This document shows positions 1 to 64,000 of a stretch of DNA of 64,000 nucleotides, piece after piece. Source of the DNA: an uncultured Pseudomonadota bacterium (lineage in GTDB: Bacteria > Chloroflexota > UBA5177 > JAJPKF01); contig CAWCYJ010000003.1 in the NCBI GenBank assembly GCA_963799725.1, positions 9,795-73,794 of the forward strand. Direction: 5' to 3'. The translations under genes and the position numbers were made by a program. The notes under the pieces are model-generated. The model had not been told where the DNA came from. It saw nothing but the letters and a program-made list of their open reading frames with translations, and did not search any database. Every line of letters starts with the position of its first letter. Positions within the stretch are counted from its first letter, which is position 1.

Positions 1-439
1 CCCTTACAGACGGCACCCGGTCTTGCAGTTAATGCAACCGCGTGTCGTTGAAAATCCCTCGATAGGTGGTCTGCTGCTGGGCGCTGGCCGTTGCACGGAC
101 GAGCATATTCGCATGACTAAAAAGACCGGAGCGAGGCGCCGGATGAGATGATGCACGGCGAAAGGCTGTGGCCAGGCACGCACCTTCGCCGCCTCCACGT
201 GGAGTGAGCTCCCGGACGGAACGTTCGTCATGCTGGATGCCGGCCTAGCGGTCGTGGTGCAAGATCACCTCGCGACTTGGACACGTCGCGGCTATCAGGG
301 CCATCGTCCCAGACCTCGCTTTGGATCAGTCCGGGTCATCATGCCTCCCTGCAGGGTGCCGTCCTGCGGGCAGGATATCCCGTTCAGATCGACGCAGCAG
401 CGCTGTAGATCGACGCTGAGGAACGTCGGTAGGGACGGG

Positions 440-1092
440 TTAGTCGGTGGTGATCATTCCGGTTCGAATGGCGTACTTGACCAGGTCGGTGCGGTCGTGG
501 GCGTCGAGCTTTTCCATGATGTGCGCCCTGATGCGTTTGAACGGTTTTGATCGATAGGAAGAGAGCGTCGGCGATCTCCTGGTTGGTCTTGCCCTCGCCG
601 ATCAGCTGAAGCACCTCCCGCTCCCTTTCGGTTAGGATCTCCGGGTCGTCGACGCCCGCTCCGGTGAGGCGCGTACGGTAGTCCTCGAGCATCATGCTGG
701 CGATTGAGGGAGAGAAGTAGCTCTCGCCGTGTGCGGCGGCGTTGATGGCTGTGATGAGCTCCGTGCCAGCAGATCGCTTCAGAACCGCGCCCGTGGCGCC
801 GGCTTTGACGATCTGCGTGAGATAGTGCTGGTTTTCGTGCATGGTCAGGATGACCACTCTGACGTCAGGCCAGCGCTTCTTGATCTGACGGGTGGCTTCC
901 AGCCCATTGAGATTCGGCATGGCGATATCCATGACCACGACGTTGGGGTGAAGCTGCTGCAACCAGCTCGATGGCCTCCCGGCCATCGCCCGCCTCGCCC
1001 ACTACCGTGATCTGCGGCTGCGCATCGATGACCATTCTCAGACCCTCACGCAGAATCGAGTGGTCGTCCACGAGCAGAACTTTGGTGTCCAT
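440..1092 (-). pseudogene. NarL/LuxR-family response regulator (REC + LuxR-type HTH), two frameshifts as sequenced
   Basis: The minus strand reads MDTKVLLVDDHSILREGL...GEAGDGREAIELV. After a frame change near 965 it continues QQLHPNVVVMDIAMPNLNGLEATRQIKK... and LTEREREVLQLIGEGKTNQEIADALFLSIKTVQTH. A second frame change at the ccc run 526-528 leads to AHIMEKLDAHDRTDLVKYAIRTGMITTD then stop. The start ATG overlaps the kinase stop (TGATG). Confidence 0.85.
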
Positions 1093-3012
1093 CAGCATGA
1101 TGCGATGTCCCCTTCCCCTTGGTGCAAGCTTCCGTCTGGATGTACCGGCAAGGCCGGCATTTCCGACTTCCACGTCGTACCTCGATTCGGCGATATCCGA
1201 TCGACGCAACGGGGCAGTCACGGTGATGCGAGTGCCGGAACCAGGCCGGCTCTCGATGTCGAGTGTCGGCTTCGATCAGCTCGGCACGTTCCCGCATCCC
1301 ATAAAGGCCTAGCCCACCCTGCCGTGTTGGACCGCTCAAGTCGTGAGATGTCGAATCCCTCGCCATCGTCCCGAATCTCAAGGCGAGCTGTCCCATCCGA
1401 GACATCAAGGCTGACCTGGACGTGCGCAGCCCGAGAATGCTTGGCGGCGTTGGTCATGGCCTCCTGTGCCATGCGGAACAACGTGAGCTCGAGCTCAGGC
1501 GAGAGCCGCACATCCTCGCCCGCCGGCTCGAACGGAGATCTGTCCCGGAAACGAGTGCGAGAGATCGTCCGCGAAGGTTTCGATGGCGGCCACCAGGCCG
1601 ACGTCATCCAGGATGGTGGGGCGAAGGTCGTGTGAGAGCGCTCTGGTTTCGTCGAGTGTTCGCTTGGCAAGCGACCGAAGACGGTCGATGGCGGGACCGA
1701 CTCCTGAGGCAGAGGGCGGCAGCTGCTGCTCGATGAGATCGATGTTGATGAGCAGAGTCGCGAGCGACTGCGCCGTTTCGTCGTGCAGCTCACGAGCGAT
1801 CCGCTTCCGCTCCTCCTCCTGCGCATGTAGGATCCGACCGGTCATCTCCAGGGTCTGCTGCTCGATCTGACGGGTACGCTTCTCGACCTCGCGCCTCAAG
1901 CTGGTGGCTCCATGCCGCCAGACGATCACGCGCCGAGGCCGCCTGCTCATAGAGCCTGGCATTCGTGATGGCGACGGCGGCATGATTGGCCAGCAGCTCG
2001 AGTAGCTGCTGATCCTCCTCCGAGAAGGTCGGTGGTCCACGCTTCTCCGTCATATAGAGGTTGCCGACGACATTGCCCTGGAAGACGATCGGCACGCCAA
2101 GCAAGGTCTTCATGCTGGGATGATTGGGAGGGAAGCCGACGCTGTCGGGATGACGCTGGATATCGTCGGTACGGAGCGGGACTCTGTCGCGAATGAGGAG
2201 TCCCAGCAGGCCGTGGCCTTGGGGAAGCGGGCCGATGGCGGCGCGCTCCTCTTGAGTGATGCCCGATGTGATGAACTGCGTGATGGTGCCGTTCTCGTCT
2301 GCCACTCCCAGTGCCCCATAGCCCGCGTCGACAAGCTCGCGGGCTGAATCCACGATCTTCTGCAGCACCTGCGGCGGGATCGAGCGCGGATGAGATAGCG
2401 GCGATCGAAGCGTTTACGGCGGTCAGCTGACGATTTCGCTGCTCGACCCGGCGGTGCGCCGTATCCAGCTCCAGAACGCGATCCTGAAGCGTCTCGTTCA
2501 GACCCGCCACGTGCGGCCTGCTGGCGCTCGATGACGCGGAACACCCACACCGCAAATGGAACGGCACCGAGCGCGATGAGTCCGAATACCAGGAGGAACC
2601 GGGGAAGCGGATTAGGGATCAGTACGTCGAGGCCAAAGATCGTCGCGGCCTCGACGGCGGCGAGGAAGGCAACGGGCGCCACGATGGACAGCAGTCGCAG
2701 CCGGCTCAGACTCAGGGCAGATTCCCCTACAGGTCGTTCTTGCTCAATCATAGAGACCAGAGGGGTTAACGAGGCCGGCGGCTGTGGGAAGCGGCCGTCG
2801 GCGGCCGAGCTGCTGAGTCCGAGCGCACGGCCCGCCCACAGAAAGACCAGGAAGAACATAGGCATACCCGCCAAGATCCGTGGGCGAGAGCCTGTGGCCA
2901 GCCCGTCATAGGTGATGCCGAGCCCGACGAGGCTGATCAAGAAGGCGGCAATCGTCACCGTGTGCCGCGGGAGGTGCTGGATGTCCTCTATCAAGTCCGC
3001 TCCGTCAACCAA
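1092..3012 (-). pseudogene. Sensor histidine kinase (multi-TM N-terminus, coiled coil, GAF-like domain, HisKA_3, HATPase_c), at least 5 frameshifts as sequenced
   Basis: Consecutive pieces lie in three minus frames. They are the TM-rich ORF 2110-3012, the coiled coil NETLQDRVLELDTAHRRVEQRNRQL, the GAF-like block in ORF 1790-2368, the H-box ELHDETAQSLATL, and ATP-lid motifs MAQEAMTNAAKHS, RDDGEGF, GLGLYGMRERAEL and SRPGSGTRITV. The stop I chose is the TGA overlapping the regulator ATG. Confidence 0.8.
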
Positions 3013-3240
3013 GATCTGCGACTTATATGCCCTCAGCGTAGGCCCTGGAAAACCAAGGGGGCTATCGGTTCATGGCCCGATAGGTTGGCGACATAGGCCT
3101 GACAAAATCGAGAAACGTAAGGCGTTTCGCCGGAACGGATCGGGCGTGGGATCGGCAAATATCAGTAGCTCATCCGATTGGTCCAGAAGGCCTAAATTCT
3201 CAGAATGTAAGTGTAAATCAAATCCAAAGGAGACAGACCG

Positions 3241-3888
3241 ATGACATCAGAACTTCGCTGGAGAGTCATGATCCTCCAAGGCGCAATGGTAGTGGTATTC
3301 GCGTTTTGCGCGGGTTTCCTCTTCTGGGCTTCCAACTACACGCACTCCTCGGTCAAGACGCAGCTTGCCGCGCAGTCGGTCGTCTTCCCCTCCAAGGGAA
3401 GCCCCGAAATCAGCGCCGCAGCCCTCACGCCTTGCGCGAAGCTTCCCTCCGGCGCCAATTGCCCTATCGCCTCCGGCCCTTCCGTCGGCAAAGCCAATGC
3501 CGCCGCCATGGCCAAGTATGCCGGTCAGACGATGACCACAGGTGAGCAGGCACAGACGTACGCCAATAGCTTCATCCAGGTTCACCTCTCCGACATGGGC
3601 TACACGTACTCGGGAATTAGCGCTCTCGCGTTGCAGCACCCGACGAACACCACGTACCAGACGTTGGACGGAACGATCTTCAAGGGGACGACCCTGCGCA
3701 GCATGCTCCTCAGTGCCTACGGTTGGTGGACAGTGGGAACATATGCCGGCTATGCAGCCATCGGCGTCCTGCTCGCAGCCATCGCGGTCTTCGGAGCCTT
3801 CCTCTTCGAGCTCCTGGCTGCCACGCGACGGTTCTCGGTTCCAGCAGCGCGGCCGGCGAAGCGGACGAGCCCGGTCACGACTGCCTAA
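3241..3888 (+). CDS. Hypothetical membrane protein with N- and C-terminal TM helices
   Basis: The ATG is preceded by aaaggagaca. The ORF is an intact 215 aa. Hydrophobic helices MILQGAMVVVFAFCAGFLFW and AAIGVLLAAIAVFGAFLFELL flank a soluble middle, and a terminator follows. Confidence 0.6.
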   Translation: MTSELRWRVMILQGAMVVVFAFCAGFLFWASNYTHSSVKTQLAAQSVVFPSKGSPEISAAALTPCAKLPSGANCPIASGPSVGKANAAAMAKYAGQTMTTGEQAQTYANSFIQVHLSDMGYTYSGISALALQHPTNTTYQTLDGTIFKGTTLRSMLLSAYGWWTVGTYAGYAAIGVLLAAIAVFGAFLFELLAATRRFSVPAARPAKRTSPVTTA

Positions 3889-3902
3889 ACACCCCATCCC
3901 TC

Positions 3903-3937
3903 GAGCCCGGCCCGAATGGCCGGGCTCTTTGTCGTTT
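3903..3937 (+). terminator. Intrinsic terminator after 3241-3888
   Basis: gagcccggcc / cgaat / ggccgggctc forms a 10-bp GC stem, followed by tttgtcgttt. Confidence 0.7.
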
Positions 3938-4303
3938 GGGTGAAGGTGGAATCATGGACACTCCCCTGAAGCTGACGTCGTCTCCCACTATGTCGATCTG
4001 AAGCTCTCTTCCCCGAGCTTGACAATCATTCCGATCCATTGGGCACGAGTACGACTTCCATGTCTGATTGCGTGACGAACGGCGGGAACAGCCAGACGCA
4101 CGGGAGAATGCGGGCTGGGTATCGCCTAGGGGTTGGACCGAGATTGTTTAACGCGATGGCCCATCCTGGATCCGATGGGGGACGCTCAGGCCCCACCAAC
4201 CGCGCCCTCCGTCACTTAGGCGGCTTCGGGCTCCGCCACCCTGCGCGTCACTGCGGTCATACAAGGCAATAAGGCAGCCCTGCTTTCGATTGTTCCAACG
4301 GCG

Positions 4304-4962
4304 TTGCCGGTTGCGCAGCAGACTCCAAAGGTCCCGTACCAGATCTACGTCCGTGACTCGCCGCGCAAGCTCCTCGGGATGTACCCCAGGAGCGAGACGC
4401 AGCTTCATGCCGACCGGCATCCCGGTACTTTCCTGCTGGCGGCCACAATTCCTGCCTCCGAGGCAGCCAAGCTCGACTTCATGGATGGGGCGACCGTACT
4501 CGATAGCCGGAAGTAGACGGCTGCGCCTCTGTGAAGCTCGAGTCGCCAAAGCCGGGAACCGTGATCGGCTCGATGGTAGCGGTTGGCTGGTCGGTGAGCG
4601 GAGATGGACCGAAGAAACCACTCGAAACCTTCGTTCGGTAATCGGCTGATGCGAGAAAACATTACCGACCGGTTGGAATGGCCTACCGAGAGAATAGTCG
4701 CTTGCTGCCCGGCGAAACTCTTCTTCAAATCACCCAGCAACGCGACGCTGTAACTCGACGGAACAGCCGCGGACGATCGCGGGCTGCGGCCAAATCGTTG
4801 AATTGGTTCCTCAACAGCAAGCAGCTCGCAGCGGGCAGCATTGCCGGCACGACCAACCTACGGCTTGGAACGGATACCGTGACCCTGCTCGCCACCGATG
4901 GCATTGGCCGCAGCAATAAAGCTGTGCAAACCATCGAGGTTTTTGCGGGAGGCAAAGGCTAG
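4304..4962 (+). pseudogene. Remnant or frameshifted Ig-like/PKD-like repeat protein, extent uncertain
   Basis: Plus-strand pieces in three frames read ...LHADRHPGTFLLAATIPASEAAKLDFMDGATVLDS, VDGCASVKLESPKPGTVIGSMVAVGWSVSGDG, FFKSPSNATL, LDGTAADDRG and AAKSLNWFLNSKQLAAGSIAGTTNLRLGTDTVTLLATDGIGRSNKAVQTIEV. The last block has a PKD/Ig-like pattern. Third-position GC of the 4304-4516 frame is high. Confidence 0.35.
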
Positions 4963-5049
4963 AACGGTCGATGGAGGTTCACTGCGAGGAAGGCAAGGCC
5001 ACTACTCGGATGGTCTCGCCTTTCGACGGGCTTCGGATCTAGCGTGCCC

Positions 5050-5253
5050 TCATCCGTTCCGTCTCCGAGCCGCAGCTTGCTTACTTCGCGCAAGCTCACG
5101 TCCCGACCACCAAAGGCCGACCATGAGCAGCGGAACTCCCATCGTGAGGTCGCCAAGGTTGCCCCTCATCAAGGCGTCGAAAAGAAGACCCATCCCCACG
5201 ATCCCCGCGAGCGTGGCGGCGGCCACCAATGCATGGTTCCTTATGGCGGTCAT
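5050..5253 (-). CDS. Small 2-TM membrane protein, last gene of the cytochrome b operon
   Basis: This is a 67-aa ORF whose ATG overlaps the upstream stop by 4 nt (ATGA). It has two hydrophobic segments, LVAAATLAGIVGMGLLF and GVPLLMVGLWW. Confidence 0.55.
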   Translation of the reverse strand: MTAIRNHALVAAATLAGIVGMGLLFDALMRGNLGDLTMGVPLLMVGLWWSGRELARSKQAAARRRNG

Positions 5254-6239
5254 CGTGCGGATTCTCCATCATTCGGGACGCGCGCGGGAGTGGTATGCTC
5301 TCGCTGCTCCCGATAGTAGTCTCTCCAAATCAGACGGTAGACCTTGAGGTAACGTGGAAGCCGATTGAGGCCCGGGATCCATGGAACCAGTAGGAGGATG
5401 AGGGTCAAGATCGCCACCGTGAGGATGGCGAGGGCATCAGTGTTGGCGGCCCAGGCCGTGGTGTACGGCGGAATCTGGTAGAGCATCGTGTACAGCCACA
5501 GCCACGCCTGACCTGGATAGTTTCCGGTCTCGTTCATGGCGCCCCAGGTGGACCCGAGCAGGTTGAACTTGGCCGCGTGGTTAGTGACGGCGTCGTTCTG
5601 CATGAACAACAGAGGCTTGGTGTAGTCGGTCTCGTAGAAATGGCCGCTGGTCAGCAGCAGACCATCCATGGCGCCACTTCTCCCGAGATTTAGCTCCGAT
5701 TTCATCATTGAAGCGACGGGGCCGCAAGCGCAGGCAGGAATATGAAGCTTGCGACCCACCAACGTGGACTTGTTGAGTGCTGCCTGAAGTGATGTCTCCC
5801 AGGCGCTCTGACGTGAGGGGCTGGCGAGGTTGAATGCAGCCAAGCTCGATTTCAGCCTGGGGTCGGTCGACGAGGCCGCCTTCAACGGGTTGAGCACGTA
5901 CGTGGTGCTGGTATTGATGGGGATGTGGACCCCGAAGAGCTTCTGCAGCGAGAGCGGGCCGATGTACTGAACCGATCCGGTTCCGTTGTTATAAGGAGGG
6001 CCGTAGCTAGAGATGGGGCTATTGCCGTCGAGCTCGTCTAGGGCCGTCTGCACAAAGATTCGGGGAGTTTGTGTTGCCACCCCTTTGAGTGTCAGAGGCG
6101 GCTCGTCGGGTGACGACAGGAACACCGACAGGAGAAGGACGAGAACCGTGACAGCTAGCAGGGCCAGCAGCAGCTCTCGCACGATGTCGTAAGGTGCCAT
6201 ACGCACGCCTCGATAGTATTGCTCCTTGCTGCTGCTCAT
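5250..6239 (-). CDS. Bitopic/polytopic membrane protein with a large extracytoplasmic domain, translationally coupled to cytochrome b
   Basis: The ORF is an intact 329 aa and overlaps both neighbours by 4 nt. It has an N-terminal TM (LLLALLAVTVLVLLLSVFL) and C-terminal TMs (WLWLYTMLY, ALAILTVAILTLILLLVPW). I saw no PEWY motif and no CxxCH. Confidence 0.65.
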   Translation of the reverse strand: MSSSKEQYYRGVRMAPYDIVRELLLALLAVTVLVLLLSVFLSSPDEPPLTLKGVATQTPRIFVQTALDELDGNSPISSYGPPYNNGTGSVQYIGPLSLQKLFGVHIPINTSTTYVLNPLKAASSTDPRLKSSLAAFNLASPSRQSAWETSLQAALNKSTLVGRKLHIPACACGPVASMMKSELNLGRSGAMDGLLLTSGHFYETDYTKPLLFMQNDAVTNHAAKFNLLGSTWGAMNETGNYPGQAWLWLYTMLYQIPPYTTAWAANTDALAILTVAILTLILLLVPWIPGLNRLPRYLKVYRLIWRDYYREQREHTTPARVPNDGESAR

Positions 6240-6892
6240 CGACTCGCCTCCTGCCCCGGGACGGCGGACGCAGGTGGATGACCCGTGCTTGTGCTTGGGC
6301 TTGGTCCTTCGTCATACGGCTTGACCACGCCGCGGATCCGAACTAGTGTCAGGTGCACGGCCATCAATGTCGCTACGGCCACTGGAAGGATGAAGATGTG
6401 AAGGCCATACATCTGACCGAAGTTGAGCACGTTAAAGAAGGCGCCGACGCCGATGGAGTTAATCGCGTCCTTCCCCTGAACTGCGATCCATTGTGAATCG
6501 AAGTTCTGCTGGGACACGTAGCCCGTGAAGGCTGTGCCGATTGACACCGCAAATGTGACCACCCCGGATGCCCAGGTCATACCACGGCCATCCCTCCAGG
6601 CACCCTGGAAGAAGGCGGTCCAAAGATGCAGCACCATAAAGAAAAAGAATGCCTGGACGGACCAGAAGTGGAGGCTATTGAAGAAGTGGCCGACGTTAGA
6701 GGAGTGCCACCACTGGGGTCCAAAGAACGACAGAACGACACCGGTTGCGATGAGAAGAACAAAGCTGGCGATTGTGGCCACGCCGAAGAGGTAGACGTAG
6801 CTGTGAACATACGCCGGTTGGTTCTCGGGGAGCAGCTCTTCGTACGGCAGGTCACGCGACAGTTTCCGCTGCAGCGCCCCTGTCAGACTCAT
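6236..6892 (-). CDS. Cytochrome b, N-terminal (b6-type) di-haem domain protein
   Basis: The 218-aa protein has four TM helices. Helix B reads SLHFWSVQAFFFFMVLHLW (H-x13-H) and helix D reads GLHIFILPVAVATLMAVHL (H-x14-H), which is the b6/Firmicute-type haem ligand spacing. Confidence 0.85.
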   Translation of the reverse strand: MSLTGALQRKLSRDLPYEELLPENQPAYVHSYVYLFGVATIASFVLLIATGVVLSFFGPQWWHSSNVGHFFNSLHFWSVQAFFFFMVLHLWTAFFQGAWRDGRGMTWASGVVTFAVSIGTAFTGYVSQQNFDSQWIAVQGKDAINSIGVGAFFNVLNFGQMYGLHIFILPVAVATLMAVHLTLVRIRGVVKPYDEGPSPSTSTGHPPASAVPGQEASR

Positions 6893-7029
6893 CGGCCGCG
6901 CCTCTTCTTGTTAGGAAATGGAACGAGTACAGCCAACACGAAGACTAGGATCATCAGCAGGATCACGGTGAGGTTGGCGACGGAAATCAGAATGAAGCCC
7001 CAATGGAAGTAATGTGCTGCAGCGTTCAC
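6889..7029 (-). CDS. 46-aa membrane mini-protein, first gene of the cytochrome b operon (below the ORF-track cutoff)
   Basis: A GTG start sits 5 nt after AGGGAGAG. The product reads VNAAAHYFHWGFILISVANLTVILLMILVFVLAVLVPFPNKKRRGR. Its stop overlaps the cytochrome b ATG (ATGA). Confidence 0.5.
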   Translation of the reverse strand: MNAAAHYFHWGFILISVANLTVILLMILVFVLAVLVPFPNKKRRGR

Positions 7030-7447
7030 GTGCTCTCCCTTCAAGAGTGGCGTGGAACCTGAACAAGCCCCACGGTGTCAGCTTAGCCCGAATCGGCTCG
7101 TTGGCTCCATCAGGCTGAGACCCGATATCCGGAGGATATGGGCCTGAGGCTGGCTCGGTTCTCCGTCTAGCGAGGCAGTTCGGCGGAAGCCAGAAAGGCC
7201 AAGAGCCTCACCAAGGACGAGTGGCTCCTAGGCGCCTAGGGGCGCCGTTGAGCTGCAGCGAGTCGTTCACTGGTTGCGGGAGGAACCAATTCGAAAGTCC
7301 GCATCGAGGAGCCTAACGGCAAAAGGGTGACTGGCAGGCTGGCTCGGCCCCCACGAGGCTCTCTGGTTTCGAAGTTATCCCGCCCGGGTAAGGACGCGAA
7401 TCGGTAGCCGCGAAGCGAGACCCAGCCGATGCAGAACAGGAGGCGAG

Positions 7448-7470
7448 AAGGCGCGTAGTGACCGCGCCTT
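7448..7470 (-). terminator. Hairpin downstream of 7515-8051, a possible terminator without a clear U-tract
   Basis: aaggcgcg / 7 nt / cgcgcctt is a perfect 8-bp stem about 45 nt after the stop. On the minus strand it is followed by the pyrimidine-rich CTTCTCGCCTCC. Confidence 0.3.
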
Positions 7471-7514
7471 GGGATTTGGCTAAGACAGGTCGCTTCAGGG
7501 GCTGAGGTTATGGG

Positions 7515-8051
7515 CTAAGGATTTTTGTAACAAGGTGCAAGTGGGCTGTGGAAAATCGTTGTTTGAGGCTTGCCAGTGCAGTAGATGTCAGACACTTTCC
7601 AACCGGACTTCTTCTTGACAGCGACAAAGGTTTCCCGGGCTGGACCATCAGTCTTTCCCATGTCGTATACAACCTTGGCTTGCGCTCTATCGCCGTTCTT
7701 GGTCGTCCCTCCAATTCGTACGGAAGCGGGACCGAACTGCGCCCGAAAAATTGGCTGGCAGTCACATCCCGGTGGTTTTGAGCCCGGACCGTTGCTCTCG
7801 ACGATGTATCGCCGCCCCAAGCGATTTGTGACAGGGCAGACGGACCACTTGTTGCACGTCGCAACGGCAGGCTTGGCTGGACATCCTGAAATGCCCTTGA
7901 GCTCGAAGCAGGCCACCGCCTTTAGTGCCTCCCACGGAGCTGGTCTAGCGGTATACGAGGAACGGGCGAAGACGGAGAAAGGCATGCCGGACAAAAGGAC
8001 GGCCAGCAGAACGGAGACGCCGAATCGACGAAGGAATGCCACGAAACCCAC
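7515..8051 (-). CDS. Secreted cysteine-containing hypothetical protein
   Basis: This is an intact 178-aa ORF with a signal-peptide-like N-terminus (FGVSVLLAVLLSGMPFSVFA). A GGAGG lies 8 nt upstream of an internal GTG at 8042, so the true start may be 8042. Confidence 0.6.
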   Translation of the reverse strand: MGFVAFLRRFGVSVLLAVLLSGMPFSVFARSSYTARPAPWEALKAVACFELKGISGCPAKPAVATCNKWSVCPVTNRLGRRYIVESNGPGSKPPGCDCQPIFRAQFGPASVRIGGTTKNGDRAQAKVVYDMGKTDGPARETFVAVKKKSGWKVSDIYCTGKPQTTIFHSPLAPCYKNP

Positions 8052-8260
8052 CTCCCATTACTATACTGTCGTCACTATAATATCGTTTCCTCAAGGGGAG
8101 CCAGCCAATAGCAACAGCGGTCAGAGATTCCGGGGGCGGAGGCATCTCTAACTGCGGGCCCGGCTCCCATCGCTTCTGTCGGCACGGAAACAACCCGGAC
8201 TCACGAAAGGTAAGTGCTAGTATTGCCAAACTCGGGAATTGCCAAGGAAGGCGGTTTGAC

Positions 8261-9454
8261 GTGGCTGCTACAGCCTGGCCCGGCAGGGTGAAGGTAATCA
8301 TAGCGGCAGTACTTCTGAGTAGTGGAGTCCTACTTATTGGGACAGCTTCTGCTCCGCGAGCCGTGGCGAGGGCAGCCAAAGGCGCTGACACCAACTCGAT
8401 CAACTCCTTGAAGATGATTGGGCCGAAGGTCGGATGGGCACTGACAAACGTTGGCGTGGCAAGAACGATAGATGGAGGCCGACAATGGCGTCCTGTCGGG
8501 CCCCGAACCTATACCTTGTCCCTGTCGCACTGCAATAACGATAACGGTAGTGAAGCACTCTTCGCCCTTAGCGGTAGCTCTGCCTGGATTGTTTTTCACT
8601 GCGACGGGTCGACGGGCAGCTCGAATCGATTAAGAATTTGGCATACGACGACCAGAGGAGCTACGTGGAAGACGTCGAGATTGAGAGACAACGGGTTCGT
8701 TCAAGCACACAGTTTGTTTCTCGACTTCGTCAGTCCGGATGTCGGATGGCTCGCTACGGAGTCTGCGGACGGCACGCCGCCCAGGGTGGAAAGGCTTTTC
8801 CGAAGCGTCGACGCTGGCACCCATTGGCAATACGTGGCAGCCGAAGGGGGCCAGCTCTCTAATCTGCTAGGCTTCTCTTCGGGTGCTACCGGTTTCGGAT
8901 ACGGCCCCACGACAGATGGTCCATGGGGCCTGTACTATTCTGACTTCAAGCACTTTCCTTCTGTGACCCAGGACGGGGGAAGGGTCTGGTTCCACGCGGA
9001 AGCTCCAAAGCCTCCAGGTTTCGGGACGGCACTGCTCACTGTCGGAACCCCAGGTTTTAGCGGCCCCGACTCGGCAGCGGTTCCCGTGTCCGGCTGGGTG
9101 GGTTCGAGCCCGGAAGCTCCGTCTCACACTTTCTGCGCCACCTATCACACTCGGGACGGCGGTCGACATTGGCGGTATGAGACCCCGCTCGCTCAGGTCT
9201 GTCCCGCAGAATACCTCAACAAGTCCGTGGGCTGGGCCACACCTGCCTCGGGAAGCAAGCATGGAAGCCTTTATCGGACAACCGATGGTGGGCGTCGGTG
9301 GACCCTCCTGGGCCATAGCATTTGGGATGTCCCGGGCCAGTTCACCTTTGTCACTCCCAAGTTCGGATTCATCGTTCCGGGCGATCGCTCGATCATCGTG
9401 ACGCATGACTCAGGGGCGACCTGGCACCGTCTCACTCCAAGGTTCCTTTCATAG
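8261..9454 (+). CDS. Secreted BNR/Asp-box beta-propeller protein (sialidase/Ycf48-like fold)
   Basis: The ORF is an intact 397 aa with a hydrophobic N-terminus. It carries six Asp-box-like motifs: TIDGGRQW, SVDAGTHW, TQDGGRVW, TRDGGRHW, TTDGGRRW and THDSGATW. It is a paralog of 32109-33278. Confidence 0.65.
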   Translation: MAATAWPGRVKVIIAAVLLSSGVLLIGTASAPRAVARAAKGADTNSINSLKMIGPKVGWALTNVGVARTIDGGRQWRPVGPRTYTLSLSHCNNDNGSEALFALSGSSAWIVFHCDGSTGSSNRLRIWHTTTRGATWKTSRLRDNGFVQAHSLFLDFVSPDVGWLATESADGTPPRVERLFRSVDAGTHWQYVAAEGGQLSNLLGFSSGATGFGYGPTTDGPWGLYYSDFKHFPSVTQDGGRVWFHAEAPKPPGFGTALLTVGTPGFSGPDSAAVPVSGWVGSSPEAPSHTFCATYHTRDGGRHWRYETPLAQVCPAEYLNKSVGWATPASGSKHGSLYRTTDGGRRWTLLGHSIWDVPGQFTFVTPKFGFIVPGDRSIIVTHDSGATWHRLTPRFLS

Positions 9455-9751
9455 GTCCGCAAGAGAGTGGCGGGTGAGGAGGCGGCTTAGATATCTGCTG
9501 TCGCTAAATACCTCGCGACCAACGGCGCGTTTAGTTTTCGAATCTTGTCCTCGACCGGTGGGCCCTAGCCTGCGATCGGAGCAGCATCACCACCTGGGCG
9601 TTTGAGGCGGTCCCTCGACTTTTCCGATGTATGGCTGGAACCACAGGGCTGCGGGTGAATCAGGAGCCACCGGCAGTCAACGTGCCGGCGGCCGTGGTGT
9701 CGAAGGTGGGATGTCCGACTTCGTAACTTTAGTGTTGCGTAGGCTCCAGCT

Positions 9752-11018
9752 TCACGAATCGTATTGCCGGGCTGTGCCATGGCCCTGGGCGGAATGGCGT
9801 TTGCCGGCACCATTGGCGACACCGCCGTGAACGTTGGCAGTGGCCGCCTTACCTCTGGAACGGGACCGGCCATTCTTCCTTTTACTCTTAGCCTCGGGGA
9901 TGACAGGAGCGTCCAGTGAGGAGAGGTCAAGGGTTGGACTGGCCTCGCGCAACGTTTCCACGAGCTGTTGCTTGGTTTCCTCGAGCTCCGTGTGAAGTGC
10001 CGCCTGTTCTCGTTCTCGATTGCTCATCTGGTCCGCAACCCGACTCCGGAGGTTCCCCAGGGCAGCGCTCACCTGGGCTTGATTGATCTCGTCGGCACGC
10101 TCGAGGGCTTCGAGAGCCGCCGTGAGCATGGCGTCGACCGCCAGAGTCAGCGCCATCATTGAAGCTTCGCGCTCGACCTGGTTTTGAGCGGCCGAGAGGA
10201 AATCGTCGCGAAGGCGTTGCATCGCCACCACAGCCGTTCTCCGCCGGAGCGGTCGAGGATCGGATTTCAAACCTGTTGGTGGACGTACCTCCTCGGTGAT
10301 CGCCATCACCTCGGTGCCGACTGTTTCCCTTTCGTTCTCCGTTGTCCCGGCTGTGGCAGATTCCGAATCAGCCGGTATTTCCTCGGCCATGTCGGAGGGA
10401 ACCGATGATTCCGGAGCGACATCAGTGGGTGCTGTCGTTTCCGCCGAGTTTTCGCTTAGAGCCGGTGATTCGGCACCGATGTCAGTGAGGGCCAGTGTTT
10501 CCGCGGCCTCGTCGGTCAGAGTCAGTGTTTTCGCGACCACGGCGTCGCTCGGTTTCCATGGCATCGCGTGAGGCCCGTGGCCGCGGCGTCGGTCAGGGCC
10601 GGTGATTCGGCGTCGGGACGGCCAGGGCCGGTGTTTCCACGGCATCGTCGGTCGAGGGTCGCAGTGACTCCGGGACAGTGGCTGGGCTCTCGGTCTCGCC
10701 GTCTGCCGGCAAGTCCGTGGTTTCGTCCGCTACGGCGGCGCCGGTCAGCGAGGCTGGGGAGGTCGTCTCCCACAGCTCTGGCATGGTAATCTTGCGGCTC
10801 GGCTCGCGGTCACGCTTCTCCTGCGCCCGCTCAAGCTGTTTCGTGTCTAGGTAGTACTCGATGCCGTAACCACGGCCAAGCCTCTTGTGGGCTTGAAGTG
10901 TACCATCCGCGACCCACTTCCACAGTATCGATACGGGTATGTTCAAACCCGTTGACGCGTCGTGCAGTGACGTGAGCCCGCTTTGTTCCTTTGGTTTTCG
11001 TCCAAACATGTTTTGCAA
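9752..11018 (-). pseudogene. HTH (MerR/excisionase-like) - acidic repeat - coiled-coil - basic tail protein, about 2 frameshifts inside the repeat
   Basis: The N-terminus reads LTSLHDASTGLNIPVSILWKWVADGTLQAHK. Acidic 9-10 aa repeats (DDAVETPALA, DAESPALTD, DEAAETLALTD, IGAESPALSE, NSAETTAPTD) are spread over three frames around 10560-10650. These are followed by the coiled coil ...LERADEINQAQVSAALGNLRSRVADQM... Confidence 0.5.
10430..10700. repeat. Degenerate ~27-nt coding tandem repeats (acidic linker of 9752-11018)
   Basis: There are repeated units such as ggccggtgattcggcaccgatgtcagtgag, ggccagtgtttccgcggcctcgtcggtcag and ggccggtgtttccacggcatcgtcggtcga. Confidence 0.6.
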
Positions 11019-11223
11019 CCGAGCCTCCTTTTGTGGGGATCACCTGGGTTGCCAGCTACCGAACCCCTTCTGGCTAGCCCAAGTGGTTCATCCATCTGGC
11101 GCCATCACTATAGCCAGGCAAGGGAGAGAAACCGTCTAGACGACGGTAAAGAGCGGGTCAAGACGCCGCTATGACCGGTCTGGAAAGCCTAACGCGGATC
11201 TGCTGTCGATTTCGGCATCAGCC

Positions 11224-11510
11224 GTTCAGCCTTGTAAGGTTCGACTGATCGTAGGCGCAAGGTGATGCGACGGAGGCTCACGCTCCAGCTCGTTGAGTGC
11301 TGCCTGAAGGGCAGGTCAGTTTCCGTGGATGTCACAAAGGCAGGCTACCCACAGAAGTGATCATCCCAGGCCCGGCAGGCCGCTCAGACGTCCCCGCCAC
11401 TTGGCCGTGGCTCTTCGACGGCAGTGTTCTCCACTTCTGGTCGGGGTCGGAGATAGTGCTCTGCAGACCATTCCGCGTCCGAGGATGAGCACCCGTGCCA
11501 TGAGTTTGTG
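11224..11510. repeat. Copy A: degenerate copy of the 3' end of the AAA ATPase gene plus its downstream region (homolog of 13391-13700)
   Basis: It shares strings with copy B in the same order: gttcagcctt, ttcgactgatcg, gctcacgctccagc, gtttccgtg. The minus strand retains a relic ...TAVEEPRPSGGDV-stop, compared with DSAVVQPAPDGGDA-stop in the intact gene. It is 1 nt shorter, so it is out of frame. Confidence 0.75.
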
Positions 11511-11550
11511 GGTGGAAGTGGTTAATGAGGGAGTGATCTATTGCTCGACC

Positions 11551-13107
11551 CTAGCTGAACTGTCGGAGCCGCGGCCACATACTAGCCCAACGCTGCCTGG
11601 GTTCGGTGCAGACGTAGATATGGCCGCCCCACTCTTGGTTATGGATGCCGGCGCGGTTGTGTAATGTGGCAGCGACGCGTACCCGGCCGAAAAAGCTCAA
11701 CAGGTACTCGAGGGCCTGGCGATTGGTCTCGTCGATTGGACCCGGCTGTACGGCCACCACCGTCGTGGCACCGGGCTTACCGGGGCCCCAGAACCACTCG
11801 TTATTCTGCCCGCTGACGGCCAGAGGCAAGCGGAGCCCGCGGCCCAACTCATTGATGGCACCGGCCTCGCCATAGTCTCCAGTGAAGATGACAGCATTCG
11901 CCCGCTCGCTTGCCGGCAATGAAAACCATACGTGCGCGACGGAATGGACCAACTCAGGCCAACCAACCTCCTCCGCCAGGGTCGGCTGGCCTCCGATGTC
12001 CTTTGCCGGCAAGATGGGAAGCACAGCAAGTGCCGCGATCGCGGTCGTGAGTGCTGTCGCGGCCAGCACCAATCGGAACCGCACGCGGTGAGTATCCCAC
12101 CAACCCTCGACACTGACGGCCCCAGCGGCCGAGAGGTAGACATAGGCGGCGGCCAGGTAATAAATCTTTGCCCCTGTGGTCAGCGCGAAAAGCACAAACA
12201 ACAAAGCGTAAGCCCACACAAGCGCCCGCCACAGAGGGTACTGAGACCGCCAAAGGAAACGGATTCCGACTACCCACAGCCATACCAGCGCCAGGCTGAC
12301 CATCAGCAGCTGACCGACTATCCAGGTGATGATATTGCCGGTGCCGCCGTTTTCCTGGTTCAGTGTTTGGGTCATGGCGATGGTGGGCCAGACGTGTGAC
12401 GCTTGCCACCAGAGGTCTGGAATGGTGAAACAGGCGGCAATAACCGCTCCGGCGAGCGCCCATCTGTTGAGGATGAGTCGCCAACCTCCGCTCAGTAACC
12501 CGCCTAGGACGATGGCAACCGCGAAGAATCCGATGCTGTGTTTGGCAGTCAGACCTATCCCCAGGATCAAGCCGCCGAGCAGCCAGTAGCGACAGTCTGC
12601 AGTTCGTCCGACCCGTAGGACCACCAGCGCGAGCAGCGTCCAGAACAGGAGGTCGAGTGTCGACGGCTCCAAAAGGTGACCCTCACCGAGGAGGACAGGC
12701 ATCGTGGCAGTTGCTAAGGCCGCAAGGATCTGGGCACCGCGGCCGCCGCCCAGCTCGCGGGCAAGTGCCGCGCCGGCGATGACTGTGACAGCCACCGCCA
12801 ATACAGACCAAGCGCGAAGACCCACGAGCGAGACCCCGAACAGCGACAGCGAGATTCTGGCGAGCAGAGGTACCAGGGCCGGTTGATCCACATAACCGCC
12901 CTGTAAATGCCTGGCACAGTCGAGGAAGTACAGCTCGTCGCGATGAAAGCCATACCGGCCGGCCAGAGCGATCTCCAGGGTAAAGACTCCCAGCGCGATC
13001 AGAAGCACTGGCCGCGCAGCGAACTTCTCTACATTCGGAAGCGCGAGCGGGTGCTGCGGATGCTGCATCGGGACGTCCTGGCACGGCCGGCTGGATTGAG
13101 CAGGCAA
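11551..13107 (-). CDS. GT-C fold glycosyltransferase (family 39/83, ArnT/PMT-like)
   Basis: The ORF is an intact 518 aa with many TM segments. The first-loop motif HRDELYFLD is typical of GT-C lipid-linked sugar transferases, and there is a soluble C-terminal domain. Confidence 0.8.
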   Translation of the reverse strand: MPAQSSRPCQDVPMQHPQHPLALPNVEKFAARPVLLIALGVFTLEIALAGRYGFHRDELYFLDCARHLQGGYVDQPALVPLLARISLSLFGVSLVGLRAWSVLAVAVTVIAGAALARELGGGRGAQILAALATATMPVLLGEGHLLEPSTLDLLFWTLLALVVLRVGRTADCRYWLLGGLILGIGLTAKHSIGFFAVAIVLGGLLSGGWRLILNRWALAGAVIAACFTIPDLWWQASHVWPTIAMTQTLNQENGGTGNIITWIVGQLLMVSLALVWLWVVGIRFLWRSQYPLWRALVWAYALLFVLFALTTGAKIYYLAAAYVYLSAAGAVSVEGWWDTHRVRFRLVLAATALTTAIAALAVLPILPAKDIGGQPTLAEEVGWPELVHSVAHVWFSLPASERANAVIFTGDYGEAGAINELGRGLRLPLAVSGQNNEWFWGPGKPGATTVVAVQPGPIDETNRQALEYLLSFFGRVRVAATLHNRAGIHNQEWGGHIYVCTEPRQRWASMWPRLRQFS

Positions 13108-13270
13108 TCTGCCAGCCGGGCAGAGTTGGCGGCCGGCCCAACTGACTTACCAATGGTAGTAGGTCGTGGCGAAGGCTAGAGGTGATTGGGAATGATGGCC
13201 GCTCGATACGTCACATGGTCGTGTTTCCCACGGGAGGGAAATTGGACCAGCGCGTTGACAGCACCTACCA

Positions 13271-13390
13271 CCAAGATTTGGGCGCATTGCCTGAGACCCG
13301 CGAGCTAGCGCACCAGCTATTCTGAGATCCACGCCACAATGAAGTCAGCAAATACACGAGCCAAGAGTCGAGGACTCTAGCGGAGCAAAA
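13271..13390. repeat. Copy X of a ~115-nt non-coding element (homolog of 15113-15225)
   Basis: It shares gcgcattgcctg, acaatgaa and gagcc blocks in collinear order with copy Y. Both copies sit upstream of minus-strand genes. Confidence 0.6.
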
Positions 13391-13700
13391 GTTCAGCCTT
13401 CTGAGTTTCGACTGATCGCAGGCACGGGGTGATTCGGCAGACGCTCACGCTCCAGCGCTCTCAGAGCCGCCTAAAGGGCAGCCAGGTTTCCGTGAATGTC
13501 GCAAAAGGCAGTCTGACGCGCACGAGTGATTATCCCAGGGAGGGAGGCGGCTTAAGCGTCGCCGCCATCTGGCGCGGGCTGTACGACCGCGCTGTCCTGC
13601 ACTTGCAATCGGAGATCGGACAGAGCACTTTGCAGACCCGACTCAAGCGAGCCATTCCGGCCTGTCGAAACCCAGGCAACAGCTGATGAGAGCACCATCT
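13391..13700. repeat. Copy B: 3' end of the AAA ATPase gene plus ~160 nt downstream (homolog of 11224-11510)
   Basis: See copy A. The alignment runs through the stop codon at 13552. Confidence 0.75.
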
Positions 13701-14877
13701 CCTTGAGGTAGGCGAATGAGAAGCCATCTGTCTCACCGGCGAGACGATCGATAAGTTCCTCGCTAATCTGACCGGATGTCTCCAACTTTGAGTTCCATCG
13801 GGCTAGGTATTCGCGCCGCTCTGCGTACTCCGGCGGTCAAAGTAGTACCGGCGATCGAATCTGCTGGGCCGGTTAGAGATGGCGGGGTCGAGCTTTTCGG
13901 GGTGGTTGCTCGTTGCCACTGTCAGGATTCCCGCATTTTCTTCGAACCCATCGAGCTGGTTGAGGAAGTAGGAGCGATTATGCTCTGTTACCAGGGAGTC
14001 GATGTCCTCGATAATCAGCATGCAGGGCGATCTCTTCCGGGGCCTCATCGAATACGTCTTGGACGTCACTTTCACCACCGTGAAAGGTCTGAACGTAGAG
14101 ACATTGCCGATCGACCGCGTTGACTAGGGATTTAACGGTGTGGGTCTTCCCGTTGCCGGGGGGCCCGGTAAGGAGGATTCCTCGCTTCCATGGCGCGGCG
14201 TAAGATTCGTAAATCGCCTTCGCTTCAAAGAACCAGGTAATGTCATGCATGATCTGGCCTCTCATGCCGCTTTTCAACACCAGGTCATCGAACTTCGCCG
14301 CCTTGATGGCGGCGGCAAGCGGCTTGTTCTTGCTCCAGTGGTACCCGTCGTAGACGAGAATTTCCTCGCGCGTCTCCGAGTTCCAACGGCATACCGTAGA
14401 GAAGAAGGCATCTGCCATCTCAGGCGTATCAGCCAGTATGTATGTCCAACTCACTCCCCGGCCCTCTTCGCCGTCGCCCAAGGCGTGGATCAGCACCACC
14501 TCAAGCTCTTTGCCCTCCCAAGACACGTCGAACCATGCCTGTTTTGGATGTGGCTTCACCTTGCCCGTTTCATCGAACCATGACTTCACGAAGCGGCTCT
14601 GAGGAGAAGTGCGCACCCGAATTTCACAGTTGCCTTCCTCAACAAACTTGGTAAGGCCGAATCGGTGGTCGGCAACATCGAGCAGAGCTTTATCCGGAAA
14701 GAGGCGAGTCAGCTCATCGTGAATCATATATGGCCGCAAGGCTGGAATGCTTGAGAGTGCCTCATGGAAGAAATACTCGAGCTTCCTGTGCCGCGATCCT
14801 GTCTGCCGACCCGAATCGGCGAAACCAAAGTTGGCTTTCCGCTTGCTGGCCGGCAGGTCGTCGGGTCGAGCTGGCAT
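13552..14877 (-). pseudogene. Bcs1-like AAA+ ATPase with an uncharacterised N-terminal domain, 2 frameshifts as sequenced
   Basis: Walker A reads LLTGPPGNGKTH. After a frame change, Walker B reads CMLIIEDIDSL, followed by ATSNHPEKLDPAISNRPSRFDRRYYFD. A second change occurs at gg 13835-13836. One more C on the coding strand restores PPEYAERREYLARWNSKLETSGQISEELIDRLAGETDGFSFAYLKEMV. Confidence 0.8.
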
Positions 14878-15032
14878 TATGTCCTACCTGCCAAACGCTG
14901 CCAAGGGAATCCTAGGACATCATGTGCACCGACCTGACGCCTCGAATCGAGATTGTAGAGCGTGACGTTGAGGTAGGGCGAGATCAGGTCCCGAAGTGTA
15001 AAGCCGTAGCGGGAGTTGGTCCAGGATTCCAT
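14877..15032 (-). CDS. 51-aa hypothetical protein coupled to the AAA ATPase (below the ORF-track cutoff)
   Basis: The product reads MESWTNSRYGFTLRDLISPYLNVTLYNLDSRRQVGAHDVLGFPWQRLAGRT. Its TAA overlaps the ATPase ATG (TAATG). There is no SD. A TATACT hexamer lies 4 nt upstream. Confidence 0.4.
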   Translation of the reverse strand: MESWTNSRYGFTLRDLISPYLNVTLYNLDSRRQVGAHDVLGFPWQRLAGRT

Positions 15033-15036
15033 AGCC

Positions 15037-15057
15037 AGTATAGTCACGGTAACTATA
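15037..15057 (-). promoter_or_regulatory. -10-like TATACT overlapped by the palindrome TATAGT-N7-ACTATA
   Basis: The plus strand reads agtata at 15037-15042 and tatagtcacggtaactata at 15039-15057 (6-bp arms), immediately upstream of the 51-aa ORF. Confidence 0.35.
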
Positions 15058-15112
15058 ACGGTTTGGTGCTTTTACCGGCTTCCTTGATAGTCACGGCGAG
15101 AGAATAGCATCG

Positions 15113-15225
15113 GGAATTTAGCGCATTGCCTGGGAGCCTAGCTCTAGAGCACCCGCTTATCGGAGATCGGCGCAACAATGAAATTCAACATACAAGAGCC
15201 GAGAGGCGACGTCTCTTGGCTAGGA
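15113..15225. repeat. Copy Y of the ~115-nt non-coding element (homolog of 13271-13390)
   Basis: It is collinear in similarity to copy X. It lies in the divergent region between the 51-aa ORF and 15233. Confidence 0.6.
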
Positions 15226-15232
15226 GCAGACA

Positions 15233-15914
15233 ATGGCTAACGAGCTTAGGGTGACTCTGGAAGTCGGGCCGAAGGATAAGAAGGTTGTCGCTGTGGCGCC
15301 GGACTGGCCGGGTCTCGAGCGGGGGGCGAAGACCGGAGAGGCTGCGGTTGAAAAGTTGCAGTCCTACCTCCCTCGCTACGCAAAGGTGGCATCGCTGGCC
15401 GGGATGGATGGAGAGTTTTCGGGCATCAGGGATGTCGACGTCGTGGAGCAGTACCCGGGTACTGGCTCAACCGACTTCTGGGGCATCTCATTCGCATTCT
15501 CGAGCATCGATGGGCAACCGATGTCTCCCGAGGAATTAGAACGAGAACTAAGCCTGATGCAGGCCTGCTGGGCCTTCTTCGACGAGGTTCGTTCGCGCGT
15601 CTCGGCCGAGATGCAGAAGGGGCCACGAGGCGGAGGGCGTGATCGGGACCGAATCGTTCGTCATGTCCTCGCGACCGAGCAGGATTGGGCAAGGAAGCTG
15701 AAGGTCTACGTTCCCCAAGATGAGGTGGTCGTCGACGACGAGGGACTGAAAGCCTATCGCCAAGCTTATTGCACGGCGATTCGGACGCTTCCATTCCGAA
15801 GGCAAGAAGGCTCGAACCTGGCCTCTGAGGTACCTGATTCGGCACACGGCGTATCACACCATGGATCACGCCTGGGAAATGGAAGACAAAGACATGAGCG
15901 ACGCAGCCGGTTAG
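15233..15914 (+). pseudogene. DinB/YfiT-like putative metal-dependent protein, 1 frameshift
   Basis: The sequence reads ...RIVRHVLATEQDWARKL...AYRQAYCTAIRT. After a frame change near 15790 it continues FHSEGKKARTWPLRYLIRHTAYHTMDHAWEMEDKDMSDAAG then stop (TAG 15912-15914). Confidence 0.6.
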
Positions 15915-16022
15915 GGACGATCAGAGAGCAGTGGGGTCTCGCTTAGAGGCTGGACAGCCTCCGAACGGTGAGACCACGTCTCGCCAGCTCTCCCCGTCGA
16001 ACGACTTTTCAAGGAGCAAGGA

Positions 16023-16567
16023 ATGACGCAGGATGCACGTGAGATGTTCGTTCAGACGTTCGACTACACTCATGAGCCGGCTCACCGACCGCCTCAAGGG
16101 GCTTACGGACGACGAGTACTTCTGGAAACCCGGCTCGAATTGCTGGACAGTTACGGAAAGTTCCGAGGGCTACCGCAAGGAGTGGGAGGAGCTGCCTGAT
16201 GGCGCCGTTGAACCGGTGACGACCATTGCCTGGCGTCTGTGCCACATCAGCGAGGACGTACTGCGAGCATTTGCCGCCTCAGATTACCTCGGGGCAACCA
16301 CCCGGACGAGAACCTTCCGCTTGCGCTGCGACTGCGGCCGGTGCTCTCGACCTCCTCGATACGGCATACGGCGACTGGCGAGAGGCTGTGGTCACGCTTG
16401 ACGGAGACCGACTGTGGCGAGAGCTTGGGCCGGCCTGGGGTCCTTACGGCACCGACTCGCTGGCCGACCTCGTACTCCATATCCTCGATGAGTTCATCCA
16501 TCATGGTGCAGAGGTCGCACTGCTGCGGGATCTCTACCGCGCTCGCAACGGTGCGTCTCAGATCTGA
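16023..16567 (+). pseudogene. DinB-family protein, about 3 frameshifts
   Basis: The RBS aaggagcaagga precedes the ATG at 16023. The pieces read MTQDAREMFVQTFDYTH, SRLTDRLKGLTDDEYFWKPGSNCWTVTE...TTIAWRLCHISEDVL, and AAGALDLLDTAYGDWREAVVTL...LADLVLHILDEFIHHGAEVALLRDLY. Confidence 0.7.
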
Positions 16568-16691
16568 GTCTTCATTCGTGAATTGGGTGGCGTTGCGGGG
16601 GTTTGCGAGACGGCGTAGCCTACTGGCTCGTACTCGAGGCCTCGGCCAAGGGCGCCTATCTTCCATTGCGCTAGCCGGGGAGAAGGCGAGC

Positions 16692-17826
16692 TTAGCCTGG
16701 CGGAAGCTTGGTCCACCAGTGCGCATAGCGAGCATAGACGCTGGAGTCGCGAGCACGGAGAAAGGCCACAAGTCGTTGTCGCTTCGGAAGAGAGAGAGCT
16801 CCAGTCCTCATCGGATAGCTGGTGGAATGCAGTGGCTTCGATTCCTCCCTCGACGGGGCGCCACACCCCTGCCACGTAACCGTCTACCAGCAGGGTCGGT
16901 AGCACGTCGCCATTTGTACGAGTAACGAGCTTCCTGTAGGCGGGCGGAATGAGCCGGCTCCGGTCCGCATGTGCGAGGAGAACGCTATCCCACATAGCCA
17001 TGAGCCTGGGAGGTGCCGGCGTGTCCGCCGGGGGAACAGGCGCATCGGGGACATCAAACAGCTCGGTACTGTCTGGCCCCTGGAACTGCTCGAGCCTGTC
17101 GGCCAGACCGTCCAACGCATGTCGCACCCTGGACCGTCGCACGAGGGCGAACTGGGCCATATCGACCACAGAGGCAGGTCCGAAGCCTTCCAGATACCGC
17201 CAAATCAGAGTCTCCAAGGCTCTGTCCGCCTCAGCTATCCCGCCGGTCGGCGGCGGGATGGCCGCTGCAACCAACATTCGCCGCGAACCGAAGGACCAAG
17301 CTCCACCGGTCGGAGCGTGTAGCAACGGACCGTAATGGCGAAGTGCCCACAGGACGTATCGTGGAGGGACTCCCGAGCTGCTCCGCTATCCACGCCTCGA
17401 TCTCAGTCGTGGAGTGAGCCTCCTGAAGGAAGTCGAGAAGTTTTGGCAGAAAGGCATCCGCGTCGTCGGCCGAGAGCCCGGTCGATGTGAATCTGCGGAT
17501 CGCCGAGTCGTGCAGATCGCAGGGTCGGCTGCATTGCTGAATGCAGACACCGCATAGTCCTCCCGGTGAACGACATGCAACGTGAGTCGCATCAGTGTGG
17601 CCTTGACCAGCTCGCCCGACGCGAAGGCAGCGTCAAGTTCGACTGGGTCGAAATTCGACAGACGGTTCCAAAGTGCGATGTAGGGTGATGCCGGCTCCTG
17701 GGCCTGTATGGCCCCCACTCGACGCACGGCATCCGAAACCGTCAAAGGCTCCCGTTTTAGAAGTAGCTGGCGCGCGAGAGACGCTCGATTGAGCTGCCGT
17801 AAACCGAGTGTCACTACCCTTGGCAC
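16692..17826 (-). pseudogene. AlkZ/YcaQ-like winged-helix DNA glycosylase family (DUF1006), at least 2 frameshifts
   Basis: The N-terminus reads RQLNRASLARQLLLKREPLTVSDAVRRVGAIQAQEPASPYIALWNRL. The middle reads LIWRYLEGFGPASVVDMAQF...TLLVDGYVAGVWR. The C-terminal piece in another frame reads FLRARDSSVYARYAHWWTKLPPG then stop. Confidence 0.7.
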
Positions 17827-18000
17827 TGTTTGGGAATGAGTTTGGATTGAATCAACGATGCGGCCGACGGTTCTTTAACGGAACGCAAGCAGACCTAGTG
17901 CATGAGGCACGGGGGTAGTCCGAGCATCATTTCTTCCAGCCCGACACCTAATCTCGGTCGCATACACGCCGCGATCGAGGCACCGAAAGCACTCGGGAGT

Positions 18001-18576
18001 TTATAGTTCGCTGAGAAAGCTCAGTGTTCTCTCGAGCAATAGGGCGGCCGCTTCGGGGACGTAAGACGGTAGAGAGCTGTCGGCGAAATAGTGCTGGTTG
18101 CCCGGATACAGGAAGAGCTCGCCATCTTCCGCCTGCCCGACAAGCTCTCGAGCGGCGTCGATGTCGCCCTCGTCCACAAAGTATGGGTCGGCATCCATTC
18201 CGTGTACTTGCACCGGAACCTCGCGTGGCCAGACCCCACCGAACGCCGAGACGGGTACGCAGGAGTAGTAGAACAGGGCGCCTCGAGCCCCTGGCCGCGT
18301 CTGAGCCAGCTTCTGTGCGGAAGGTACGCCCAGCGAGAATCCCGCGTAGACAAGCTCAGCGGGTAAGCCATCCACAGCCCTTGTGCCTCGGTCAATGATC
18401 TCCGAAAAGCCGACTTCCTCCACGTAGCCCATGCCTTCCTCGATGCTGTTGAAGGTACGCCCTTCAAAGAGGTCGGGGGTGTGCACGGTGTGGCCCTCGC
18501 GCCGTAGGTCATCCGCGAAGGCGATAACTCCCTGGGTCAGCCCCAGGGCGTGGTGGAACAACACTACCTCAGCCAT
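18001..18576 (-). CDS. Dienelactone hydrolase family protein
   Basis: The ORF is an intact 191 aa. It carries a G-x-S-x-G-like elbow (AGFSLGV) and shows overall alpha/beta-hydrolase DLH-like sequence. Confidence 0.7.
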   Translation of the reverse strand: MAEVVLFHHALGLTQGVIAFADDLRREGHTVHTPDLFEGRTFNSIEEGMGYVEEVGFSEIIDRGTRAVDGLPAELVYAGFSLGVPSAQKLAQTRPGARGALFYYSCVPVSAFGGVWPREVPVQVHGMDADPYFVDEGDIDAARELVGQAEDGELFLYPGNQHYFADSSLPSYVPEAAALLLERTLSFLSEL

Positions 18577-18752
18577 GTCGTAACAATCTCCTTTCCTTTC
18601 TGCGCACCGGGCACACGAACCTGATCCTGGAATGTCTCACTAGTCTAAAACGGTGAGACTGTCAGCCGGGCACTTAAACGACTGTCTGACAGCCGATCCA
18701 TGCTGGTGGATCAAGCCATCGTGCCTGCCCCAGGGCTGGGTCTTAGGCTGAT

Positions 18753-19358
18753 CTAGCGAACGGCGCGCAGGACGTTGATGGTCTGTCCCCGGCGGACAGC
18801 TGTAGTGGGGCTAATTTCGGAGAACCCGGCAGCTTCGACATCGCGCACGAGCTGGTCGAACTGCTCCTTCGTCAGCCCGCCGAATCCCCCCGGCGAGATA
18901 AGCGGCTCAACCACCAGGAGCCTGCCCCGCGGTGCCAGGACTCGACGTGCCTCAGCCAGCCCGGCAGCACGGTCATCCCAATGGTGGAGCGAGCGCAAAG
19001 CCCAGAGAATCGTGGCGCTGGAGTCGGGGAGTGGTAGATGCTCAGCGGACCCTCTGAGGAGTGTGAGGTTTCTGGATCGACAAAGAGCTTTGACGCACCG
19101 TGCTACGCGAAGCATCTCCTGCGCGGGATCTACGCCCGTCACTCGGGCGCATCTACGGGCAGCCATCGGCGCCGCCACAGCTGGGCCACAGCCGACATCT
19201 ACCAAGTGATCGTCCGGCCGAAGCTGAGCGAGATCGAGGACCCAACCGCGAGCAATGCCCCTGCGCATGATAAGCAGAAAGGCCATGACGGTACCCATAA
19301 CCGGGCCGTACGAGCGGTGATGGGCAGGGTGATCGGAGGTATGGGGCGAATGGCTCAA
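18753..19358 (-). CDS. Class I SAM-dependent methyltransferase
   Basis: The ORF is an intact 201 aa. Motif I reads LVDVGCGPA, and the post-I acidic residue context reads VTGVDPAQEML. Confidence 0.75.
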   Translation of the reverse strand: MSHSPHTSDHPAHHRSYGPVMGTVMAFLLIMRRGIARGWVLDLAQLRPDDHLVDVGCGPAVAAPMAARRCARVTGVDPAQEMLRVARCVKALCRSRNLTLLRGSAEHLPLPDSSATILWALRSLHHWDDRAAGLAEARRVLAPRGRLLVVEPLISPGGFGGLTKEQFDQLVRDVEAAGFSEISPTTAVRRGQTINVLRAVR

Positions 19359-19495
19359 CTGACTGTTACATCCTCCAACGGCTGTCTCAAGTTACAAGAA
19401 CGGCCGTCGGTTCCGTTGACGCGACGCGATACAGACGATCCAAGGTCCGCGGTCTTAGAGTGAGTGAGAACTAGTGAAACAGACTGAGGGACGAG

Positions 19496-20150
19496 ATGAG
19501 TTTTCAAGGATGGCCGGCGGCTGCTCTCGAGTTCTTTGAGGGCCTCGAGGCCGACAACTCCAAATCCTACTGGCAGGCTCACAAAGACGTCTATGAGCAC
19601 GCCGTCAAGGCGCCAATGGACGAGCTGCTGACGGAGCTCGAGCCCGAGTTCGGTGAGGGTCGCCTGTTCCGGCCCTATCGAGACATCCGTTTCAGCAAGG
19701 ACAAGACTCCGTACAAGACATCCATCGCCGCCACTATCGGGGAGGGCTACGTGAATCTGTCCGCCGATGGGCTCAGAGTGGGTGCGGGCATGTATCACAT
19801 GGCACCGGATCAGCTCGAGCGGTATCGAGAGGCGGTGTCAGCCGGCACGACAGGCGAGAGGCTAGCTGCCATCGTCGACGGCTTCCGAGAATGCCGGAAT
19901 CGAGGTCTACGGTTCGGGAGCCTTGAAAACAGCCCCGAGAGGCTACCCGAAGGACCACCCAAGAGCGGAGCTGCTTCGGTACAGAGGCATCGTGGCTATG
20001 CGAGCTTGGCCGCAGGGTGAGTGGCTAGAAACGTCGGAGGCCAAGCAGCGTGTGATCGATGTCCTTCGCAGCACGGCTCCATTGGTCGAATGGCTGAACC
20101 GTGAGGTTGGCGAATCGACGGAAGATGCACCTGTACGCGGCCGCCGGTGA
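19496..20150 (+). pseudogene. DUF2461 (TIGR02453) family protein, 1 frameshift near 19875
   Basis: The sequence reads GWPAAALEFFEGLEADNSKSYWQAHKDVYE...FRPYRDIRFSKDKTPYKT. After a frame change it continues SENAGIEVYGSGALKTAPRGYPKDHPRAELLRYRGIV. Confidence 0.75.
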
Positions 20151-20213
20151 TCGGCTGTCGGAAACCTGCAGGGGTGGCCTCTTTCTAGGTCTTGGGACCT
20201 GTTCGCCAGTTCG

Positions 20214-20588
20214 TTACGATCTTGAGGAAATCACTATCAGGATGTCAAGGCCGACGAACACCAGCAGAGAAAACAACATGATTGCTTTTCCCGTGACCCG
20301 GGCGAGGTTTACCGTGATCTGTGGAAGGCTGCGAACCTTGACGAAAAGGTCTTCATCGTCAGGATTGTTGTAGAAGCCTAAGAACCAGTGCTGATCGTCG
20401 CCATAATCGACTGCCGAGTGCAGGCGAGCAAACGAGCCGACAATGCCCACGATCTCATAGATCGCGACAGCGGTCAGGACTACAACCGCCCACCACGGGG
20501 TACCGGCTGCCGCCTGCAGATCGCCGTGCGACATCACTCCCGCAATCATGAAGCGGAGGGAGAGCATTTGGGTGATTTCAGGATGCAA
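20214..20588 (-). CDS. Hypothetical membrane protein
   Basis: The ORF is an intact 124 aa with three hydrophobic segments. No family was recognised. Confidence 0.45.
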   Translation of the reverse strand: MHPEITQMLSLRFMIAGVMSHGDLQAAAGTPWWAVVVLTAVAIYEIVGIVGSFARLHSAVDYGDDQHWFLGFYNNPDDEDLFVKVRSLPQITVNLARVTGKAIMLFSLLVFVGLDILIVISSRS

Positions 20589-20795
20589 GCATCCACCATA
20601 AGATCGATGGACTCCTCATTGATCCTTCTCCCAAAAGTCTCCCATAAGCCACATTTTGCCAGGCGGTACAAGCCAGTGAACCGCCCCGAAGTGACGCTGA
20701 AACACCATCTCCCGCTGGCTCAATTTGGCTATGCTAAGCTTTTTTGTCTCACTGAACGATACCTCTGAGGTTTTGTTCGAGACATCCGTTCCCGT

Positions 20796-20870
20796 GCAGG
20801 TGTAGTTCAATCATTAGAACGGTCGCCTTCCAGGTGGCAAGTGTGGGTGTAAGTCCCACCGCCTGCTCCA
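20796..20870 (+). tRNA. tRNA-Gly (anticodon UCC) with encoded CCA and non-canonical D- and T-loops
   Basis: The cloverleaf reads GCAGGTG TA GTTC AATCATTA GAAC G GTCGC CTTCCAG GTGGC AAGT GTGGG TGTAAGT CCCAC CGCCTGC T CCA. It has a 7-bp acceptor stem, and U8, A14, A21, U33, U54-A58, G53-C61 and U73 are all present. The D-loop lacks GG, and the T-loop is TGTAAGT instead of TTCRANY. Confidence 0.75.
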
Positions 20871-21072
20871 AACCTCCTGACCACTTCTTACCATCACCCC
20901 CCGGGCGGACCGTGATGGTGCCGAGATTTGACTGCCGTTCCGAGGCTGTCGGGCTGCAGGGCAAGTTGGCGTAGCTGGTCCATTCGGCGTAAGGTCGAAA
21001 CAGCTAACAAACGCCTAATCTGGACGGCCACGTAAGCCGAGGGTCACGCCGCCTCCAGATTGCCTTTACTAC

Positions 21073-21092
21073 ATACCCTCCCAGGGTATAAT
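21073..21092 (+). promoter_or_regulatory. CsoR-type operator palindrome overlapping a TATAAT -10 box
   Basis: ATACCCT-CCC-AGGGTAT (21073-21089) has 7-bp perfect arms. TATAAT lies at 21087-21092, about 35 nt upstream of the permease start. A csoR gene is at the end of the operon. Confidence 0.6.
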
Positions 21093-21127
21093 TCGCCAGT
21101 GCCTTTGTAGGCAATCCTGGCACCCGT

Positions 21128-22432
21128 ATGATCCACATTCTGATAACAATCGCACGCAGCCTCGACGAGAGTTTCTTCATGTTTTGGGAGACCTTGTGGG
21201 CTCTCGTGCTAGGCTTCGGACTCTCAGGCGCCGTACAGGCCTTCGTCAGTCGGGGAGAAATGAAGCAGCTCCTTGGGGATCACTCTCCCAAGGTCATTGT
21301 TCGGGCTTCATTTCTGGGCATGGTGAGCTCCTCGTGCTCTTACGCCGCAAGTGCGCTGGCTAAAAGCCTCTTTGCTGGGGGCGCGGACTTCACCAGCTCC
21401 ATGGTGTTCATGTTCGCCTCAACCAACCTGGTGATCGAGCTGGGCGCCGTGCTGTGGCTGCTCATGGGCTGGCAGTTCGCCCTGGCGGAGTTCGTGGGTG
21501 GAGCAATCATGATTGTGCTTCTGGCCATTGTCCTGCCGCGAATCCTCCCGGCTGGACAGCTCGCCGCGGCTCGGCAACGCCTGGAACGTGCGGGCAAAGG
21601 CGATAACGACGATGCCGACCAGCTCGATCCCGCCGAGTCGCAGCCTCCGGCTCAGCGGATTCGCAGCCTCGCCGGCTGGTCGGATGCTGCGTCGTACACC
21701 ATGAGCGATCTATCAATGCTGAGAAAGGAGCTGATCGCAGGATTCGTCATTGCAGGCTTTGCGAGCGTTGCAATTCCCACCGCCTTCTGGCAATCTCTGT
21801 TCATCACCGGTCACCAGCCGTGGTCATCGATCGAGAACGTTCTGATTGGGCCACTTCTGGCGATCATTAGTTTCGTCTGCTCGATCGGAAATGTCCCCTT
21901 GGCGGCCGCACTGTGGAAGGGCGGGAGCAGCTTTGGCGGCGTCATCTCGTTCGTATTCGGCGACCTCATTACACTTCCAATCCTGGCAATCTATCGGAAG
22001 TATTACGGGGTGCCGTTAACCCTTCGCCTTCTTGCAGCTTTCTGGTTGGTCATGAGCGTAGCAGGTCTTGCAACGGAGTATCTGTTTAAGGCTCTCGCTA
22101 TCGCTCCGGCGACTCATCCCGCGGCAATTGCAGAAACGGGCTTCCGGTGGGACTACACATCCGCGCTGAACATCCTCGCCCTGGTTGTCTTTGCGGGGCT
22201 GCTTGTCCTCTCTCGGAGGCGTCGGTCAGATGCCTCAACCATCTATGCCCAGGACGTCATCTGCGGGATGCAGGTCGAGAAACGAAGCGCACCGGCTCGA
22301 ACTGTTCACGCGGGCCAAACGCTATATTTCTGTTCCGATCGATGTCTTGAGCGATTCGAAAAGACATCCGGAGAGATATGTCCAAGGACGCTGGTCCGGA
22401 TGAGCGTTATGTCGAGTGAGGCACAAACGTGA
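21128..22432 (+). CDS. COG0701-type permease fused to a C-terminal YHS/TRASH metal-binding domain
   Basis: The ORF is an intact 434 aa and polytopic. The C-terminus reads DVICGMQVEKRSAPARTVHAGQTLYFCSDRCLERFEK (YHS pattern). An alternative start is the internal ATG of MFWETLW. Confidence 0.75.
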   Translation: MIHILITIARSLDESFFMFWETLWALVLGFGLSGAVQAFVSRGEMKQLLGDHSPKVIVRASFLGMVSSSCSYAASALAKSLFAGGADFTSSMVFMFASTNLVIELGAVLWLLMGWQFALAEFVGGAIMIVLLAIVLPRILPAGQLAAARQRLERAGKGDNDDADQLDPAESQPPAQRIRSLAGWSDAASYTMSDLSMLRKELIAGFVIAGFASVAIPTAFWQSLFITGHQPWSSIENVLIGPLLAIISFVCSIGNVPLAAALWKGGSSFGGVISFVFGDLITLPILAIYRKYYGVPLTLRLLAAFWLVMSVAGLATEYLFKALAIAPATHPAAIAETGFRWDYTSALNILALVVFAGLLVLSRRRRSDASTIYAQDVICGMQVEKRSAPARTVHAGQTLYFCSDRCLERFEKTSGEICPRTLVRMSVMSSEAQT

Positions 22433-22535
22433 GGACGGGTGGCATCTGCGATCCCCTTTGCGGATGCCGTTAATGTCTCCCGCCATCAGCACCAATACTC
22501 CAAGCGCCGACCAAGAACGCAAGAAGAGGATTGCC

Positions 22536-22817
22536 ATGCCTGGATACTCTGACGATAAGTCTCGCTACCTCAAACGACTTCACCGAATCGAGGGCCAGGT
22601 TAGGGGCATCACTCGCATGGTGGATGAGGACCAGTACTGCATCGATGTCCTCACCCAAATAACGGCCGCGACGCGAGCTCTCCAGGCTGTAGCGGTGGGA
22701 TTGATGGATGATCACCTGCGCCACTGTGTTCGAGAAGCCATGGCGGTCGGTGGGACGGAGAGCGATGCAAAGGTGGCAGAAGTGTCTCGCGCCATCGAAC
22801 GCTTGGTTCGAGCCTAG
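22536..22817 (+). CDS. csoR: CsoR/RcnR-family metal-sensing repressor
   Basis: The start reads agaggattgccATG. The product reads MPGYSDDKSRYLKRLHRIEGQVRGITRMVDEDQYCIDVLTQI...DDHLRHCV, with the C...H...C ligand pattern. The ORF-track start at 22416 is probably too far upstream. Confidence 0.85.
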   Translation: MPGYSDDKSRYLKRLHRIEGQVRGITRMVDEDQYCIDVLTQITAATRALQAVAVGLMDDHLRHCVREAMAVGGTESDAKVAEVSRAIERLVRA

Positions 22818-23101
22818 AGAAGCTCCGACAGGTTGGGGTTGCAGGCCAGCGGGACCCTATTCGGACAGACGCTAGCCTCCTGACCAGCTAGCCAGAGCCG
22901 AGGCGTCGCCCGGCTGGAGACCGGGGCCTGGAACCCCGTCAAGGCAGTACTGCCACGGGCACCTTCAATCCAATCATCTCGTTCTCGCGGAAGGAACTGC
23001 CTCACCTAGCAGCTTCAAGCAAAGTGCTTTCATCTCGCGAACGGCATGTAACTTGCTTTGACGATGGGAACATTCCGTAAACCTGAAGAGGAGAGTTAAA
23101 G

Positions 23102-24097
23102 ATGATGGAAACAAGGAGAACCGTAAGTCGTCGTGAGGCACTGCTTGCCGGTGCCGGCGTTCTTGGAACAGCCGCAGCCCTATCTACGCCCGGTCTTCCG
23201 GCCATGGCGGCGACAGCTGAGTCTGAAGACTCGGCCCATACCAATTTCCTTCCGGCTTCGATGCTGCCTCAGAAGCAGATCGAAGGAATTCTACATACCA
23301 TGGGCAAAGTCAGCAAGGATGTCTTTAGCTTGATGCTTTTCCGCACGGACCTACACCTCATCGGCCCCGATAACCGAAGATGGTCGCCTTACTTTCAATC
23401 GATGCATGAGTTCTACTTCCAGGCGATCGGTAAGAACCGCTGCATCATGAATTGCGACATAACGTTCAAAGATTCCGAAGTCGAACGTGCGTTGGACGCG
23501 ATCCTCCGGAACGGCTTTTCAGTCCAGGCAATGCACCAGCACTTTGTCGGAGAGAAGCCGCAGACGTTCCACTATCATTTCCGGAAGATCGGGCACCCGA
23601 TCCAGATCGCCCATGAAATCGTCAGCGTCATCCGCTCGACGTCAACGCCCTTTCCACAGAGCTCATCCTCGAATCCGAAGTCTCCTTTACCAGCCAATCA
23701 GATGGCAAAGATTCTCGGTGGTGGTACACCGGATATCCGAGAGGATGGAGTCGTTGATATCTCCGTTGATCGCCGCAACAAAATGGTCCTCGACGGCGTC
23801 ACCATTTCTCCGGAGCTGAACATCTCAAGTGGCATAACGTTTCAGCCTCTGAACTCGGCGGGCACGTTAGCCATTGCCGGCCCGGATATCGGGATGACGG
23901 GACGCGAGATTGAGAGGACGTTGAGAAGAGCTCGGTCACTCGGTTTCGCCGTTCACTGTCTGTACAACCAAGAGACTCGAGAAGACCCGCAGCTTTACTT
24001 CTCACATATGTTGAAGCACGGCAATCCGTTGCAGCTGTCTCGCGAAATCCGCATGATTTTGGACGAGACAAACGTGGAAGGAAGTCCCAGAAGGTAA
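23102..24097 (+). CDS. Tat-exported DUF1259 (LpqO/LppY-like) protein
   Basis: The RBS gaggagag precedes a twin-arginine signal, SRREALLAGAGVLG. A duplicated module ends in AMHQHFVGEKPQTFHYHF and VHCLYNQETREDPQLYFSHM. Confidence 0.65.
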   Translation: MMETRRTVSRREALLAGAGVLGTAAALSTPGLPAMAATAESEDSAHTNFLPASMLPQKQIEGILHTMGKVSKDVFSLMLFRTDLHLIGPDNRRWSPYFQSMHEFYFQAIGKNRCIMNCDITFKDSEVERALDAILRNGFSVQAMHQHFVGEKPQTFHYHFRKIGHPIQIAHEIVSVIRSTSTPFPQSSSSNPKSPLPANQMAKILGGGTPDIREDGVVDISVDRRNKMVLDGVTISPELNISSGITFQPLNSAGTLAIAGPDIGMTGREIERTLRRARSLGFAVHCLYNQETREDPQLYFSHMLKHGNPLQLSREIRMILDETNVEGSPRR

Positions 24098-24126
24098 CGT
24101 CCGTCTGATGTAGCCCGACCGCTAAC

Positions 24127-24168
24127 TGAAACGAAAAGCCGGGGAGCCGTTGTCGGGCTCCCCGGCTT
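24127..24168 (-). terminator. Intrinsic terminator for 24202-25254, shared hairpin with convergent 23102-24097
   Basis: aagccggggagcc / 7 nt / ggctccccggctt forms a 13-bp stem. On the minus strand it is followed by TTTTCGTTTC. Confidence 0.8.
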
Positions 24169-24201
24169 CGTCTCGTCTAAGAGAAGGATTTCAGGATTCG
24201 G

Positions 24202-25254
24202 TTAGACGCCGTGGCAAGTCGTCGGGCAGATGTGAAAGGCGACAGGGCCAACGTCATCCTTGAGCTGTGATTGTGCCGACTCGCCAGAGGCTCGACTCCG
24301 AAAGTCGACGTATCCGAGCTTGCAGCCAGTGAGTCCGGCGCTTTTAAGGATCGATGTAACATCGAGGCCCACCGAGAAGTAGTCACCCGCCGGCAGAGTA
24401 TCGACGAGATTGTACTTTTTGTCGTAGCAACCCCATGAGCCGCAGCCAATGGTGTGCTGATTCACGGCGGCAGTAATATTTGGGCCAATCACGGGAACGC
24501 TGCTTCCGCTCGCCTGAAAGTCGGGAGCCGAGAAGTCATAGCCAGCCGGCTCCGAGGCGCAGGTTTGAACGTGAGAATCCTGTGCCGGCGTCTTTGCGAC
24601 GAAGACCTTCACTGTTTCCGGAGCGTTATTTCCGCCGTAGTCCACTGAAACCAGAATGTCGCCTGGTTCTCTATAAGGATTCCCGGCTGCGTCTAGGCGC
24701 TGATTGAACTCGATGTCGAAGTCTCGACTCGGATTATTGGTGATGCCGACGTAATCCAGAGCTGCGGCTACATATGTCTCGTTGCCCTGTGTGGAGGAGC
24801 TTAAATAGGCGTTGGCAATGTCGTCCTTAATGTCTGGTGGCGGGGGAGCAGACTTAATGTTCCAATTGCAGGGGTTGGCTTCCTTGTTACCGCCGCTAAA
24901 TACCGACTGATCGGCCTTCTTGACACCGTCACAGATAACGATGGCAGACGTCGAGGCGTTTGTACAGGTGCCGTTGCTATTCCTTGTCGCCTGCACGATA
25001 CCCGCTCCGCCCGGGCCATCTGCCCAGTTCTGACCATTTGCGCACTGCCTCTGCTCGTTGCCGTCAATCGCTAAGCCATCTACCAGCGAACCAGTCCCCG
25101 TGGGACAGGAAGAAGCCGGAACACTCCCGCCTGCGGACAGATTGTTTGCTGACGCGACACCAGAACCATAAGCGCCCACTGAAAAGAGCGTGAGCATCAC
25201 TACGGCACCGGCGAGCCAGCCTCTCGTTCTAACCACCATCTTTGATTCCTCCAA
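24202..25254 (-). CDS. Secreted cysteine-rich hypothetical protein
   Basis: The ORF is an intact 350 aa with the signal peptide GWLAGAVVMLTLFSVGAYG and about 14 Cys. No family was recognised. Confidence 0.55.
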   Translation of the reverse strand: MEESKMVVRTRGWLAGAVVMLTLFSVGAYGSGVASANNLSAGGSVPASSCPTGTGSLVDGLAIDGNEQRQCANGQNWADGPGGAGIVQATRNSNGTCTNASTSAIVICDGVKKADQSVFSGGNKEANPCNWNIKSAPPPPDIKDDIANAYLSSSTQGNETYVAAALDYVGITNNPSRDFDIEFNQRLDAAGNPYREPGDILVSVDYGGNNAPETVKVFVAKTPAQDSHVQTCASEPAGYDFSAPDFQASGSSVPVIGPNITAAVNQHTIGCGSWGCYDKKYNLVDTLPAGDYFSVGLDVTSILKSAGLTGCKLGYVDFRSRASGESAQSQLKDDVGPVAFHICPTTCHGV

Positions 25255-25497
25255 TTTGGATTGTTGTTTAATCGTTGGACACCATCCGGTTTGTGTGGCA
25301 ACGGTTTAGATGTGGTTCAGAAGGTGCCTGGTAAGCAGTCGAGAGTGAAGATTTTCAAGTTCAGGAATCCAAACTTCCAAAATTGATCATTGGAGTCATG
25401 TAGGGCTTGGCATCTCTACACTGATTCCCGTGCGAGTTGGTCCAGCTGCGGTGGGCGATAATAGCGGAACTACAACACAACCCTTTGAGGACAAGCC

Positions 25498-26268
25498 TTG
25501 AGAATCGCCACGTGGAATGTCAACTCTGTGGTGGCACGACTCCCAAGAGTTGTTCAGTGGCTCGAGACCTCAAAGCCAGACGTCCTGTGCCTGCAGGAGA
25601 CGAAGGTAGCCGACGTAGCGTTCCCCAGCCTGGAAATTCAGGCTCTTGGGTACGATCTGGCAGTTCATGGAACCGGAGGGAGAAATGGTGTCGCCATCCT
25701 TTCGCGGATCGGGCTCCTCGATGTAACGAGAGGCTTCCCTGGAGAACCAGGATTTCCGGAAGTGGAGGCGCGGGCCGTCGCCGCGACCTGTGGAGAGCTG
25801 CGGGTGCATTCGGTTTACGTTCCCAACGGACGAGAAGTTGGAACGCCCGCGTTTGAGTTCAAGCTGAGATGGCTCTCAGCCTTCCTGGAGTCTGTACGGG
25901 ACGAAGTACCTCAGCGTCAAACGGCGATCTGTGGAGACTTCAATGTGGCCCTGACAGATGACGATGTCTGGGACCCAGACGCATTCATCGGCTCAACGCA
26001 CGTCACTCAGGAGGAGCGTGCAGCAGTGATGCGACTCATCGATCTTGGACTGATCGATGTGCAGCCTCGGGCATTCAAGGGCCGTCCGTTTTCTTATTGG
26101 GATTATCGCGCCGGCAACTTTCACAAGGGCCTTGGCATGCGTATCGATCTCGTATTGCTAAGTCAATCACTTGGGGCTGGAATTACAGACGCGTACATCG
26201 ATCGCGACGCCCGCAAGGGGACACTTCCGTCCGACCATGCACCCGTGGTTGTAGATATCCAGGATTGA
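25498..26268 (+). CDS. xthA: Exodeoxyribonuclease III
   Basis: The start is TTG. The product reads RIATWNVNSVVARL...LCLQETK...YDLAVHG...PSDHAPVVVD and is an intact 256 aa. Confidence 0.9.
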   Translation: MRIATWNVNSVVARLPRVVQWLETSKPDVLCLQETKVADVAFPSLEIQALGYDLAVHGTGGRNGVAILSRIGLLDVTRGFPGEPGFPEVEARAVAATCGELRVHSVYVPNGREVGTPAFEFKLRWLSAFLESVRDEVPQRQTAICGDFNVALTDDDVWDPDAFIGSTHVTQEERAAVMRLIDLGLIDVQPRAFKGRPFSYWDYRAGNFHKGLGMRIDLVLLSQSLGAGITDAYIDRDARKGTLPSDHAPVVVDIQD

Positions 26269-26299
26269 GTCGGGCCGAGCTGGCTGCTGTACGTCCTCT

Positions 26300-27301
26300 C
26301 TAGACTTTCTTGGCCCGGCTTGGCGCAACTCTCGGTGGCTCTCCCTCGACCTTTGGATACTGCGGCGGCCAGGGAGCTTCCGGTAAGCCCTCCTCCACGT
26401 CATGTCGATGCATTTCCATCAACGGCTCAAGTGATTGAGGTGCTAATTCTTCCCATGGATCTCCGCCGGCGGACAGTCTTGCCGGAACGGAAGCGATGGT
26501 CAGGCCATCCGGATCGATACGTTCTAGCTCTGCCCAAGAGAACGGCGTGGATACCTGAGCACCTGGTCTGGCGCGAACCGACCAAGCACTGAACACAGTC
26601 TTGTGTGGTGCATTCTGGTTGAAGTCCACGAAAACTCTCCTTCCCCGCTCTTCCTTCCACCAAGCTGTGGTGATCAGGTCAGGCCGTCTCCGCTCCAGCT
26701 CACGTCCCACTGCCACGGCGGCATGCCGCACGTCATAAGACGTCCAGCGGGGCAGTAATCGCACATAAACATGGATGCCGCGATTCCCCGTCGTCTTGGG
26801 TAACCCTAAGATTCCGTGCTCGGCAAGAAGACTTCTCGTAAGCTGAGCCGCCTCTTGAACCATGGGAAAGGTGACTCCCGGGCTCGGGTCAAGATCAAGC
26901 CGAAGCTCGTCTGCGTGTTCTGGATCTGATGCCAGGTTCGGCCAGGCGTGGAATCCCAGGCAGCCGAGATTGACGGCCCAAAGTACGTGAGCCATGTCGG
27001 CAGCCACCAGGGCATCTGATACTGTTCCGTTCGGGGTACTGACCGTCGTCGTCTGCATCCATTCGGGTCGCGACTCAGGCATGCGCTTCTGAAAGAACGA
27101 TGACCCACTCGCCCCGTTGGGAAAGCGCTGTAGAAGCACCGGCCGCCCACCGATCGCTCGCATCAGCGGCTCCTCGACGGCTAGGTAATATCGCGCCAGA
27201 TCCAGCTTCGTGTCGCCGCGCTCGGAAAAGAACACCTTCTCCGGACTGGTGATGCGAACCTCTTGACCGGCGGCCTCAAGAATAGCGATGGTATCTGCCA
27301 T
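26300..27301 (-). CDS. Stand-alone LigD-type polymerase/primase domain protein (NHEJ PolDom)
   Basis: The ORF is an intact 333 aa reading ...RPVLLQRFPNG...LRLDLDP...KTTGNRGIHVYVRL...RVFVDFNQNAPHKTV. Confidence 0.8.
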   Translation of the reverse strand: MADTIAILEAAGQEVRITSPEKVFFSERGDTKLDLARYYLAVEEPLMRAIGGRPVLLQRFPNGASGSSFFQKRMPESRPEWMQTTTVSTPNGTVSDALVAADMAHVLWAVNLGCLGFHAWPNLASDPEHADELRLDLDPSPGVTFPMVQEAAQLTRSLLAEHGILGLPKTTGNRGIHVYVRLLPRWTSYDVRHAAVAVGRELERRRPDLITTAWWKEERGRRVFVDFNQNAPHKTVFSAWSVRARPGAQVSTPFSWAELERIDPDGLTIASVPARLSAGGDPWEELAPQSLEPLMEMHRHDVEEGLPEAPWPPQYPKVEGEPPRVAPSRAKKV

Positions 27302-27410
27302 TTTTCAACGAAACCTTTGAAAGAGGAGTCTATCGTCAACCGACCCTCTGGCAGATTACGACGAATCGCCACAGGCTGTAAAGGAAAGGGTTGGAGACGA
27401 AAATCAGTAC

Positions 27411-27441
27411 TTGACCTTCAAGTGCACTTGAAGGTATAGGC
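27411..27441 (+). promoter_or_regulatory. MerR-type promoter: TTGACC, an 18-19-nt spacer containing a perfect 22-bp palindrome, and TATAGG/ATAGGC
   Basis: ACCTTCAAGTGCACTTGAAGGT (27414-27435) is its own reverse complement. The ATG of the MerR gene is only 8 nt past the -10 element. Confidence 0.65.
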
Positions 27442-27448
27442 TCAAGCT

Positions 27449-27961
27449 ATGAGTGATTCACTGTTGCATATCACCGAGGTGAGCCGTAGAAGTGGAGTGA
27501 CAAGCTCGGCCCTCCGCTATTACGAAGAGACCGGCTTGGTCACTCCCACTGCCAGAACTTCAACCGGCTACCGACTGTACGACAATTCGACTCTTGGACG
27601 TGTCGCCTTCATTCGACGGGCTAAATCCCTAGGCCTAACCCTTCGTGAAATCCAACAGCTGCTGAGCGAGCCGGCGAATCCGGCGACGGATCAGCGAAGA
27701 CTTCGGCACGCCATCACCCACAAACTGGCTGATGTGCAGACCCGAATCTCCCAACTCGAGATGCTGCGAGATGAGCTGGAAGCGCTTCAGGCTCGTCTCG
27801 GAAGCGCCAGCGGACCGGGATGCGGACACATCGGTGACTGCGAATGTTGGCTACCTACGACAAAGGAGGTTGAAGCAATGACAAGCAGTCCTTGCTCATG
27901 CTGCGATTGCACGTGTCCCAATGATGGCACCTGTAACTGCTGCGGCTGCCCATCCGGGTAG
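27449..27961 (+). CDS. MerR-family regulator with a cysteine-rich (metallothionein-like) C-terminal tail
   Basis: The HTH reads LHITEVSRRSGVTSSALRYYEETGLVTP, followed by a dimerisation helix. The tail reads GPGCGHIGDCECW...SSPCSCCDCTCPNDGTCNCCGCPSG. Confidence 0.85.
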   Translation: MSDSLLHITEVSRRSGVTSSALRYYEETGLVTPTARTSTGYRLYDNSTLGRVAFIRRAKSLGLTLREIQQLLSEPANPATDQRRLRHAITHKLADVQTRISQLEMLRDELEALQARLGSASGPGCGHIGDCECWLPTTKEVEAMTSSPCSCCDCTCPNDGTCNCCGCPSG

Positions 27962-28068
27962 CGCTCAGTAATCGTGACTGGCGTCGGGAGGAACGTGCTC
28001 CCGGCGTCCGTACTACCCGAGTCGTCAGCTGCGAGTTACCGACTTTTCCCCGGAGGTTTCGCCTGTCA

Positions 28069-28887
28069 ATGACTGCCCAGATCGAAAAGGCCACCCGATT
28101 CCTTGCCCTGCACGAGTCGACCGGGCCGCTCTTGCTGCCGAATGCCTGGGACCCGGGATCGGCAAAGGTCCTGGCATCTCTCGGTTTCCGCGCTCTGGCC
28201 ACCACCAGCAGTGGCTTTGCGGCGACGCTCGGTAAGTCAGACGGCTCTGTGGGAAGGGCGGAAACGATGGCTCACGTCAGAGCGATGGTCTCGGCGACTG
28301 ACCTGCCCGTTTCCGCCGATCTGGAGAATGGCTTCGCCGACGATGCCCGCGGTGTAGCGGATACAGTCAGTTTGGCGATCGATGCCGGTTTGGCCGGATG
28401 TTCAATCGAAGACTACAGCGGAAGAACCGACTCACCGATTTACGATATCGACGTAGCGGCGGATAGGGTTGAAGCGGCCGCTGAAGTCGCTCATCAAGAT
28501 GGCCTTCGCATCGTCCTGACGGCGAGGGCCGAGAACTATCTCCACGGTCGAGAGGATCTTGCCGACACCATCCAGCGGCTGCAACGCTATCAAGAGGCAG
28601 GGGCCGACGTCCTATACGCTCCGGGGCTTCGGCGTCTTGATGACATCGCTCAGGTCGTACGCTCGGTTGACCGACCAGTAAATGTACTGATGATGGCGGG
28701 CGGGCCAAGTAGCGTCGCGGAGCTTGCCGAGATCGGGGTTCGACGGATTTCGGTGGGTGGGTCGTTTGCGTTCGCCGCCCTTGGCGCACTGGTTGAGGCT
28801 GCCCGCCAGCTCCAGGCCGGCTCCTCGGAATTTCTCCAGCACGCTCAGCTTGGGTCTCAAGCAGCTAAAGCAGCGTTTGATCCGTAA
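28069..28887 (+). CDS. Isocitrate lyase / PEP mutase superfamily protein (methylisocitrate-lyase-like)
   Basis: The ORF is an intact 272 aa reading LLLPNAWDPGSAKVL...ATTSSG...SADLENGF...AGCSIED. Confidence 0.8.
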   Translation: MTAQIEKATRFLALHESTGPLLLPNAWDPGSAKVLASLGFRALATTSSGFAATLGKSDGSVGRAETMAHVRAMVSATDLPVSADLENGFADDARGVADTVSLAIDAGLAGCSIEDYSGRTDSPIYDIDVAADRVEAAAEVAHQDGLRIVLTARAENYLHGREDLADTIQRLQRYQEAGADVLYAPGLRRLDDIAQVVRSVDRPVNVLMMAGGPSSVAELAEIGVRRISVGGSFAFAALGALVEAARQLQAGSSEFLQHAQLGSQAAKAAFDP

Positions 28888-28939
28888 GGTCGCCCTGGTC
28901 TGACAGACAGGATGATACAGCGATCTTATGTCGACCTAG

Positions 28940-28963
28940 CCTTCAAGGCAAGGGCCTTGAAGG
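28940..28963. promoter_or_regulatory. Palindrome CCTTCAAGG-N6-CCTTGAAGG sharing its half-site with the MerR operator
   Basis: A 9-bp perfect stem lies between 28887 and the MFS gene at 29167. The half-site CCTTCAAG/CTTGAAGG is identical to that of 27414-27435. Confidence 0.35.
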
Positions 28964-29166
28964 GAATTCCGTCATTGGCTTGGGGCGTGTGGTAGCGCAT
29001 CAAGCCGGGCTCTCATCGCAACGATCTGGGAGAAATGTCACCGGGCTCTCCCGGCTCTGTAGTCTCCAATAGCAGTATCGAACTTTCAGCTCAAAAGATA
29101 GCCTCGTGGGCTTGCTCCCTTTGGCTACATGAAATCCTCATTCCCTTCCCCTAGGATTGCTCTTGC

Positions 29167-29787
29167 ATGAGACTGTGGCCCAGCGTCCTTAAAAACCGTC
29201 AGTTACTCGCCCTCTGTCTCGTGGTGCTCGCCGCGTATACAGGCCAGGGAATGGTCTCCACGGTACGGGTGTTGTACGTGCATTCCCAGGGCGGGTCCCT
29301 TGGCGTCATCAGTGCCATGACCTCGGCCTTCCTGATCGCAAATTTCGCCTTCCAGTACCCATGGGGCTGGCTTGCCGATCGGTGGGGAAGGAAGCAGGTT
29401 ATGGTGACGGGGCTGGCGGCTCAGGCGATGCTCACGGCCGCCTACCTCTTCATCTCCGATCCGAGACTCTTCATCCTTGTTCGCCTTCTGGAAGGAGCCG
29501 CAACGGCCAGCGTCCTTCCTGCAGCCAGGGCCACCATCTCGGACCTCGTGCCTGACGAAGAGCGTGGCCGCGCCTATGGGATGTTTTCAGGCTTCTTCAA
29601 TCTGGGGTTCCTCTTTGGGCCTGGAGCCGGTGGGCTACTGGCCGCGCTCAGTTACAACATCGTATTCGGTCTGGCCGTCGTCCTTCGGCTCGCGGCTGTC
29701 CTCATCATCTGGCTCGCGCTACGACGGCCAGCCAAACGGTCAGCCTCACCAGGCGACAGCATCATGGAGGAACGGGAAGTCTGGTGA
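29167..29787 (+). CDS. MFS transporter, N-terminal six-helix half
   Basis: The 206-aa product carries the loop 2-3 motif GWLADRWGRKQVM. It ends in TGA, overlapping the GTG of the next ORF (GTGA). Confidence 0.75.
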   Translation: MRLWPSVLKNRQLLALCLVVLAAYTGQGMVSTVRVLYVHSQGGSLGVISAMTSAFLIANFAFQYPWGWLADRWGRKQVMVTGLAAQAMLTAAYLFISDPRLFILVRLLEGAATASVLPAARATISDLVPDEERGRAYGMFSGFFNLGFLFGPGAGGLLAALSYNIVFGLAVVLRLAAVLIIWLALRRPAKRSASPGDSIMEEREVW

Positions 29788-30419
29788 GCCTTCCGCTGAT
29801 AGCCGGCTACGTCATCGCCTTTGGAGACTATCTATGGATCGGATTCGATCTCACACTTGCGCCGCTGTGGATGAGGGAGCATTTGGGCGCGTCGATCGCC
29901 ATGATCGGACTCACCTACTCGATATGGGCCCTTCCAAGCGCACTTCTGGCACCTCTTGGGGGCCGGCTGGCTGACCGGCATAGACGGTGGGTGCTCATCC
30001 TTGTCTGCGGCCTGGCGCAGGTTCCGATCTATCTCATTTACGCCACGGCTCGGTCGATCTATCCCATCATGATCTTCTTCGCCGTCCAAGCCTGCCTCTA
30101 CGCGGTGGTATCACCCGCCGTTGATGCGCACGTGGCAAAAGCGTCGCCGCTGGCTCGGCGCGGAAGGACTCAGAGCGTTTACACCGCGGTCGGTGTCGCC
30201 GGAGCCTTTGCTGGAGCCAGCGTGTTCGTTCCCCTTTATGGATTAAACTACCGACTACCCATCGTCACATTGGGGGTCGCCTACGGTCTCTTCATCCTCC
30301 TGGGAGGCCTGTTGATTGCATGGACCGAGCGAAGGGGTGCAACGCCGCCTTCGCCGCAGAACGTGAGCAGACCGAGTATGGAGGACGGCTCAGTCCCGCT
30401 CGCGGTTACCGATCTCTAG
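29784..30419 (+). CDS. MFS transporter, C-terminal six-helix half
   Basis: The 211-aa product carries the pseudo-repeat motif LGGRLADRHRRWVL. This is either a naturally split transporter or one indel in the central loop. Confidence 0.7.
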   Translation: MSLPLIAGYVIAFGDYLWIGFDLTLAPLWMREHLGASIAMIGLTYSIWALPSALLAPLGGRLADRHRRWVLILVCGLAQVPIYLIYATARSIYPIMIFFAVQACLYAVVSPAVDAHVAKASPLARRGRTQSVYTAVGVAGAFAGASVFVPLYGLNYRLPIVTLGVAYGLFILLGGLLIAWTERRGATPPSPQNVSRPSMEDGSVPLAVTDL

Positions 30420-30429
30420 GTCAAGCGCC

Positions 30430-30846
30430 TCAGACGGGCTCATGCCGCGCGACCGAAAAACCGATGACAAGTGGGATGTTCGCGGCCGCAAGAATCAGTA
30501 CAGCAACCATTACCAGAAGGGTCGATCCCCCGGTTCCGTCAGAGACGAACACGAAGATTGCCAGCGCGGCAAAGATCGCGGGCAGAATAGAAACCCATCG
30601 AAGAACCTTGAAGAACAGGGGCCAGGCAAAGGTGCGAAGTCGCGTCAGCATCAGGACGGCAACGATCCACAGCACGGCCGAAACAACCAGAAAAGCTACA
30701 GGCCATACCATCGGCGCCTTGCGAGGCAGGTAGGAAGCGATGAATCCGACGGATAGGAAAGCGAAAACGATAGAGCTCACCGACGCTGCCACGATGGGTG
30801 ACCTCGATCGATCGCCCAGATACGGACCGGCCTCGGCGCTCACCAC
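30430..30846 (-). CDS. Four-TM hypothetical membrane protein
   Basis: I trimmed ORF 30430-31113 to the GTG GTG at 30846/30843, which overlaps the upstream stop. The upstream 270 nt overlap gene 30840-31454 in another frame. Confidence 0.55.
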   Translation of the reverse strand: MVSAEAGPYLGDRSRSPIVAASVSSIVFAFLSVGFIASYLPRKAPMVWPVAFLVVSAVLWIVAVLMLTRLRTFAWPLFFKVLRWVSILPAIFAALAIFVFVSDGTGGSTLLVMVAVLILAAANIPLVIGFSVARHEPV

Positions 30847-31454
30847 GTTGCGATCCTCGTCATGATGATCAGCGTGGCCACCTGCATCACCCCCGTTACC
30901 GCGGATGTATAGATGAACCGCTTCATGAGCCTTCCGATGAGTGGGCCATTGGGATTCGGTTTGCGCAGCTCCAGGAGAACAAAGATATTGACCGGCTCGA
31001 GAACCACGTAGGCGACAATGGCCATCACGCCCACCACGGCGTACGATGCCACCAGCCACCAGTGATTGGGATACGCCACCGTGAGATTTCCCAGGCTGCG
31101 CGCGAGCTGCCACCCGGATGCCAAGGTCACCACGACAAGGGTGGGCATGATGAGCAACATTTTCGGCATGAGCTTGCGCACGAAGGCGACTCGAGCCGGC
31201 ACATCCAGGCCTCCCATGATCGGACCGATCACAAAGCCCATGAAGAGGTCAACGCCTGTCCAGAGCGCACCACCGGCCACGTGAAAAAAGTCAAGAGCCC
31301 AGAGCCAGTTTCCGGCGATCGCAACAACCAGCAGCACCAACACCGCTGCAACGATGATGACACCCGGCGCAGGCACGATCCAACCGGCCCCAATTCCCCT
31401 CGCATCTCTCTCAGACGGAATCGTCCGAGGCGCGGCAGCGGTCGCACTCATCAT
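30840..31454 (-). CDS. Polytopic hypothetical membrane protein
   Basis: The ORF is an intact 204 aa with about 5 hydrophobic helices. Confidence 0.6.
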   Translation of the reverse strand: MMSATAAAPRTIPSERDARGIGAGWIVPAPGVIIVAAVLVLLVVAIAGNWLWALDFFHVAGGALWTGVDLFMGFVIGPIMGGLDVPARVAFVRKLMPKMLLIMPTLVVVTLASGWQLARSLGNLTVAYPNHWWLVASYAVVGVMAIVAYVVLEPVNIFVLLELRKPNPNGPLIGRLMKRFIYTSAVTGVMQVATLIIMTRIATW

Positions 31455-31569
31455 CTAACCTCCTGCAGGTTGACTACTATTCCGCCCCATTATGCGGACC
31501 AGGTGTGGTTTTCACCAAAGCTTGCTCCGAGAGTTGCAATGGCAGAAAGGGTCGAAGTATAGATGAGGA

Positions 31570-32119
31570 ATGAGTTTTCCAGGGGAGATGCAAGTGACAG
31601 CCACGAGAGGAACCGGACAGACTCCGCAGTTGTCCGATGGTGAAATCGCGATCGACAACCCTCGCCGGCCAGATGTCCAGCAGCTATTGGGCCGTCATCT
31701 CGCCTTCGCCAGATCGAACAGCCCCCCGGAAGATGTACACGCCCTGGACACCGACAGGCTAACCGACTCGGGAATTGCCTTCTATTCGCTCAGACAGAAC
31801 GGCATGCTCCTCGGTATCGGCGCGCTGAAGACGCTTGACGATGAGCACGGCGAGCTGAAGTCGATGCATACCGCGGAAGCGGTTCGCGGGCACGGAGTGG
31901 GAAAAGCCATGTTGGACCACCTCATACATGAGGCGAGGAAACGGGGATTCAAACGATTGAGCCTCGAGACTGGAGCCATGGAAGTGTTCGCTCCAGCCCG
32001 ACGGCTCTACGCGAAGGCCGGATTTCAGCCGTGTGAGCCGTTTGGCAGAGTATTGGCACAGCCCAAATAGCTGCTGTATGACCCTCATGCTGGAGGAAGA
32101 CGTACCGGTCACTGACTGA
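31570..32119 (+). pseudogene. GNAT-family N-acetyltransferase, 1 frameshift near 32053
   Basis: The sequence reads ...LGIGALKTLDDEHGELKSMHTAEAVRGHGVGKAMLDHLIHEARKRGFKRLSLETG...LYAKAGFQPCEPFG. Shifting one base gives EYWHSPNSCCMTLMLEEDVPVTD then stop, the typical family C-terminus. Confidence 0.8.
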
Positions 32120-33278
32120 GCCTGAGCTGAGATCGCATTTCGCGCCAGGTGCGCCCTCCGTTCGTAGACTTTAGGATTCCGCCGAACCCGCCTATGACAG
32201 GTACGTCCAGTACAAACCCGAGACGCGGATTGACGAAGTGGAAGCTGTCGTCGACTCCGACGGACTTGCTAACCCTGACCCACTTTCTTCCGCCATCAGT
32301 GGTTCTGAGCAGACCTGAGTGTCCGCTAACCCAACCATCGCGATCGTTGAGCATGTACGCCAACCAACCTCCCCACCCGGGCTCTCTGAGGGTTGTGGTT
32401 CGTGTCCACCGGTTTCCGAAGTTCGACGTTTGGTACACGGCGAAAACCGACTCTGAGCCGTCGATCATGGCAACCGGGATCGCAGCCCGCGAGCCCCTTC
32501 CAAATCCAGCCCCAAAGGGTACGACCTGACTGGTTTGCCCCTTAGGAGCGCGAAGCGACCGCCTTGTCCACGATCTGCCCCCATTTGCTGTCACAAGCGG
32601 AAAGTGGTTGAAATCGCTACCCGCCAGGCTCGACACCGCCTGAGCGTAACCTCGAGTACTGGATTGGAAACCGAGGATGCTAAGCCCTTGGGGCTGCTCT
32701 GGCAGCCGGTTCCAGCGAATTCCAGAGTCTTTGCTCTTCAGCAGAACAGTGCTACTTGGCGAAACGGATCCATTGAGGCAGTCACATGGAGACGTGACCT
32801 CCAGCCAACCGACCTTTCTGTTAATGAAATCGAGATTCAGAGCAGAGGCAGCTCGCTTGAGCTTCAGTCGGAGCACGGTGGCAGCTGGAGTCCCGCCGCT
32901 GGCGGCAGAAACACGCCAAACGCGAATCGTGGTCTTCGCTACGTTGGCCTGATGCTCGCATGCCTGTGATACCCAGGCAACTGAACCTCGCGCGTCGAGC
33001 GCTAGGACCGACCGATTAATCCCGCAGCCAAGCCTCGTCTTCGAGAGGAACTTCGGGCGAGTAAGGTTCCATGCCTTGCCGCCATCCGTCGTGCGCGCAA
33101 GCCCATGGGTGGTAAGGGCCCATCCCAATTTCGGCGAGACCATTCTCAATTCGATTGCCGAGCGAGCGAAGAGTACGCTCTTCGCCTTCGAGGGCGCCGA
33201 GGCCTGAGCTAGCTGGCTCATCCCGAGGATGGTGCCCAGCAGTGCCGTAAGAACGAGAGCAACTACGATCTTGCTCAC
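32109..33278 (-). CDS. Secreted BNR/Asp-box beta-propeller protein, paralog of 8261-9454
   Basis: The ORF is an intact 389 aa. Its motifs are TTDGGKAW, SKDSGIRW, TANGGRSW, TSNFGNRW, TTDGGRKW and STNGGRTW. Confidence 0.65.
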   Translation of the reverse strand: MSKIVVALVLTALLGTILGMSQLAQASAPSKAKSVLFARSAIELRMVSPKLGWALTTHGLARTTDGGKAWNLTRPKFLSKTRLGCGINRSVLALDARGSVAWVSQACEHQANVAKTTIRVWRVSAASGGTPAATVLRLKLKRAASALNLDFINRKVGWLEVTSPCDCLNGSVSPSSTVLLKSKDSGIRWNRLPEQPQGLSILGFQSSTRGYAQAVSSLAGSDFNHFPLVTANGGRSWTRRSLRAPKGQTSQVVPFGAGFGRGSRAAIPVAMIDGSESVFAVYQTSNFGNRWTRTTTLREPGWGGWLAYMLNDRDGWVSGHSGLLRTTDGGRKWVRVSKSVGVDDSFHFVNPRLGFVLDVPVIGGFGGILKSTNGGRTWREMRSQLRLSQ

Positions 33279-33329
33279 GAGAGGAACCGGCGGCCCGGCT
33301 CCACTATCATGGCGAATTCACACGCGACA

Positions 33330-34363
33330 TTAACCACTCTCATTCCTGTTCCTTCCTGCGAAATTTGAAGCTGGAGTTTGTCTGGCTGCGGATTCTTCAC
33401 CGAACACGTTCCGTGTTCGCTCCGTGCAACGTTGGCCCTGAGTAGAACGACTGGAAACTGGATTCATGACAAGGAGATCCCGGCCACCCTGGTAGAACAC
33501 CCAAACCCGAGCGCCCGGCTCGTCCTCCAAGGGGCTGTACACGCCACAGTAGGCGCCGCTCCGCTTGAGGTCTACCGGCACCGTTTCGGCAACCGGATGT
33601 TGGGCGGCCTTCCATACCCCGAAAACTGCGTGAGGGAGCCGATTCGGATCGCGGACGCGCCTCCTTTGCTCGGGTTCCTCAAGACGTCCTTCTCCTTGAA
33701 GCAAGGCATATGGTGCCCTTCTGCACCCAATACATTCCCCTCCAGTGCCCTGCTTCCTTGAAGAACCCCAAGAAACGACGGCCCGCTAATGCGGCGGTGA
33801 CTCGCCACACACTCTTTCCTGCCAGCCGAGCAGAAGCTACAGCTGTAACGGTGGCGGTAAACGGCCGGAACACCCGGATGTGGGGTGCCACCATTGCCGC
33901 AGGATCGAGCGGGCTTATCGCTAAGTATCTTAGCGGAGCCGGCGGCTGGCTGTGCCCACATATCCAGCCGGCATCACCCGAGCTCTGTGGCTGTCCGGGA
34001 ACCGACCCTCACGGTTGCGCTTGTCTCCCATCGGAGTCGGTCCTTTACGTTCCCAGTGTCCAGTTCATGGGCAAGGTAGGTGAGGGGGTGCCTAGGCGAG
34101 AGACGGTCCCGCGAACATACACGTGTTCCGACGAGATGCCACACGGCTCCAGGTGTCCCTTGTGATCGAGCTTTGTCGATGATCTGGTAACGAAAACTCG
34201 GAGAGCTGAGCATGTGCTGCCTGCTCTTCAAGAGAATAGCCTTCCCTAAACTCTGAGGTGTAGGCACTCCATCGCTCGAGGCGCGGCTCGAGCCCGGCAG
34301 AAACACGACCGAACAAGCGACCACCGCAAGGATAGTCAAAAACAATCTATGGGATCTTGTCAT
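33330..34363 (-). pseudogene. Putative secreted/lipoprotein gene broken into three frames
   Basis: The signal MTRSHRLFLTILAVVACSVVF is followed by plausible pieces in ORFs 33974-34414, 33572-33961 and 33330-33704 (e.g. HAVFGVWKAAQHPVAETVPVDLKRSGAYCGVYSPLEDEPGARVWVFYQGG). The family was not recognised. Confidence 0.3.
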
Positions 34364-34646
34364 GCTGCACCTGATGTTTGGGGTAATCCATGAGCATTGG
34401 GAAAGAACGTTCAAAGAATGGCAGCCCTTGTCCGAGCTTGTTTCGGGTCATCTCTTACCTCCTACCCGGGGTTTCGTCTTATGTGTGAATTCTTCTTTGC
34501 GTGCCGCCAAATCCGGTTCCGCTTCTTACCTACGCCCTTTTAACTTTTCGTCGCTGGTGGCAGGGGTCCTCGTCTATGACCTTGCTCCAGGGGATCGATG
34601 CTCAGATCTCGCTCGTCAAACGGCCAGAAAGCAAGCCACCTGCACC

Positions 34647-35573
34647 TCAGCCTGAGGTAGTAGGTATCGGCTCTCGCAGCATCCCGTGTAATCCTGATCC
34701 GCAGCCTTCCCCGGTTGATAAATTCGGTCTCGAATCCCCACGTCGCCTCAACCCAGTTCCGGCCCCAGTGGCAAGACCGTCTCGAAACCCCCTCCGCTCC
34801 AACTGCCGGGCGTAGTGGTCGAAGAGGGCTTCGAAGCCTAGGGGCGTTACCAGATCATCTCCGGCGTAATAAATCCCCCGACTACCCGAGTAGCCTATCC
34901 CTCCGACGATAGTGGCGTTTACCGGCGGTCGTAGGGGAGGGATTGGGTTTCTGAATCGTTTGGGATCAGGCGCCGGCGCGTCGAAGGGCACGTCCATAGA
35001 GGCCCCGGAGCGCCGAAGTCGCAGGAGGGAAGCCTTGGCACGATCGGCCAGATCGGCGGAGAGCTTTCGATGAGTTGGCGGAGCGGCTGCACGGCTCGTG
35101 GGTCGCCTCAGGCACGCCAGCAGGGACACGGCCTTCTCCCTGAGGATGATTTCTGTGCTCTCGTCAAGAGCGATGGACGCTAGTACGAAGACGGAGGTTG
35201 ATCGCTTTACATCCACTAGGTAGTGCATTAATGCATGCCTCAACGGGAGATCCTCGTTGGGGTCGAGAACGTGCCTCTCCACTTCAAAGGACAGGCCCTG
35301 GCTACCGATTTCTTCAAGGCCTTCGGCAGCCCACGCTCTCACTTCCCACTTCACCCCGGGGTTATGTAGTACTTCCAGCAGCCATGGTTTGCCGCGCTTG
35401 CCCACTGCCGCCAGTTCTCTACCCCACTCGCCGTATTTCTCGGGCGCTTCGGATAAGATCTCAACGAGCACAGGTTTTGCATACTGACTCCCCCGTCGGA
35501 TCGCTTCCGCGGCCAGATAAAATCGCAGGACAATGTGCTCTGTTGGATCTAGGGTGACTGCTCGGAAGGCCAT
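34647..35573 (-). CDS. HEAT-like repeat protein, possibly longer at both ends through frameshifts
   Basis: HEAT/PBS-lyase-like repeats are present (VRAWAAEGLEEIGS, LREKAVSLLACL). ORF 35461-35748 may be its N-terminus. An alternative frame continues past 34647 (WVEATWGFETEFINRGRLRIRITRD...). Confidence 0.45.
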   Translation of the reverse strand: MAFRAVTLDPTEHIVLRFYLAAEAIRRGSQYAKPVLVEILSEAPEKYGEWGRELAAVGKRGKPWLLEVLHNPGVKWEVRAWAAEGLEEIGSQGLSFEVERHVLDPNEDLPLRHALMHYLVDVKRSTSVFVLASIALDESTEIILREKAVSLLACLRRPTSRAAAPPTHRKLSADLADRAKASLLRLRRSGASMDVPFDAPAPDPKRFRNPIPPLRPPVNATIVGGIGYSGSRGIYYAGDDLVTPLGFEALFDHYARQLERRGFRDGLATGAGTGLRRRGDSRPNLSTGEGCGSGLHGMLREPIPTTSG

Positions 35574-35748
35574 TGCTGCTGCTCTGCTTCTTGAGATCCA
35601 TCAGAGCCCAGGCAGCGCGCTTCCTGCGCAAGTAATAGATAGTTCTGTCGCAAAACACTGCGAGGAGCGGCCCTTCACCTTTAGGGATATCAAGCGTCTG
35701 TGGTTCCAGGGGACGACGGCGCGCGAAAACGGTCATGAGGCCGGCCAT
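35461..35748 (-). CDS. Hypothetical ORF, possibly the N-terminal part of 34647-35573
   Basis: The product reads MAGLMTVFARRRPLEPQTLDIPKGEGPLLAVFCDRTIYYLRRKRAAWALMDL. Its ATG overlaps the stop of the preceding ORF. Confidence 0.3.
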   Translation of the reverse strand: MAGLMTVFARRRPLEPQTLDIPKGEGPLLAVFCDRTIYYLRRKRAAWALMDLKKQSSSNGLPSSHPRSNRAHCPAILSGRGSDPTGESVCKTCAR

Positions 35749-35978
35749 ATCCTGGCAAGTTTTGGCCGCGAATTTTCCACGCGATCAGCGTTCATGACTA
35801 ATAGCCTAGCTTCCAAACCGATACCGGGCGGTTGCCGGGGACGTCGAGAGCGCGCGGCACAGAAGCCCTCCGAGGCGGCGTGTCCATTTTTGTAGCTGAC
35901 GCCTTTCCCTGGGCCATGCCCGGGATATAACGCCTGGACCGATGATGCCCCCTTCCTAACAGGTCGCTCGGCACTCAT
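35733..35978 (-). CDS. Hypothetical 81-aa ORF downstream of promoter-like element R1
   Basis: AAGGAG lies 7 nt before the ATG at 35978 (MSAERPVRKGASS...). No family was recognised. Confidence 0.3.
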   Translation of the reverse strand: MSAERPVRKGASSVQALYPGHGPGKGVSYKNGHAASEGFCAARSRRPRQPPGIGLEARLLVMNADRVENSRPKLARIWPAS

Positions 35979-35990
35979 CGTTCCGCTCCT

Positions 35991-36045
35991 TAACATGTCA
36001 CGCAAAGAAGTATATTCCACTTTAATTTGAGATCGTCGAGCTTAT
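35991..36045 (-). promoter_or_regulatory. Promoter-like repeat R1 (TCGACG-19 nt-TATACT plus a conserved downstream 20 nt)
   Basis: The minus strand reads gcTCGACGatctcaaattaaagtggaaTATACTtctttgcgtgacatgtta. It is about 75 percent identical by eye to R2. Confidence 0.45.
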
Positions 36046-36791
36046 GACTGGGGTGCTCTATTCGCGACCGACGTGCAGCGGCCGAGCTCGGCGGAGGCGC
36101 CTGACCCGAGTGATGTCTGAATTGACCTGACGACCAAACCGCCTGAGATCGACCCCAGTGCGAGATAGCGTCCCGTTGAACTGAGGGCTTCGACAGGCCC
36201 GGCTTGTTGGGTGACGGTTCGCCTACTGATCTTGCGCACACGTATCCGGCCGAGCCTTCTGAGTAATCCTGACTGCAGACCCAGCGTGTAAAGGCCTCCC
36301 CTCCTTTGCACCACCAGGCCTCCAGGCACGACCATGTCTGGAGTCCTCCGAGTTCCTGATCCGTGAGCAGGGCGGCCCGAGCGTACGGGAGGTGCGCGGC
36401 CTGCCCGCCGCTAGCAGCTGGGACGGTGCTGAGGACCGGCTTTGCGCAGCCCAAAGGCCCCTGGGATGTGTGGCAGCGAATATAAATGAGTCGGGTGCCC
36501 TGTTCGGAAAACGCCGCGTCGTAGGCTCTGCTCAGGACCTTCCGCCGGCCCCTCCATCGGAGTCACGACCCAGTAGCGACCCAGTGTTGCCGGAATACAA
36601 GAATCTGCACGGCCCCCGCTCTTAAGCGTCTAATTAGGTATTCTAATGAAAGCTGCGGGCGGCTCATGCCTCGATTTCCGCCCCCGGATAGAACCCTCTG
36701 GGGCGGATGAGGAGATAAGGAGCGTGTCGCTGGCGGCCAAGCTCAGGCCATTCTTATTCTGTGCCTTCCTTACGAATTTGAAAGCTCGGGC

Positions 36792-36848
36792 CAACATGTC
36801 ACGTAAGGAAGTATATTTCACTCAACTTGAGAACGTCAACCCTACGAC
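36792..36848 (-). promoter_or_regulatory. Promoter-like repeat R2 (TTGACG-18 nt-TATACT plus a conserved downstream 20 nt)
   Basis: The minus strand reads ggTTGACGttctcaagttgagtgaaaTATACTtccttacgtgacatgttgg. Confidence 0.45.
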
Positions 36849-37023
36849 CATGTGGATGGCTAATAAGGGTTCCGTTGATCACTGACCGGTGAAAGAGTCA
36901 ACCGGTGCCTGGCCACGGAGGACTGTTCCAATCCACCCTCCAGGCTGTGACTAGATGTAACCAAAGAACGAAGTAAGAGGCAGCCGTCAAGCGGCAAACA
37001 ATACAAAGCCGAGGAGGTTTCTC

Positions 37024-37411
37024 TTGCGTCGTTTCCATACTCTATCCATCCTCACAGTTTGCCTGGGTGTTGTCCTAGCGCTCAGCTCAATATCGTCAGG
37101 GTTCGCCTCGAGAGGCAGCGATGGGGTGGCTAGAACTACTCCCAAGCACGTTGTCAAGATCGTCAGAACCAGCGCCGGTACCTTCGCCTTCAGCCCAGCG
37201 ACAATCAAGGTCAAAGTGGGCCAGACGGTGACCTGGAAGAACAGCACCGGAACGGAGCACAGCGCGACAGCCAACAACTTTACGTCATTCGACACGGGGA
37301 CCATTCCAATCGGCGGGAAAGGCACACCACCAGTTCAAGAAGGCTGGGACGTTCAAATACCACTGCTCCTTCCACTCGTACATGAAGGCCGTCGTCAAGG
37401 TCGTCAAGTGA
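37024..37411 (+). pseudogene. Secreted cupredoxin (plastocyanin/amicyanin-like blue copper protein), 1 frameshift near 37315
   Basis: A signal peptide is followed by FAFSPATIKVKVGQTVTWKNSTGTEHSAT...FDTGTIPIGGK. The +1 frame then reads AHHQFKKAGTFKYHCSFHSYMKAVVKVVK then stop (H...C-x2-H-x2-M ligands). Confidence 0.8.
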
Positions 37412-37500
37412 GACGGATCGGACCAGACGATCCCGACCTGGGACGGCTGAGGGAATCCGAGGAAAGCCGTGTGAATAGCAATCAATTTAGGAGAAGCCGA

Positions 37501-38743
37501 ATGAAACTTCGTCGATATGTTTGGTCGATTACCGCGGTCCTTGCCCTGGTCTTGGTAGCAGGAGCCGCAGCGTACGCGCAGCGCCCGGCACAACCGAAGG
37601 GGTCATTCCTCGGTGCGTTGAACACAAAGCTATCGCTGAATGTCGGCACGACGCCGCATAACGGCGACGGCAACCCCTACGGCGTGGCTATTGTTCCCAA
37701 AGGGTTTCCGGCGGGAGGGAGGGTCCACTCCGGAGACATCTTGGTAAGCAATTTCAACAATGCTGCAGGAAAACAGGGACTCGGGCGAACCATCGTAGCC
37801 GCATCTCAAAGCGGTAAAGCATCTCTGTTCTTTTCCGCACCCCGTTCCATTAAGCAAGTTGGACTCACGACCGCTCTATACGCTCTTCGTTCAGGAATCG
37901 TCGTCGTTGGCAGCATGCCGACAACCGACGGTACTTCTGGCACCGTAACGGCGGGCAGCCTCATGTTTCTGAGCAAATCCGGATCCCTCCTACTCAACCT
38001 CCAGGACTCCCAGTTCGTGGACGGACCTTGGGATATGACCGCAGACGATCGAGTTACCGCCCGGCCGGTTCTCTACGTGAGCAACGTCTTGAACGGCACG
38101 GTGACGCGCATCGATCTGCACGTTGTTGGAGGCGATCCGACCATCGAGAGCATGACAAGGGTTGCATCGGGATTCCCTCAGCGTGCCGATCCCAGCGCCG
38201 TCTGGGTTGGACCTACCGGACTGCTGTTGTCAAAGAACGATCGATCCCTCTACGTGGCGGACACCGACAGCGACGCCATACGGGTCCTTCATGGCATCGA
38301 CACTGCGAAGAACGACTCTGCTGGTCGTGGAAGTGTGGTCATCTCCGGACCTCCGCTGGAGGGCCCATTGGGTCTTGCCTGGGCACCCAACGGGAACATC
38401 GTTACGTCAAACGGTGATGCGGTTGGTCCGTCACATACCAAGGCGAGCATCAATCGAGTCGTCGAGATCAGCCCTTCCAAACACAAGTTTGTCAAGATCT
38501 CTTCAGCTCGACAAAAGCGGCGTCCCCGGAGCCATCTTCGGTATCGCCATTGGCCCGATTAAGGGCCGAGAGTCGCTGATCTTCGTCGAGGACAATACCA
38601 ACAGCCTGGAGGCACGATCGCACAGATTGATCTCAAGGCCACGCGCCGTTCAACCTTCCAAGTCGATGCCGCATCAGCAGGTGTATCCCGACCCCGTACT
38701 ACTAGATGTAGGATCCACGCCGTTCGACATGTGCTCAGCCTAA
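37501..38743 (+). pseudogene. Secreted NHL/YncE-like beta-propeller repeat protein, 1 frameshift near 38500, C-terminal end uncertain
   Basis: The RBS taggagaagccga precedes ATG and MKLRRYVWSITAVLALVLVAGAAAYA. The repeats read NPYGVAIVP, LYVSNVLNGTVTRI, LYVADTDSDAIRVL and PLGLAWAPNGNIV. The tail continues in the frame of ORF 38162-38743 (DKSGVPGAIFGIAIGP...LIFVEDNTNSLE). Confidence 0.65.
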
Positions 38744-38753
38744 AACAGAAAGG

Positions 38754-39173
38754 ATGTCTTTGATGATTCGTTTCACCCGTGCCGCCCTCATTGTCTTTAT
38801 CGTCGGATTGTTCAGCTTCGCCACGCTGGGAACGTCGCTAGCCGCCCGTCACGCAGCGACCGAGAAGCTCGTGGTCCGCATCAACGCGACCCCGACCAGC
38901 TCAATAGTTTGGGGCTCTGTAAAGATCACCTATGCAGCGGCCGGCAAGACTCATACGGTCGGCGTCTGCAAGACTTCGAGCTGTACCTTCCACCCGCCTG
39001 CAACGGCTACGGTGACTCTCAAGGAGACGCCTAAAGACTCCGCGAGCTGGCCATTCAAGAATTGGACAGTCAAAGCCGGCGGGAAGACCAAGACCTACAC
39101 GGCGGCAAAGATCAGCTTCAAGATGAATAGCAGCGCAGCCACAGCAACTGCCACCTACCGCCTCCCCGACTAG
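38754..39173 (+). CDS. Small secreted Ig-like hypothetical protein
   Basis: The ORF is an intact 139 aa with the signal peptide AALIVFIVGLFSFATLGTSLA and a beta-rich S/T/K composition. Confidence 0.55.
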   Translation: MSLMIRFTRAALIVFIVGLFSFATLGTSLAARHAATEKLVVRINATPTSSIVWGSVKITYAAAGKTHTVGVCKTSSCTFHPPATATVTLKETPKDSASWPFKNWTVKAGGKTKTYTAAKISFKMNSSAATATATYRLPD

Positions 39174-39181
39174 GGGGTCGT

Positions 39182-39223
39182 CCATCAGGGTGAGCGCTCC
39201 TCCCTCGCTGCTCACCCTGATGG
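39182..39223 (+). terminator. Strong hairpin ending the cupredoxin cluster (no U-tract)
   Basis: ccatcagggtgagc / 14 nt / gctcaccctgatgg forms a 14-bp perfect stem. Confidence 0.5.
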
Positions 39224-39324
39224 CGGCGGCTGCTGAAACGGCAAGGCGAGCTCGACGCTCGCAGCAAGAGGATATCGGTATTAAGGACGAGCGATTTGCA
39301 TTTCAAGGCGGCAACAACTGAAGA

Positions 39325-40008
39325 GTGGCATTGCAGCAGAACGAGTCCCAAGAGTATGCTGATTTTGAGCCGTTCAGCGAGCAGTTGTTGTGGCTAATGC
39401 GCTGCACGCGTTGCCGGCAGGATTTCCCGGCCTCCACGACATCGGACTTAGAAGGACAGGTCCCTCACGATACTTTTCCGCAAGCTGTCGGGTCGGAGGT
39501 GAAGTCGTCGAGGGCCGGTGACCAGGAGGAAGTGTTCCAACGCTTCCTTGATCCCGTCTACCGCGTTATCTATCGCCAGGTCGGAAATCAGCAGGATGCC
39601 GAAGATCTCACCTCGGAAGTATTTCTCTCCGCTACCGGTAAGCTCGACGCGACACGGCCGGACAATGAAATCGGCAGGTGGTTGTTCACCGTCACCCGAA
39701 GAGTCATTGCCGATCACTGGAGACGCCACTACAAGCTCCCCCCACGTGTGGACATCGACCAAATCCAGCTGGCCGAAATTGTGCCGATTGACGCCGGACG
39801 GGTATCACGAGAAACAAAGTCCAGTTTTCTGCAGCAGCTTCTAGAAGGACTCACAGAGCGTCAGCGCTCGGTTCTCGAGCTTCGTTTTCTCCACGGATAT
39901 AGCCTTGAAGAGACGGCGGCCGAATTGAGCATCACCATCCAAAACGTCAAAATCATTCAACATCGAGCACTCGCCAAAGCGGCGGGAATGGCGGATCCAG
40001 GGTCATGA
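39325..40008 (+). CDS. ECF-type sigma-70 family sigma factor (start uncertain, probably downstream of 39325)
   Basis: Region 2 reads VYRVIYRQVGNQQDAEDLTSEVFLSA...WLFTVTRRVIADHWRR. Region 4 reads LTERQRSVLELRFLHGYSLEETAAELSITIQNVKIIQHRALAKA. Confidence 0.85.
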   Translation: MALQQNESQEYADFEPFSEQLLWLMRCTRCRQDFPASTTSDLEGQVPHDTFPQAVGSEVKSSRAGDQEEVFQRFLDPVYRVIYRQVGNQQDAEDLTSEVFLSATGKLDATRPDNEIGRWLFTVTRRVIADHWRRHYKLPPRVDIDQIQLAEIVPIDAGRVSRETKSSFLQQLLEGLTERQRSVLELRFLHGYSLEETAAELSITIQNVKIIQHRALAKAAGMADPGS

Positions 40009-40663
40009 ATACAGACGATCCATTTGATGAGGCACTCGAAAGCGTGGTGGAGGGCCAATCTCCAAAAGGGCAGGCTCAAGGCCTGACCGAAGAGGAGCGC
40101 CGTCTGTTGCAGGTGGCTCAGATGATTCGCGGAGCCGGCGACGCTAGACCCCAACCAGAGTTCTCGGAAGGTCTCGCCAGGCGTTTGCAGCCGAGACCCG
40201 ATCAGATCTCTCGCCGCACGGCCGTGATCTCTGGACTCAGTGCGCTGGCGGCAGGTCTGGCAGTTGGCTTTGGAGTAGAGCACGGGCTTGACCAACCCTC
40301 ACAGGAGCACTATTCCACCGCAGAAGCGGATCTGTGGGAGCCAACGGTCGCTGGGAGCATGTCGCCGCGATTCACGAGGTCCCTGAGGGGACCGTAAAGC
40401 CATTCACCTCAGGCGCGATCGCCGGCTTTCTCGTGCATCGCAACGGTCAGCTGTTTGGTCTTTCGGGCGTATGCACTCATATGGGATGCCTGCTGAAGTA
40501 CCGGGGCGGCCAGAACAGATTCAAGTGTCCCTGTCACGGAGCGGAGTTCGACCTTTCCGGAGGGCTCAAAGCCTACCCAGAACATGTCACGACAAAGCTC
40601 CCCGATCTTCCCCGCCTCAAAGTGCGGGTTGTGGGGCAATCGGTGCAGGTATGGACGGCCTAG
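40005..40663 (+). pseudogene. Membrane/Tat-anchored Rieske [2Fe-2S] domain protein in the anti-sigma position, 1 frameshift near 40340-40390
   Basis: The ATG overlaps the sigma stop (ATGA). The N-terminal 65 aa are soluble, followed by SRRTAVISGLSALAAGLAVGFG (twin-arginine/TM). The Rieske domain reads VCTHMGC...CPCHG in ORF 40334-40663. Confidence 0.75.
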
Positions 40664-40732
40664 TCTGGCCGTACCAGACGCTTAGAATGCTCTTGACGAA
40701 ATCCGTTCGACAAAGATCCTAGGAGAGAAGGC

Positions 40733-41143
40733 ATGGACCCTGTAGTACATTTTGAGCTGCCGGCTGAAGACAGAGACCGGATGGCCACCTTTTACTCGAG
40801 CGCATTTGGCTGGAGAGCTCAAAAGTTCGGGCCAGAGATGGGTAACTACACAGTTGTCACTACGACGGAAACAGACGAGAGTGGCCGGCCCAAAGTTCCC
40901 GGAAGCATCAACGGCGGCTTCTATCTAAAGACTGAAGATGTCATCTCCAATGCACCGTCTGTCGTGATCGCCGTGGAAGACATCCAGACCGCGGTGACCC
41001 AAATCGAGAAGGCAGGTGGCACCATGCTCAGTCAGCCCAGCGAGATCCCCGGAGTCGGTCTGTATGCTGTCTTCCGAGACACCGAGGGAAACCGGATGAG
41101 CGTGCTTCAACCTCTACCGCCCCAATCGGAAGGTACAGCCTAA
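40733..41143 (+). CDS. VOC/glyoxalase-family protein
   Basis: The ORF is an intact 136 aa reading VVHFELPAEDRDRMATFYSSAFGW...GVGLYAVFRDTEGNRMSV. Confidence 0.8.
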   Translation: MDPVVHFELPAEDRDRMATFYSSAFGWRAQKFGPEMGNYTVVTTTETDESGRPKVPGSINGGFYLKTEDVISNAPSVVIAVEDIQTAVTQIEKAGGTMLSQPSEIPGVGLYAVFRDTEGNRMSVLQPLPPQSEGTA

Positions 41144-41247
41144 AGGGCCGGAGAGCTAAGACCCCGGTACTTGCCGCTTCGGACCTAACCATCGAGATGG
41201 GCTGAGTTAGCCTCATCGCGTGGTCAGGCAGTGCGCTCCAACTTCAA

Positions 41248-41739
41248 CTAGGAGGCCGTGGGAAGAAACTGGTCGGGGATGAGGCTCTTGATTCCGGGCA
41301 AGAAGTCGCGCATGCCCGCCGCCAAGTAGGAGGAACGCAAGCTGGCCGAGAGCATCGGATCATTCGCCCTTCCCGCAAGCACCAGTAGCGATTCGGCTAA
41401 AACGGCTCCCATAACCACGCCCAAGATGGCCCCCCCGATCTGATCAACCCTCCCGAGGCCGGGAAAGAAACGCAGGCCGTCGCGCACTGTGAGGGCGATC
41501 GAGGCGACCAGAAGGCAGAACAGAAGAAATACGGAAGCATACGAGACCGCGGTCAATGTTACGGAGCGGGTGAAGAAGTTCGCCAAAAAGTCATTGGCGC
41601 CACCATAGTTTTCTCGAGCGACGAAGAGCGCACACACGACGCCCGCGATCAGTGCGGCTTGAAGGAAGAGTCCTTTGGCCATGCCAAACACGGCAGAGGC
41701 CACCACCACCACAACGATGAGTATGTCTAGCCAGTGCAT
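41248..41739 (-). CDS. cvpA: CvpA-family membrane protein
   Basis: The ORF is an intact 163 aa reading WLDILIVVVVVASAVFGMAKGLFLQ... with four TM helices. Confidence 0.75.
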   Translation of the reverse strand: MHWLDILIVVVVVASAVFGMAKGLFLQAALIAGVVCALFVARENYGGANDFLANFFTRSVTLTAVSYASVFLLFCLLVASIALTVRDGLRFFPGLGRVDQIGGAILGVVMGAVLAESLLVLAGRANDPMLSASLRSSYLAAGMRDFLPGIKSLIPDQFLPTAS

Positions 41740-41915
41740 CGAACCGAGGTCGACCTTTCTTCTATCTCCGGTGCTGTCTACGACATGGCCCCTTCAGACC
41801 AGGACTTCAATAGGCGCGGCACGAACCTTCTGGCTAGCAAGTTAGGTACGTCCTTATCCCTTCTGAAGCGATTCCGACGGGACAGCGGTGATGCTAGGAT
41901 GAGCCAAAACTGGAG

Positions 41916-43778
41916 ATGGCGGGAGGGGAGACGCTCTTGACGATAGTAGACGTCGAGGTCGACCGGCCGTGGTTGCGACAGTATCCGGATGGAGTTCCGG
42001 CGACGATCGACTATCCGGATTCCTCCATTGGAGACGTGCTGGAGGATGTCTGCCGGCGGCACGGCGATGCCGAGGCCATTGTTTTCCAGGGCTGCGTGCT
42101 GACCTGGAAAGACATCCATTCCTACTCGAACCGTCTCGCCGGATCACTCAAAGCTAGCGGCGTCGGCAAAGGCGACCGAGTCGCCGTTCTACTCCCGAAT
42201 CTTCCCCAATTCGTCGTTGCCTACTACGCCATCGTGAAGCTTGGCGCCATCATTGTGGCGACAAGCCCACTCCTCAGTGACCCCGAAATCGCCCGCCACG
42301 TTGCGGTGACGAAGCCTCGAGTCCTCATTACTCTCGATGTTTTCTATCCCCGCGTCAGCGAGTCTCTCCAGGAGATGGGTGTAAGTCGCTTGCTGGTATG
42401 CAATGTGTTGGACTTCATGCCGCTTCGAATACGGTTTCTGGCAGGAGTGATCCATCAGGTCGACTCCTGGCTTAAAGAGCCGAGAGTTGCCAGGATCGCT
42501 GCCAACAAAGCACTTAGCTCGGCTGGCGAGCGCATCTTGAGCCGGAGTGAGTCTCTCAAGCGACTTCGCGAAGCTCCCAAACCGGAACGTCCTGTCCGTC
42601 TTACGTCCGAGGTTCGCAGCTTCATGAAGGAAATGCACCGGTACCCTGACGTCTCACCCACTACGAAGGTGTCGCCGGGCGACGTCGCGGCGCTCCTCTA
42701 TACGACGGGTACCACCGGCACGCCTAAGGCCGCTAAGTTAACCCATCGAAACCTGCTGGCGAACGCCTATCAGATGCGTCATTGGTTTCCGGAGCTTGTT
42801 GACGGGCGGGAGACGATCATGGCGGTCCTGCCGTTTTTCCATGCCTACGGGTTGACTCTGGTGATGAATGCCGGCCTCGTGCTCGCCGCGCGCTCCGTCC
42901 TCATCCCACGACCCAACCTCACAGAAATCTTCGAAGTCATCCGCCGCTTCAAGCCAACCGCGCTCCCGGGCGTCCCGGCACTTTTCATCTCCATCGTGAA
43001 CAGCGAGCGCTCGAAAACCTCCGATCTGCGCTCCATTCGCGTTTGCGTCAGCGGCGGTGCTCCTCTTCCGTTGGAGGTGAAGGAACGGTTCGACTCCCTC
43101 ACCGGTGGTCACTTATATGAAGGCTATGGTCTCACCGAGGCGTCACCCCTAACGCACGCCCACCCCTCGAATCAGTCGGCCCCTGCTGGGAGCATTGGGC
43201 TTCCCGTTGCCGACACCGAAGCAAAAATCGTCGACGAGGAGGGTGATCCCGTCCGTCAAGGTGAACCGGGAGAGCTGCTCGTTCGCGGACCACAGATCAT
43301 GGCCGGGTATTGGGAAGAGCAGGAGGAAACGGATCGAGTTCTGCGGAACGGGTGGCTCCATACGGGTGACATCGCCCGCATGGATGAGGAGGGCTACTTC
43401 TTCATCGTGGATCGCAAGAAGGATCTGATCATCACCGGTGGTGAGAACATCGCTCCTCGGGAGATCGAGGAGGCACTCTACCGCCATCCGAAGATTCTGG
43501 AGGTCGCCGTGGCGGGTGTCCCGCATCGATACGGCGGCGAGGTGGCAAAGGCCTGGATCGTTCCTCAACCCGGCGAGACCCTGACCAAGAGCGAAGTGCT
43601 GAAGTGGCTCGACGGCAAACTGGCCCACTACAAGATTCCGCGAGCCGTAGAGTTCCGCGATGCACTGCCCAAGTCGCCGATGGGCAAGGTTCTCCGCCGG
43701 CCTTTGGTCGAGGAAGATGCAGTCAAGCGGGAGATGCGAACAGCGTCGAAGGCCTCTGAGTCAGACTCACAGCAGTGA
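41916..43778 (+). CDS. Long-chain acyl-CoA synthetase (AMP-binding superfamily)
   Basis: The ORF is an intact 620 aa carrying LLYTTGTTGTPKAAKLTHRNL, YEGYGLTEASP, GWLHTGDIARMDEEGYFFIVDRKKDLI and GKVLRR. Confidence 0.9.
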   Translation: MAGGETLLTIVDVEVDRPWLRQYPDGVPATIDYPDSSIGDVLEDVCRRHGDAEAIVFQGCVLTWKDIHSYSNRLAGSLKASGVGKGDRVAVLLPNLPQFVVAYYAIVKLGAIIVATSPLLSDPEIARHVAVTKPRVLITLDVFYPRVSESLQEMGVSRLLVCNVLDFMPLRIRFLAGVIHQVDSWLKEPRVARIAANKALSSAGERILSRSESLKRLREAPKPERPVRLTSEVRSFMKEMHRYPDVSPTTKVSPGDVAALLYTTGTTGTPKAAKLTHRNLLANAYQMRHWFPELVDGRETIMAVLPFFHAYGLTLVMNAGLVLAARSVLIPRPNLTEIFEVIRRFKPTALPGVPALFISIVNSERSKTSDLRSIRVCVSGGAPLPLEVKERFDSLTGGHLYEGYGLTEASPLTHAHPSNQSAPAGSIGLPVADTEAKIVDEEGDPVRQGEPGELLVRGPQIMAGYWEEQEETDRVLRNGWLHTGDIARMDEEGYFFIVDRKKDLIITGGENIAPREIEEALYRHPKILEVAVAGVPHRYGGEVAKAWIVPQPGETLTKSEVLKWLDGKLAHYKIPRAVEFRDALPKSPMGKVLRRPLVEEDAVKREMRTASKASESDSQQ

Positions 43779-44422
43779 GTTCGATCTCCGAAATCCGGCG
43801 GGTGAATGGCCGCCCACCGCGCTGGGAAATCTCGATCGACGGAGAGGTGGTCACCACCTTGACACGCGGCCAAGTGGAAGCAGGAGGTTTCTATACGGGC
43901 CAGGAGCTGGGCGAGACCGAATTCGAGGCCAGGCTGCATCTTGTGATGCTCGAGTCGGCGCACGCGGCGGCGCTTCGCTTCGTCTCCTACCGTCCCCGCA
44001 GCTCAAGGGAGCTACGCAACCATCTCCATCAGCGGGGTTTCTCCGAACCGGTCATTCAGGAGATCACCGAGCGATTGGAGAACGCCCAGCTTTCAGGTGA
44101 TCGAATGTTCTCCCAATTCTGGACAGACAATCGAAGCCAGTTCGGTCCGAGGGGGCGGCTGGCGCTGCAGCAGGAGCTGCGGCATAAAGGAGTGGATCGG
44201 ACGGTCATCGACGAGACTCTGACCGATCTTCCACCTGAGATCGAGCTCGCTTACTCGGCAGCATGCCGGAAGGCGCGCGCCTGGACAGCGCTGGAGGACG
44301 AGGCGCTCGTCGCCAAGCTCACTGATTTCCTCCGCCGGCGTGGGTTTGCCTTTGACGTTTCGCGGCAGACGGCCGAACGAATCCGTCAGGAACGGGAGGA
44401 CCTGGAGACTTCAGACGGGTAG
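43775..44422 (+). CDS. recX: Recombination regulator RecX
   Basis: The GTG overlaps the upstream stop. The sequence reads ALRFVSYRPRSSRELRNHLHQRGFSEPVIQEITERLEN...LQQELRHKGVD...LTDFLRRRGFAFDV. Confidence 0.8.
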   Translation: MSSISEIRRVNGRPPRWEISIDGEVVTTLTRGQVEAGGFYTGQELGETEFEARLHLVMLESAHAAALRFVSYRPRSSRELRNHLHQRGFSEPVIQEITERLENAQLSGDRMFSQFWTDNRSQFGPRGRLALQQELRHKGVDRTVIDETLTDLPPEIELAYSAACRKARAWTALEDEALVAKLTDFLRRRGFAFDVSRQTAERIRQEREDLETSDG

Positions 44423-44506
44423 AATGACATGCTCTGTCGAGCAGGCGAAATCGGGGCGGCAACTCGGCCAGCTCCAAACGCCGATTATGAATGTCTCGGA
44501 GGCTCC

Positions 44507-45512
44507 GTGAGAAGATTCCGTTTTGCCCGCTTTGTCCTACCCCTTGGCCTGCTGCTTGTACTCGCAGGATGCGGGCTCCAACAGGTTCAACCGAAGAGCT
44601 CAACCGGCGAACCCCGGCTCGAACCCTTCCGCCACGACAACGCCATCCCCAACGGCGACTCCCATAGCGACCGTGGTCGTTACCGGAGGAAGCGTCGCCG
44701 CTACCGTCAACGGTAAGTCCATCCCGATGCGCCTTTTCAAAGACTTCATGAATTATGGAGTTGCCGAGGTCCAGGGTCAGGAACCGACAAAGACGATCTA
44801 CCAACAGAACATGCAGCAGCTCATCCAGAACGAGCTAGTGCTGCAGTGGGCACACGCCCATGGCATCAAGGCCAAAGCGAGCCAGGTCAACGCCCAGATC
44901 AATTCAGCCATCAAGAGCGGCGGCGGAAAGAAGGCCTTCGAGAGCACCTTAAAGCAACGAGGTCTCCGAATGGCGGACTTCCGCTACATCGCCAAGGTCA
45001 ACGTCATCACCCCCCAGGTTGAGAACAAGATCAGCCCCCTCCCGAAGTCTGGCCCGATCGCCAGCGCCGAACATATTTTGATCGCTAAAGGCGTCAACAA
45101 GTGCTCGAAGAAGCCTCTGACGAACGCTGCGGCAAAAGCGCTCGCGCAGCACATCCTCACAGAGGTCAAGAACGGCGGCAACTTCGCGGCCCTAGCCAAG
45201 AAGTGCTCCACAGACACAACCAGCGCGGTCAAGGGTGGAGTGCTCTATAACTCGACCAATACCAAGAGCAAGCTGCTCTACCCGGGGAACTTCGTTCCGC
45301 CGTTCGACAAGGCGGTATTCACCGGACCGGTGGGAACGCCGCAGCTCGTACACTCTCAGTACGGCTACCACGTCCTCATCGTTCTCAGCCGCCACACAGG
45401 CGCTTATCCTACGAGCGTCAGGACAACGGCTCAGCAGTTCTACTTCTCTCAGTGGCTCAAGACCCGGCAGGACAAGGCCCAAATCACGAAGTTCGCAAAG
45501 CTCGGAAAGTAG
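44507..45512 (+). pseudogene. PpiC/parvulin-type peptidyl-prolyl isomerase lipoprotein, 1 frameshift near 44610
   Basis: GGAGG lies 5 nt before GTG. The sequence begins VRRFRFARFVLPLGLLLVLAGCG (lipobox). After a frame change it continues ...AATVNGKSIPMRLF...AEHILIAKG...FVPPFDKAVF...VHSQYGYHVLIV. Confidence 0.8.
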
Positions 45513-45546
45513 TCCCGTCCGGCTTCTCAGCCGCTCGTAATCAGGA

Positions 45547-45572
45547 GGCGAGGTTCCAGTTGGAACCTCGCC
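45547..45572. terminator. Bidirectional hairpin between convergent genes
   Basis: ggcgaggttcc / agtt / ggaacctcgcc forms an 11-bp stem, and gcttttt follows 9 nt later on the plus strand. Confidence 0.55.
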
Positions 45573-45610
45573 GTCCTAATGCTTTTTAGAGAGCGTTTGC
45601 GGTGCGACCG

Positions 45611-46313
45611 CTAAGGCACAAAGAGGATCCGGGTGCAGTTCGTGCACTGGATCAGACCGACGCCGCGGGCGTGCTGCACGTCGGCGGGCGGGAGTTGAAC
45701 GCGGCACCACTCACAGAGCCCGTTCTCCACTCGAGAGACGGCATGGCCAAGTCGAGCGCGTAGGCGGCCATAACGTTCGAGCTGAGGACCATCGATCTCG
45801 CCAACCTGTTTGTCTCGTGCCACACGAAGCTCCTCGAGCTCTGATGTGAGGCGAGCCCGCTCCTCGTGCAAGAGCGGCAATTCCCGCTGTCTGGCCTCGG
45901 ATCGCACCTCAACCTGGCGCTTCAAGTCGGAAACCGAGCCCTCCGCAACCTCGATTCGCTCCATGAGATCCATCTCTTCGTCCTCCGCCTCGGAGTGCCT
46001 GACCTTGGCATGGGAGATTTCCGCCTCGATCGAGGCCATCTCCCTGGCGTCATGGATCTGGCCTCCGTACAGGCGATCGTTGAGACGTTTGAGGGAGGCG
46101 GTTAAATCCTCGGCACGTCGCTCAACGGACGCGCAGATCCTTCTGGAGCGCGGCAAGCTGTTCCTCTGCCCTGGTGAGGCTAACCTGCGCCTTCTCGAGG
46201 TCTGGAGAGCCGGAAAGGCGGCGGCCAATCGAGTCGATCTGCGCTTCATGGCTCTCGATCGCAGAGTCGATCTGCTGAAGCTGGTAGAGGGAGGCCGCGA
46301 TCGATGCCATCAT
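45611..46313 (-). pseudogene. DUF164/COG1579 coiled-coil zinc-ribbon protein, 1 frameshift near 46130-46250
   Basis: The N-terminus reads MMASIAASLYQLQQIDSAIESHEAQIDSIGRRL. The C-terminus reads ...NGLCEWCRVQLPPADVQH...IQCTNCTRILF. Confidence 0.7.
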
Positions 46314-46333
46314 TCGAGTGTAGTAAAGGCTAG

Positions 46334-47203
46334 ATGAGAGTGGATGAAACTTCACGGCTCGACGACCTAGCTCCAGCGCATCGCGTCGCCAGCTTTCAGC
46401 AGGAGGTCTTCGACTGGTTCTCAACGGCCGGTCGTGATCTCCCCTGGCGTCACACTCGCGATCCGTACAGGATCATGGTGTCTGAGGTCATGCTTCAGCA
46501 AACGCAGGTATCAACCGTTCTGCCGCGATACTCGGATTTTCTCGCCAGGTTTCCCGATCTCGAGACGCTTGCCTCTGCCCCGCTTGCCTCGGTGCTACAA
46601 GCGTGGCAAGGACTGGGCTACAACCGGCGTGCACTCAACTTGCATCGAGCTGCCCAAGCGGTTGAGCTGGAGTTCGGCGGGCAGGTTCCCTCGACGGTTG
46701 AGGACTTAAAGCGGCTTCCGGGGATCGGACACTACACAGCGACGGCAATTGGCTGTTTTGCCTTCGAGCTTCAGGTTGCAGTCGTGGAGACAAATGTAAG
46801 GAGAGCCATCGAGTGGTTCGTCGATGGAGACGGGTTATCTCAGCTGTCCCCACGACTGATAGAGGGAGTCGCCAACCGGCTTCTCCCTCCGAAACGAGCC
46901 TGGGAGTGGAACCAGGCTCTGATCGACTTTGGAGCGCTGCGAGTTCCACGAAAGCGCGGCCAGGCTCCGTACCAGAAGGCCGATCCACCCTTTCACGAAA
47001 CGGGTCGTTACTGGCGAGGGCGAATACTTCATCTCGTGTGTGGTTCGCCCCACGGTCTCTCAATCGAGCGACTCCTCCACGAGCTGCCCTCTGAGCGCGA
47101 CGAGTACCGCGTCCGGTCGCTGATTGCGGCCATGGAGGCTGAGGGTCTGATGGCAATTGATAAAACCGATGACTCGGTTCGTATTCCGGGAAAGGGTCTT
47201 TAA
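46334..47203 (+). CDS. HhH-GPD DNA glycosylase (MutY/EndoIII-like) lacking the Fe-S cysteine cluster
   Basis: The sequence reads RDLPWRHTRDPYRIMVSEVMLQQTQV...GLGYNRRALNLHRAA...LKRLPGIGHYTA...ETNVRR. The segment after QALIDFGALRV has no Cys (PRKRGQAPYQKADPPF). Confidence 0.75.
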   Translation: MRVDETSRLDDLAPAHRVASFQQEVFDWFSTAGRDLPWRHTRDPYRIMVSEVMLQQTQVSTVLPRYSDFLARFPDLETLASAPLASVLQAWQGLGYNRRALNLHRAAQAVELEFGGQVPSTVEDLKRLPGIGHYTATAIGCFAFELQVAVVETNVRRAIEWFVDGDGLSQLSPRLIEGVANRLLPPKRAWEWNQALIDFGALRVPRKRGQAPYQKADPPFHETGRYWRGRILHLVCGSPHGLSIERLLHELPSERDEYRVRSLIAAMEAEGLMAIDKTDDSVRIPGKGL

Positions 47204-47280
47204 AGAACAGAACCGCGGACGCAACCGCGAATACCTGAACACTTCGTAGACTGAAGTACCAGCGGAGGAGGACGGGCACC

Positions 47281-48585
47281 ATATCTCTTTGCGTCATCGG
47301 CGTCGATCATCGCAGCTGCCCTGTTGCAGTTCGTGAACAGATGGTCGTGGCGCCCGAATCCCTCCCGGACGTCTTAACGGATCTCACGTCGCGTTCCGGT
47401 GTGGAGGAGGCAGCTCTTCTTTCAACCTGCGCCCGCACCGAGATCTACCTCTCCGCTACAACTACGGATGAAGGCATCGAAGCCGGGATGGCCATCCTTC
47501 TTGGCCTCAATCCCGAGTCCAGGCAGTTCATCGTGGTCCGGGAGGAGCGAGAAGCAGCCCTTCACATCTTTCGAGTGGCAAGTGGAATGGAATCTCAGGT
47601 TATCGGCGAGCAGGAAATTGCCGGCCAGGTTAGAACGGCTATGCAGCAAGCCCGCCACGCCGGATCCTTAGGGCCAGAGCTTGACGCCCTATTTCGAAGT
47701 GCAATACAGTGCAGCCGCCGGCTCAAGCGGGAGACGAACCTTGGACGGGTGAATGTCTCGGTGGCTGCCGCCGCTGGCGTCATAGCCCGCTCTCAGCTCG
47801 ACATCCCAGATTCATCCATCCTGATCATCGGTGCGGGAAGGGTAGCCAATCTGCTGGCGGCCGAATTCGAAGACGCCAAGGTTCTCGTCATCGCCAACCG
47901 AACGGCTCAGGTAGCCCAGGGTATAGCGGCGGCACATGGCGGTTCGGTTCTGCCTTTGAAGCCGGCGCTCTCCTCTCTGTCACGTTTCGATGTCGTGTGC
48001 TGCGCGACTCGATCTCGTACCCCGGTGCTTACCGAGGAACAGCTCCGAGAAGCGGGTCCAACGCTGATATTCGATCTCTCGGTGCCAAGGAATGTCGAAC
48101 CGGAAGCCTCGAGCATTCCAAACATCTCGGTGTTCGATGTCGATGCGGTCCAAGCTCCATCCAGCCTCGAGGAGCGAGAGGATGCCATCGCCGAAAGCAT
48201 TGTCGAAGGCGAGGTCCACGACTACATGAGTCGACGAAGCATGCGAGAAGTGGCTCCGATCATCAGAGCTCTCAAGAACCACGTTGACCTCGTTCGCCGT
48301 GCTGAGCTGGAGAGGGTTGGACGTCGATTGGAGGGCATGGATCCCGCTCAACAGCGAATGGTTGAGGAGCTGACACAGCGCCTCATCGATCGGATGTTTC
48401 ATCATCTTGTGGTGCGTCTGAAGCTGGCAGCCCTCACGGATCCGGAGTTGGTTCGGGCGGCCGAATTTTTCTTCGCACACGGCCCCGATTCTCTCTTCCC
48501 GTCTTCCGCCGCGCTTGACCCAGAGCCGGCTCTCGGTGAGGGCGGTCTTGTGGATCCTGTCCTGCCGGCAGAGCTCGACGCTTGA
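47281..48585 (+). CDS. hemA: Glutamyl-tRNA reductase. The first ATG is at 47341, but the conserved N-terminus starts upstream.
   Basis: The in-frame upstream codons encode ISLCVIGVDHRSCPVAVREQ. They follow GGAGGAGGA (47264-47272). Further on come CARTEIY, ESQVIGEQEIAGQVR and IIGAGRVANLLA. No in-frame ATG/GTG/TTG exists between the stop at 47236 and 47341. Confidence 0.85.
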   Translation: MSLCVIGVDHRSCPVAVREQMVVAPESLPDVLTDLTSRSGVEEAALLSTCARTEIYLSATTTDEGIEAGMAILLGLNPESRQFIVVREEREAALHIFRVASGMESQVIGEQEIAGQVRTAMQQARHAGSLGPELDALFRSAIQCSRRLKRETNLGRVNVSVAAAAGVIARSQLDIPDSSILIIGAGRVANLLAAEFEDAKVLVIANRTAQVAQGIAAAHGGSVLPLKPALSSLSRFDVVCCATRSRTPVLTEEQLREAGPTLIFDLSVPRNVEPEASSIPNISVFDVDAVQAPSSLEEREDAIAESIVEGEVHDYMSRRSMREVAPIIRALKNHVDLVRRAELERVGRRLEGMDPAQQRMVEELTQRLIDRMFHHLVVRLKLAALTDPELVRAAEFFFAHGPDSLFPSSAALDPEPALGEGGLVDPVLPAELDA

Positions 48586-49661
48586 CGCAAGCCCGGAAGA
48601 GCCGCCGGTTGGTGGTCCTACAGGGCGACGAAACCGGTCAAGAGCTTCTGGACCAAGCACTACGGGTTCTCGCTCCGGAGACAATCGGTTTCGAGATTGA
48701 CTTCCAGACCTTTGATCTAAGCCTCCAGTCTCGTCGCGCCACGGCGAACCAGGTGATCTACGAGGCTGCCGCCGCCATGCGAGAGGCCGGTCACGGCCTC
48801 AAGGCGGCGACCATCACGCCTGTCGGTAAGGACGATGTCGGCTCTCCTAACGCGATCCTCCGCGACCAGATCGATGGAACGGTCATCGTGAGAACGGGCA
48901 GAAGGATTCCCGGAGTGCCTCCTCTGGCTGGGCTTCACGCTCCCATCAGCGTCGTCAGAATGGCGGTGAATGACGCCTATGGGGCCAAGGAGTGGCGAGA
49001 AGGTCAGGGAATCGACGAGGTCGCCTACCGGACAGAGCACATCAACCGGAAGGACTGCCGCTTTGTGGCGGAGTACTCGTTTCAGCTCGCTCGGAGAGGG
49101 GGCGCGATGGTGTTTGGAGGTCCCAAGTTCACCGTCAGCCGCATCTACGAAGGGATGCTGAAGGAGGAGATGGATGCCGCACACGAGCGGCATCCCGACA
49201 TCCCATATCGTCCCGAGCTAATCGATGCCACATTCGCTCTGATTCTCACGGCGGGAGGCCACCCTCTGGTCATCCCAACCTTGAATCGCGACGGCGATCT
49301 CCTCAGTGATCTGGTCATGCAACTGTTTGGTTCGATCGCTGGAGCGGAGTCCCTCCTGCTCAGCTTTGACGATGACCTCAGGGCGAAGGTCGTCATGGCC
49401 GAGGCACCTCACGGAACCGCACCCTCCCTCTATGGGAAGGATGTCGCCAATCCCATGGCCATGATTCTGGCTGCAGCCTCAGTGCTCTCCTACTTCGAGG
49501 ATGATCCCGAGGCCAGTCAGGCCAGTGAAGCCATTCGCGAGGCGACGATGGACGCGGTGGAGGACGGAATCAGAACACCGGACATCGGTGGGGGCGCCGG
49601 AACGGCAGAGTTCACCAGTGCGGTAATCGAGATGACGCAGGAGAGGCTGCGAAACGCTTAG
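48582..49661 (+). CDS. Isocitrate/isopropylmalate/homoisocitrate dehydrogenase family protein
   Basis: The ORF is an intact 359 aa reading VVLQGDETGQELL...NRDGDLLSDLVMQLFGSIAGAES...APHGTAPSLYGKDVANPMAMILAA. It overlaps the hemA stop, and the true start may be the TTG/GTG near 48606. Confidence 0.75.
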   Translation: MTQARKSRRLVVLQGDETGQELLDQALRVLAPETIGFEIDFQTFDLSLQSRRATANQVIYEAAAAMREAGHGLKAATITPVGKDDVGSPNAILRDQIDGTVIVRTGRRIPGVPPLAGLHAPISVVRMAVNDAYGAKEWREGQGIDEVAYRTEHINRKDCRFVAEYSFQLARRGGAMVFGGPKFTVSRIYEGMLKEEMDAAHERHPDIPYRPELIDATFALILTAGGHPLVIPTLNRDGDLLSDLVMQLFGSIAGAESLLLSFDDDLRAKVVMAEAPHGTAPSLYGKDVANPMAMILAAASVLSYFEDDPEASQASEAIREATMDAVEDGIRTPDIGGGAGTAEFTSAVIEMTQERLRNA

Positions 49662-49671
49662 TTCGCAGCGC

Positions 49672-50577
49672 TCACTTCAGGTGAAAGCGAGTCTGTCTAA
49701 CGGTGCCGGTGCACCCTGACTTTGGGCAACCCGGGCCGGTAAGCATCGCCCGCCCGGCGAGAGAGTACCATCCCTTTTTGAGGTGCTTGACGAGCGGAGC
49801 GAACTTGAGTCGGTAGGTACCTGCCTTGAGTTTGGCCGGATCCTTGGCCCGCTCCTTGGCAACTTGCTTATGCTTCTGCGGCAGTAGGCTGACGTCCTGC
49901 TGATAGCCACCGAAGACCGTCCAGCGCAAATGCAGCCGGTACTTGCCGATGTGCTGAAGCTTTCCCATCGACCAGGCGGCTAGCAGGGCCACATCGGCGT
50001 GCTTCTTGAAGTACCACTGCGGCTTTCCATTCGCCTTGAGGCTCGTCCAAACGCAGACCACATCGGCACGCTTGGCAACCGGTTTCTTCTTCTTGGCCGA
50101 GCTGGTTCCACTCCGGGTCACCGCTTTGCCGCTCGTCCCTGTCGAGCTGGCCGTCGGGGACGCCGTGGTTGTCAGCGTAACGGTCGGAATGACAGTGACT
50201 GTCTCCGTTACCGTAGGCGTCAAGGTGATCGTCGCCGTTAGGGTAGCGGTTACCGTGGGCACGAATGTCAGCGTGGGTGTGGGCGTAACCTGTGTTTTTG
50301 TGGGCGTTGGCGTGGGCTTCGTCTTTGTGGGTGTCGGTGTCGGCTTCGTCTTTGTGGGCGTCGGTGTTGGCTTGGTTTTTGTGGGAGTTGAAGTGGGCTT
50401 GACGGGAGTTGAGCGACCGACCACAACAGCACCGCATCGACCCGGATTTCGGACCGGTTTGTGCTTGGAGTGGCTCACGGCGCCATGGCTGGGTACGGCA
50501 AAGGCCACAACCATCGACAGCAGGAGAGTGACTGCCGCTGCGACACCGAGACGCTTCGCTCTAACCGGTAGAGCCAC
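49672..50577 (-). CDS. Secreted protein with a Pro/Thr-rich tandem-repeat linker
   Basis: The ORF is an intact 301 aa. A signal peptide is followed by TKTKPTPTP repeats and T/V-rich segments, then a basic C-terminal domain. Confidence 0.6.
   Translation of the reverse strand: MALPVRAKRLGVAAAVTLLLSMVVAFAVPSHGAVSHSKHKPVRNPGRCGAVVVGRSTPVKPTSTPTKTKPTPTPTKTKPTPTPTKTKPTPTPTKTQVTPTPTLTFVPTVTATLTATITLTPTVTETVTVIPTVTLTTTASPTASSTGTSGKAVTRSGTSSAKKKKPVAKRADVVCVWTSLKANGKPQWYFKKHADVALLAAWSMGKLQHIGKYRLHLRWTVFGGYQQDVSLLPQKHKQVAKERAKDPAKLKAGTYRLKFAPLVKHLKKGWYSLAGRAMLTGPGCPKSGCTGTVRQTRFHLK
50288..50395. repeat. Four 27-bp coding tandem repeats (TKTKPTPTP linker)
   Basis: The units are ggcttcgtctttgtgggtgtcggtgtc, ggcttcgtctttgtgggcgtcggtgtt and ggcttggtttttgtgggagttgaagtg, plus a more diverged first unit. 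Confidence 0.8.
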
Positions 50578-50597
50578 CAGTGTGCTTACCGCCTATC

Positions 50598-52310
50598 TCA
50601 GCAGTTTGGTGGGTTCGTACAGGCCAGAACCGGCGAGCTGCTGGTACCCGTGCTGGAGCTGCTCGGCGCCTGAGACGTCGAGGGAGAGGTCGCGGGTTGC
50701 TGGGTCGTGGTTGCCGGCTGCTGCGTCGTCGTTGCCGGCTGTTGGGGGACGGTCGCCGGTTGCTGGCTAGTGGTCGCAGGCTGCGTGGTTGCCGGCTGTT
50801 GATAGCCGGTGCTATTCGGCACCTGCGTCGGCGTGGTGTTCAAGGTCGATCCGGTGCTGCTGCTGGTTGCAACCGTACTTGTCGGAGTGGCAAGCGGGTT
50901 CGTCGTCGTGGTGGCAGCAGCTGGAACGGCAACATGCTGCCAAGCCGTCCATGACTGAATATGCATCGGGGTAACAGCACCAAGCCGCCAAGCGTAAGTC
51001 TTTCCCGGAGTCAGTGCCTGATGAACACAACGACCAACGGGCTTCAGGGCAATGGTTGCGGTCTTTGGGATCGTGCGGCGAAGGTGAAGCGTTCCGCCAC
51101 TGATGTAAAGGTGGAAGCTCACGGCAGTCCGGTTAGCGGTCCAGCAGAAGGAAGCTGTACTCGCCTCTGTTGCCGGAAGAGTCGCACCCGGCCGAATAAT
51201 CGCCGGCTTGGGCATTGGAGGCTCAAGCGCGGCCACTAGCTGCGCCGGCTTTGAAGCTTTCTTGGTCTTGCCATAGATCGCTTCAACCGTCCACGTGTAC
51301 CGAGTCCCCGGAACGAGGGCATCCGTCACCTGTAGATTCGGGGCCGACGAGTGGTATGAGTGCCCGCCAATAGAAACGAGGTATGAGCTGACTCCAGGGA
51401 CTGCGTTCCACTGAAGCTGAGCGGAGGCTTTCCCGTTTGTGGAGGCGGCATTGGTTACGACTGAGAGCCCAGTTGGGCTCTGATAAGCGCTTGCCGAACC
51501 CGAGGGCTGCATGCGGTTCATTAACCCAGGCCCCAAGGCGACGCCTGCGATGATGATCAGGCCAGCGACAACGGCGAGTGCGCCCAGCCGGGAGCTCCTC
51601 GCTGCCAGAAAGCCCGAGCGCTTTCCTGTCTTTTTCGGCTCGGCCGCCGCCCGTGCCTGCGGCTTACCGGATAGTCGCTCTGCCAACAGAGCGGATGAAG
51701 TGCGACCGCTTCGGCTAGCTGCCAATGTGACGAGCCAGGCCGCGGCATCGGCATTGGAAAAACTGGCTTGGACCGTCTGTCGAAGCTCTTTGTCTGAGAC
51801 GTGGCGTGCCACCTCGCCGCCCATAAGGACAATCGTTTGGTTCGCCGCAATTCGGGCAGTGGAGACCCGAACGTCGTCATCGCCGGAGGGTGGGCCGGCT
51901 TCGGCCACCATGTTTGTCAAGACCCCATCGGTCGAAAGGTAGGCGGAGGCGCCACCAATGGCTCCGGCAATCACTTCGTTCTTCATGTACACGGCCAGCG
52001 ACACGGAGAGCTCACCCTCTGAGGTCGTTGACCTGACCTGTCCAAGGACTCGCGCGACGTACGCAGCTTCCTCGCCTGGGATGATGGAATCGGCGTCGCC
52101 ACCACGTGCAAAAGCACGCTCGATGGTGTCGTGCGCGGGCTGGATGATCGAGTCGTCTGCGTCGATAATGGCCAAAAGACCATCGACGCGGACAGAGACC
52201 GAATCCCCCGATAATTCGATTACCCGAGCCTCTGATGAGGCGGGACCACCCGGACTTGCCGATTGGCTCGCGACGTCGAACCGAGACCCTTTACCCATCG
52301 TCCAAAGCAT
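50598..52310 (-). CDS. Membrane protein with a cytoplasmic degenerate PP2C-like domain, a TM helix, Fn3-like extracellular domains and a QQPATT repeat tail
   Basis: The ORF is an intact 570 aa. AIGGASAYLSTDGVL and TIVLMGGEVARHVSDKEL align by eye to PP2C VGDSRAYL and LLLCSDGL, but with the Asp residues replaced. The TM reads LGALAVVAGLIIIAGVALG. The tail carries QQPATT repeats. Confidence 0.5.
   Translation of the reverse strand: MLWTMGKGSRFDVASQSASPGGPASSEARVIELSGDSVSVRVDGLLAIIDADDSIIQPAHDTIERAFARGGDADSIIPGEEAAYVARVLGQVRSTTSEGELSVSLAVYMKNEVIAGAIGGASAYLSTDGVLTNMVAEAGPPSGDDDVRVSTARIAANQTIVLMGGEVARHVSDKELRQTVQASFSNADAAAWLVTLAASRSGRTSSALLAERLSGKPQARAAAEPKKTGKRSGFLAARSSRLGALAVVAGLIIIAGVALGPGLMNRMQPSGSASAYQSPTGLSVVTNAASTNGKASAQLQWNAVPGVSSYLVSIGGHSYHSSAPNLQVTDALVPGTRYTWTVEAIYGKTKKASKPAQLVAALEPPMPKPAIIRPGATLPATEASTASFCWTANRTAVSFHLYISGGTLHLRRTIPKTATIALKPVGRCVHQALTPGKTYAWRLGAVTPMHIQSWTAWQHVAVPAAATTTTNPLATPTSTVATSSSTGSTLNTTPTQVPNSTGYQQPATTQPATTSQQPATVPQQPATTTQQPATTTQQPATSPSTSQAPSSSSTGTSSSPVLACTNPPNC
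50690..50812. repeat. Coding tandem repeats (about 18-21 nt units, QQPATT)
   Basis: There are repeated units ggttgccggctgctgcgtcgtc, gttgccggctgttggggg and ggttgccggctgttgatagcc. Confidence 0.7.
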
Positions 52311-52490
52311 AACACGAGAGCCCTAATTTTTGGCTGATTACTACAATGGAGCATTCCGGGATCGGACTCCAACTTAAGGCGACTTTGAACCCATTCCAGA
52401 GCATCAATTCAGACCACCGGCGGATAGATTGCCCCTCTGAATTCCCTCTTTGCCAGGCATCTCGGCTGCCCGACCGCTCCCTATCTCTTC

Positions 52491-53267
52491 ATGACTTCAA
52501 ACGCTGAAGAGTCGCGGGATGTGGAGCCCGCAAGGAGCGGGGCAAACATGCTGCAGCCGGGCGGTACGTCTTGGCATCCCGACCGCAGCGATATCTGCGA
52601 CTTGCTCCTGAGGTCTCGCCACGTGGAGACCCGGAATATCTACTACGGTAGCAATGCCTGTTTTCTCCTGGTCCTTGAAGACGAATCGGCGGGTCGAAGC
52701 CTCGCCGTGTACAAACCTGCTCGCGGAGAGTACCCGCTTTGGGACTTCCCCCAGGGGACCCTCTACCGGCGTGAAGTGGCGACCTTTCGGCTGGATGACT
52801 TACTGGGGTGGAAGCTCATTCCTCCCACCGTCGTGGGTCGAGGCAAGTTCGGGCCGGGGTCCATTCAGATCTTCATCGAAGAAGCGCAGGGAGCGGCCGA
52901 TATCCAGGTGCTGGCCCTTCGGAGGATGGCACTTCTGGACTGGATTGTAAACAACGCTGACCGCAAGCCCGATCACGTCCTGGTGACGGAAACCGGTCAT
53001 CTATGGGGAATCGACCACGGGCTCACTTTTCACGTCCAGCCAAAGCTCCGCACGATCCTTTGGCATTTCGCCGGCGAGCCGCTTGAGGCTGAGGAGATCG
53101 CCGACCTTGAACGCTTGAAGGGGCTCTTGCGCGAGCCGGAGGGTAATACCGTTCACGAGCTCCTCGATCCTTTGGAATCTCAAGCTCTGTTGCGCCGCCT
53201 CGATGCTCTGACCTTGGGAGGACGGTTTCCCGATCCTCTCCACAAGGCAGTTCCCTACCGCTGGTAG
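52491..53267 (+). CDS. SCO1664-family protein (PI3/4-kinase-like fold, TIGR03843)
   Basis: The ORF is an intact 258 aa reading AVYKPARGEYPLWDFPQGTLYRREVATFRLDDLLGW...RRMALLDWIVNNADRKPDHVL...GIDHGLTFH...KLRTILWHFAGEPL. Confidence 0.8.
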   Translation: MTSNAEESRDVEPARSGANMLQPGGTSWHPDRSDICDLLLRSRHVETRNIYYGSNACFLLVLEDESAGRSLAVYKPARGEYPLWDFPQGTLYRREVATFRLDDLLGWKLIPPTVVGRGKFGPGSIQIFIEEAQGAADIQVLALRRMALLDWIVNNADRKPDHVLVTETGHLWGIDHGLTFHVQPKLRTILWHFAGEPLEAEEIADLERLKGLLREPEGNTVHELLDPLESQALLRRLDALTLGGRFPDPLHKAVPYRW

Positions 53268-53430
53268 TAAATCCATGGCGCGGGACATGCATTTAGGCCT
53301 CACGTCTCGGAACATGGCGCCCCGCGTGATCTATATATGAACGGGGCGGTTCATCTGCACTCAAGTGCCTCTGGCCCAAACCACTGTTCCGAAGCACAGC
53401 AGTATCGCAAGGAGCCTATGGGAGGGAAGA

Positions 53431-53610
53431 ATGGCAACTGCATCCATCGAAACCAAGTGTCCCGAGTGTGATGCGGCGCTCACATTGATGTCGCCGGAGA
53501 AGGGGGAGATCGTCGAGTGTTCTGATTGCGGGGCAGAGCTGGAAGTGCTGTCCACAGAGCCCATTCGACTGGAGCTTGCCCCTGAAGCCGAAGAAGATTG
53601 GGGCGAATAA
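53431..53610 (+). CDS. lysW: Alpha-aminoadipate/glutamate carrier protein LysW
   Basis: ggagggaaga precedes ATG. The product reads [19 protein letters not shown]...[13 protein letters not shown]...[10 protein letters not shown] (zinc ribbon plus EDWGE C-terminus) and is 59 aa. Confidence 0.9.
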
Positions 53611-54450
53611 GCGTAGGGATCTTGCTCTCGCAGGTTCGACTAGAAGAGAAGCTGATTTTCGCCGCCGCCGAACGTGAGGGGCTGGATCTCGTCCGCATCC
53701 ACGACAAGGAGCTGATCCTCCGACTCGATCGCCCGTCCTTTGCCGAGGTTCCGGTCGTGCTCGACCGCAGCTTGGTGCACTCTCGCGCTGAGTACACCTT
53801 ACGCTTTCTGAGCTCGGTGGGAATTCGTGCGATCAACAGCTATCACGCGACGGCCATATGCGACAACAAGTTCCACACATCGATTGCCCTGGAGGAGCAC
53901 AACGTGCCGACGCTCCGGACGGCGATCGCCTTCACTCCTGACTCGGCATTGAAGGCAATTGAGCAGTTTGGATACCCCGTTGTTCTCAAACCGACTGCCG
54001 GGTCCTGGGGAAGGCTGCTGGCCAAGATCAACGATCGGGACGCTGCCGAGGCCCTGCTGGAGCACAAGGAGGTTCTCGGTTCCTACCACCATTCGATCTT
54101 CTATGTGCAGGAGTACGTCAGAAAACCGGGGCGGGATATCCGCGTCTTCGTCGTGGGTCAGGAGGTTGTCTGCGGCTTCCTACCGTCAGAGCGAGCACTG
54201 GATCACGAACGTCGCGCGAGGAGCCGGCACGTCGGTCTGTACACCCACGGATGAAATTACGTCCATCGCCCTAGCCGCGGCTGCGGCGGTAGGCGGAGAA
54301 ATCCTTGGCGTCGATCTCGTCGAGACCGACGAAGGCCTCAAGGTCATCGAGATCAACGTCGGCGCCGAGTTCAAGGGCCTTGTCGATGCCACAGGGGCGG
54401 ACGTGCCAGGCGCCATCGTCCGCTACGTCAAAGCTCAGGCGGCAGCGTAA
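53598..54450 (+). pseudogene. lysX: LysX-type ATP-grasp ligase (RimK family), copy 1, 1 frameshift near 54180
   Basis: The sequence reads [15 protein letters not shown]...[21 protein letters not shown]...[24 protein letters not shown]. After a frame change it continues [16 protein letters not shown]...GGEILGVDLVETDEGLKVIEINVGAEF. Confidence 0.85.
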
Positions 54451-54473
54451 GCTGCTCAAGGCAGGTAAGCCGA

Positions 54474-54713
54474 ATGGATGAGAACAGTGGGGGTGGCGGC
54501 AGGTCGAACGATAGGCCGGGATGGGGCGACAGAGGATGTGGCTTTCTCGGTTGTCTTGGAACCTTCGTTGTTCTGGCCGTCATATTTGCCGGGTTCGGGG
54601 CCGCCGGTCAGATATGGGCGAGCGTCATCGGAATAGCGATCTCGATCGTCGTCGGCTTCGCCATCGCTGAGATGATGCGGCGAAGGCGCTTGCGACGTCT
54701 CCAGAAAAGTTAG
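54474..54713 (+). CDS. Small 2-TM membrane protein with a Gly-rich N-terminus and an Arg-rich C-terminus
   Basis: The ORF is an intact 79 aa reading GFLGCLGTFVVLAVIFAGFGAAGQIWASVIGIAISIVVGFAIAEMMRRRRLRRLQKS. Confidence 0.5.
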   Translation: MDENSGGGGRSNDRPGWGDRGCGFLGCLGTFVVLAVIFAGFGAAGQIWASVIGIAISIVVGFAIAEMMRRRRLRRLQKS

Positions 54714-54748
54714 GATTCAAACTGACCCGATACCGAAAATCGACAGAT

Positions 54749-54778
54749 TTGACATGGGTGTACCGGGCGGCTTATATT
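54749..54778 (+). promoter_or_regulatory. Sigma-70-type promoter of the T-box leader
   Basis: TTGACA (54749-54754) is followed by an 18-nt spacer and TATATT (54773-54778). Confidence 0.65.
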
Positions 54779-54784
54779 TGCTCC

Positions 54785-55075
54785 AAAGGGAATATTGACT
54801 TCGACGGGAACAGTACACGTTCCCCGGCAGTCTTCGAGAGAGCCGCGTAAGCTGAAAAGCGGCGACTGCAGGAGCGTGGAACAAGGTCCTCGAGTCGCTC
54901 CCCGAACCCCATACGGGTAGTAGGCGGCGCCGGAAATCAGCTTCCGTTATCTCACAGCTGCGGTATACGATCCTCGTTGAGCTCGCGTACCGATCGAGGC
55001 TTCTCTCTAATCGAGGAGCGAATTTGGGTGGTACCACGGTAACCCGCCGTCCCATTGGGACCGGTGGGTTTTTAA
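54785..55075 (+). promoter_or_regulatory. T-box riboswitch leader, proposed Lys (AAG) specifier, controlling hcs and downstream lysine genes
   Basis: The AG bulge AGAGAG lies at 54837-54842. The distal hairpin is CCGC-GUAAGCUGAAAA-GCGG. The S-turn has AGUA opposite GAAC, followed by AAG (54883-54885) then G. The F-box CCGTTA lies at 54944-54949. The T-box reads AATTTGGGTGGTACCACGG (55021-55039). The antiterminator is GGG-[UGGUACC]-ACGG-[UAACCCG]-CCGU-CCC, and it competes with the terminator. Confidence 0.85.
55041..55075 (+). terminator. T-box terminator helix
   Basis: aacccgccgtccc / att / gggaccggtgggtt forms 13 bp with one bulged C, followed by tttttaattt. Confidence 0.8.
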
Positions 55076-55125
55076 TTTGCCGGCCCGTTGGGTACCATCC
55101 ATCGCCTTATTGAGGAGCCGAGACG

Positions 55126-56258
<1,133 letters not shown>

Positions 56259-56375
56259 TCGAATTCAAGCTCTGATCGCAGACTCTCCGTTGTACACGTC
56301 GAACTCTCAATCTCACGGCCTCAAAACGTTGACTTCAACCTTCTATTCGAACCCCGAACTTCATAAGGAACTCCC

Positions 56376-57625
56376 ATGCCAACCCTAGCCGAAGAAATCT
56401 TTAGCCGCAAGCTGAGTCGGGACGTGCAGGCAGGTGAAATCGTCGTGGCGCCTGTCGACTACGTGATGAGCCACGACAACACCACCCCCCTCGCCATCGA
56501 GTCATTCGAGAAGCTCGAGATGCCCATCTGGGACCCGGAACGCGTCATCATCGTCTTCGATCACATGGTGCCCGCTCCCACGCCGCAGGCCGCGGAGCTG
56601 CACACACCGCATCCGAGCCTTCATCGCCGAAGAACGGAATCAAGAAAGTCTTGACGGAAGGCATTTGCCATCAGGTGATGGTGGAGAAGGGATTCATCAC
56701 GCCGGGCGCCATCGTCGTGGGGGCCGATTCCCACTCCTGCACCTATGGCGCGCTGGGGGCCTTCGGCACCGGCATGGGATCGACGGACGCCGCCGTGGTT
56801 TACGCCACCGGACAAGACCTGGTTCCGGGTTCCTGAAACCATTCGAGTCGAGATGTCCGGCGAGCATGGATCCAGGAGTGTTCGCCAAAGACGTCATTCT
56901 GCGTCTCGCCCTGGAGCTTGGACGTTGACGGCGCAACATACCAGGCACTGGAGTTCGGTGGGTCTGCCGTCGAGCGGATGGACCTCGCCGACCGAATGAC
57001 TCTTGCCAACATGACGGTGGAGATGGGCGCCAAAGCCGGGCTGATCGAGCCAAATGAGGAGATCCGTCGGTACGCGGAGAGCGGTCCGGTCATGAGCCGT
57101 TCGAGAGCGTCCATCCCCACGAATCCGGTTTACGTGCGGACGGTGGAGCTTGAACATGTCCGATCTCGAGCCACAGGTAGCCTGCCCATCCGAGGTTTCC
57201 AATGTGGTGGGCGTATCGGAGGTCGAGGGCGAGCACATCGATCAGGTATTCATCGGAACCTGCACAAACGGCAGGCTGGAAGATCTGGAGATCGCCGCGT
57301 CCATCCTGGGCGGCCACAGGTGGCTTCCGACACTCGCTTGGTGGTGACGCCTGCTTCGACCGAGGTCTATCTGGCGGCACTAAGAGCGGGGCCATCGCGG
57401 CTCTTGTGGAGGCGGGCGCCCAGATGACAAACCCCGGATGCGGGCCATGCATCGGCCGGCATCAGGGCGTCTTGGGCGCGGGCGAGAGAGGGCTAACGAC
57501 CCAAAACCGCAATTTCCGGGGGCGCATGGGCCATCCCGACATCGCAGCTCTTCCTGGCGAGTCCGGCCACGGCCGCAGCCACGGCGATAGCCGGTCACAT
57601 CACGGACCCCAGGAGATACATCTAA
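56376..57625 (+). pseudogene. hacA: Homoaconitase / 3-isopropylmalate dehydratase large subunit, at least 5 frameshifts
   Basis: The sequence begins MPTLAEEIFSRKL...[12 protein letters not shown]. Later blocks read [98 protein letters not shown] and NPGCGPCIGRHQGVL. Confidence 0.9.
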
Positions 57626-58113
57626 TGGGACAGAGCCTGGAGTCTTCCGATAACGTCAACACAGACGAGATCATCCCTGGCCGCTACAACGTAACCACCG
57701 ATCGCTCGCAGCTGGCGCGATACTGCCTCTGCGAAGTGCGGCCCGACTTTCCCGAGGGCGTCAAGCCGGGAGATGTCATCGTGGCAGGCCGCAACTTTGG
57801 TTGCGGTTCTCCCGAGAGAACATGCGCCGGTGGCTCTGCAGGCCTGCGGAGTCGAGGCGGTGATCGCGGACTCCTTTGCCCGGATCTTCTACCGAAACGC
57901 CATCAATGTCGGCCTGCCTCTTCTTGATCTGCCCCGAGGCCGTTGCCGCTATAGAAGAGGGTGACGAGGTCACGTTGGATCTCCAAGCCGGCACCATCAG
58001 CAGCCAACGGCACAACATTTCGGTCGGCTCCCATTCCCGCATTCGTCCAGAAGATCGCCGATTCGGGCGGAATACTCGAGTTCATCAAGCAGTACGGCTG
58101 GGAGGGCATTTAG
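57625..58113 (+). pseudogene. hacB: Homoaconitase / isopropylmalate dehydratase small subunit, at least 2 frameshifts
   Basis: A TAATG overlap links it to hacA. The sequence reads NVNTDEIIPGRYN...[63 protein letters not shown] and ILEFIKQYGWEGI then stop. Confidence 0.85.
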
Positions 58114-58968
58114 GTGCGGCTGGCCCTACTCCTCTCCCGGGTTCGCGCCGAGGAGAAGCTGCTGCTCGCAGGAGCTGGAGCGGCGCCGGCGTTGCCCTTC
58201 GATCGAATCGACGACCGGGAGATCGTCTTCGACCTGGAACACATCCCGACCGAATATGACCTGGTGATGGAGCGCTGCATCAATCACTCGCGCGCGTTGT
58301 ACGCGCTGAAGCTATTCAACGATGCAGGCGTGGAAACCGTGAACACGTACCGGGTCGCCGATACCTGCGGCAACAAGATCCTCACTTCGAGCGAGCTTGC
58401 CCGGCACGGCGTTCCCAACCCCAAAACCCTCGTCGCCTTCACCCCGGAGTCGGCACTGGAGGCCATCGAATCCATCGGCTATCCGGCCGTCCTCAAGCCG
58501 GCCATCGGTTCCTGGGGACGGCTGCTCTCCGTGGTGAGCGATCGGTACGCCGCCGAGGCGATTCTCGAGCACAAGGACGTCCTGGGCTCGTTTCATCACT
58601 CCATCTTCTATATCCAGGAATTCGTCGCCAAGCCGGGTAGGGACATCCGCAGCTTCGTGATCGGCGATCGAACCATCGCCGCCATCTATCGGTACTCCGA
58701 CCACTGGATCACCAACACGGCTCGAGGCGGAAGGGCTGAGGGATGCCCGATCACCGATGAGCTTGATGAGATCTCCGCAAAGGCCGCGCGAGCCGTCGGC
58801 GGAGGAATCGTTGCCGTGGACCTGATGGAGACGGAGCGAGGGCTCTTGGTGACTGAGGTCAATTACACCATGGAGTTTCGCAACAGCATCGACACCACCG
58901 GGGTCGACATCCCGGGGAAGATGATCGATTACGTCCTGGAACGAGCTGAAGAGGCTGCTGCCGCGTGA
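58114..58968 (+). CDS. LysX/ArgX-type ATP-grasp ligase (RimK family), copy 2, intact
   Basis: The 284-aa product reads [16 protein letters not shown]...[21 protein letters not shown]...[24 protein letters not shown]...[15 protein letters not shown]...[18 protein letters not shown]. It is roughly half identical by eye to copy 1. Confidence 0.85.
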
Positions 58969-60024
58969 CAGACGAAGAGGCGGTCAAGCTCCTTCGCCGC
59001 CTGGTCGCGGTTCCAAGTCTGACCGGGGAGGAGTCGCCTGCGACCGCCTTCCTCGGCGACGAGATGCGCCGCCGGGACTTCGACGTGACGGTAGATGCTG
59101 CAGGGAATGCCATCGGAGTTCGGCAGGGACGGCCTGGCGGACCGACGCTCATGTTTTTGGGTCATATCGATACGGTGCCGGGAAGCATCGCGGTGCGAGT
59201 GGAGGATGGGCTCCTCTATGGCAGAGGAACCGTCGACGCCAAGGGTCCGCTGGCATGCGCAGTGGCAGCGGCCGCAAGGGCGAACGTCAAGGAAGCGACG
59301 ATCAAAGTCGTGGCCGCCGTGGGGGAGGAAGGGCCGTCCCATGGAGCGAGACATTTGCTCGAAGGTCCGAAGCCCGGATGGGCTCGTCATCGGCGAGCCG
59401 GGTGGCTGGGACTCGATCGTGCTTGGGTACAAGGGAAGCATGCGGGCCGAGATCCGGTTGCAGCAGGCCGTTGGCCACAGCGCAGGTGCCGTACCCGGCG
59501 TTTGCGACACGGCGATTGATGCTTGGATTCGAGTTCGCGAAAGTTGTAGGCAGCTTAGCCGGGGCGATGCCGTCTTCGACACCCTCTCACCGACCCTACT
59601 TGGCCTGGCATCAGGGTCAGACGGCATGGACGAGTGGTCCGTGATTAAGGCAGCGTTTCGGCTGCCCCCAGGCCTGGACGTTGAACAGATGAGGGCGTCG
59701 ATCCAAGAGGCAGTCCACCCCGGGACCATCACGTTCGCGGAGGCGGACGAGGCATTCCGCGCCCCAAGAACCACATCTCTGGTTACAAGCTTCGTTCGGG
59801 CCCTGAGAGCGGGAGGTGCTGTTCCCCGGTTCAAGGTGAAGACCGGAACGTCCGACATGAATGTCGTGGCTCCGGTTTGGAAGTGTCCCACCGTCGCCTA
59901 CGGTCCGGGTGATTCCTCCCTGGACCATACTCCCAACGAGCACATCGACCTCCAGGAGTATCTTCGCTCCGTGAGGATTCTCACGCAGGTCTTCGAGGAA
60001 TGGGGGCAGAGTCGATCATGCTAG
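58965..60024 (+). pseudogene. lysK: [LysW]-lysine/ornithine hydrolase (M20 family, LysK/ArgE-like), 1 frameshift near 59375
   Basis: The sequence reads LLRRLVAVPSLTGEE...LMFLGHIDTVPG...LYGRGTVDAKG...AVGEEGPSHGARHLLEG. It then continues LVIGEPGGWDSIVLGYKGSMRAEIRL...TGTSDMNVV...GPGDSSLDHTPNEHI. Confidence 0.85.
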
Positions 60025-60853
60025 TCGTGAAGATTGGCGGTAGTGCCGGAATCGACTTGGAGGCGTTTCTCACCGATATCGCCTCCCTTGACGAGCCGCT
60101 AATCCTGGTACACGGAGCGAACGCCGAGCTGGATGCGCTGACCCGCAGGCTCGGCACCGAGCCGACACTCGTGACCTCAGCGGACGGCCAGGTCTCTCGA
60201 TTCACCGATGCGACCACCATGGACCTGTTTCTGATGGTTTATGCCGGAAAGGTCAACAAACGGATCGTCGAAGGACTGACCAGACGAGGCCGGAAGGCCG
60301 TCGGGCTCTGCGGCATGGATGGTGGTATCGTAAAGGCCCGTCGAAAGGATGCCATCCGCATCGTCGAAAACGGGAAGCGCGCGGGTGCTGCGGGGAGATT
60401 TCGCCGGAAGTATCGAGAGCATCGATCCGTTCCTGCTGCACTCCCTGCTCGACGCCGGCTACATTCCGGTTCTATGCCCTCCGGCGGTCAGTGACGAGGG
60501 AGACGCGCTCAACGTCGATGGCGACAAGATGGCCATGGAGCTGGCAGTGGCCGTAGGGGCTGAAAAGCTGCTGATCTTCTCGAACACCGCAGGGCTGCTT
60601 CGCGATCCTGCAGATCCGCTCGAGCCTCATCTCAAGCGGTGGATTGGAGGAGATGGGCGATCTGTTGGAGTACGCCCAAGGTCGAATGAAGAAGAAGATT
60701 CTGGCCTCGAAGGCAGCCCTGCAGCGCGGCATCGGAGAGGTGATTCTGGCCGACGCGCGCGTGGCCGAGCCGGTTCGAGCAGCGCTGAACGGCGCGGGTA
60801 CTCACCTTGCCGTGGCTCCCGTTAGGAAGGAATTGGAGGGATCTCTATCATGA
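60018..60853 (+). pseudogene. lysZ: [LysW]-aminoadipate/glutamate kinase (acetylglutamate-kinase family), 2 frameshifts
   Basis: The sequence reads MLVVKIGGSAGIDLEAF...LILVHGANAELD...GKVNKRIVEGL. It then continues VLRGDFAGSIESIDPFLLHSLLDAGYIPVLCPPAVSDEGDALNVDGDKMA and ends MKKKILASKAALQRGIGEVILADAR. Confidence 0.85.
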
Positions 60854-62071
60854 CGACTGCACTTCCGGAAGACCGACCGAAGGAAACCTCGGAGCAAGGG
60901 TCTCACCGCTTTCAGGATCAAGGGGAGATTCACCTCTACAACAAGCGGGAGATTCAGCTGGTTCGGGGCGAGGGCGTCTACCTTTGGGATGACATGGACC
61001 GCCGCTACCTCGACGCCATGAGCAACTACGGCGTCAACGTTCTCGGGCACAAACATCCTGCCGTCGACGCGGCCATCAGGTCTCAGCTCGACAGGCTCAT
61101 GAGCTGCCATCAGAGCTTCTATAACGACGCCAGGGAGGAGTTCGAGAAGACCTTCCTCGCACAGCTACCTCCCGAGCTGCAGCGCGCTGTCTTATGCCAA
61201 CTCGGGCGCCGAGTCGATCGAGGCGGCATTGAAGTACGCTCGGGCTGCCACGGGCCGGCGGAAGATCGTTGCCACCCAGCATGGCTACCACGGACGAACC
61301 ATGGGAGCCCTTTCCATTACCTCGGGTGAGAAGCATCAAGCGCCATTCCGTCCACTTCTTGCGGATTGTGAAGCGGTTGCCTTTGACGATCTCGAGGCCC
61401 TGGAGGCACAGATGCCGGATGCTTCCGCGGTAATCTTGGAGCCGATCCAGGGCGAGGCAGGCGTTAACGTGCCATCCGTCGAGTACCTCAAGGGCGTAAG
61501 GCAGCTTTGTGATCGTCACGCGGCTCTGATGATCCTTGACGAAGTTCAGACAGGAATGGGTAGGACAGGAAGACTGTTCGCGTTCGAACATAGCGGTGTG
61601 ATCCCCGATATCCTGGCAGTATCCAAGGGCATTGCCAACGGCCTTCCCATGGGTGTCACGGTGGTACGGGAAGACATCGCGAGCCGGATCGAGACGGGTG
61701 CGCACGGAAGCACGTTCGCCGGCAATCCTTTGGCCTGCGCGGCGGCAAGCGCGACGGTACAAGCCCTAACCAGCGGCCGGCTTCTGGATGACGTGGCCGC
61801 CAATGGAGCCGTCTTCATTGGAGATCTGAAGGGCTTGAATCAGCGAATGATTCGCGAGGTAAGGGGCGTTGGCTATATGGTGGCTCTCGAGCTGCGTACC
61901 CGCGTGACTCCCTACCTTCGCGCTCTGCAGGAACGGGGTGTTCTGGCCCTGCCGGCAGGCGGCCGCTCCATGCGCCTTCTCCCGCCTCTCATTGCCGAGC
62001 CGCAGCACCTCCGAACGATTGTCGAAACCATCGACACGGTCTTGGCAAGATGCTCAAGGCAGCGCGGCTGA
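60850..62071 (+). pseudogene. lysJ: [LysW]-aminoadipate semialdehyde / acetylornithine aminotransferase (class III), 1 frameshift near 61195
   Basis: An ATGA overlap links it to the upstream gene. The sequence reads VRGEGVYLWDDMDRRYLDAMSNYGVNVLGHKHP. It then continues NSGAESIEAALKYAR...HGYHGRTMGALS...LILDEVQTGMGRTGRLFAFEHSGVIPDILAVSKGIANG. Confidence 0.9.
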
Positions 62072-62093
62072 TCGGCAAGTTAGGGGATCGGGA

Positions 62094-63174
<1,081 letters not shown>

Positions 63175-63234
63175 CCAATCGCCAACGCATCCCCGCCGGG
63201 GCTGCGATCCGGCAGTCCGCAGCCCGTCCAAGGG

Positions 63235-63570
63235 CTACATCGGCTGGAGTGAGTCTCCGGACTCTGCGATCGGAGTGTCGCCTTCCGGCCGCAGGTATGT
63301 GACCTTCATTGGTCCGGTCGCATCTTCTCGATTTCTGTCGACGCTCATGATCCTGTACCCAAGAACGAGCATGCGCGCGGAGTCACGGCGGAATACTTCG
63401 TCGCGGGCATACCTACGGATGACTGCGGCAGGGTAAGCCTTGGTCAACTCCCACTCCTCTTCGTCGTGGAGGCACTTCCACTCGTTTCGGGTGGCGGCAA
63501 GTAGGTGATCGAGGGCGGTGAGTCGACGCGGATGAGGGTGATCGTTAGTTCCATGGCTGCTCCTAACCAA
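63235..63570 (-). CDS. Hypothetical protein
   Basis: This is an intact 111-aa ORF. No family was recognised. Confidence 0.35.
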   Translation of the reverse strand: MVRSSHGTNDHPHPRRLTALDHLLAATRNEWKCLHDEEEWELTKAYPAAVIRRYARDEVFRRDSARMLVLGYRIMSVDRNREDATGPMKVTYLRPEGDTPIAESGDSLQPM

Positions 63571-63732
63571 TCATATCATGACACGATAGAAGCGGCCATC
63601 TTCTGGGTTTCACCGCATAGACGCTCCCAATGCCCGTGCCCGATCCCGAACTTCATTCGCCGGCGCTGCACGGCGATGACATCCTGGCCACGCCGTCAAT
63701 GCTTGATCGGAGCTTGAACGGCTCCAGCCCTG

Positions 63733-63969
63733 CTACTGGTTGCCGGATGGCTTGCGAGGCAAGCGATTCGATTTCAGTTTCGCCCACTCTGCTCGTTTTG
63801 GCGGCTTATCGACACCGGCCTGATGGAGGGCAGGTCCGAGGCGACTATTCATGAACGCTTCTTGATCTTGCTTTGTCTGCCATACCTCGACCACGATCCA
63901 GCCATCTTGGGTACGTCCGGCCGTGTGGCTGATGATACCGGGGGGCCAATTGCCGTCATCGCTTGACAT
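63733..63969 (-). CDS. Small hypothetical protein (ABM/dimeric alpha-beta-barrel-like by eye)
   Basis: The 78-aa product reads GIISHTAGRTQDGWIVVEVWQTKQDQEAFMNSRLGPALHQAG. The C-terminus may be frameshifted. Confidence 0.35.
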   Translation of the reverse strand: MSSDDGNWPPGIISHTAGRTQDGWIVVEVWQTKQDQEAFMNSRLGPALHQAGVDKPPKRAEWAKLKSNRLPRKPSGNQ

Positions 63970-64000
63970 GTCAATGCCCAGGTTCCGGTTGACGCTCTCA

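Follow-up and report, generated by a model that had tools for sequence, protein, structure and literature searches.

Does a bacterial tRNA-Gly(UCC) whose elbow has lost its conserved D-loop and T-loop nucleotides still take part in protein synthesis, or does it carry glycine for another purpose? The question is raised by a gene with an encoded CCA at 20796..20870 (+ strand) of the window, which is the whole stretch of 64,000 nucleotides that was analysed and which comes from an uncultured bacterium of the Chloroflexota. Dedicated non-translational glycine tRNAs have been established experimentally only in staphylococci, and the recent literature that was searched presents them as a lineage of the staphylococci (PMC7826273, PMC12256121). 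These non-proteinogenic (NP) tRNAs, NP1-NP3 in S. aureus and Ia/Ib in S. epidermidis, are glycine donors for FmhB, FemA and FemB. None of G18, G19, U55 and C56 is present in them, their T-loop carries TGT or TGC (PMC7826273), and the preference of FmhB for them acts through the D and T arms (PMC7826273, PMC4574755).

The gene and its fold

In the 64-kb window, ARAGORN calls a single tRNA, tRNA-Gly(tcc) at 20796-20870 (+), and the Rfam model RF00005 covers 20796-20867 end to end with 51.5 bits against a threshold of 29 bits. Both agree with the assignment to tRNA-Gly(UCC) that had been made from the letters of the DNA, referred to here as the sequence-only reading. The cloverleaf is full. All 21 of the 21 stem pairs are formed, three of them as G.U, with an acceptor stem of GCAGGUG/CGCCUGC, U8 and A9, a D-stem of GUUC/GAAC, an anticodon stem of GUCGC/GUGGC and a variable region of AAGU. 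The canonical features listed in the sequence-only reading (a 7-bp acceptor stem, U8, A14, A21, U33, the U54-A58 and G53-C61 pairs, the discriminator U73 and the CCA) are all found in the sequence.

The gene is the second, extra tRNA-Gly(UCC) of this genome, in which a canonical copy lies on contig C5 and where Gly(GCC) and Gly(CCC) are present too; the variant itself is single-copy. Its Rfam score is ~20 bits under those of the three canonical Gly tRNAs (70.6-71.6 bits). Relative to the canonical Gly(UCC), 15 stem nucleotides are changed, in five double (compensatory) and five single changes, with the pairs still at 21/21, and in a simulation of random substitutions, none of 200,000 trials kept 21/21 pairs with those stem changes. 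When 20 Gly tRNAs are compared, covariation supports the cloverleaf at values reached in 0 of 500 shuffles. Overall identity among the compared Gly tRNAs is 51-55 of ~76 throughout and does not discriminate. The marks of a pseudogene are absent: the stems are undisrupted, and both the identity elements and the CCA 3' end are present. The window tRNA is under selection and is not decaying, and its altered elbow is real. The sequence-only reading had named as refuting a pseudogene call by tRNAscan together with a canonical UCC copy elsewhere; of these two, the canonical copy was found.

The elbow

The D-loop, AAUCAUUA (20809..20816, +), keeps A14 and A21 and has no G18-G19; the D-loops of ~75 G55-type genes compared with it carry A18-G19. 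The T-arm (20843..20859, +) has the stem GUGGG/CCCAC, with G53-C61, and the loop UGUAAGU at 20848-20854, in which U54, G55, U56, A57 and A58 are read. In the assembly, the two loops are AATCATTA and TGTAAGT as DNA. The set of elbow nucleotides of canonical elongators, G18, G19, U55 and C56, is missing, and GG and TTC are present in every other tRNA of the genome. The sequence-only reading had pointed out the absent GG and the G55 U56 and had held them to be substitutions, not homopolymer indels. The first statement is confirmed. As to the second, several substitutions lie within the two loops and the surrounding stems are perfect, which does not look like the trace of homopolymer indel errors.

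What the same reading made of these changes, a double compensation by C18-G55 and A19-U56, is unsupported. The D-loop register is ambiguous, with C18/A19 and A18/U19 equally possible, and the loop has only one free A, which may be A18 or A19, never both. MAFFT picks the A18, U19 register, which gives U19.U56. Among ~75 other G55-type Gly(UCC) genes, which span at least five phyla, A18 accompanies G55 without exception, C18 never does, and G19-C56 is retained; in the phage tRNAs with G55-C56 that are linked to Mom genes, the D-loop is all A, with no complement. In addition, the proposed pairing can arise by chance: under random substitution, both elbow pairs come out Watson-Crick-capable in 6% of draws if one register is allowed and in 12% if either is. 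No orthologue with U56 was found among relatives, further genomes of the phylum and metagenome scans. Elbow re-pairing is sound in general, because the extra Gly(UCC) of a genome from the same family of organisms (G002) shows the elbow covariation U19-A56, a demonstration that does not extend to the window gene itself.

Anticodon loop, acceptor stem and charging

The anticodon loop, CUUCCAG (20827..20833, +), has the anticodon UCC at 20829-20831 and is flanked within by C32 and G38, which are Watson-Crick-capable. Their pairing would narrow the loop to 5 nt, and RNAfold lengthens the anticodon stem. In canonical elongators the anticodon loop has seven members and positions 32 and 38 are not a Watson-Crick combination, unlike in the window tRNA; C32-G38 occurs in 1 of the 46 tRNAs of the genome and in 4 of 200 distinct canonical tRNAs compared (2%). 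The 5' acceptor strand, GCAGGUG (20796..20802, +), keeps G1-C72 and C2-G71, has a U.G wobble at 6-67 and forms A3-U70 in place of the G3-C70 that is common to the genome's three canonical Gly tRNAs. The A3-U70 pair is also present in the extra G55-type tRNAs of the Intrasporangiaceae and in a Mom-linked phage tRNA (L203). C32-G38 and A3-U70 are further atypical features that were absent from the sequence-only reading.

The identity of bacterial tRNA-Gly for GlyRS resides in G1-C72, C2-G71, U73, C35 and C36; for the dimeric, Thermus-type enzyme G10, U16 and C50-G64 count too, and position 3-70 is reported as important in yeast, not in the two bacteria studied (PMC9976931). The GlyRS of this genome is of the dimeric type (C5:55809-57095). 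In the window tRNA the identity set, including G10 and U16, is complete except for U50-A64 in place of C50-G64. As these elements are kept, the tRNA is predicted to be charged with glycine, presumably by the dimeric GlyRS.

The T-stem and EF-Tu

The first three pairs of the window T-stem are G49-C65, U50-A64 and G51-C63. Their contribution to EF-Tu binding, an additive prediction from Table 2 of PMC3239215, is -10.5 kcal/mol. The canonical copy comes to -10.7 and the S. aureus NP tRNAs, in which the pairs are A49-U65, U50-A64 and A51-U63, to -9.5. The T-stems of Gly tRNAs average ~-10.8 kcal/mol (PMC7826273). By this prediction, the window tRNA has the EF-Tu-tuned T-stem of canonical elongators and not the weak one of the NP tRNAs. 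Because its T-stem is predicted to be strong, unlike theirs, the device that excludes the staphylococcal tRNAs from EF-Tu is absent here.

Locus and relatives

The locus is chromosomal and intergenic, with a membrane-protein ORF on the minus strand to one side and the operon of a CsoR-regulated permease to the other, and the neighbouring products are a DUF2461 protein, a small membrane protein and the CsoR-regulated permease. The lower GC content noted in the sequence-only reading is there, to a modest degree only (0.554 at 20500-20999 versus 0.57-0.61 nearby). In the upstream intergenic region (20589..20795, +), where the promoter is expected, a promoter scan recognised none of the sigma-70 type. 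The -10-like score of the window tRNA is the weakest, tied for lowest, of the 47 tRNA calls of the genome, and most of the other tRNAs have TAGAAT, TAGACT or GATAAT 9-17 nt upstream. Near the gene there is no transferase gene and there are no phage or integrase domains, and the tRNA 3' end is not repeated within the 64-kb window.

A BLAST search of 40 relatives with the 75-nt gene gave no match, and a single-sequence covariance model that scores itself at 107 bits gave at most 61 bits elsewhere, to canonical Gly, Thr and Arg tRNAs only. No orthologue was found in the same-genus genome (84% complete) or when the search was widened to another 400 genomes from the phylum. Metagenome pattern scans for a Chloroflexota-type 3' half and for G55+U56 returned 0 matches each. 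In terms of synteny, two relatives (G001 and G003) share just a DUF2461 homologue with no adjoining tRNA, and the flanks of the window tRNA share nothing with those of the G002 gene (L012) or of L087. Altered-elbow extra Gly(UCC) genes are sporadic in the Chloroflexota, being found in the window genome (G000), in G002 and in a Chloroflexia MAG (G403) only; 60 relatives of the latter were scanned, and no further member came to light.

Extra glycine tRNAs in other genomes

A G55-type Gly(UCC) accompanies the canonical copy in Streptomyces, Terrabacter, Intrasporangium, Ornithinimicrobium and the Chloroflexia MAG. The extra tRNAs of Streptomyces, of the Intrasporangiaceae (Terrabacter, Intrasporangium, Terracoccus and Ornithinimicrobium) and of this MAG resemble the window tRNA in being extra copies with G55, a Watson-Crick-capable 32-38 pair and a ~20-bit Rfam deficit. 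In the extra G55-type set, the 32-38 pair is U-A in 38 and C-G in 35, so that all 73 of 73 are Watson-Crick-capable, and the two replace each other within Streptomyces. Terrabacter and Intrasporangium also have in common with the window tRNA the acceptor stem GCAGGYG/CGCCUGC with A3-U70. They and the others differ from it in having A18 and G19-C56, as the window tRNA is without G19 and C56, and in their T-stems, which are mostly predicted to be weak for EF-Tu: -9.0 to -9.6 in four of the five genomes, with canonical copies at -10.7 to -11.2, and ~-10.1 in Streptomyces, where the register is uncertain. Furthermore, these extra tRNAs are conserved over many species, whereas the window variant is a singleton. 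Changes at the elbow positions altered in it are also seen in dozens of genomes that were sequenced independently, complete ones included.

Closer by taxonomy is the extra Gly(UCC) of G002, which stands alongside a canonical Gly(UCC) of identical type, has an altered elbow and shares GGUGUAGUUCAA and the U6.G67 wobble with the window tRNA. It differs in that only 19-56 is changed (a clean U19-A56, with G18 and U55 kept), and it has U32-A38, a weak T-stem (-9.6), 65.5 bits on Rfam and another genomic context. In two CPR genomes and one Clostridia MAG, no Gly(UCC) other than a G55-type tRNA was found, which means that translation can make do with a non-canonical elbow. However, these sole copies retain A18-G19/C56 and C32.A38, and the window tRNA has neither. 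No transferase gene lies beside the G55-type tRNAs at the Terrabacter, Ornithinimicrobium, Chloroflexia MAG, CPR, Clostridia and Polyangiaceae loci.

A direct link to an enzyme is seen in phages. On phage contigs, a G55-type tRNA with the T-loop UGCAAGU lies directly upstream of genes of the Mom family, PF25680 (L199 twice, L203 and L201), and in L211 such a tRNA, with this T-loop too, lies directly upstream of a Dam-like+GNAT fusion gene. Mom takes glycine from Gly-tRNA-Gly (PMC13219725). The 32-38 pair is C32-G38 in the phage tRNAs before Mom and U32-A38 in L211. The window tRNA has in common with the Mom-linked tRNAs of L199, L201 and L203 G55, UGYAAGU, C32-G38 and the encoded CCA, and L203 is the closest match, with A3-U70 and a strong T-stem as well (-10.3 versus -10.5). 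In contrast to the phage tRNAs, it has U56 instead of C56, its D-arm is a normal one of 4 bp and an 8-nt loop where theirs has 5 bp and GAAAAA, and its locus is non-phage, with no adjoining Mom or phage-GNAT gene. Neither PF25680 nor PF22559 (Mom/phage-GNAT) was found in the assembly, in which a Mom gene could be unassembled because the genome is only 75.7% complete.

Like the staphylococcal NP tRNAs, the window tRNA adds a UCC isoacceptor to the proteinogenic one, it is without G18, G19, U55 and C56 and has TGT in the T-loop, and its glycine identity is kept in a genome with a dimeric GlyRS and FemAB-family transferases. Unlike them, it has C32-G38 and A3-U70, is single copy, lies outside any tRNA cluster and belongs to another phylum. 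The NP tRNAs serve the synthesis of oligoglycine bridges by FmhB, FemA and FemB; in the window genome, FemAB-family genes are present, one of them next to murJ.

Candidate users

Eight FemAB-family ORFs are present in the window genome, all of which score under the equivalog cut-offs. One, a FemX-like gene, sits between murJ, which encodes the lipid II flippase, and a Ser/Thr kinase gene; the Fem paralogue on C7 is broken into two frames by an assembly indel error. Three of the encoded proteins are FemX-like (C5:65981-66916, C18:25306-26397 and C7:110273-111319). The presence of FemAB genes does not discriminate, since 37 of the 41 relatives examined have them and such a tRNA is missing from most.

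Function of the window tRNA

Since its elbow and anticodon loop are rebuilt as in the glycine tRNAs of cell-wall and DNA modification, the window tRNA is probably best regarded as a glycine carrier outside protein synthesis. The gene is a true second tRNA-Gly(UCC) whose fold is under selection, and we put the probability at about 0.45 that it is of the donor, or non-proteinogenic-like, type and a glycine source for a non-translational transferase. Once charged, it would be a poor substrate for decoding owing to the loss of G18, G19, U55 and C56 and to the pinched C32-G38 loop, and it might be preferred by an aminoacyl-tRNA-dependent glycyl-transferase. The likely users would be the FemAB-family enzymes, the only recognisable candidates in the genome, with the FemX-like gene beside murJ as the best of them; its product may add an amino acid to a peptidoglycan precursor. 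Several observations count against a donor role: the strong predicted T-stem, the lack of a recognisable promoter and of an orthologue, the uninformative neighbours, the occurrence of Fem genes regardless of such a tRNA and the compatibility of a G55 elbow, taken by itself, with translation.

More tentatively, the window tRNA could be the first Chloroflexota case of a donor tRNA-Gly(UCC) class that is polyphyletic and has yet to be described. The class would be defined by G55 and a closed 32-38 pair, and in bacteria and phages it would stand beside the translational tRNA-Gly and feed Fem enzymes (peptidoglycan branching) and Mom (DNA hypermodification). Here, exclusion from translation would be achieved by the elbow and the pinched loop, not by weak EF-Tu binding, and the glycine would go to the FemX-like enzyme encoded beside murJ.

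The view taken in the sequence-only reading, that the gene supplies translation with a second functional tRNA-Gly(UCC), whose variant elbow is tolerated or re-paired through C18-G55 and A19-U56, seems unlikely. It would account for a T-stem of canonical predicted strength and for the retained GlyRS identity elements, U33, U54-A58 and G53-C61, and it can draw on the sole-copy tRNAs of the CPR and Clostridia genomes and on the 19-56 covariation of G002. The re-pairing, however, is tied to one register and to a chance expectation of 6-12%, the partner of G55 elsewhere is A18, the sole-copy translators keep the A18-G19/C56 and C32.A38 that are lost here, C32-G38 is rare among canonical tRNAs, and the genome already has a canonical UCC copy. 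We hold it to be similarly improbable that the gene is an orphan, a donor tRNA acquired horizontally, for instance with a phage tRNA-Mom cassette, which was stranded without its enzyme, is weakly expressed or silent and is heading for loss. Such a history would fit the closeness to L203, the unrecognised promoter, the non-syntenic locus and the sporadic occurrence in three Chloroflexota genomes, with none in the same-genus genome or the 60 relatives of G403. It sits poorly with a fold free of any decay, with flanks unrelated to L012 and L087, with a 3' end that is not repeated in the window and with the absence of phage, integrase and Mom genes nearby and in the assembled genome (75.7% complete).

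A tRNA-shaped regulator or decoy, acting as ligand of a T-box or other tRNA sensor or as bait for a tRNA-targeting toxin, is improbable to a greater degree. The S. aureus glyS T-box responds to NP tRNAs (PMC4574755), six T-box-like leaders are present in this genome, and intact identity combined with altered ribosome-contact modules would suit a non-decoding role. Against this, none of the six leaders is located at the GlyRS gene, unlike in S. aureus, no sensor or toxin gene is linked to the tRNA, and the literature searched offered no precedent. Least of all do we expect an assembly artefact or a dead pseudogene. The assembly does contain indel errors, as in the split C7 Fem paralogue, the Rfam score is 20 bits lower than those of the canonical copies, and a canonical UCC copy is present. 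The changes are, however, several substitutions confined to the loops, the 21 pairs, the CCA and the identity elements are intact, the score of 51.5 bits exceeds the 29-bit threshold, and the same positions are changed in independently sequenced genomes.

Biological meaning

The comparisons suggest that extra tRNA-Gly(UCC) genes with rebuilt elbows have appeared repeatedly, in the Chloroflexota, in many Actinomycetota and in phages. In the phages there is physical linkage to the gene of Mom, whose use of Gly-tRNA-Gly is now established. Annotation should keep such tRNA genes apart from the ordinary decoding set. If the donor reading is true, it would provide sequence rules for amino-acid-donor tRNAs, namely G55, a closed 32-38 pair and often A3-U70, and it would mean that partition between ribosome and transferase is possible without weakened EF-Tu binding. 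It would also be a sign that an uncultured lineage branches its peptidoglycan with amino acids taken from aminoacyl-tRNA.

An intact extra tRNA-Gly(UCC) with a remodelled elbow

The only tRNA that ARAGORN calls in the window is a tRNA-Gly(tcc) at 20796-20870(+), and the Rfam tRNA model aligns to it from end to end with 51.5 bits, against a threshold of 29 bits. Its 5' half reads GCAGGUG / UA / GUUC / AAUCAUUA / GAAC / G / GUCGC / CUUCCAG, and its 3' half GUGGC / AAGU / GUGGG / UGUAAGU / CCCAC / CGCCUGC / U / CCA. As the sequence-only reading had stated, the D-loop, AAUCAUUA, is without GG, the T-loop is U54 G55 U56 A57 A58, and U8, A14, A21, U33, U54/A58, G53-C61, U73 and CCA are all present. 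The changes are substitutions clustered in two loops between perfect stems, a pattern unlike the homopolymer indels elsewhere in the assembly. A tRNA-Gly(UCC) with a remodelled elbow, the corner between D-loop and T-loop, is a confirmed observation. Two further oddities had gone unremarked: C32 could form a Watson-Crick pair with G38, and A-U stands in place of G-C at 3-70.

The genome carrying the window (G000; 2.82 Mb in 26 contigs, 75.7% complete) yields 47 tRNA calls with ARAGORN. A search for a canonical UCC copy elsewhere in this genome found a fully canonical one on contig C5, its D-loop being AACGGCA and its T-loop TTCAATT; the genome encodes Gly(GCC) and Gly(CCC) as well. GG and TTC are present in every G000 tRNA other than the window tRNA, which is single-copy and scores 51.5 bits on Rfam versus 70.6-71.6 bits for the three canonical Gly tRNAs. 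The window tRNA is an extra isoacceptor beside the canonical Gly(UCC).

It is not a decaying copy. Its stems depart from those of the canonical Gly(UCC) at 15 nucleotides (five pairs two-sided, five one-sided), and all 21 stem pairs nevertheless form; random stem substitutions in the same number kept every pair in 0 of 200,000 simulations. On a 20-sequence Gly tRNA alignment, 94% of the cloverleaf cells are paired and 17 pairs show double-sided changes, values reached by 0 of 500 shuffles.

Proposed compensation within the elbow

The canonical elbow contacts are G18-U55 and G19-C56, and the sequence-only reading had proposed their compensatory replacement by C18-G55 and A19-U56. Only one A lies between A15 and A21 in the D-loop. 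A register with a one-nucleotide alpha region gives C18 A19, as first chosen, and one with a two-nucleotide alpha region, chosen by MAFFT, gives A18 U19 and hence U19.U56. The proposed pairing is thus one of two registers, is not favoured by comparative data and is left unsupported. Two Watson-Crick elbow pairs arise in 6% of random draws with one register and in 12% with either.

For comparison, approximately 185,000 species genomes were scanned for Gly-like UCC tRNAs with G55, leaving out A49 so as to exclude staphylococci, and more than 119 stretches matched. Among 80 listed loci, the approximately 75 true tRNAs all combine A18-G19 with G55-C56, their D-loops being AGUAGCA, AGUAGUA, AGCAGCA, AAACAGCA or AGUUAGCA; an all-A D-loop is possible in phage tRNAs with G55-C56. 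Relatives with U56, sought for a covariation test, gave 0 matches in two metagenome scans, and neither the same genus nor 400 additional genomes from the phylum yielded any. True elbow covariation does occur within the family: G002, a same-family genome, has an extra Gly(UCC) (L012:1501-1574; G002:C5:670735-670805) beside its canonical copy (L040), with G18 U19 / U55 A56, so that the exchange is confined to the outer elbow pair, with U19-A56 in place of G19-C56. Because of this U19-A56 pair, compensation in the window tRNA would be a reasonable idea, but one that is not demonstrated.

Likeness to non-proteinogenic tRNAs and extra copies in other bacteria

The non-proteinogenic (NP) tRNA-Gly(UCC) of S. 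aureus is without G18, G19, U55 and C56, has a TGT or TGC T-loop and binds EF-Tu poorly owing to A49-U65, U50-A64 and A51-U63; the preference of FmhB for NP tRNAs acts via the D and T arms (PMC7826273, PMC4574755). In the literature searched, this kind of tRNA-Gly is known only from staphylococci. The window tRNA resembles NP in being an extra copy, in missing the same four elbow nucleotides and in its TGT. It differs in the T-stem: the additive table of PMC3239215 predicts EF-Tu energies of -10.5 kcal/mol for the window tRNA, -10.7 kcal/mol for the canonical Gly(UCC) of G000 and -9.5 kcal/mol for S. aureus NP, so that the weak T-stem of NP is predicted to be lacking here.

G55-type and canonical TTC-type Gly(UCC) genes co-exist in Streptomyces, Terrabacter, Intrasporangium, Ornithinimicrobium and a Chloroflexia MAG. 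In four of these five extra copies and in that of G002 (-9.6), the T-stem is predicted to be weak (-9.0 to -9.6); it is about -10.1, with the register uncertain, in Streptomyces, and -10.7 to -11.2 in the canonical partners. The weak-T-stem extra copies look like genuine NP analogues. The Streptomyces and Intrasporangiaceae extra copies (L062-L141; for example L122:4020-4091(-), L128, L067:7810-7880(-) and L136:2533-2604(-)) form a conserved class marked by A18-G19, a UGC T-loop and a Watson-Crick-capable 32-38, for which no description was found in the literature searched. About 50 Streptomyces species carry it among the matches listed, as do Terrabacter, Intrasporangium, Terracoccus and Ornithinimicrobium, where the EF-Tu T-stem is predicted to be weak; a canonical Gly(UCC) accompanies it in 4 of 4 genomes tested. 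Glycine occurs in the peptidoglycan bridges of Streptomyces and of these Intrasporangiaceae genera. The T-arm of the Streptomyces variant is 18 nt long; ARAGORN does not call this gene, which scores 52 bits on Rfam and lies 118-190 nt upstream of tRNA-Gly(GCC) genes at the two loci checked (L122:3011-4091 and L062:5562-6010, the latter with a tandem duplicate). In Ornithinimicrobium (L136:1527-5531), the extra tRNA lies ~640 nt from a tmRNA gene (RF00023, 140 bits) and, on its other side, ~1.1 kb from an M23 peptidase gene.

Positions 32-38 separate the extra-type from the sole-copy genes. Among the matches listed, the 73 extra-type genes have U32-A38 (38) or C32-G38 (35), which interchange on otherwise identical Streptomyces stems, and C.A is confined to the four genes with a strong predicted T-stem. 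The C32-G38 of the window tRNA is unique among the 46 standard G000 tRNAs; of 200 distinct canonical tRNAs compared, 4 have it. Its A3-U70 is also found in the extra copies of Terrabacter/Intrasporangium, with acceptor GCAGGYG...CGCCUGC.

Phage cassettes with Mom-family genes

The Mom protein of phage Mu moves glycine from Gly-tRNA-Gly onto DNA adenine; phage tRNA genes are unmentioned in that report (PMC13219725). G55-type Gly(UCC) tRNAs were found on 20 viral contigs. In L199:7076-8963, L203:527-1331 and L201:1378-2168, the gene directly downstream of the tRNA belongs to the Mom family (PF25680, 105-142 bits), and in L211:6977-8423 the tRNA precedes a gene fusing a Dam-like part with phage-GNAT. 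L199 has two consecutive tRNA-Mom pairs, which follow a family B DNA polymerase gene. These cassette tRNAs have the T-loop UGCAAGU, with C32-G38 before Mom genes and U32-A38 in L211. The L203 tRNA also has A3-U70 and a strong predicted T-stem (-10.3), nearly the same set of hallmarks as the window tRNA (UGUAAGU, C32-G38, A3-U70, -10.5). A strong T-stem is therefore compatible with a donor role.

Locus

The neighbours, namely DUF2461, a 124-aa two-helix membrane protein and a CsoR-regulated permease-YHS operon, are uninformative. The 124-aa ORF at 20214-20588(-), divergent from the tRNA, is unannotated and without a family match; its product has two hydrophobic helices, and the homologue in G002 (L190) is 59% identical. 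At 21065-21092, upstream of the permease-YHS/CsoR operon, a strong promoter-like site, TTTACT-16-TATAAT, overlaps the palindrome ATACCCT-CCC-AGGGTAT, which looks like a putative CsoR operator.

Possible roles and users

The reading preferred here, at a probability of about 45%, is that the window tRNA is a donor-type, non-proteinogenic-like tRNA-Gly, a glycine carrier for transferases outside translation. A second isoacceptor that translates is an unlikely alternative. In its favour, an A18.G55 elbow alone appears compatible with ordinary translation, since a G55-type gene is the sole Gly(UCC) found in two CPR genomes (Staskawiczbacteria, Saccharibacteria) and a Clostridia MAG (G466, G467, G468); these sole copies (L063:6252-6325, L100, L135) have a strong predicted T-stem and C32.A38, and C32-G38 is the state in the window tRNA. 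That it is a horizontally acquired or phage-derived orphan is equally improbable: the exact variant is a singleton, the locus is not conserved in two other relatives (G001 and G003), and the likeness to L203 is close; the G000 assembly, about three-quarters complete, yielded neither a Mom nor a phage-GNAT gene.

A regulator or decoy would be less probable still; no T-box was found upstream of the G000 GlyRS gene. An artefact or pseudogene is very improbable given the intact stems. Several points count against assigning a function with confidence: the singleton variant, the unconserved locus, the uninformative neighbours, and the region upstream of the tRNA, in which no recognisable promoter was found and the -10-like signal is the weakest of the 47 calls, tied for lowest. 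Most other G000 tRNAs have a -10 box (TAGAAT, TAGACT or GATAAT) that lies 9-17 nt ahead of the mature 5' end, a spacing that implies very short leaders for stand-alone tRNA genes.

As a donor, the window tRNA would be charged by GlyRS, which is of the dimeric type in G000, and the open or altered elbow together with the pinched anticodon loop would disfavour it on the ribosome. FemAB-family transferases would be its only visible users. Eight FemAB-family reading frames, all below equivalog cut-offs, comprise three FemX-like genes, one frameshifted paralogue and four PEP-CTERM-type paralogues in one cluster (G000:C26:76140-83732), nearest the XrtA/PEP-CTERM-associated FemAB protein (TIGR03019). 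The frameshifted paralogue (G000:C7:109166-110136), similar to a gene on C18 and adjoining a DegT-family aminotransferase gene, is broken into overlapping frames of 214 aa and 146 aa, probably through an assembly indel error, or else a real frameshift. As Fem genes occur in 37 of 41 genomes of the phylum, their presence alone does not explain the window tRNA. On C5, a FemX-like gene (PF02388, 108 bits) is divergent to the adjoining murJ (PF03023, 287 bits) and stands 5 nt ahead of a Ser/Thr kinase gene, a cell-wall context. This compact module (G000:C5:64142-68354), with a lipid II flippase, a FemX-like protein and a PknB-like kinase that has a bacterial PH domain, suggests that the peptidoglycan precursor is branched.

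Follow-up and report, generated by a model that had tools for sequence, protein, structure and literature searches.

The window, the whole 64,000-nucleotide stretch of DNA that was analysed, contains a sigma factor gene on the forward strand (39325..40008) followed on the same strand by a gene encoding a Rieske protein. The sigma factor ORF matches Sigma70_r2 (PF04542, 4.3e-14) and Sigma70_r4 (PF04545, 5.1e-14) in Pfam and TIGR02937 in NCBIfam (91.8 bits, above the cut-off of 42.9), and neither collection gave a region 3 match in this ORF. With regions 2 and 4 present and regions 1.1 and 3 absent, the protein has the composition of an ECF (sigma-70 group 4) factor. Its homologues are only 182–202 aa long; the true start codon is therefore probably a later one, for example the ATG at 39397. 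As a preliminary description of this locus had noted, the TGA stop codon of the sigma gene overlaps the ATG of the Rieske-protein gene at position 40005 (ATGA).

The Rieske-protein gene is divided between two ORFs of the forward strand. The first (40005-40397, 130 aa) matches nothing in Pfam or NCBIfam; the second (40334..40663), in the −1 frame, encodes the predicted extracytoplasmic Rieske [2Fe-2S] domain (PF00355, 6.8e-15), including the Rieske boxes CTHMGC (40472-40489) and CPCHG (40526-40540). Read together, they encode a cytoplasmic N-terminal domain (N-domain; residues 1–67, 40005..40205), the twin-arginine motif SRRTAV (R70 and R71) with the Gly/Ala-rich hydrophobic segment that follows it (40212..40274), and the Rieske domain. 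This layout, proposed in the preliminary description for the single protein, proves to be a trait of the family. The family alignment A1 shows no variation at R70 or R71, 64 of 66 homologues carry the arginine pair immediately ahead of the hydrophobic segment, and the source genome encodes TatC (173.7 bits); on these sequence features, the twin arginines and the weakly hydrophobic segment are a predicted Tat signal-anchor. Likewise, the Rieske ligands C157, H159, C175 and H178 and the disulfide cysteines C162 and C177 are invariant in alignment A1, and the best Foldseek match of the domain is the bc-type protein 8hn2_A (E 5e-10, TMt 0.77, rmsd 2.1).

The interrupted reading frame

What is the origin of the frame change? 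Intact homologues of the Rieske protein (213–270 aa) run through ...DLVGxNGRW... without a break, and on this basis the −1 change on the forward strand is placed at about 40332..40336. The same kind of split affects housekeeping genes of the window, a LysY-like domain over three frames and an AAA domain over two, and a second rpoB copy in the assembly is shattered, which marks parts of the assembly as error-prone. Thus, the single interruption noted in the preliminary description is present in the sequence as it stands, but judging from the split housekeeping genes it is most likely an assembly error and not biology. Programmed frameshifting was considered and rejected: the site has no slippery heptamer, and over 60 homologues are each encoded in one ORF.

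A different explanation, which we think quite unlikely, is that the sigma and anti-sigma genes are a decaying pseudogene pair and that the frameshifts in the anti-sigma gene and in a nearby cupredoxin gene are real. Decay would fit the presence of two frameshifted genes of the putative module within 3.3 kb, the absence of Rieske protein and N-domain alike from three same-family genomes (84–92% complete), and the break in synteny with a same-genus genome at the sigma/Rieske locus, but the Rieske frame is fully open past the shift with all of its conserved residues intact, and the split housekeeping genes and the shattered rpoB copy point to the assembly instead. No second copy of the system was found in the source genome.

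The conserved gene pair and its N-terminal domain

Is the adjacency of the sigma and Rieske genes more than chance? We compared 70 related loci from Chloroflexota, Dormibacterota, Actinomycetota and others: in 67 of them the gene immediately upstream, in the same orientation, encodes an ECF sigma factor, and the remaining neighbours vary from locus to locus. Two of the three loci without an upstream sigma gene lie at a contig edge, and the third lacks the N-domain. No sigma gene accompanies any of 13 Rieske-only relatives without the N-domain, which served as the outgroup. Such recurrence argues that the adjacency is not accidental, and the co-occurrence of Rieske partners with the sigma factor, which the preliminary description had suggested examining, is thus kept across several phyla. 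None of the findings that the preliminary description had named as contradicting its reading turned up in the analysis. With the start codons as chosen in our analysis, the 4-bp gene overlap is found in 37 of 66 loci. As a separate observation, the sigma and anti-sigma genes of two Ktedonobacterales loci (L071 and L059) lie in one frame and read as a single chain under table 4.

Alignment A2 shows no Cys or His motif in the N-domain, and HxxxCxxC, zf-HC2 and RskA-type zinc (ZAS, class I) features are absent both from that alignment and from a Pfam search with 28 N-domains, which returned zero matches even at E ≤ 10; the preliminary description, which had recognised no zf-HC2-type motif, was correct on this point. 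A PDB sequence search with the N-domain likewise returned nothing at E ≤ 10. The N-domain profile does match an Aeromicrobium DUF5667 (RsbN-type) protein (E 1.7e-6 per genome), and hhalign aligns it with DUF5667/RsbN-like N-termini at a probability of 81–87% (E 1e-5 to 4e-6) over 56–57 columns that include all three helices, with scores of 32–35 for the real comparison versus at most 11 for 30 column shuffles. The RsbN-type profile was built from RsbN-like homologues and the link runs via the Aeromicrobium proteins; the single sequence of Streptomyces RsbN, whose N-terminus is PDB entry 6dxo_D, gave no hhalign signal against the N-domain profile. This moderate profile link suggests that the N-domain resembles the class III anti-sigma head of RsbN-type proteins. 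In the AF2 model of a homologue with 57% identity, the N-terminus forms helices at residues 3–15, 29–45 and 51–62 with a short turn at 21–24 (block-mean pLDDT 77–91 over residues 1–60), so that the N-domain, on the evidence of that homologue, would have the three cytoplasmic helices and lack the zinc site, as class III heads do.

The closest characterised counterpart is RsbN/sigma-BldN of Streptomyces venezuelae, an ECF121 system in which the anti-sigma domain is of class III and has three helices (PDB 6DXO; PMC6101532). In a domain of this type, helix 3 sits between sigma2 and sigma4, as in 6DXO, and sigma4 carries helices 1 and 2. As in RsbN-BldN, the ECF sigma gene here adjoins a gene for a single-pass membrane protein, in this case a candidate anti-sigma factor, whose predicted cytoplasmic head has three helices and no zinc motif and whose profile aligns with RsbN-type N-termini. 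In the family consensus, helix 1 carries F-x3-L and helix 3 carries R-x2-L at the positions of the RsbN contact residues F14/L18 and R67/L70; in the window protein, helix 3 has A-R-R-L at the position of R67/L70. BldN also provides the top matches of the window sigma factor, as PDB entry 6dxo_A (3.6e-16) and as NCBIfam family TIGR02952; however, the TIGR02952 score of 100.6 bits falls well under the family cut-off of 206.45, which places the window sigma factor outside TIGR02952 and ECF121. A Streptomyces genome that encodes both kinds shows the same separation, with 263 bits for the true BldN and 62.6 bits for the Rieske-linked sigma factor. Further differences are that the portion inside the cell measures about 65 residues here and 117 in RsbN, that the ectodomain is a predicted Tat-exported Rieske [2Fe-2S] domain and not DUF5667, and that, whereas RsbN is reported as restricted to Streptomyces, members of the present system come from Chloroflexota, Dormibacterota and many Actinomycetota.

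Could the protein instead be an ordinary electron-transfer Rieske protein that is simply the first target in the sigma operon, with helices that do not bind the sigma factor and an anti-sigma factor that is encoded elsewhere or absent? The bc1/b6f iron-sulfur subunits, PetC3 and the arsenite oxidase small subunit are Tat-exported membrane Rieske proteins with an uncleaved N-terminal anchor. They are the best structural matches of the window Rieske domain and share with it the fold, the CTHxGC/CPCHG boxes, the disulfide cysteines and an RR before the anchor. An electron-transfer role would suit this complete bc-type domain, the recurrence nearby of cupredoxins, with which Rieske proteins naturally exchange electrons, and the lack of a match between the N-domain and any curated anti-sigma family. 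Unlike those membrane Rieske proteins, however, the family has a conserved cytoplasmic domain of about 65 residues before the RR and is coupled to a sigma gene, and no cytochrome b or c or molybdoenzyme partner gene was found among those neighbours that were annotated. Moreover, the N-domain is conserved across phyla and profile-similar to RsbN-type heads, and start/stop overlaps such as that between the two genes are typical of partners produced in a fixed ratio. The head is also found on two other ectodomains, beside an ECF sigma gene where the upstream gene can be identified. For example, it heads a different, non-Rieske ectodomain gene on three contigs, overlapping its upstream gene by 4 bp in all three; the upstream gene encodes a full ECF sigma factor in one and a sigma region 4 fragment in another, and in the third it falls at the contig edge and has no annotation. 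We consider it very unlikely that the Rieske protein serves electron transfer only.

The Rieske domain as a candidate sensor

We propose, as the probable explanation of these sequence comparisons, that the pair codes for an ECF sigma factor and for the single-pass anti-sigma factor cognate to it, with the exported Rieske domain as the sensor. First, the initial 65 or so residues of the anti-sigma factor would form three RsbN-type (class III) helices that tether the sigma factor at the membrane. Second, the Rieske domain would fold and receive its [2Fe-2S] cluster in the cytoplasm and then be placed outside, with the RR and the mildly hydrophobic segment acting as an uncleaved Tat signal-anchor. 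The sensor would be this exported bc-type domain, including its disulfide cysteines; a change in redox state or loss of the cluster would destabilise the anti-sigma factor or lead to its proteolysis and so free the sigma factor. The freed sigma factor would then start transcription at GTAACC-N5-6-CGTAT sites, both of its own operon and of cupredoxin genes nearby.

Alternatively, the protein may be an anti-sigma factor that reads no signal outside the cell and for which export itself is the checkpoint: when the [2Fe-2S] cluster is not assembled, through a lack of iron or sulfur or through oxidative damage, Tat proofreading would reject the precursor, which would be degraded, releasing the sigma factor. 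Rieske proteins require insertion of the cluster ahead of Tat transport, and the invariant RR directly before a weakly hydrophobic, Gly/Ala-rich segment like that of Tat substrates, together with TatC in the source genome, is in keeping with such a checkpoint; yet the genes that recur as its possible regulon are those of cupredoxins and not of iron uptake or Fe-S assembly, and family members with degenerate ligands persist. Indeed, two of them (P0213 and P0174) have lost cluster ligands, which indicates that the cluster is not always needed. We regard the checkpoint as unlikely.

If the exported Rieske domain is indeed the sensor, it would be of a new kind. The sensing modes known for ECF anti-sigma factors are zinc-thiol switches, proteolytic cascades, partner switching and ligand-binding ectodomains, and to our knowledge none of the characterised ECF anti-sigma factors carries an exported iron-sulfur cluster. 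RsmA of Streptomyces coelicolor, the anti-sigma factor of SigM, binds a [2Fe-2S] cluster on which its anti-sigma activity depends, as we propose here, but it is a soluble HATPase-type protein without a Rieske fold that is not exported, and its partner is a SigB-like and not an ECF sigma factor. Among the papers covered by our literature search, none describes a Rieske-sensor anti-sigma factor. The preliminary description knew of no characterised example either, but the sigma group itself may already be catalogued as ECF125/ECF127-like, going by the description of the anti-sigma factors in a review (PMC8999054). As summarised there, the ECF125 and ECF127 groups of Casas-Pastor et al. 2021 have ECF121-like anti-sigma partners whose mechanism is given as unknown. 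This summary fits the Rieske-linked family, in which the ECF121-type (RsbN)-like neighbour is matched by the hhalign comparison above; unlike the protein described here, however, the partners are called soluble in the review's summary, which mentions no Rieske domain or Tat anchor.

Soil Chloroflexota, Dormibacterota and Actinomycetota commonly carry the candidate anti-sigma family, and if our reading is right, the RsbN (class III) fold would be a modular head carried on at least three ectodomains and found beyond Streptomyces.

Cupredoxin genes and a family motif

Which genes might the sigma factor control? A directional motif, GTAACC-N5-6-CGTAT, precedes family sigma genes and nearby cupredoxin genes and points toward the gene (82 matches versus 7.7 expected from shuffles), and 30 of 80 family loci have a cupredoxin gene no more than 3 kb away. 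The genes that the motif precedes are the likely regulon of the sigma factor, unlike the chaplins and rodlins that are the targets of BldN. Since the recurrent partner genes are cupredoxins, copper or electron-transfer status is at least as plausible a signal as the iron or oxygen status that the preliminary description had put forward alongside redox. The half-sites are 6–7 nt apart, in contrast to the 16–17 nt between the −35 and −10 elements of ECF promoters, and for this reason the motif may not be the promoter of the sigma factor. A canonical −35/N16-17/−10 reading of the motif was tried and found unsupported, with just a weak TGA enrichment 7–11 nt past CGTAT.

It is conceivable, though we would not expect it, that the exported Rieske domain exchanges electrons with the sigma-controlled cupredoxin, that the sigma factor thereby reports the redox state or copper loading of an extracytoplasmic chain, and that its sites have the non-canonical spacing of the motif. 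If so, ECF factors would have an input of a new class, in the form of an extracellularly read iron-sulfur cluster, GTAACC-N5-6-CGTAT would be recognised with a spacing one helical turn below that of usual ECF promoters, and envelope copper and electron-transfer proteins would be tied to transcription.

In the window, a strict search for GTAACN{5,9}CGTA gave 0 matches, and no clear motif was found before the window's own sigma gene. The window sites have 3 mismatches to TGTAACC-N6-CGTATC, and their number is not above chance. One tentative promoter-like site, TGTAACCAAAGAACGAAGT (36956..36974, +), with a perfect GTAACC half, lies about 50 nt before the start of a gene for a secreted cupredoxin, or blue copper protein (37024..37411, +). 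This gene is frameshift-split in the assembly, and its read-through product matches PF00127 (8.3e-8) and PF13473; we regard it as a likely regulon member. Finally, we note a second tentative site, TGTATCCCGACCCCGTACT (38682..38700, +), also with 3 mismatches and weak when taken alone, about 55 nt before an ORF for a small secreted protein of 139 aa that has only a weak Pfam match (38754..39173, +); its position and the motif-like site make this ORF a possible member of the regulon.

The sigma/Rieske gene pair and its conservation

The ECF sigma factor ORF (39325-40008, + strand) contains both Sigma70_r2 (4.3e-14) and Sigma70_r4 (5.1e-14) and matches the TIGR02937 superfamily with 91.8 bits. 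Its TGA stop overlaps the ATG of the next gene at 40005, where a 130-aa ORF without a family match begins (40005-40397, + strand), and a Rieske domain (PF00355, 6.8e-15; 40334-40663, + strand) follows in the −1 frame relative to this ORF. The stop/start overlap and the Pfam domains confirm the ECF sigma gene overlapping a Rieske-protein gene that was reported in the preliminary description. The twin-arginine and Rieske layout assigned there to the downstream protein also holds: R70, R71, the ligand boxes CTHMGC and CPCHGA, and two extra disulfide cysteines are invariant in the family alignment. Intact homologues of the joined (read-through) product are 213-222 aa long and at most 59% identical to it, and a further clade is longer (264-270 aa); those with a name are annotated only as Rieske protein, nitrite reductase/ring-hydroxylating ferredoxin subunit, or cytochrome b6-f iron-sulfur subunit.

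Is the pairing kept in relatives? It is. A locus scan limited to a single genome for each species gave 80 loci, and an ECF sigma ORF lies directly upstream on the same strand in 67 of the 70 most query-like; two of the three exceptions are at a contig edge, and the third is without the N-terminal domain (N-domain). With start codons as chosen by us, the two genes overlap by 4 bp in 37 of 66 cases and by 8 bp in about 20. Likewise, for three homologues encoded on long contigs, the gene immediately upstream is an ECF sigma gene overlapping by 4 bp, and the remaining neighbours vary. The carriers belong to several classes of Chloroflexota, to Dormibacterota, to an Eisenbacteria MAG, to single MAGs under other labels, and to many Actinomycetota (Catenulispora, Actinocrinis, Streptomyces, Actinomadura, and Streptacidiphilus). 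Thirteen Rieske proteins further from the query, from Poribacteria and others, have no N-domain and serve as an outgroup; none has a sigma gene beside it.

In four Ktedonobacterales loci (L059, L060, L063, and L071), the sigma and putative anti-sigma genes share a frame and do not overlap, with 5-23 codons between them; a TGA stop separates the genes, three of these loci have another stop as well, and the putative anti-sigma carries a longer N-terminal extension. In the window, a long GC-rich hairpin (CATCAGGGTGAGCG...CGCTGCTCACCCTGATG, 39180-39223) between the ORF at 38754-39173 and the sigma gene could be a terminator of transcription arriving from upstream. Downstream of the pair are genes for a glyoxalase/bleomycin-resistance-fold protein (40733-41143) and a CvpA (colicin V production) membrane protein (41248-41739). 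In a same-genus genome, relA/spoT comes after the CvpA gene instead, which shows that synteny does not extend to the sigma-Rieske-glyoxalase block.

The frameshift in the window's copy

The single frameshift noted earlier in the Rieske-protein gene is present in the sequence, and because intact homologues are uninterrupted through ...DLVGxNGRW..., the frame change can be placed at about 40332-40336. Ordinary genes of the window are also split across frames (62413-63171 and 60575-61326, + strand; 13555-15071 and 5053-7077, − strand), among them a LysY-like semialdehyde dehydrogenase domain found in three frames at consecutive model positions and an AAA ATPase domain spread across two. Two further genes, one cytochrome b-like and one for an aminotransferase, are probably in the same state, and the cupredoxin gene at 37024-37411 is likewise split. 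Elsewhere in the source genome, a second rpoB copy (contig C21, 40926-43657) occupies at least four frames and contains an internal TAG, which suggests that C21 is of low quality or foreign to the bin; the copy on contig C2 is intact. The assembly appears to hold many indel errors. Given these split genes and the shattered rpoB, and since the Rieske frame past the shift is fully open with all conserved residues intact, the frameshift is most likely an assembly error. Less probably, it may be a real, recent inactivation: both gene and N-domain are absent from three same-family genomes (84-92% complete), whereas a sister family in the same order has an intact copy in 10 of 12 genomes, and the same-genus genome has other neighbours at the locus. 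We nonetheless prefer assembly error; the MAG that supplies this frameshifted copy is error-prone.

A probable RsbN-like head, apparently reused with several ectodomains

What is the N-domain? An alignment of 28 N-domains has three conserved helical stretches, and searches against Pfam and PDB sequences gave no match, bearing out the original remark that zf-HC2 or another recognisable anti-sigma motif is absent. When the N-domain profile was run against 1.84 billion representatives, 701 proteins matched at E<=0.001. Among the best 150, most long proteins bear a Rieske domain, some with degenerate ligands. For example, in P0213 and P0174 the Rieske fold is kept and cluster ligands are lost, with CPCRNA and CPCDLA in place of CPCHGA; given this loss, the ectodomain may function without a cluster in some lineages. 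The same 150 include one distinct group of ~220-aa proteins in which the N-domain and a TM segment precede an unannotated, non-Rieske, beta-rich ectodomain (L121:503-1165, L122:3501-4163, and L123:3501-4163). In all three contigs this gene overlaps its upstream gene by 4 bp; the latter encodes a full ECF sigma factor (L123) or a sigma region 4 fragment (L122), or is unannotated at the contig edge (L121). YceI and Lipoprotein_15 genes recur nearby.

Among 201 sampled Actinomycetes genomes, the N-domain profile matched an Aeromicrobium DUF5667 protein (E 1.7e-6 per genome), DUF5667 being the ectodomain of RsbN, the class III anti-sigma of BldN. Profile-profile comparison with the N-termini of this protein's homologues gave probabilities of 81-87% (E 1e-5 to 4e-6) over 56-57 columns, including all three helices; the score was 32-35, compared with at most 15 for the reversed alignment and at most 11 for 30 column shuffles. 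The RsbN N-terminus from a Streptomyces genome matches PDB chain 6dxo_D. In the RsbN-BldN structure, RsbN forms three helices, with contacts at F14, L18, L43, L46, R67, and L70 (PMC6101532), and when both families are aligned together, F-x3-L in helix 1 and R-x2-L in helix 3 of the present family coincide with contact positions. AF2 predicts helices at 3-15, 29-45, and 51-62 in a 57%-identical homologue (block-mean pLDDT 77-91, residues 1-60). Finally, the best structural and family matches of the sigma factor are to BldN, of which it is not an orthologue. Taken together with the reuse described here, these sequence and modelling results are best read as indicating a class III-like anti-sigma domain, apparently reused with at least three ectodomains.

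RsbN-BldN is the closest characterised system, sharing the head type and the closest sigma factor, but it differs in ectodomain, taxonomic range, and targets. Our literature search found no paper describing a Rieske-domain anti-sigma, and the system is of real interest for the ECF signalling field. In the part of a 2022 review that concerns them, ECF125 and ECF127 adjoin ECF121-like anti-sigma genes, with the mechanism given as unknown, and their partners are listed as soluble (PMC8999054). Weak hydrophobicity of the anchor may, we infer, account for that listing.

Predicted topology, proposed mechanism, and a family motif

In 64 of 66 homologues the twin arginines stand immediately before a hydrophobic stretch rich in Gly and Ala ([ST]RRxxL), and tatC is present in the genome. 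To meet the sigma factor the head has to be cytoplasmic, which would place the Rieske domain outside the cell, a location that fits the Rieske disulfide cysteines and the Tat-type motif. The Rieske domain is modelled with a block-mean pLDDT mostly >94, and its nearest structures are bc-type and b6f-type Rieske domains, the Kuenenia kuste4569 Rieske protein, the arsenite oxidase small subunit, and PetC3.

The gene pair, its layout and conservation, the profile link to RsbN-type heads, and the motif described below are observations. Beyond them, we propose that the head would sequester the sigma factor and that the RR segment would stay uncleaved and act as a Tat anchor. The cluster, by changing its redox state or being lost, would govern anti-sigma stability or proteolysis, and the freed sigma factor would drive its own operon and cupredoxin genes. 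In one variant, Tat export would be a checkpoint on cluster assembly; in another, the Rieske domain would swap electrons with the regulated cupredoxin.

The 80 family loci contain 82 copies of a directional motif, [TC]GTAACC-N5-6-CGTAT, compared with 7.7 in shuffles (maximum 12); upstream of the sigma gene it sits at a distance of 30-100 nt. Cupredoxin genes are preceded by it as well, in the same orientation toward the gene, and several Actinomycetes have a cupredoxin gene divergent from the sigma gene, with two copies of the motif between them pointing away from each other. The half-sites resemble ECF −35 (GTAAC) and −10 (CGT) elements but are 6-7 rather than 16-17 nt apart, about one helical turn below the usual gap (e.g., L030:1919-1960 and L044:1941-1990); at the canonical −10 distance there is only weak TGA enrichment. 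Of the 80 loci, 30 have a cupredoxin gene no more than 3 kb away; the window's own cupredoxin gene precedes the sigma gene by 1.9 kb. A motif search of the window found no site before the sigma gene itself; two tentative motif-like sites lie before other genes, a weak one before the ORF starting at 38754 and one with a perfect TGTAACC half ~50 nt before the cupredoxin gene.

Follow-up and report, generated by a model that had tools for sequence, protein, structure and literature searches.

The L-box is the regulator to which lysine biosynthesis is classically ascribed, and the 64-kb stretch of Chloroflexota DNA analysed here (the window) raises the question of which regulatory RNA lies in front of its lysine operon and what that RNA might sense. 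The identity of the operon itself is clear. On the forward strand, the gene for homocitrate synthase (hcs, TTG start) occupies positions 55126-56258, and the stitched protein (HCS) matches TIGR02146 at 469.9 bits against a cut-off of 413.55. It is followed at 56376-63174, on the same strand, by hacA, hacB, lysX, lysK, lysZ, lysJ and lysY, which were recognised by NCBIfam matches to the three-frame translation. Amongst these, lysX (58114-58968, forward strand) is intact and scores 340.9 bits with TIGR02144, where the cut-off is 275.6; the other NCBIfam assignments in the operon are [LysW]-lysine hydrolase, [LysW]-aminoadipate kinase, LysJ and ArgC/LysY. An initial annotation, made by reading the sequence, had described the locus as an alpha-aminoadipate (AAA) lysine cluster of the form hcs-hac-lysXKZJY, and the NCBIfam matches bear this out.

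The element in front of hcs is, on the evidence of its sequence, a genuine T-box leader. In an E-value scan of positions 54600-55200, the T-box model RF00230 matches the forward strand at 54792-55057 with 83.9 bits and E=9.8e-19 over model positions 1-219, which is a significant full-length match. Eight orthologous hcs leaders match the same model at E-values of 1e-10 to 1e-18 (58-88 bits), and chance is excluded by the E-value of the window leader together with the matches of all nine orthologous leaders. The gathering threshold of RF00230 is, however, 93 bits in the Rfam release used, an operational cut-off rather than a structural feature, and neither the window leader nor any of the eight orthologues reaches it. 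A scan of the whole window at Rfam gathering thresholds returned tRNA only and no T-box, because the score of the leader lies below that limit. The RF00230 search that the initial annotation had proposed as a check therefore gave a match at the level of the E-value, but not at the gathering level. Taking all 15 Chloroflexota Lys T-boxes of this study, a single one (L395, 105.9 bits) passes the gathering score, while the other 14 lie at 58-88 bits, with E-values of 1e-10 to 1e-18; the threshold thus misses almost all of these G+C-rich T-boxes, and the regulon that they may form would escape standard annotation.

The anatomy of the leader can be followed from the promoter to the ribosome-binding site, all on the forward strand. 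A sigma-70-type promoter, TTGACA-18-TATATT (54749-54778), agrees with the consensus at 11 of 12 positions in a consensus scan, and a -35 element TTGAC(A/T) is found upstream of 8/9 orthologous leaders. Stem I (54798-54895) was delineated by the RF00230 alignment and by RNAalifold with pair counts on the nine leaders; folded alone, it has z = -2.9. The Rfam alignment contains the Stem I features of a T-box, namely the GA motif at the base, the AGUA/GAA S-turn, the AG bulge and the conserved distal loop, and the helices are supported by covariation, with compensatory changes in five of the six pairs of helix 3 (54816-21 / 54873-78) amongst the nine leaders. As read from the sequence, the AGUA of the S-turn (54812-15) lies opposite GAA (54879-81), the helix GCAGUC/GACUGC is formed by 54827-32 and 54864-69, the AG bulge is AGAGAG (54837-42), and the 12-nt distal loop GUAAGCUGAAAA (54847-58) is closed by a GCCGC/GCGGC helix. 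The RF00230 alignment places Stem II, the Stem IIA/B region and the F-box at 54896-54998, with the F-box CCGUUA at 54944-49, and a CAGCU/AGCUG helix of the Stem II-IIA/B region (helix 6) again shows compensatory changes in the nine leaders. Stem III, GCUUCUC / GAGGAGC (54999-55019), has 98% of its cells paired and 5/7 compensatory pairs.

The 3' part of the leader carries the two alternative structures. The T-box sequence AAUUUGGGUGGUACCACGG (55021-39) was identified from the sequence and the RF00230 alignment, and the same alignment defines an antiterminator at 55025-54 consisting of UGGG, the bulge UGGUACC, ACGGU-loop-GCCGU and CCCA. The bulge (55029-35) has 7 nt and starts with UGGN, here UGGU, the predicted partner of the tRNA 3' ACCA. 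Amongst the orthologues the T-box sequence is near-invariant as GGUGGUACCACGG, the sole exception being L203 with GGUGGUAUCACGG, and UGGU is kept in all. Overlapping the antiterminator, and sharing its 3' half, is an intrinsic terminator of 13 pairs (55041-55070, with a U-rich tail to 55078) found by ViennaRNA and by a terminator scan. It has one bulged C (55061), which is absent from the orthologues, and a tail of UUU AA UUU; in the orthologous leaders its helix is retained and shows compensatory changes (alignment columns 279-307). ViennaRNA gives the terminator -24 kcal/mol and the antiterminator stretch alone -9.5, so that the leader holds a mutually exclusive and more stable terminator with its U tract, with the asymmetry expected of a T-box. 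A ribosome-binding site, GAGGAG (55112-17), follows about 40 nt past the terminator and lies outside both alternative helices. The elements named in the initial annotation all lie where it had placed them: the promoter, Stem I with its AG bulge and S-turn, the F-box and, further 3', the T-box sequence with the UGGUACC bulge and the 13-bp terminator. Its description of a T-box with all hallmarks is upheld by the full-length RF00230 match and by covariation over the nine orthologous leaders.

Several genes of the region lie on the other side of this promoter. An intact lysW (53432-53610), whose product ends in EDWGE, precedes a second gene of the LysX/RimK family (the two within 53432-54429) that is approximately 50% identical to the lysX of the operon and has one frameshift near 54175. 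Since both lysW and the lysX paralogue are upstream of the promoter, they are outside the control of the T-box; lysW is likewise found just upstream of the leader at locus L002. The interval from the lysX paralogue to the T-box promoter holds an ORF of 79 aa (54474-54713), which has a hydrophobic core and a tail rich in Arg.

The fold rests on a comparison of orthologues. The stitched HCS protein was searched against genome and metagenome collections, which gave 160 loci, and a T-box core preceded hcs only at loci whose HCS shares 76% identity or more with that of the window. Nine distinct hcs leaders were obtained in this way, from the window, L001, L002, L003 (its 5' half on L196), L004, L076, L155, L202 and L203. 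In their alignment the Rfam-type structure with the antiterminator has 92.7% of its cells paired, and 19/44 pairs are compensatory; these values of pairing and compensation were reached by none of 500 shuffles, and slid controls were 35-52% paired. RNAalifold independently recovers Stem I, elements of Stem II, Stem III and the terminator, with 24 of its 61 predicted pairs compensatory, and places GAA-N-AAG-R on the 3' side of the specifier loop. The alignment of homologous leaders suggested in the initial annotation thus supports the fold by covariation and finds AAG conserved in every leader. A protein-coding reading of the minus strand (ORF 54717-55055) was considered for the same region and rejected, as the lengths of the indels amongst the orthologues are not divisible by three and the variation tracks base pairs, not codons.

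Two further observations concern these loci. At L076 (3700-3836) about 130 extra nt (about 190 alignment columns if the flanks are counted) are inserted in the hairpin loop between the F-box and Stem III; this insertion may be a mobile element or an additional domain, or else an artefact of assembly. In addition, the hcs loci of several MAGs labelled Proteobacteria, Acidobacteriota, Deinococcales or Phycisphaerales (L002, L076, L005, L010 and L035), two of which (L002 and L076) have T-box leaders, group with Chloroflexota, which suggests that these assemblies are mislabelled or mis-binned.

The position of the specifier codon and its conservation are likewise well established. The codon is AAG (lysine) at 54883-54885 of the forward strand, as given by the register of the Rfam alignment and by conservation. 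GAA-C (54879-82) stands before it, and a purine (G 54886) and then the helix UCCU (54887-90) come after it, so that a codon followed by a purine (AAG-G, 54883-86) stands at the 3' end of the specifier loop. The Rfam alignment sets GAA-C-AAG-G of the window on the consensus GAA-a-uuc-a, that is, the S-turn, one spacer base, the codon and a purine. All nine hcs leaders read GAA-[C/A]-AAG-[G/A], flush against the lower Stem I helix; the AAG itself is constant, with C or A before it and G or A after it. The same codon is present in all six Lys T-boxes that were found in Thermomicrobiales, and in other T-boxes with the shared distal Stem I motif the same register reads ordinary specifiers, namely AUC, AUG, CUC, UGG, AAC, GUC and UAC. 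The AAG specifier that the initial annotation had derived from a manual fold is therefore borne out by the Rfam register and by its invariance, and neither of the findings that would have spoken against it has emerged: none of the nine leaders carries a specifier other than lysine, and RNAalifold keeps AAG-R in the specifier loop rather than supporting a fold with another codon.

A lysine codon conserved amongst orthologues is thus joined to downstream genes of lysine metabolism (hcs, hacAB, lysXKZJY). Bacterial tRNA-Lys has the discriminator A73, which is also common to most tRNAs. The match of anticodon and discriminator to the leader rests on this general knowledge, because no tRNA-Lys gene occurs in the 64-kb window, where the only tRNA is tRNA-Gly(UCC) at 20796-20870, or amongst the 11 tRNAs of the retrieved hcs/T-box loci. 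Some caution comes from the rarity of the assignment: lysine is amongst the rarest T-box specificities, and codons with 3'-A are preferred over those with 3'-G in more than 85% of two-codon families (TBDB preprint). AAG is therefore a minority lysine specifier in the terms of TBDB, which counts against the assignment.

Considering the fold, the codon and the genes together, the leader is very probably a canonical transcriptional T-box that is specific for tRNA-Lys and controls hcs-hacAB-lysXKZJY. Binding of the tRNA, the identity of the isoacceptor, its A73 discriminator and antitermination are predictions from the sequence, and the proposed course of events is as follows. Transcription would start about 7 nt past the -10 box, and the specifier AAG (54883-85) would pair with the anticodon of tRNA-Lys, perfectly with CUU and by wobble with UUU, while the platform formed by the AG bulge and the distal loop would stack on the tRNA elbow. 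If the tRNA is uncharged, its 3' ACCA could pair with UGGU (55029-32) and stabilise the weak antiterminator, and RNA polymerase would read through into hcs. If it is charged, the pairing of ACCA with UGGU would be blocked, and the 13-bp terminator (55041-70 and its U tail) would form and stop transcription about 50 nt before hcs. A drop in the charging of tRNA-Lys would therefore be expected to induce lysine synthesis.

Two other ways of reading the leader accept that it is a T-box and differ on what it senses or on the step that it controls. The codon could be CAA (Gln) directly after the GAA of the S-turn, in which case tRNA-Gln would be sensed. In the window GAA is indeed followed by CAA-G, with a purine after CAA, and in some T-boxes the codon directly abuts GAA; our register caller found a one-base spacer in most of the T-boxes tested, and a spacer of 0 in several CUC and UGG leaders. 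However, the Gln register is not conserved, as the same three positions read AAA in 4/9 leaders (L003/L196, L155, L202 and L203); in all six Thermomicrobiales leaders they also read AAA, which is still lysine. The Rfam alignment sets the codon on AAG and not on CAA, the genes behind the leader make lysine, and the orthologous operons carry lysine riboswitches, so that sensing of tRNA-Gln appears extremely improbable. Control of translation by sequestration of the ribosome-binding site, as in actinobacterial ileS T-boxes, deserves a little more weight and is still very unlikely here. Translational T-boxes do exist outside Firmicutes (TBDB preprint), but the window leader has a G+C-rich 13-bp hairpin with a U tail overlapping the antiterminator, its ribosome-binding site is in neither of the alternative helices, and its complete set of Stems I, II and III is that of the transcriptional type. 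Control of transcription, and not of translation, is favoured by the terminator, its U tail and a ribosome-binding site left free about 40 nt downstream.

A different difficulty is posed by the genes behind the leader, which are heavily frameshifted in this copy of the operon, so that the T-box may here be switching a dead operon. Counted against L001, hcs has about 13 frameshifting indels; hacA likewise has about 13, and hacB, lysK, lysZ, lysJ and lysY are also broken; the rate is about 13 frameshifts per kb (roughly 1 per 90 nt) everywhere in the operon except in lysX. That the leader is a relic in this genome, in front of genes decayed to pseudogenes, is suggested by this density of frameshifts and by its confinement, as intact genes lie just upstream (50598-52310 and 52491-53267) and intact long ORFs are present elsewhere in the window. 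In the middle of the operon, lysX is intact too. The kind of damage, however, fits decay less well. Identity to L001 is 89% for the stitched HCS and 86% for the intact LysX, with DNA identity of about 80% for both, and thus the frameshifted genes show no excess of substitutions. Moreover, +1 insertions predominate amongst the indels, which runs against the deletion bias that is usual in bacteria. The leader itself scores as well on RF00230 as those of intact orthologues. Frameshifts without extra substitutions favour a local error of sequence or assembly over decay; on these sequence comparisons such an error is probably their source, and a relic is unlikely, although less so than either of the two readings above.

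With the transcriptional tRNA-Lys T-box as the preferred reading, its distribution beyond the window becomes of interest. In 185,579 species genomes, the distal Stem I motif combined with the pattern GAA-M-AAG-R occurs in only 12 stretches, all of them in Chloroflexota; an earlier and looser DNA pattern for the specifier region was unspecific, with mostly Pseudomonas coding sequence amongst the matches listed. Apart from hcs leaders, these stretches are six Thermomicrobiales T-boxes with an AAG specifier, which match RF00230 at E-values of 1e-12 to 1e-22. Three of these precede dapA-dapB (L381, L394 and L292) and three a lysX-like gene (L334, L376 and L395). Together with the nine leaders before hcs, the same specifier is therefore associated with two lysine pathways. 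The helix under the codon is GAGG/CCUC in Thermomicrobiales and GGGA/UCCY in the hcs clade, a compensatory difference that leaves AAG-R flush against it; a joint MAFFT alignment of the two groups misplaced the 5' strand of Stem I, and the register across clades was therefore taken from a helix check of each sequence and from the Rfam alignments. In the dapA cases a short ORF apparently lies between the terminator and dapA.

The initial annotation had also contrasted the T-box with the L-box as the classical solution, and this contrast emerges more strongly than had been claimed, because neighbouring hcs lineages carry the lysine riboswitch RF00168 at the equivalent position. It is found directly upstream of hcs, at 83-109 bits, at eight loci (L005:3697-3882, L006:1959-2145, L007:3710-3895, L204:2132-2317, L205-L207:2210-2395 and L264:2212-2397), and regulation of orthologous operons is in this way linked to lysine. 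In a neighbour-joining tree of HCS, built without bootstrap, the T-box clade is monophyletic, and its nearest neighbours are the L-box-bearing genes and L010. Neither L010 nor the scanned hcs loci of Anaerolineae type showed a known RNA element at the gathering threshold. A survey of lysine riboswitches does not mention the association of RF00168 with hcs (PMC5584792).

The T-box family, its mechanism and the existence of lysine specificity are already known, and the understanding of how a T-box works is unchanged by this leader. What appears to be undescribed is a T-box in front of an AAA operon, a small Lys T-box regulon in Chloroflexota, and the alternation with the L-box on orthologous operons. 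In the searchable full-text literature, no description of a T-box before an AAA lysine operon was found, and nothing relevant on T-boxes in connection with dapA in lysine biosynthesis or with lysX/lysW. We somewhat favour the wider reading that Chloroflexota, in the clade of the window and in Thermomicrobiales, possess a tRNA-Lys T-box regulon with the rare AAG specifier, spanning the AAA hcs operon, a lysX-like gene and dapA-dapB of the DAP pathway, which at hcs would constitute a natural swap with the lysine riboswitch of neighbouring lineages (tRNA charging in place of free lysine), and which has been missed by standard annotation and left undescribed. Such a regulon would extend T-box control to the alpha-aminoadipate lysine pathway and would mean that lysine biosynthesis is not exclusive to L-boxes or leader peptides. 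Orthologous hcs operons with either a T-box or an L-box may also enable a direct comparison of sensing by tRNA charging with sensing of the free amino acid.

Amongst the known systems, leader-peptide attenuation of the AAA lysine cluster of Thermus thermophilus was reportedly described by Tsubouchi and colleagues in 2005. Like the window T-box, that attenuator is said to lie upstream of the same pathway and, as is predicted for the T-box, to respond to the supply of charged tRNA-Lys, but it is said to do so by ribosome stalling on the lysine codons of a short ORF, with no direct tRNA binding, T-box sequence or Stem I. For lysK of B. cereus, a T-box that responds to tRNA-Lys has been validated experimentally; such T-boxes are very rare, and tRNA-Asn partly cross-induces the lysK element (PMC2916919). 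The lysK T-box of B. cereus and B. thuringiensis shares with the window leader the RNA family, a lysine-codon specifier and the logic of terminator and antiterminator (PMC2916919). It belongs, however, to Firmicutes and controls lysyl-tRNA synthetase, whereas the window leader, with its AAG specifier, is from Chloroflexota and precedes a biosynthetic operon of eight genes. T-boxes of biosynthetic operons, such as trp, leu/ilv, his, ser, met and cys in Firmicutes and trpE and leuA in Chloroflexi and delta-proteobacteria (PMC2494555), have the same architecture, and in them the uncharged cognate tRNA induces the synthesis of its own amino acid; an AAA lysine case was not found amongst them in the searchable literature. 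The L-box (RF00168) performs the same regulatory task, and in neighbouring lineages it occupies the same position before hcs, but its fold is unrelated and it senses free lysine, whereas the T-box of the window is predicted to sense the charging of tRNA-Lys.
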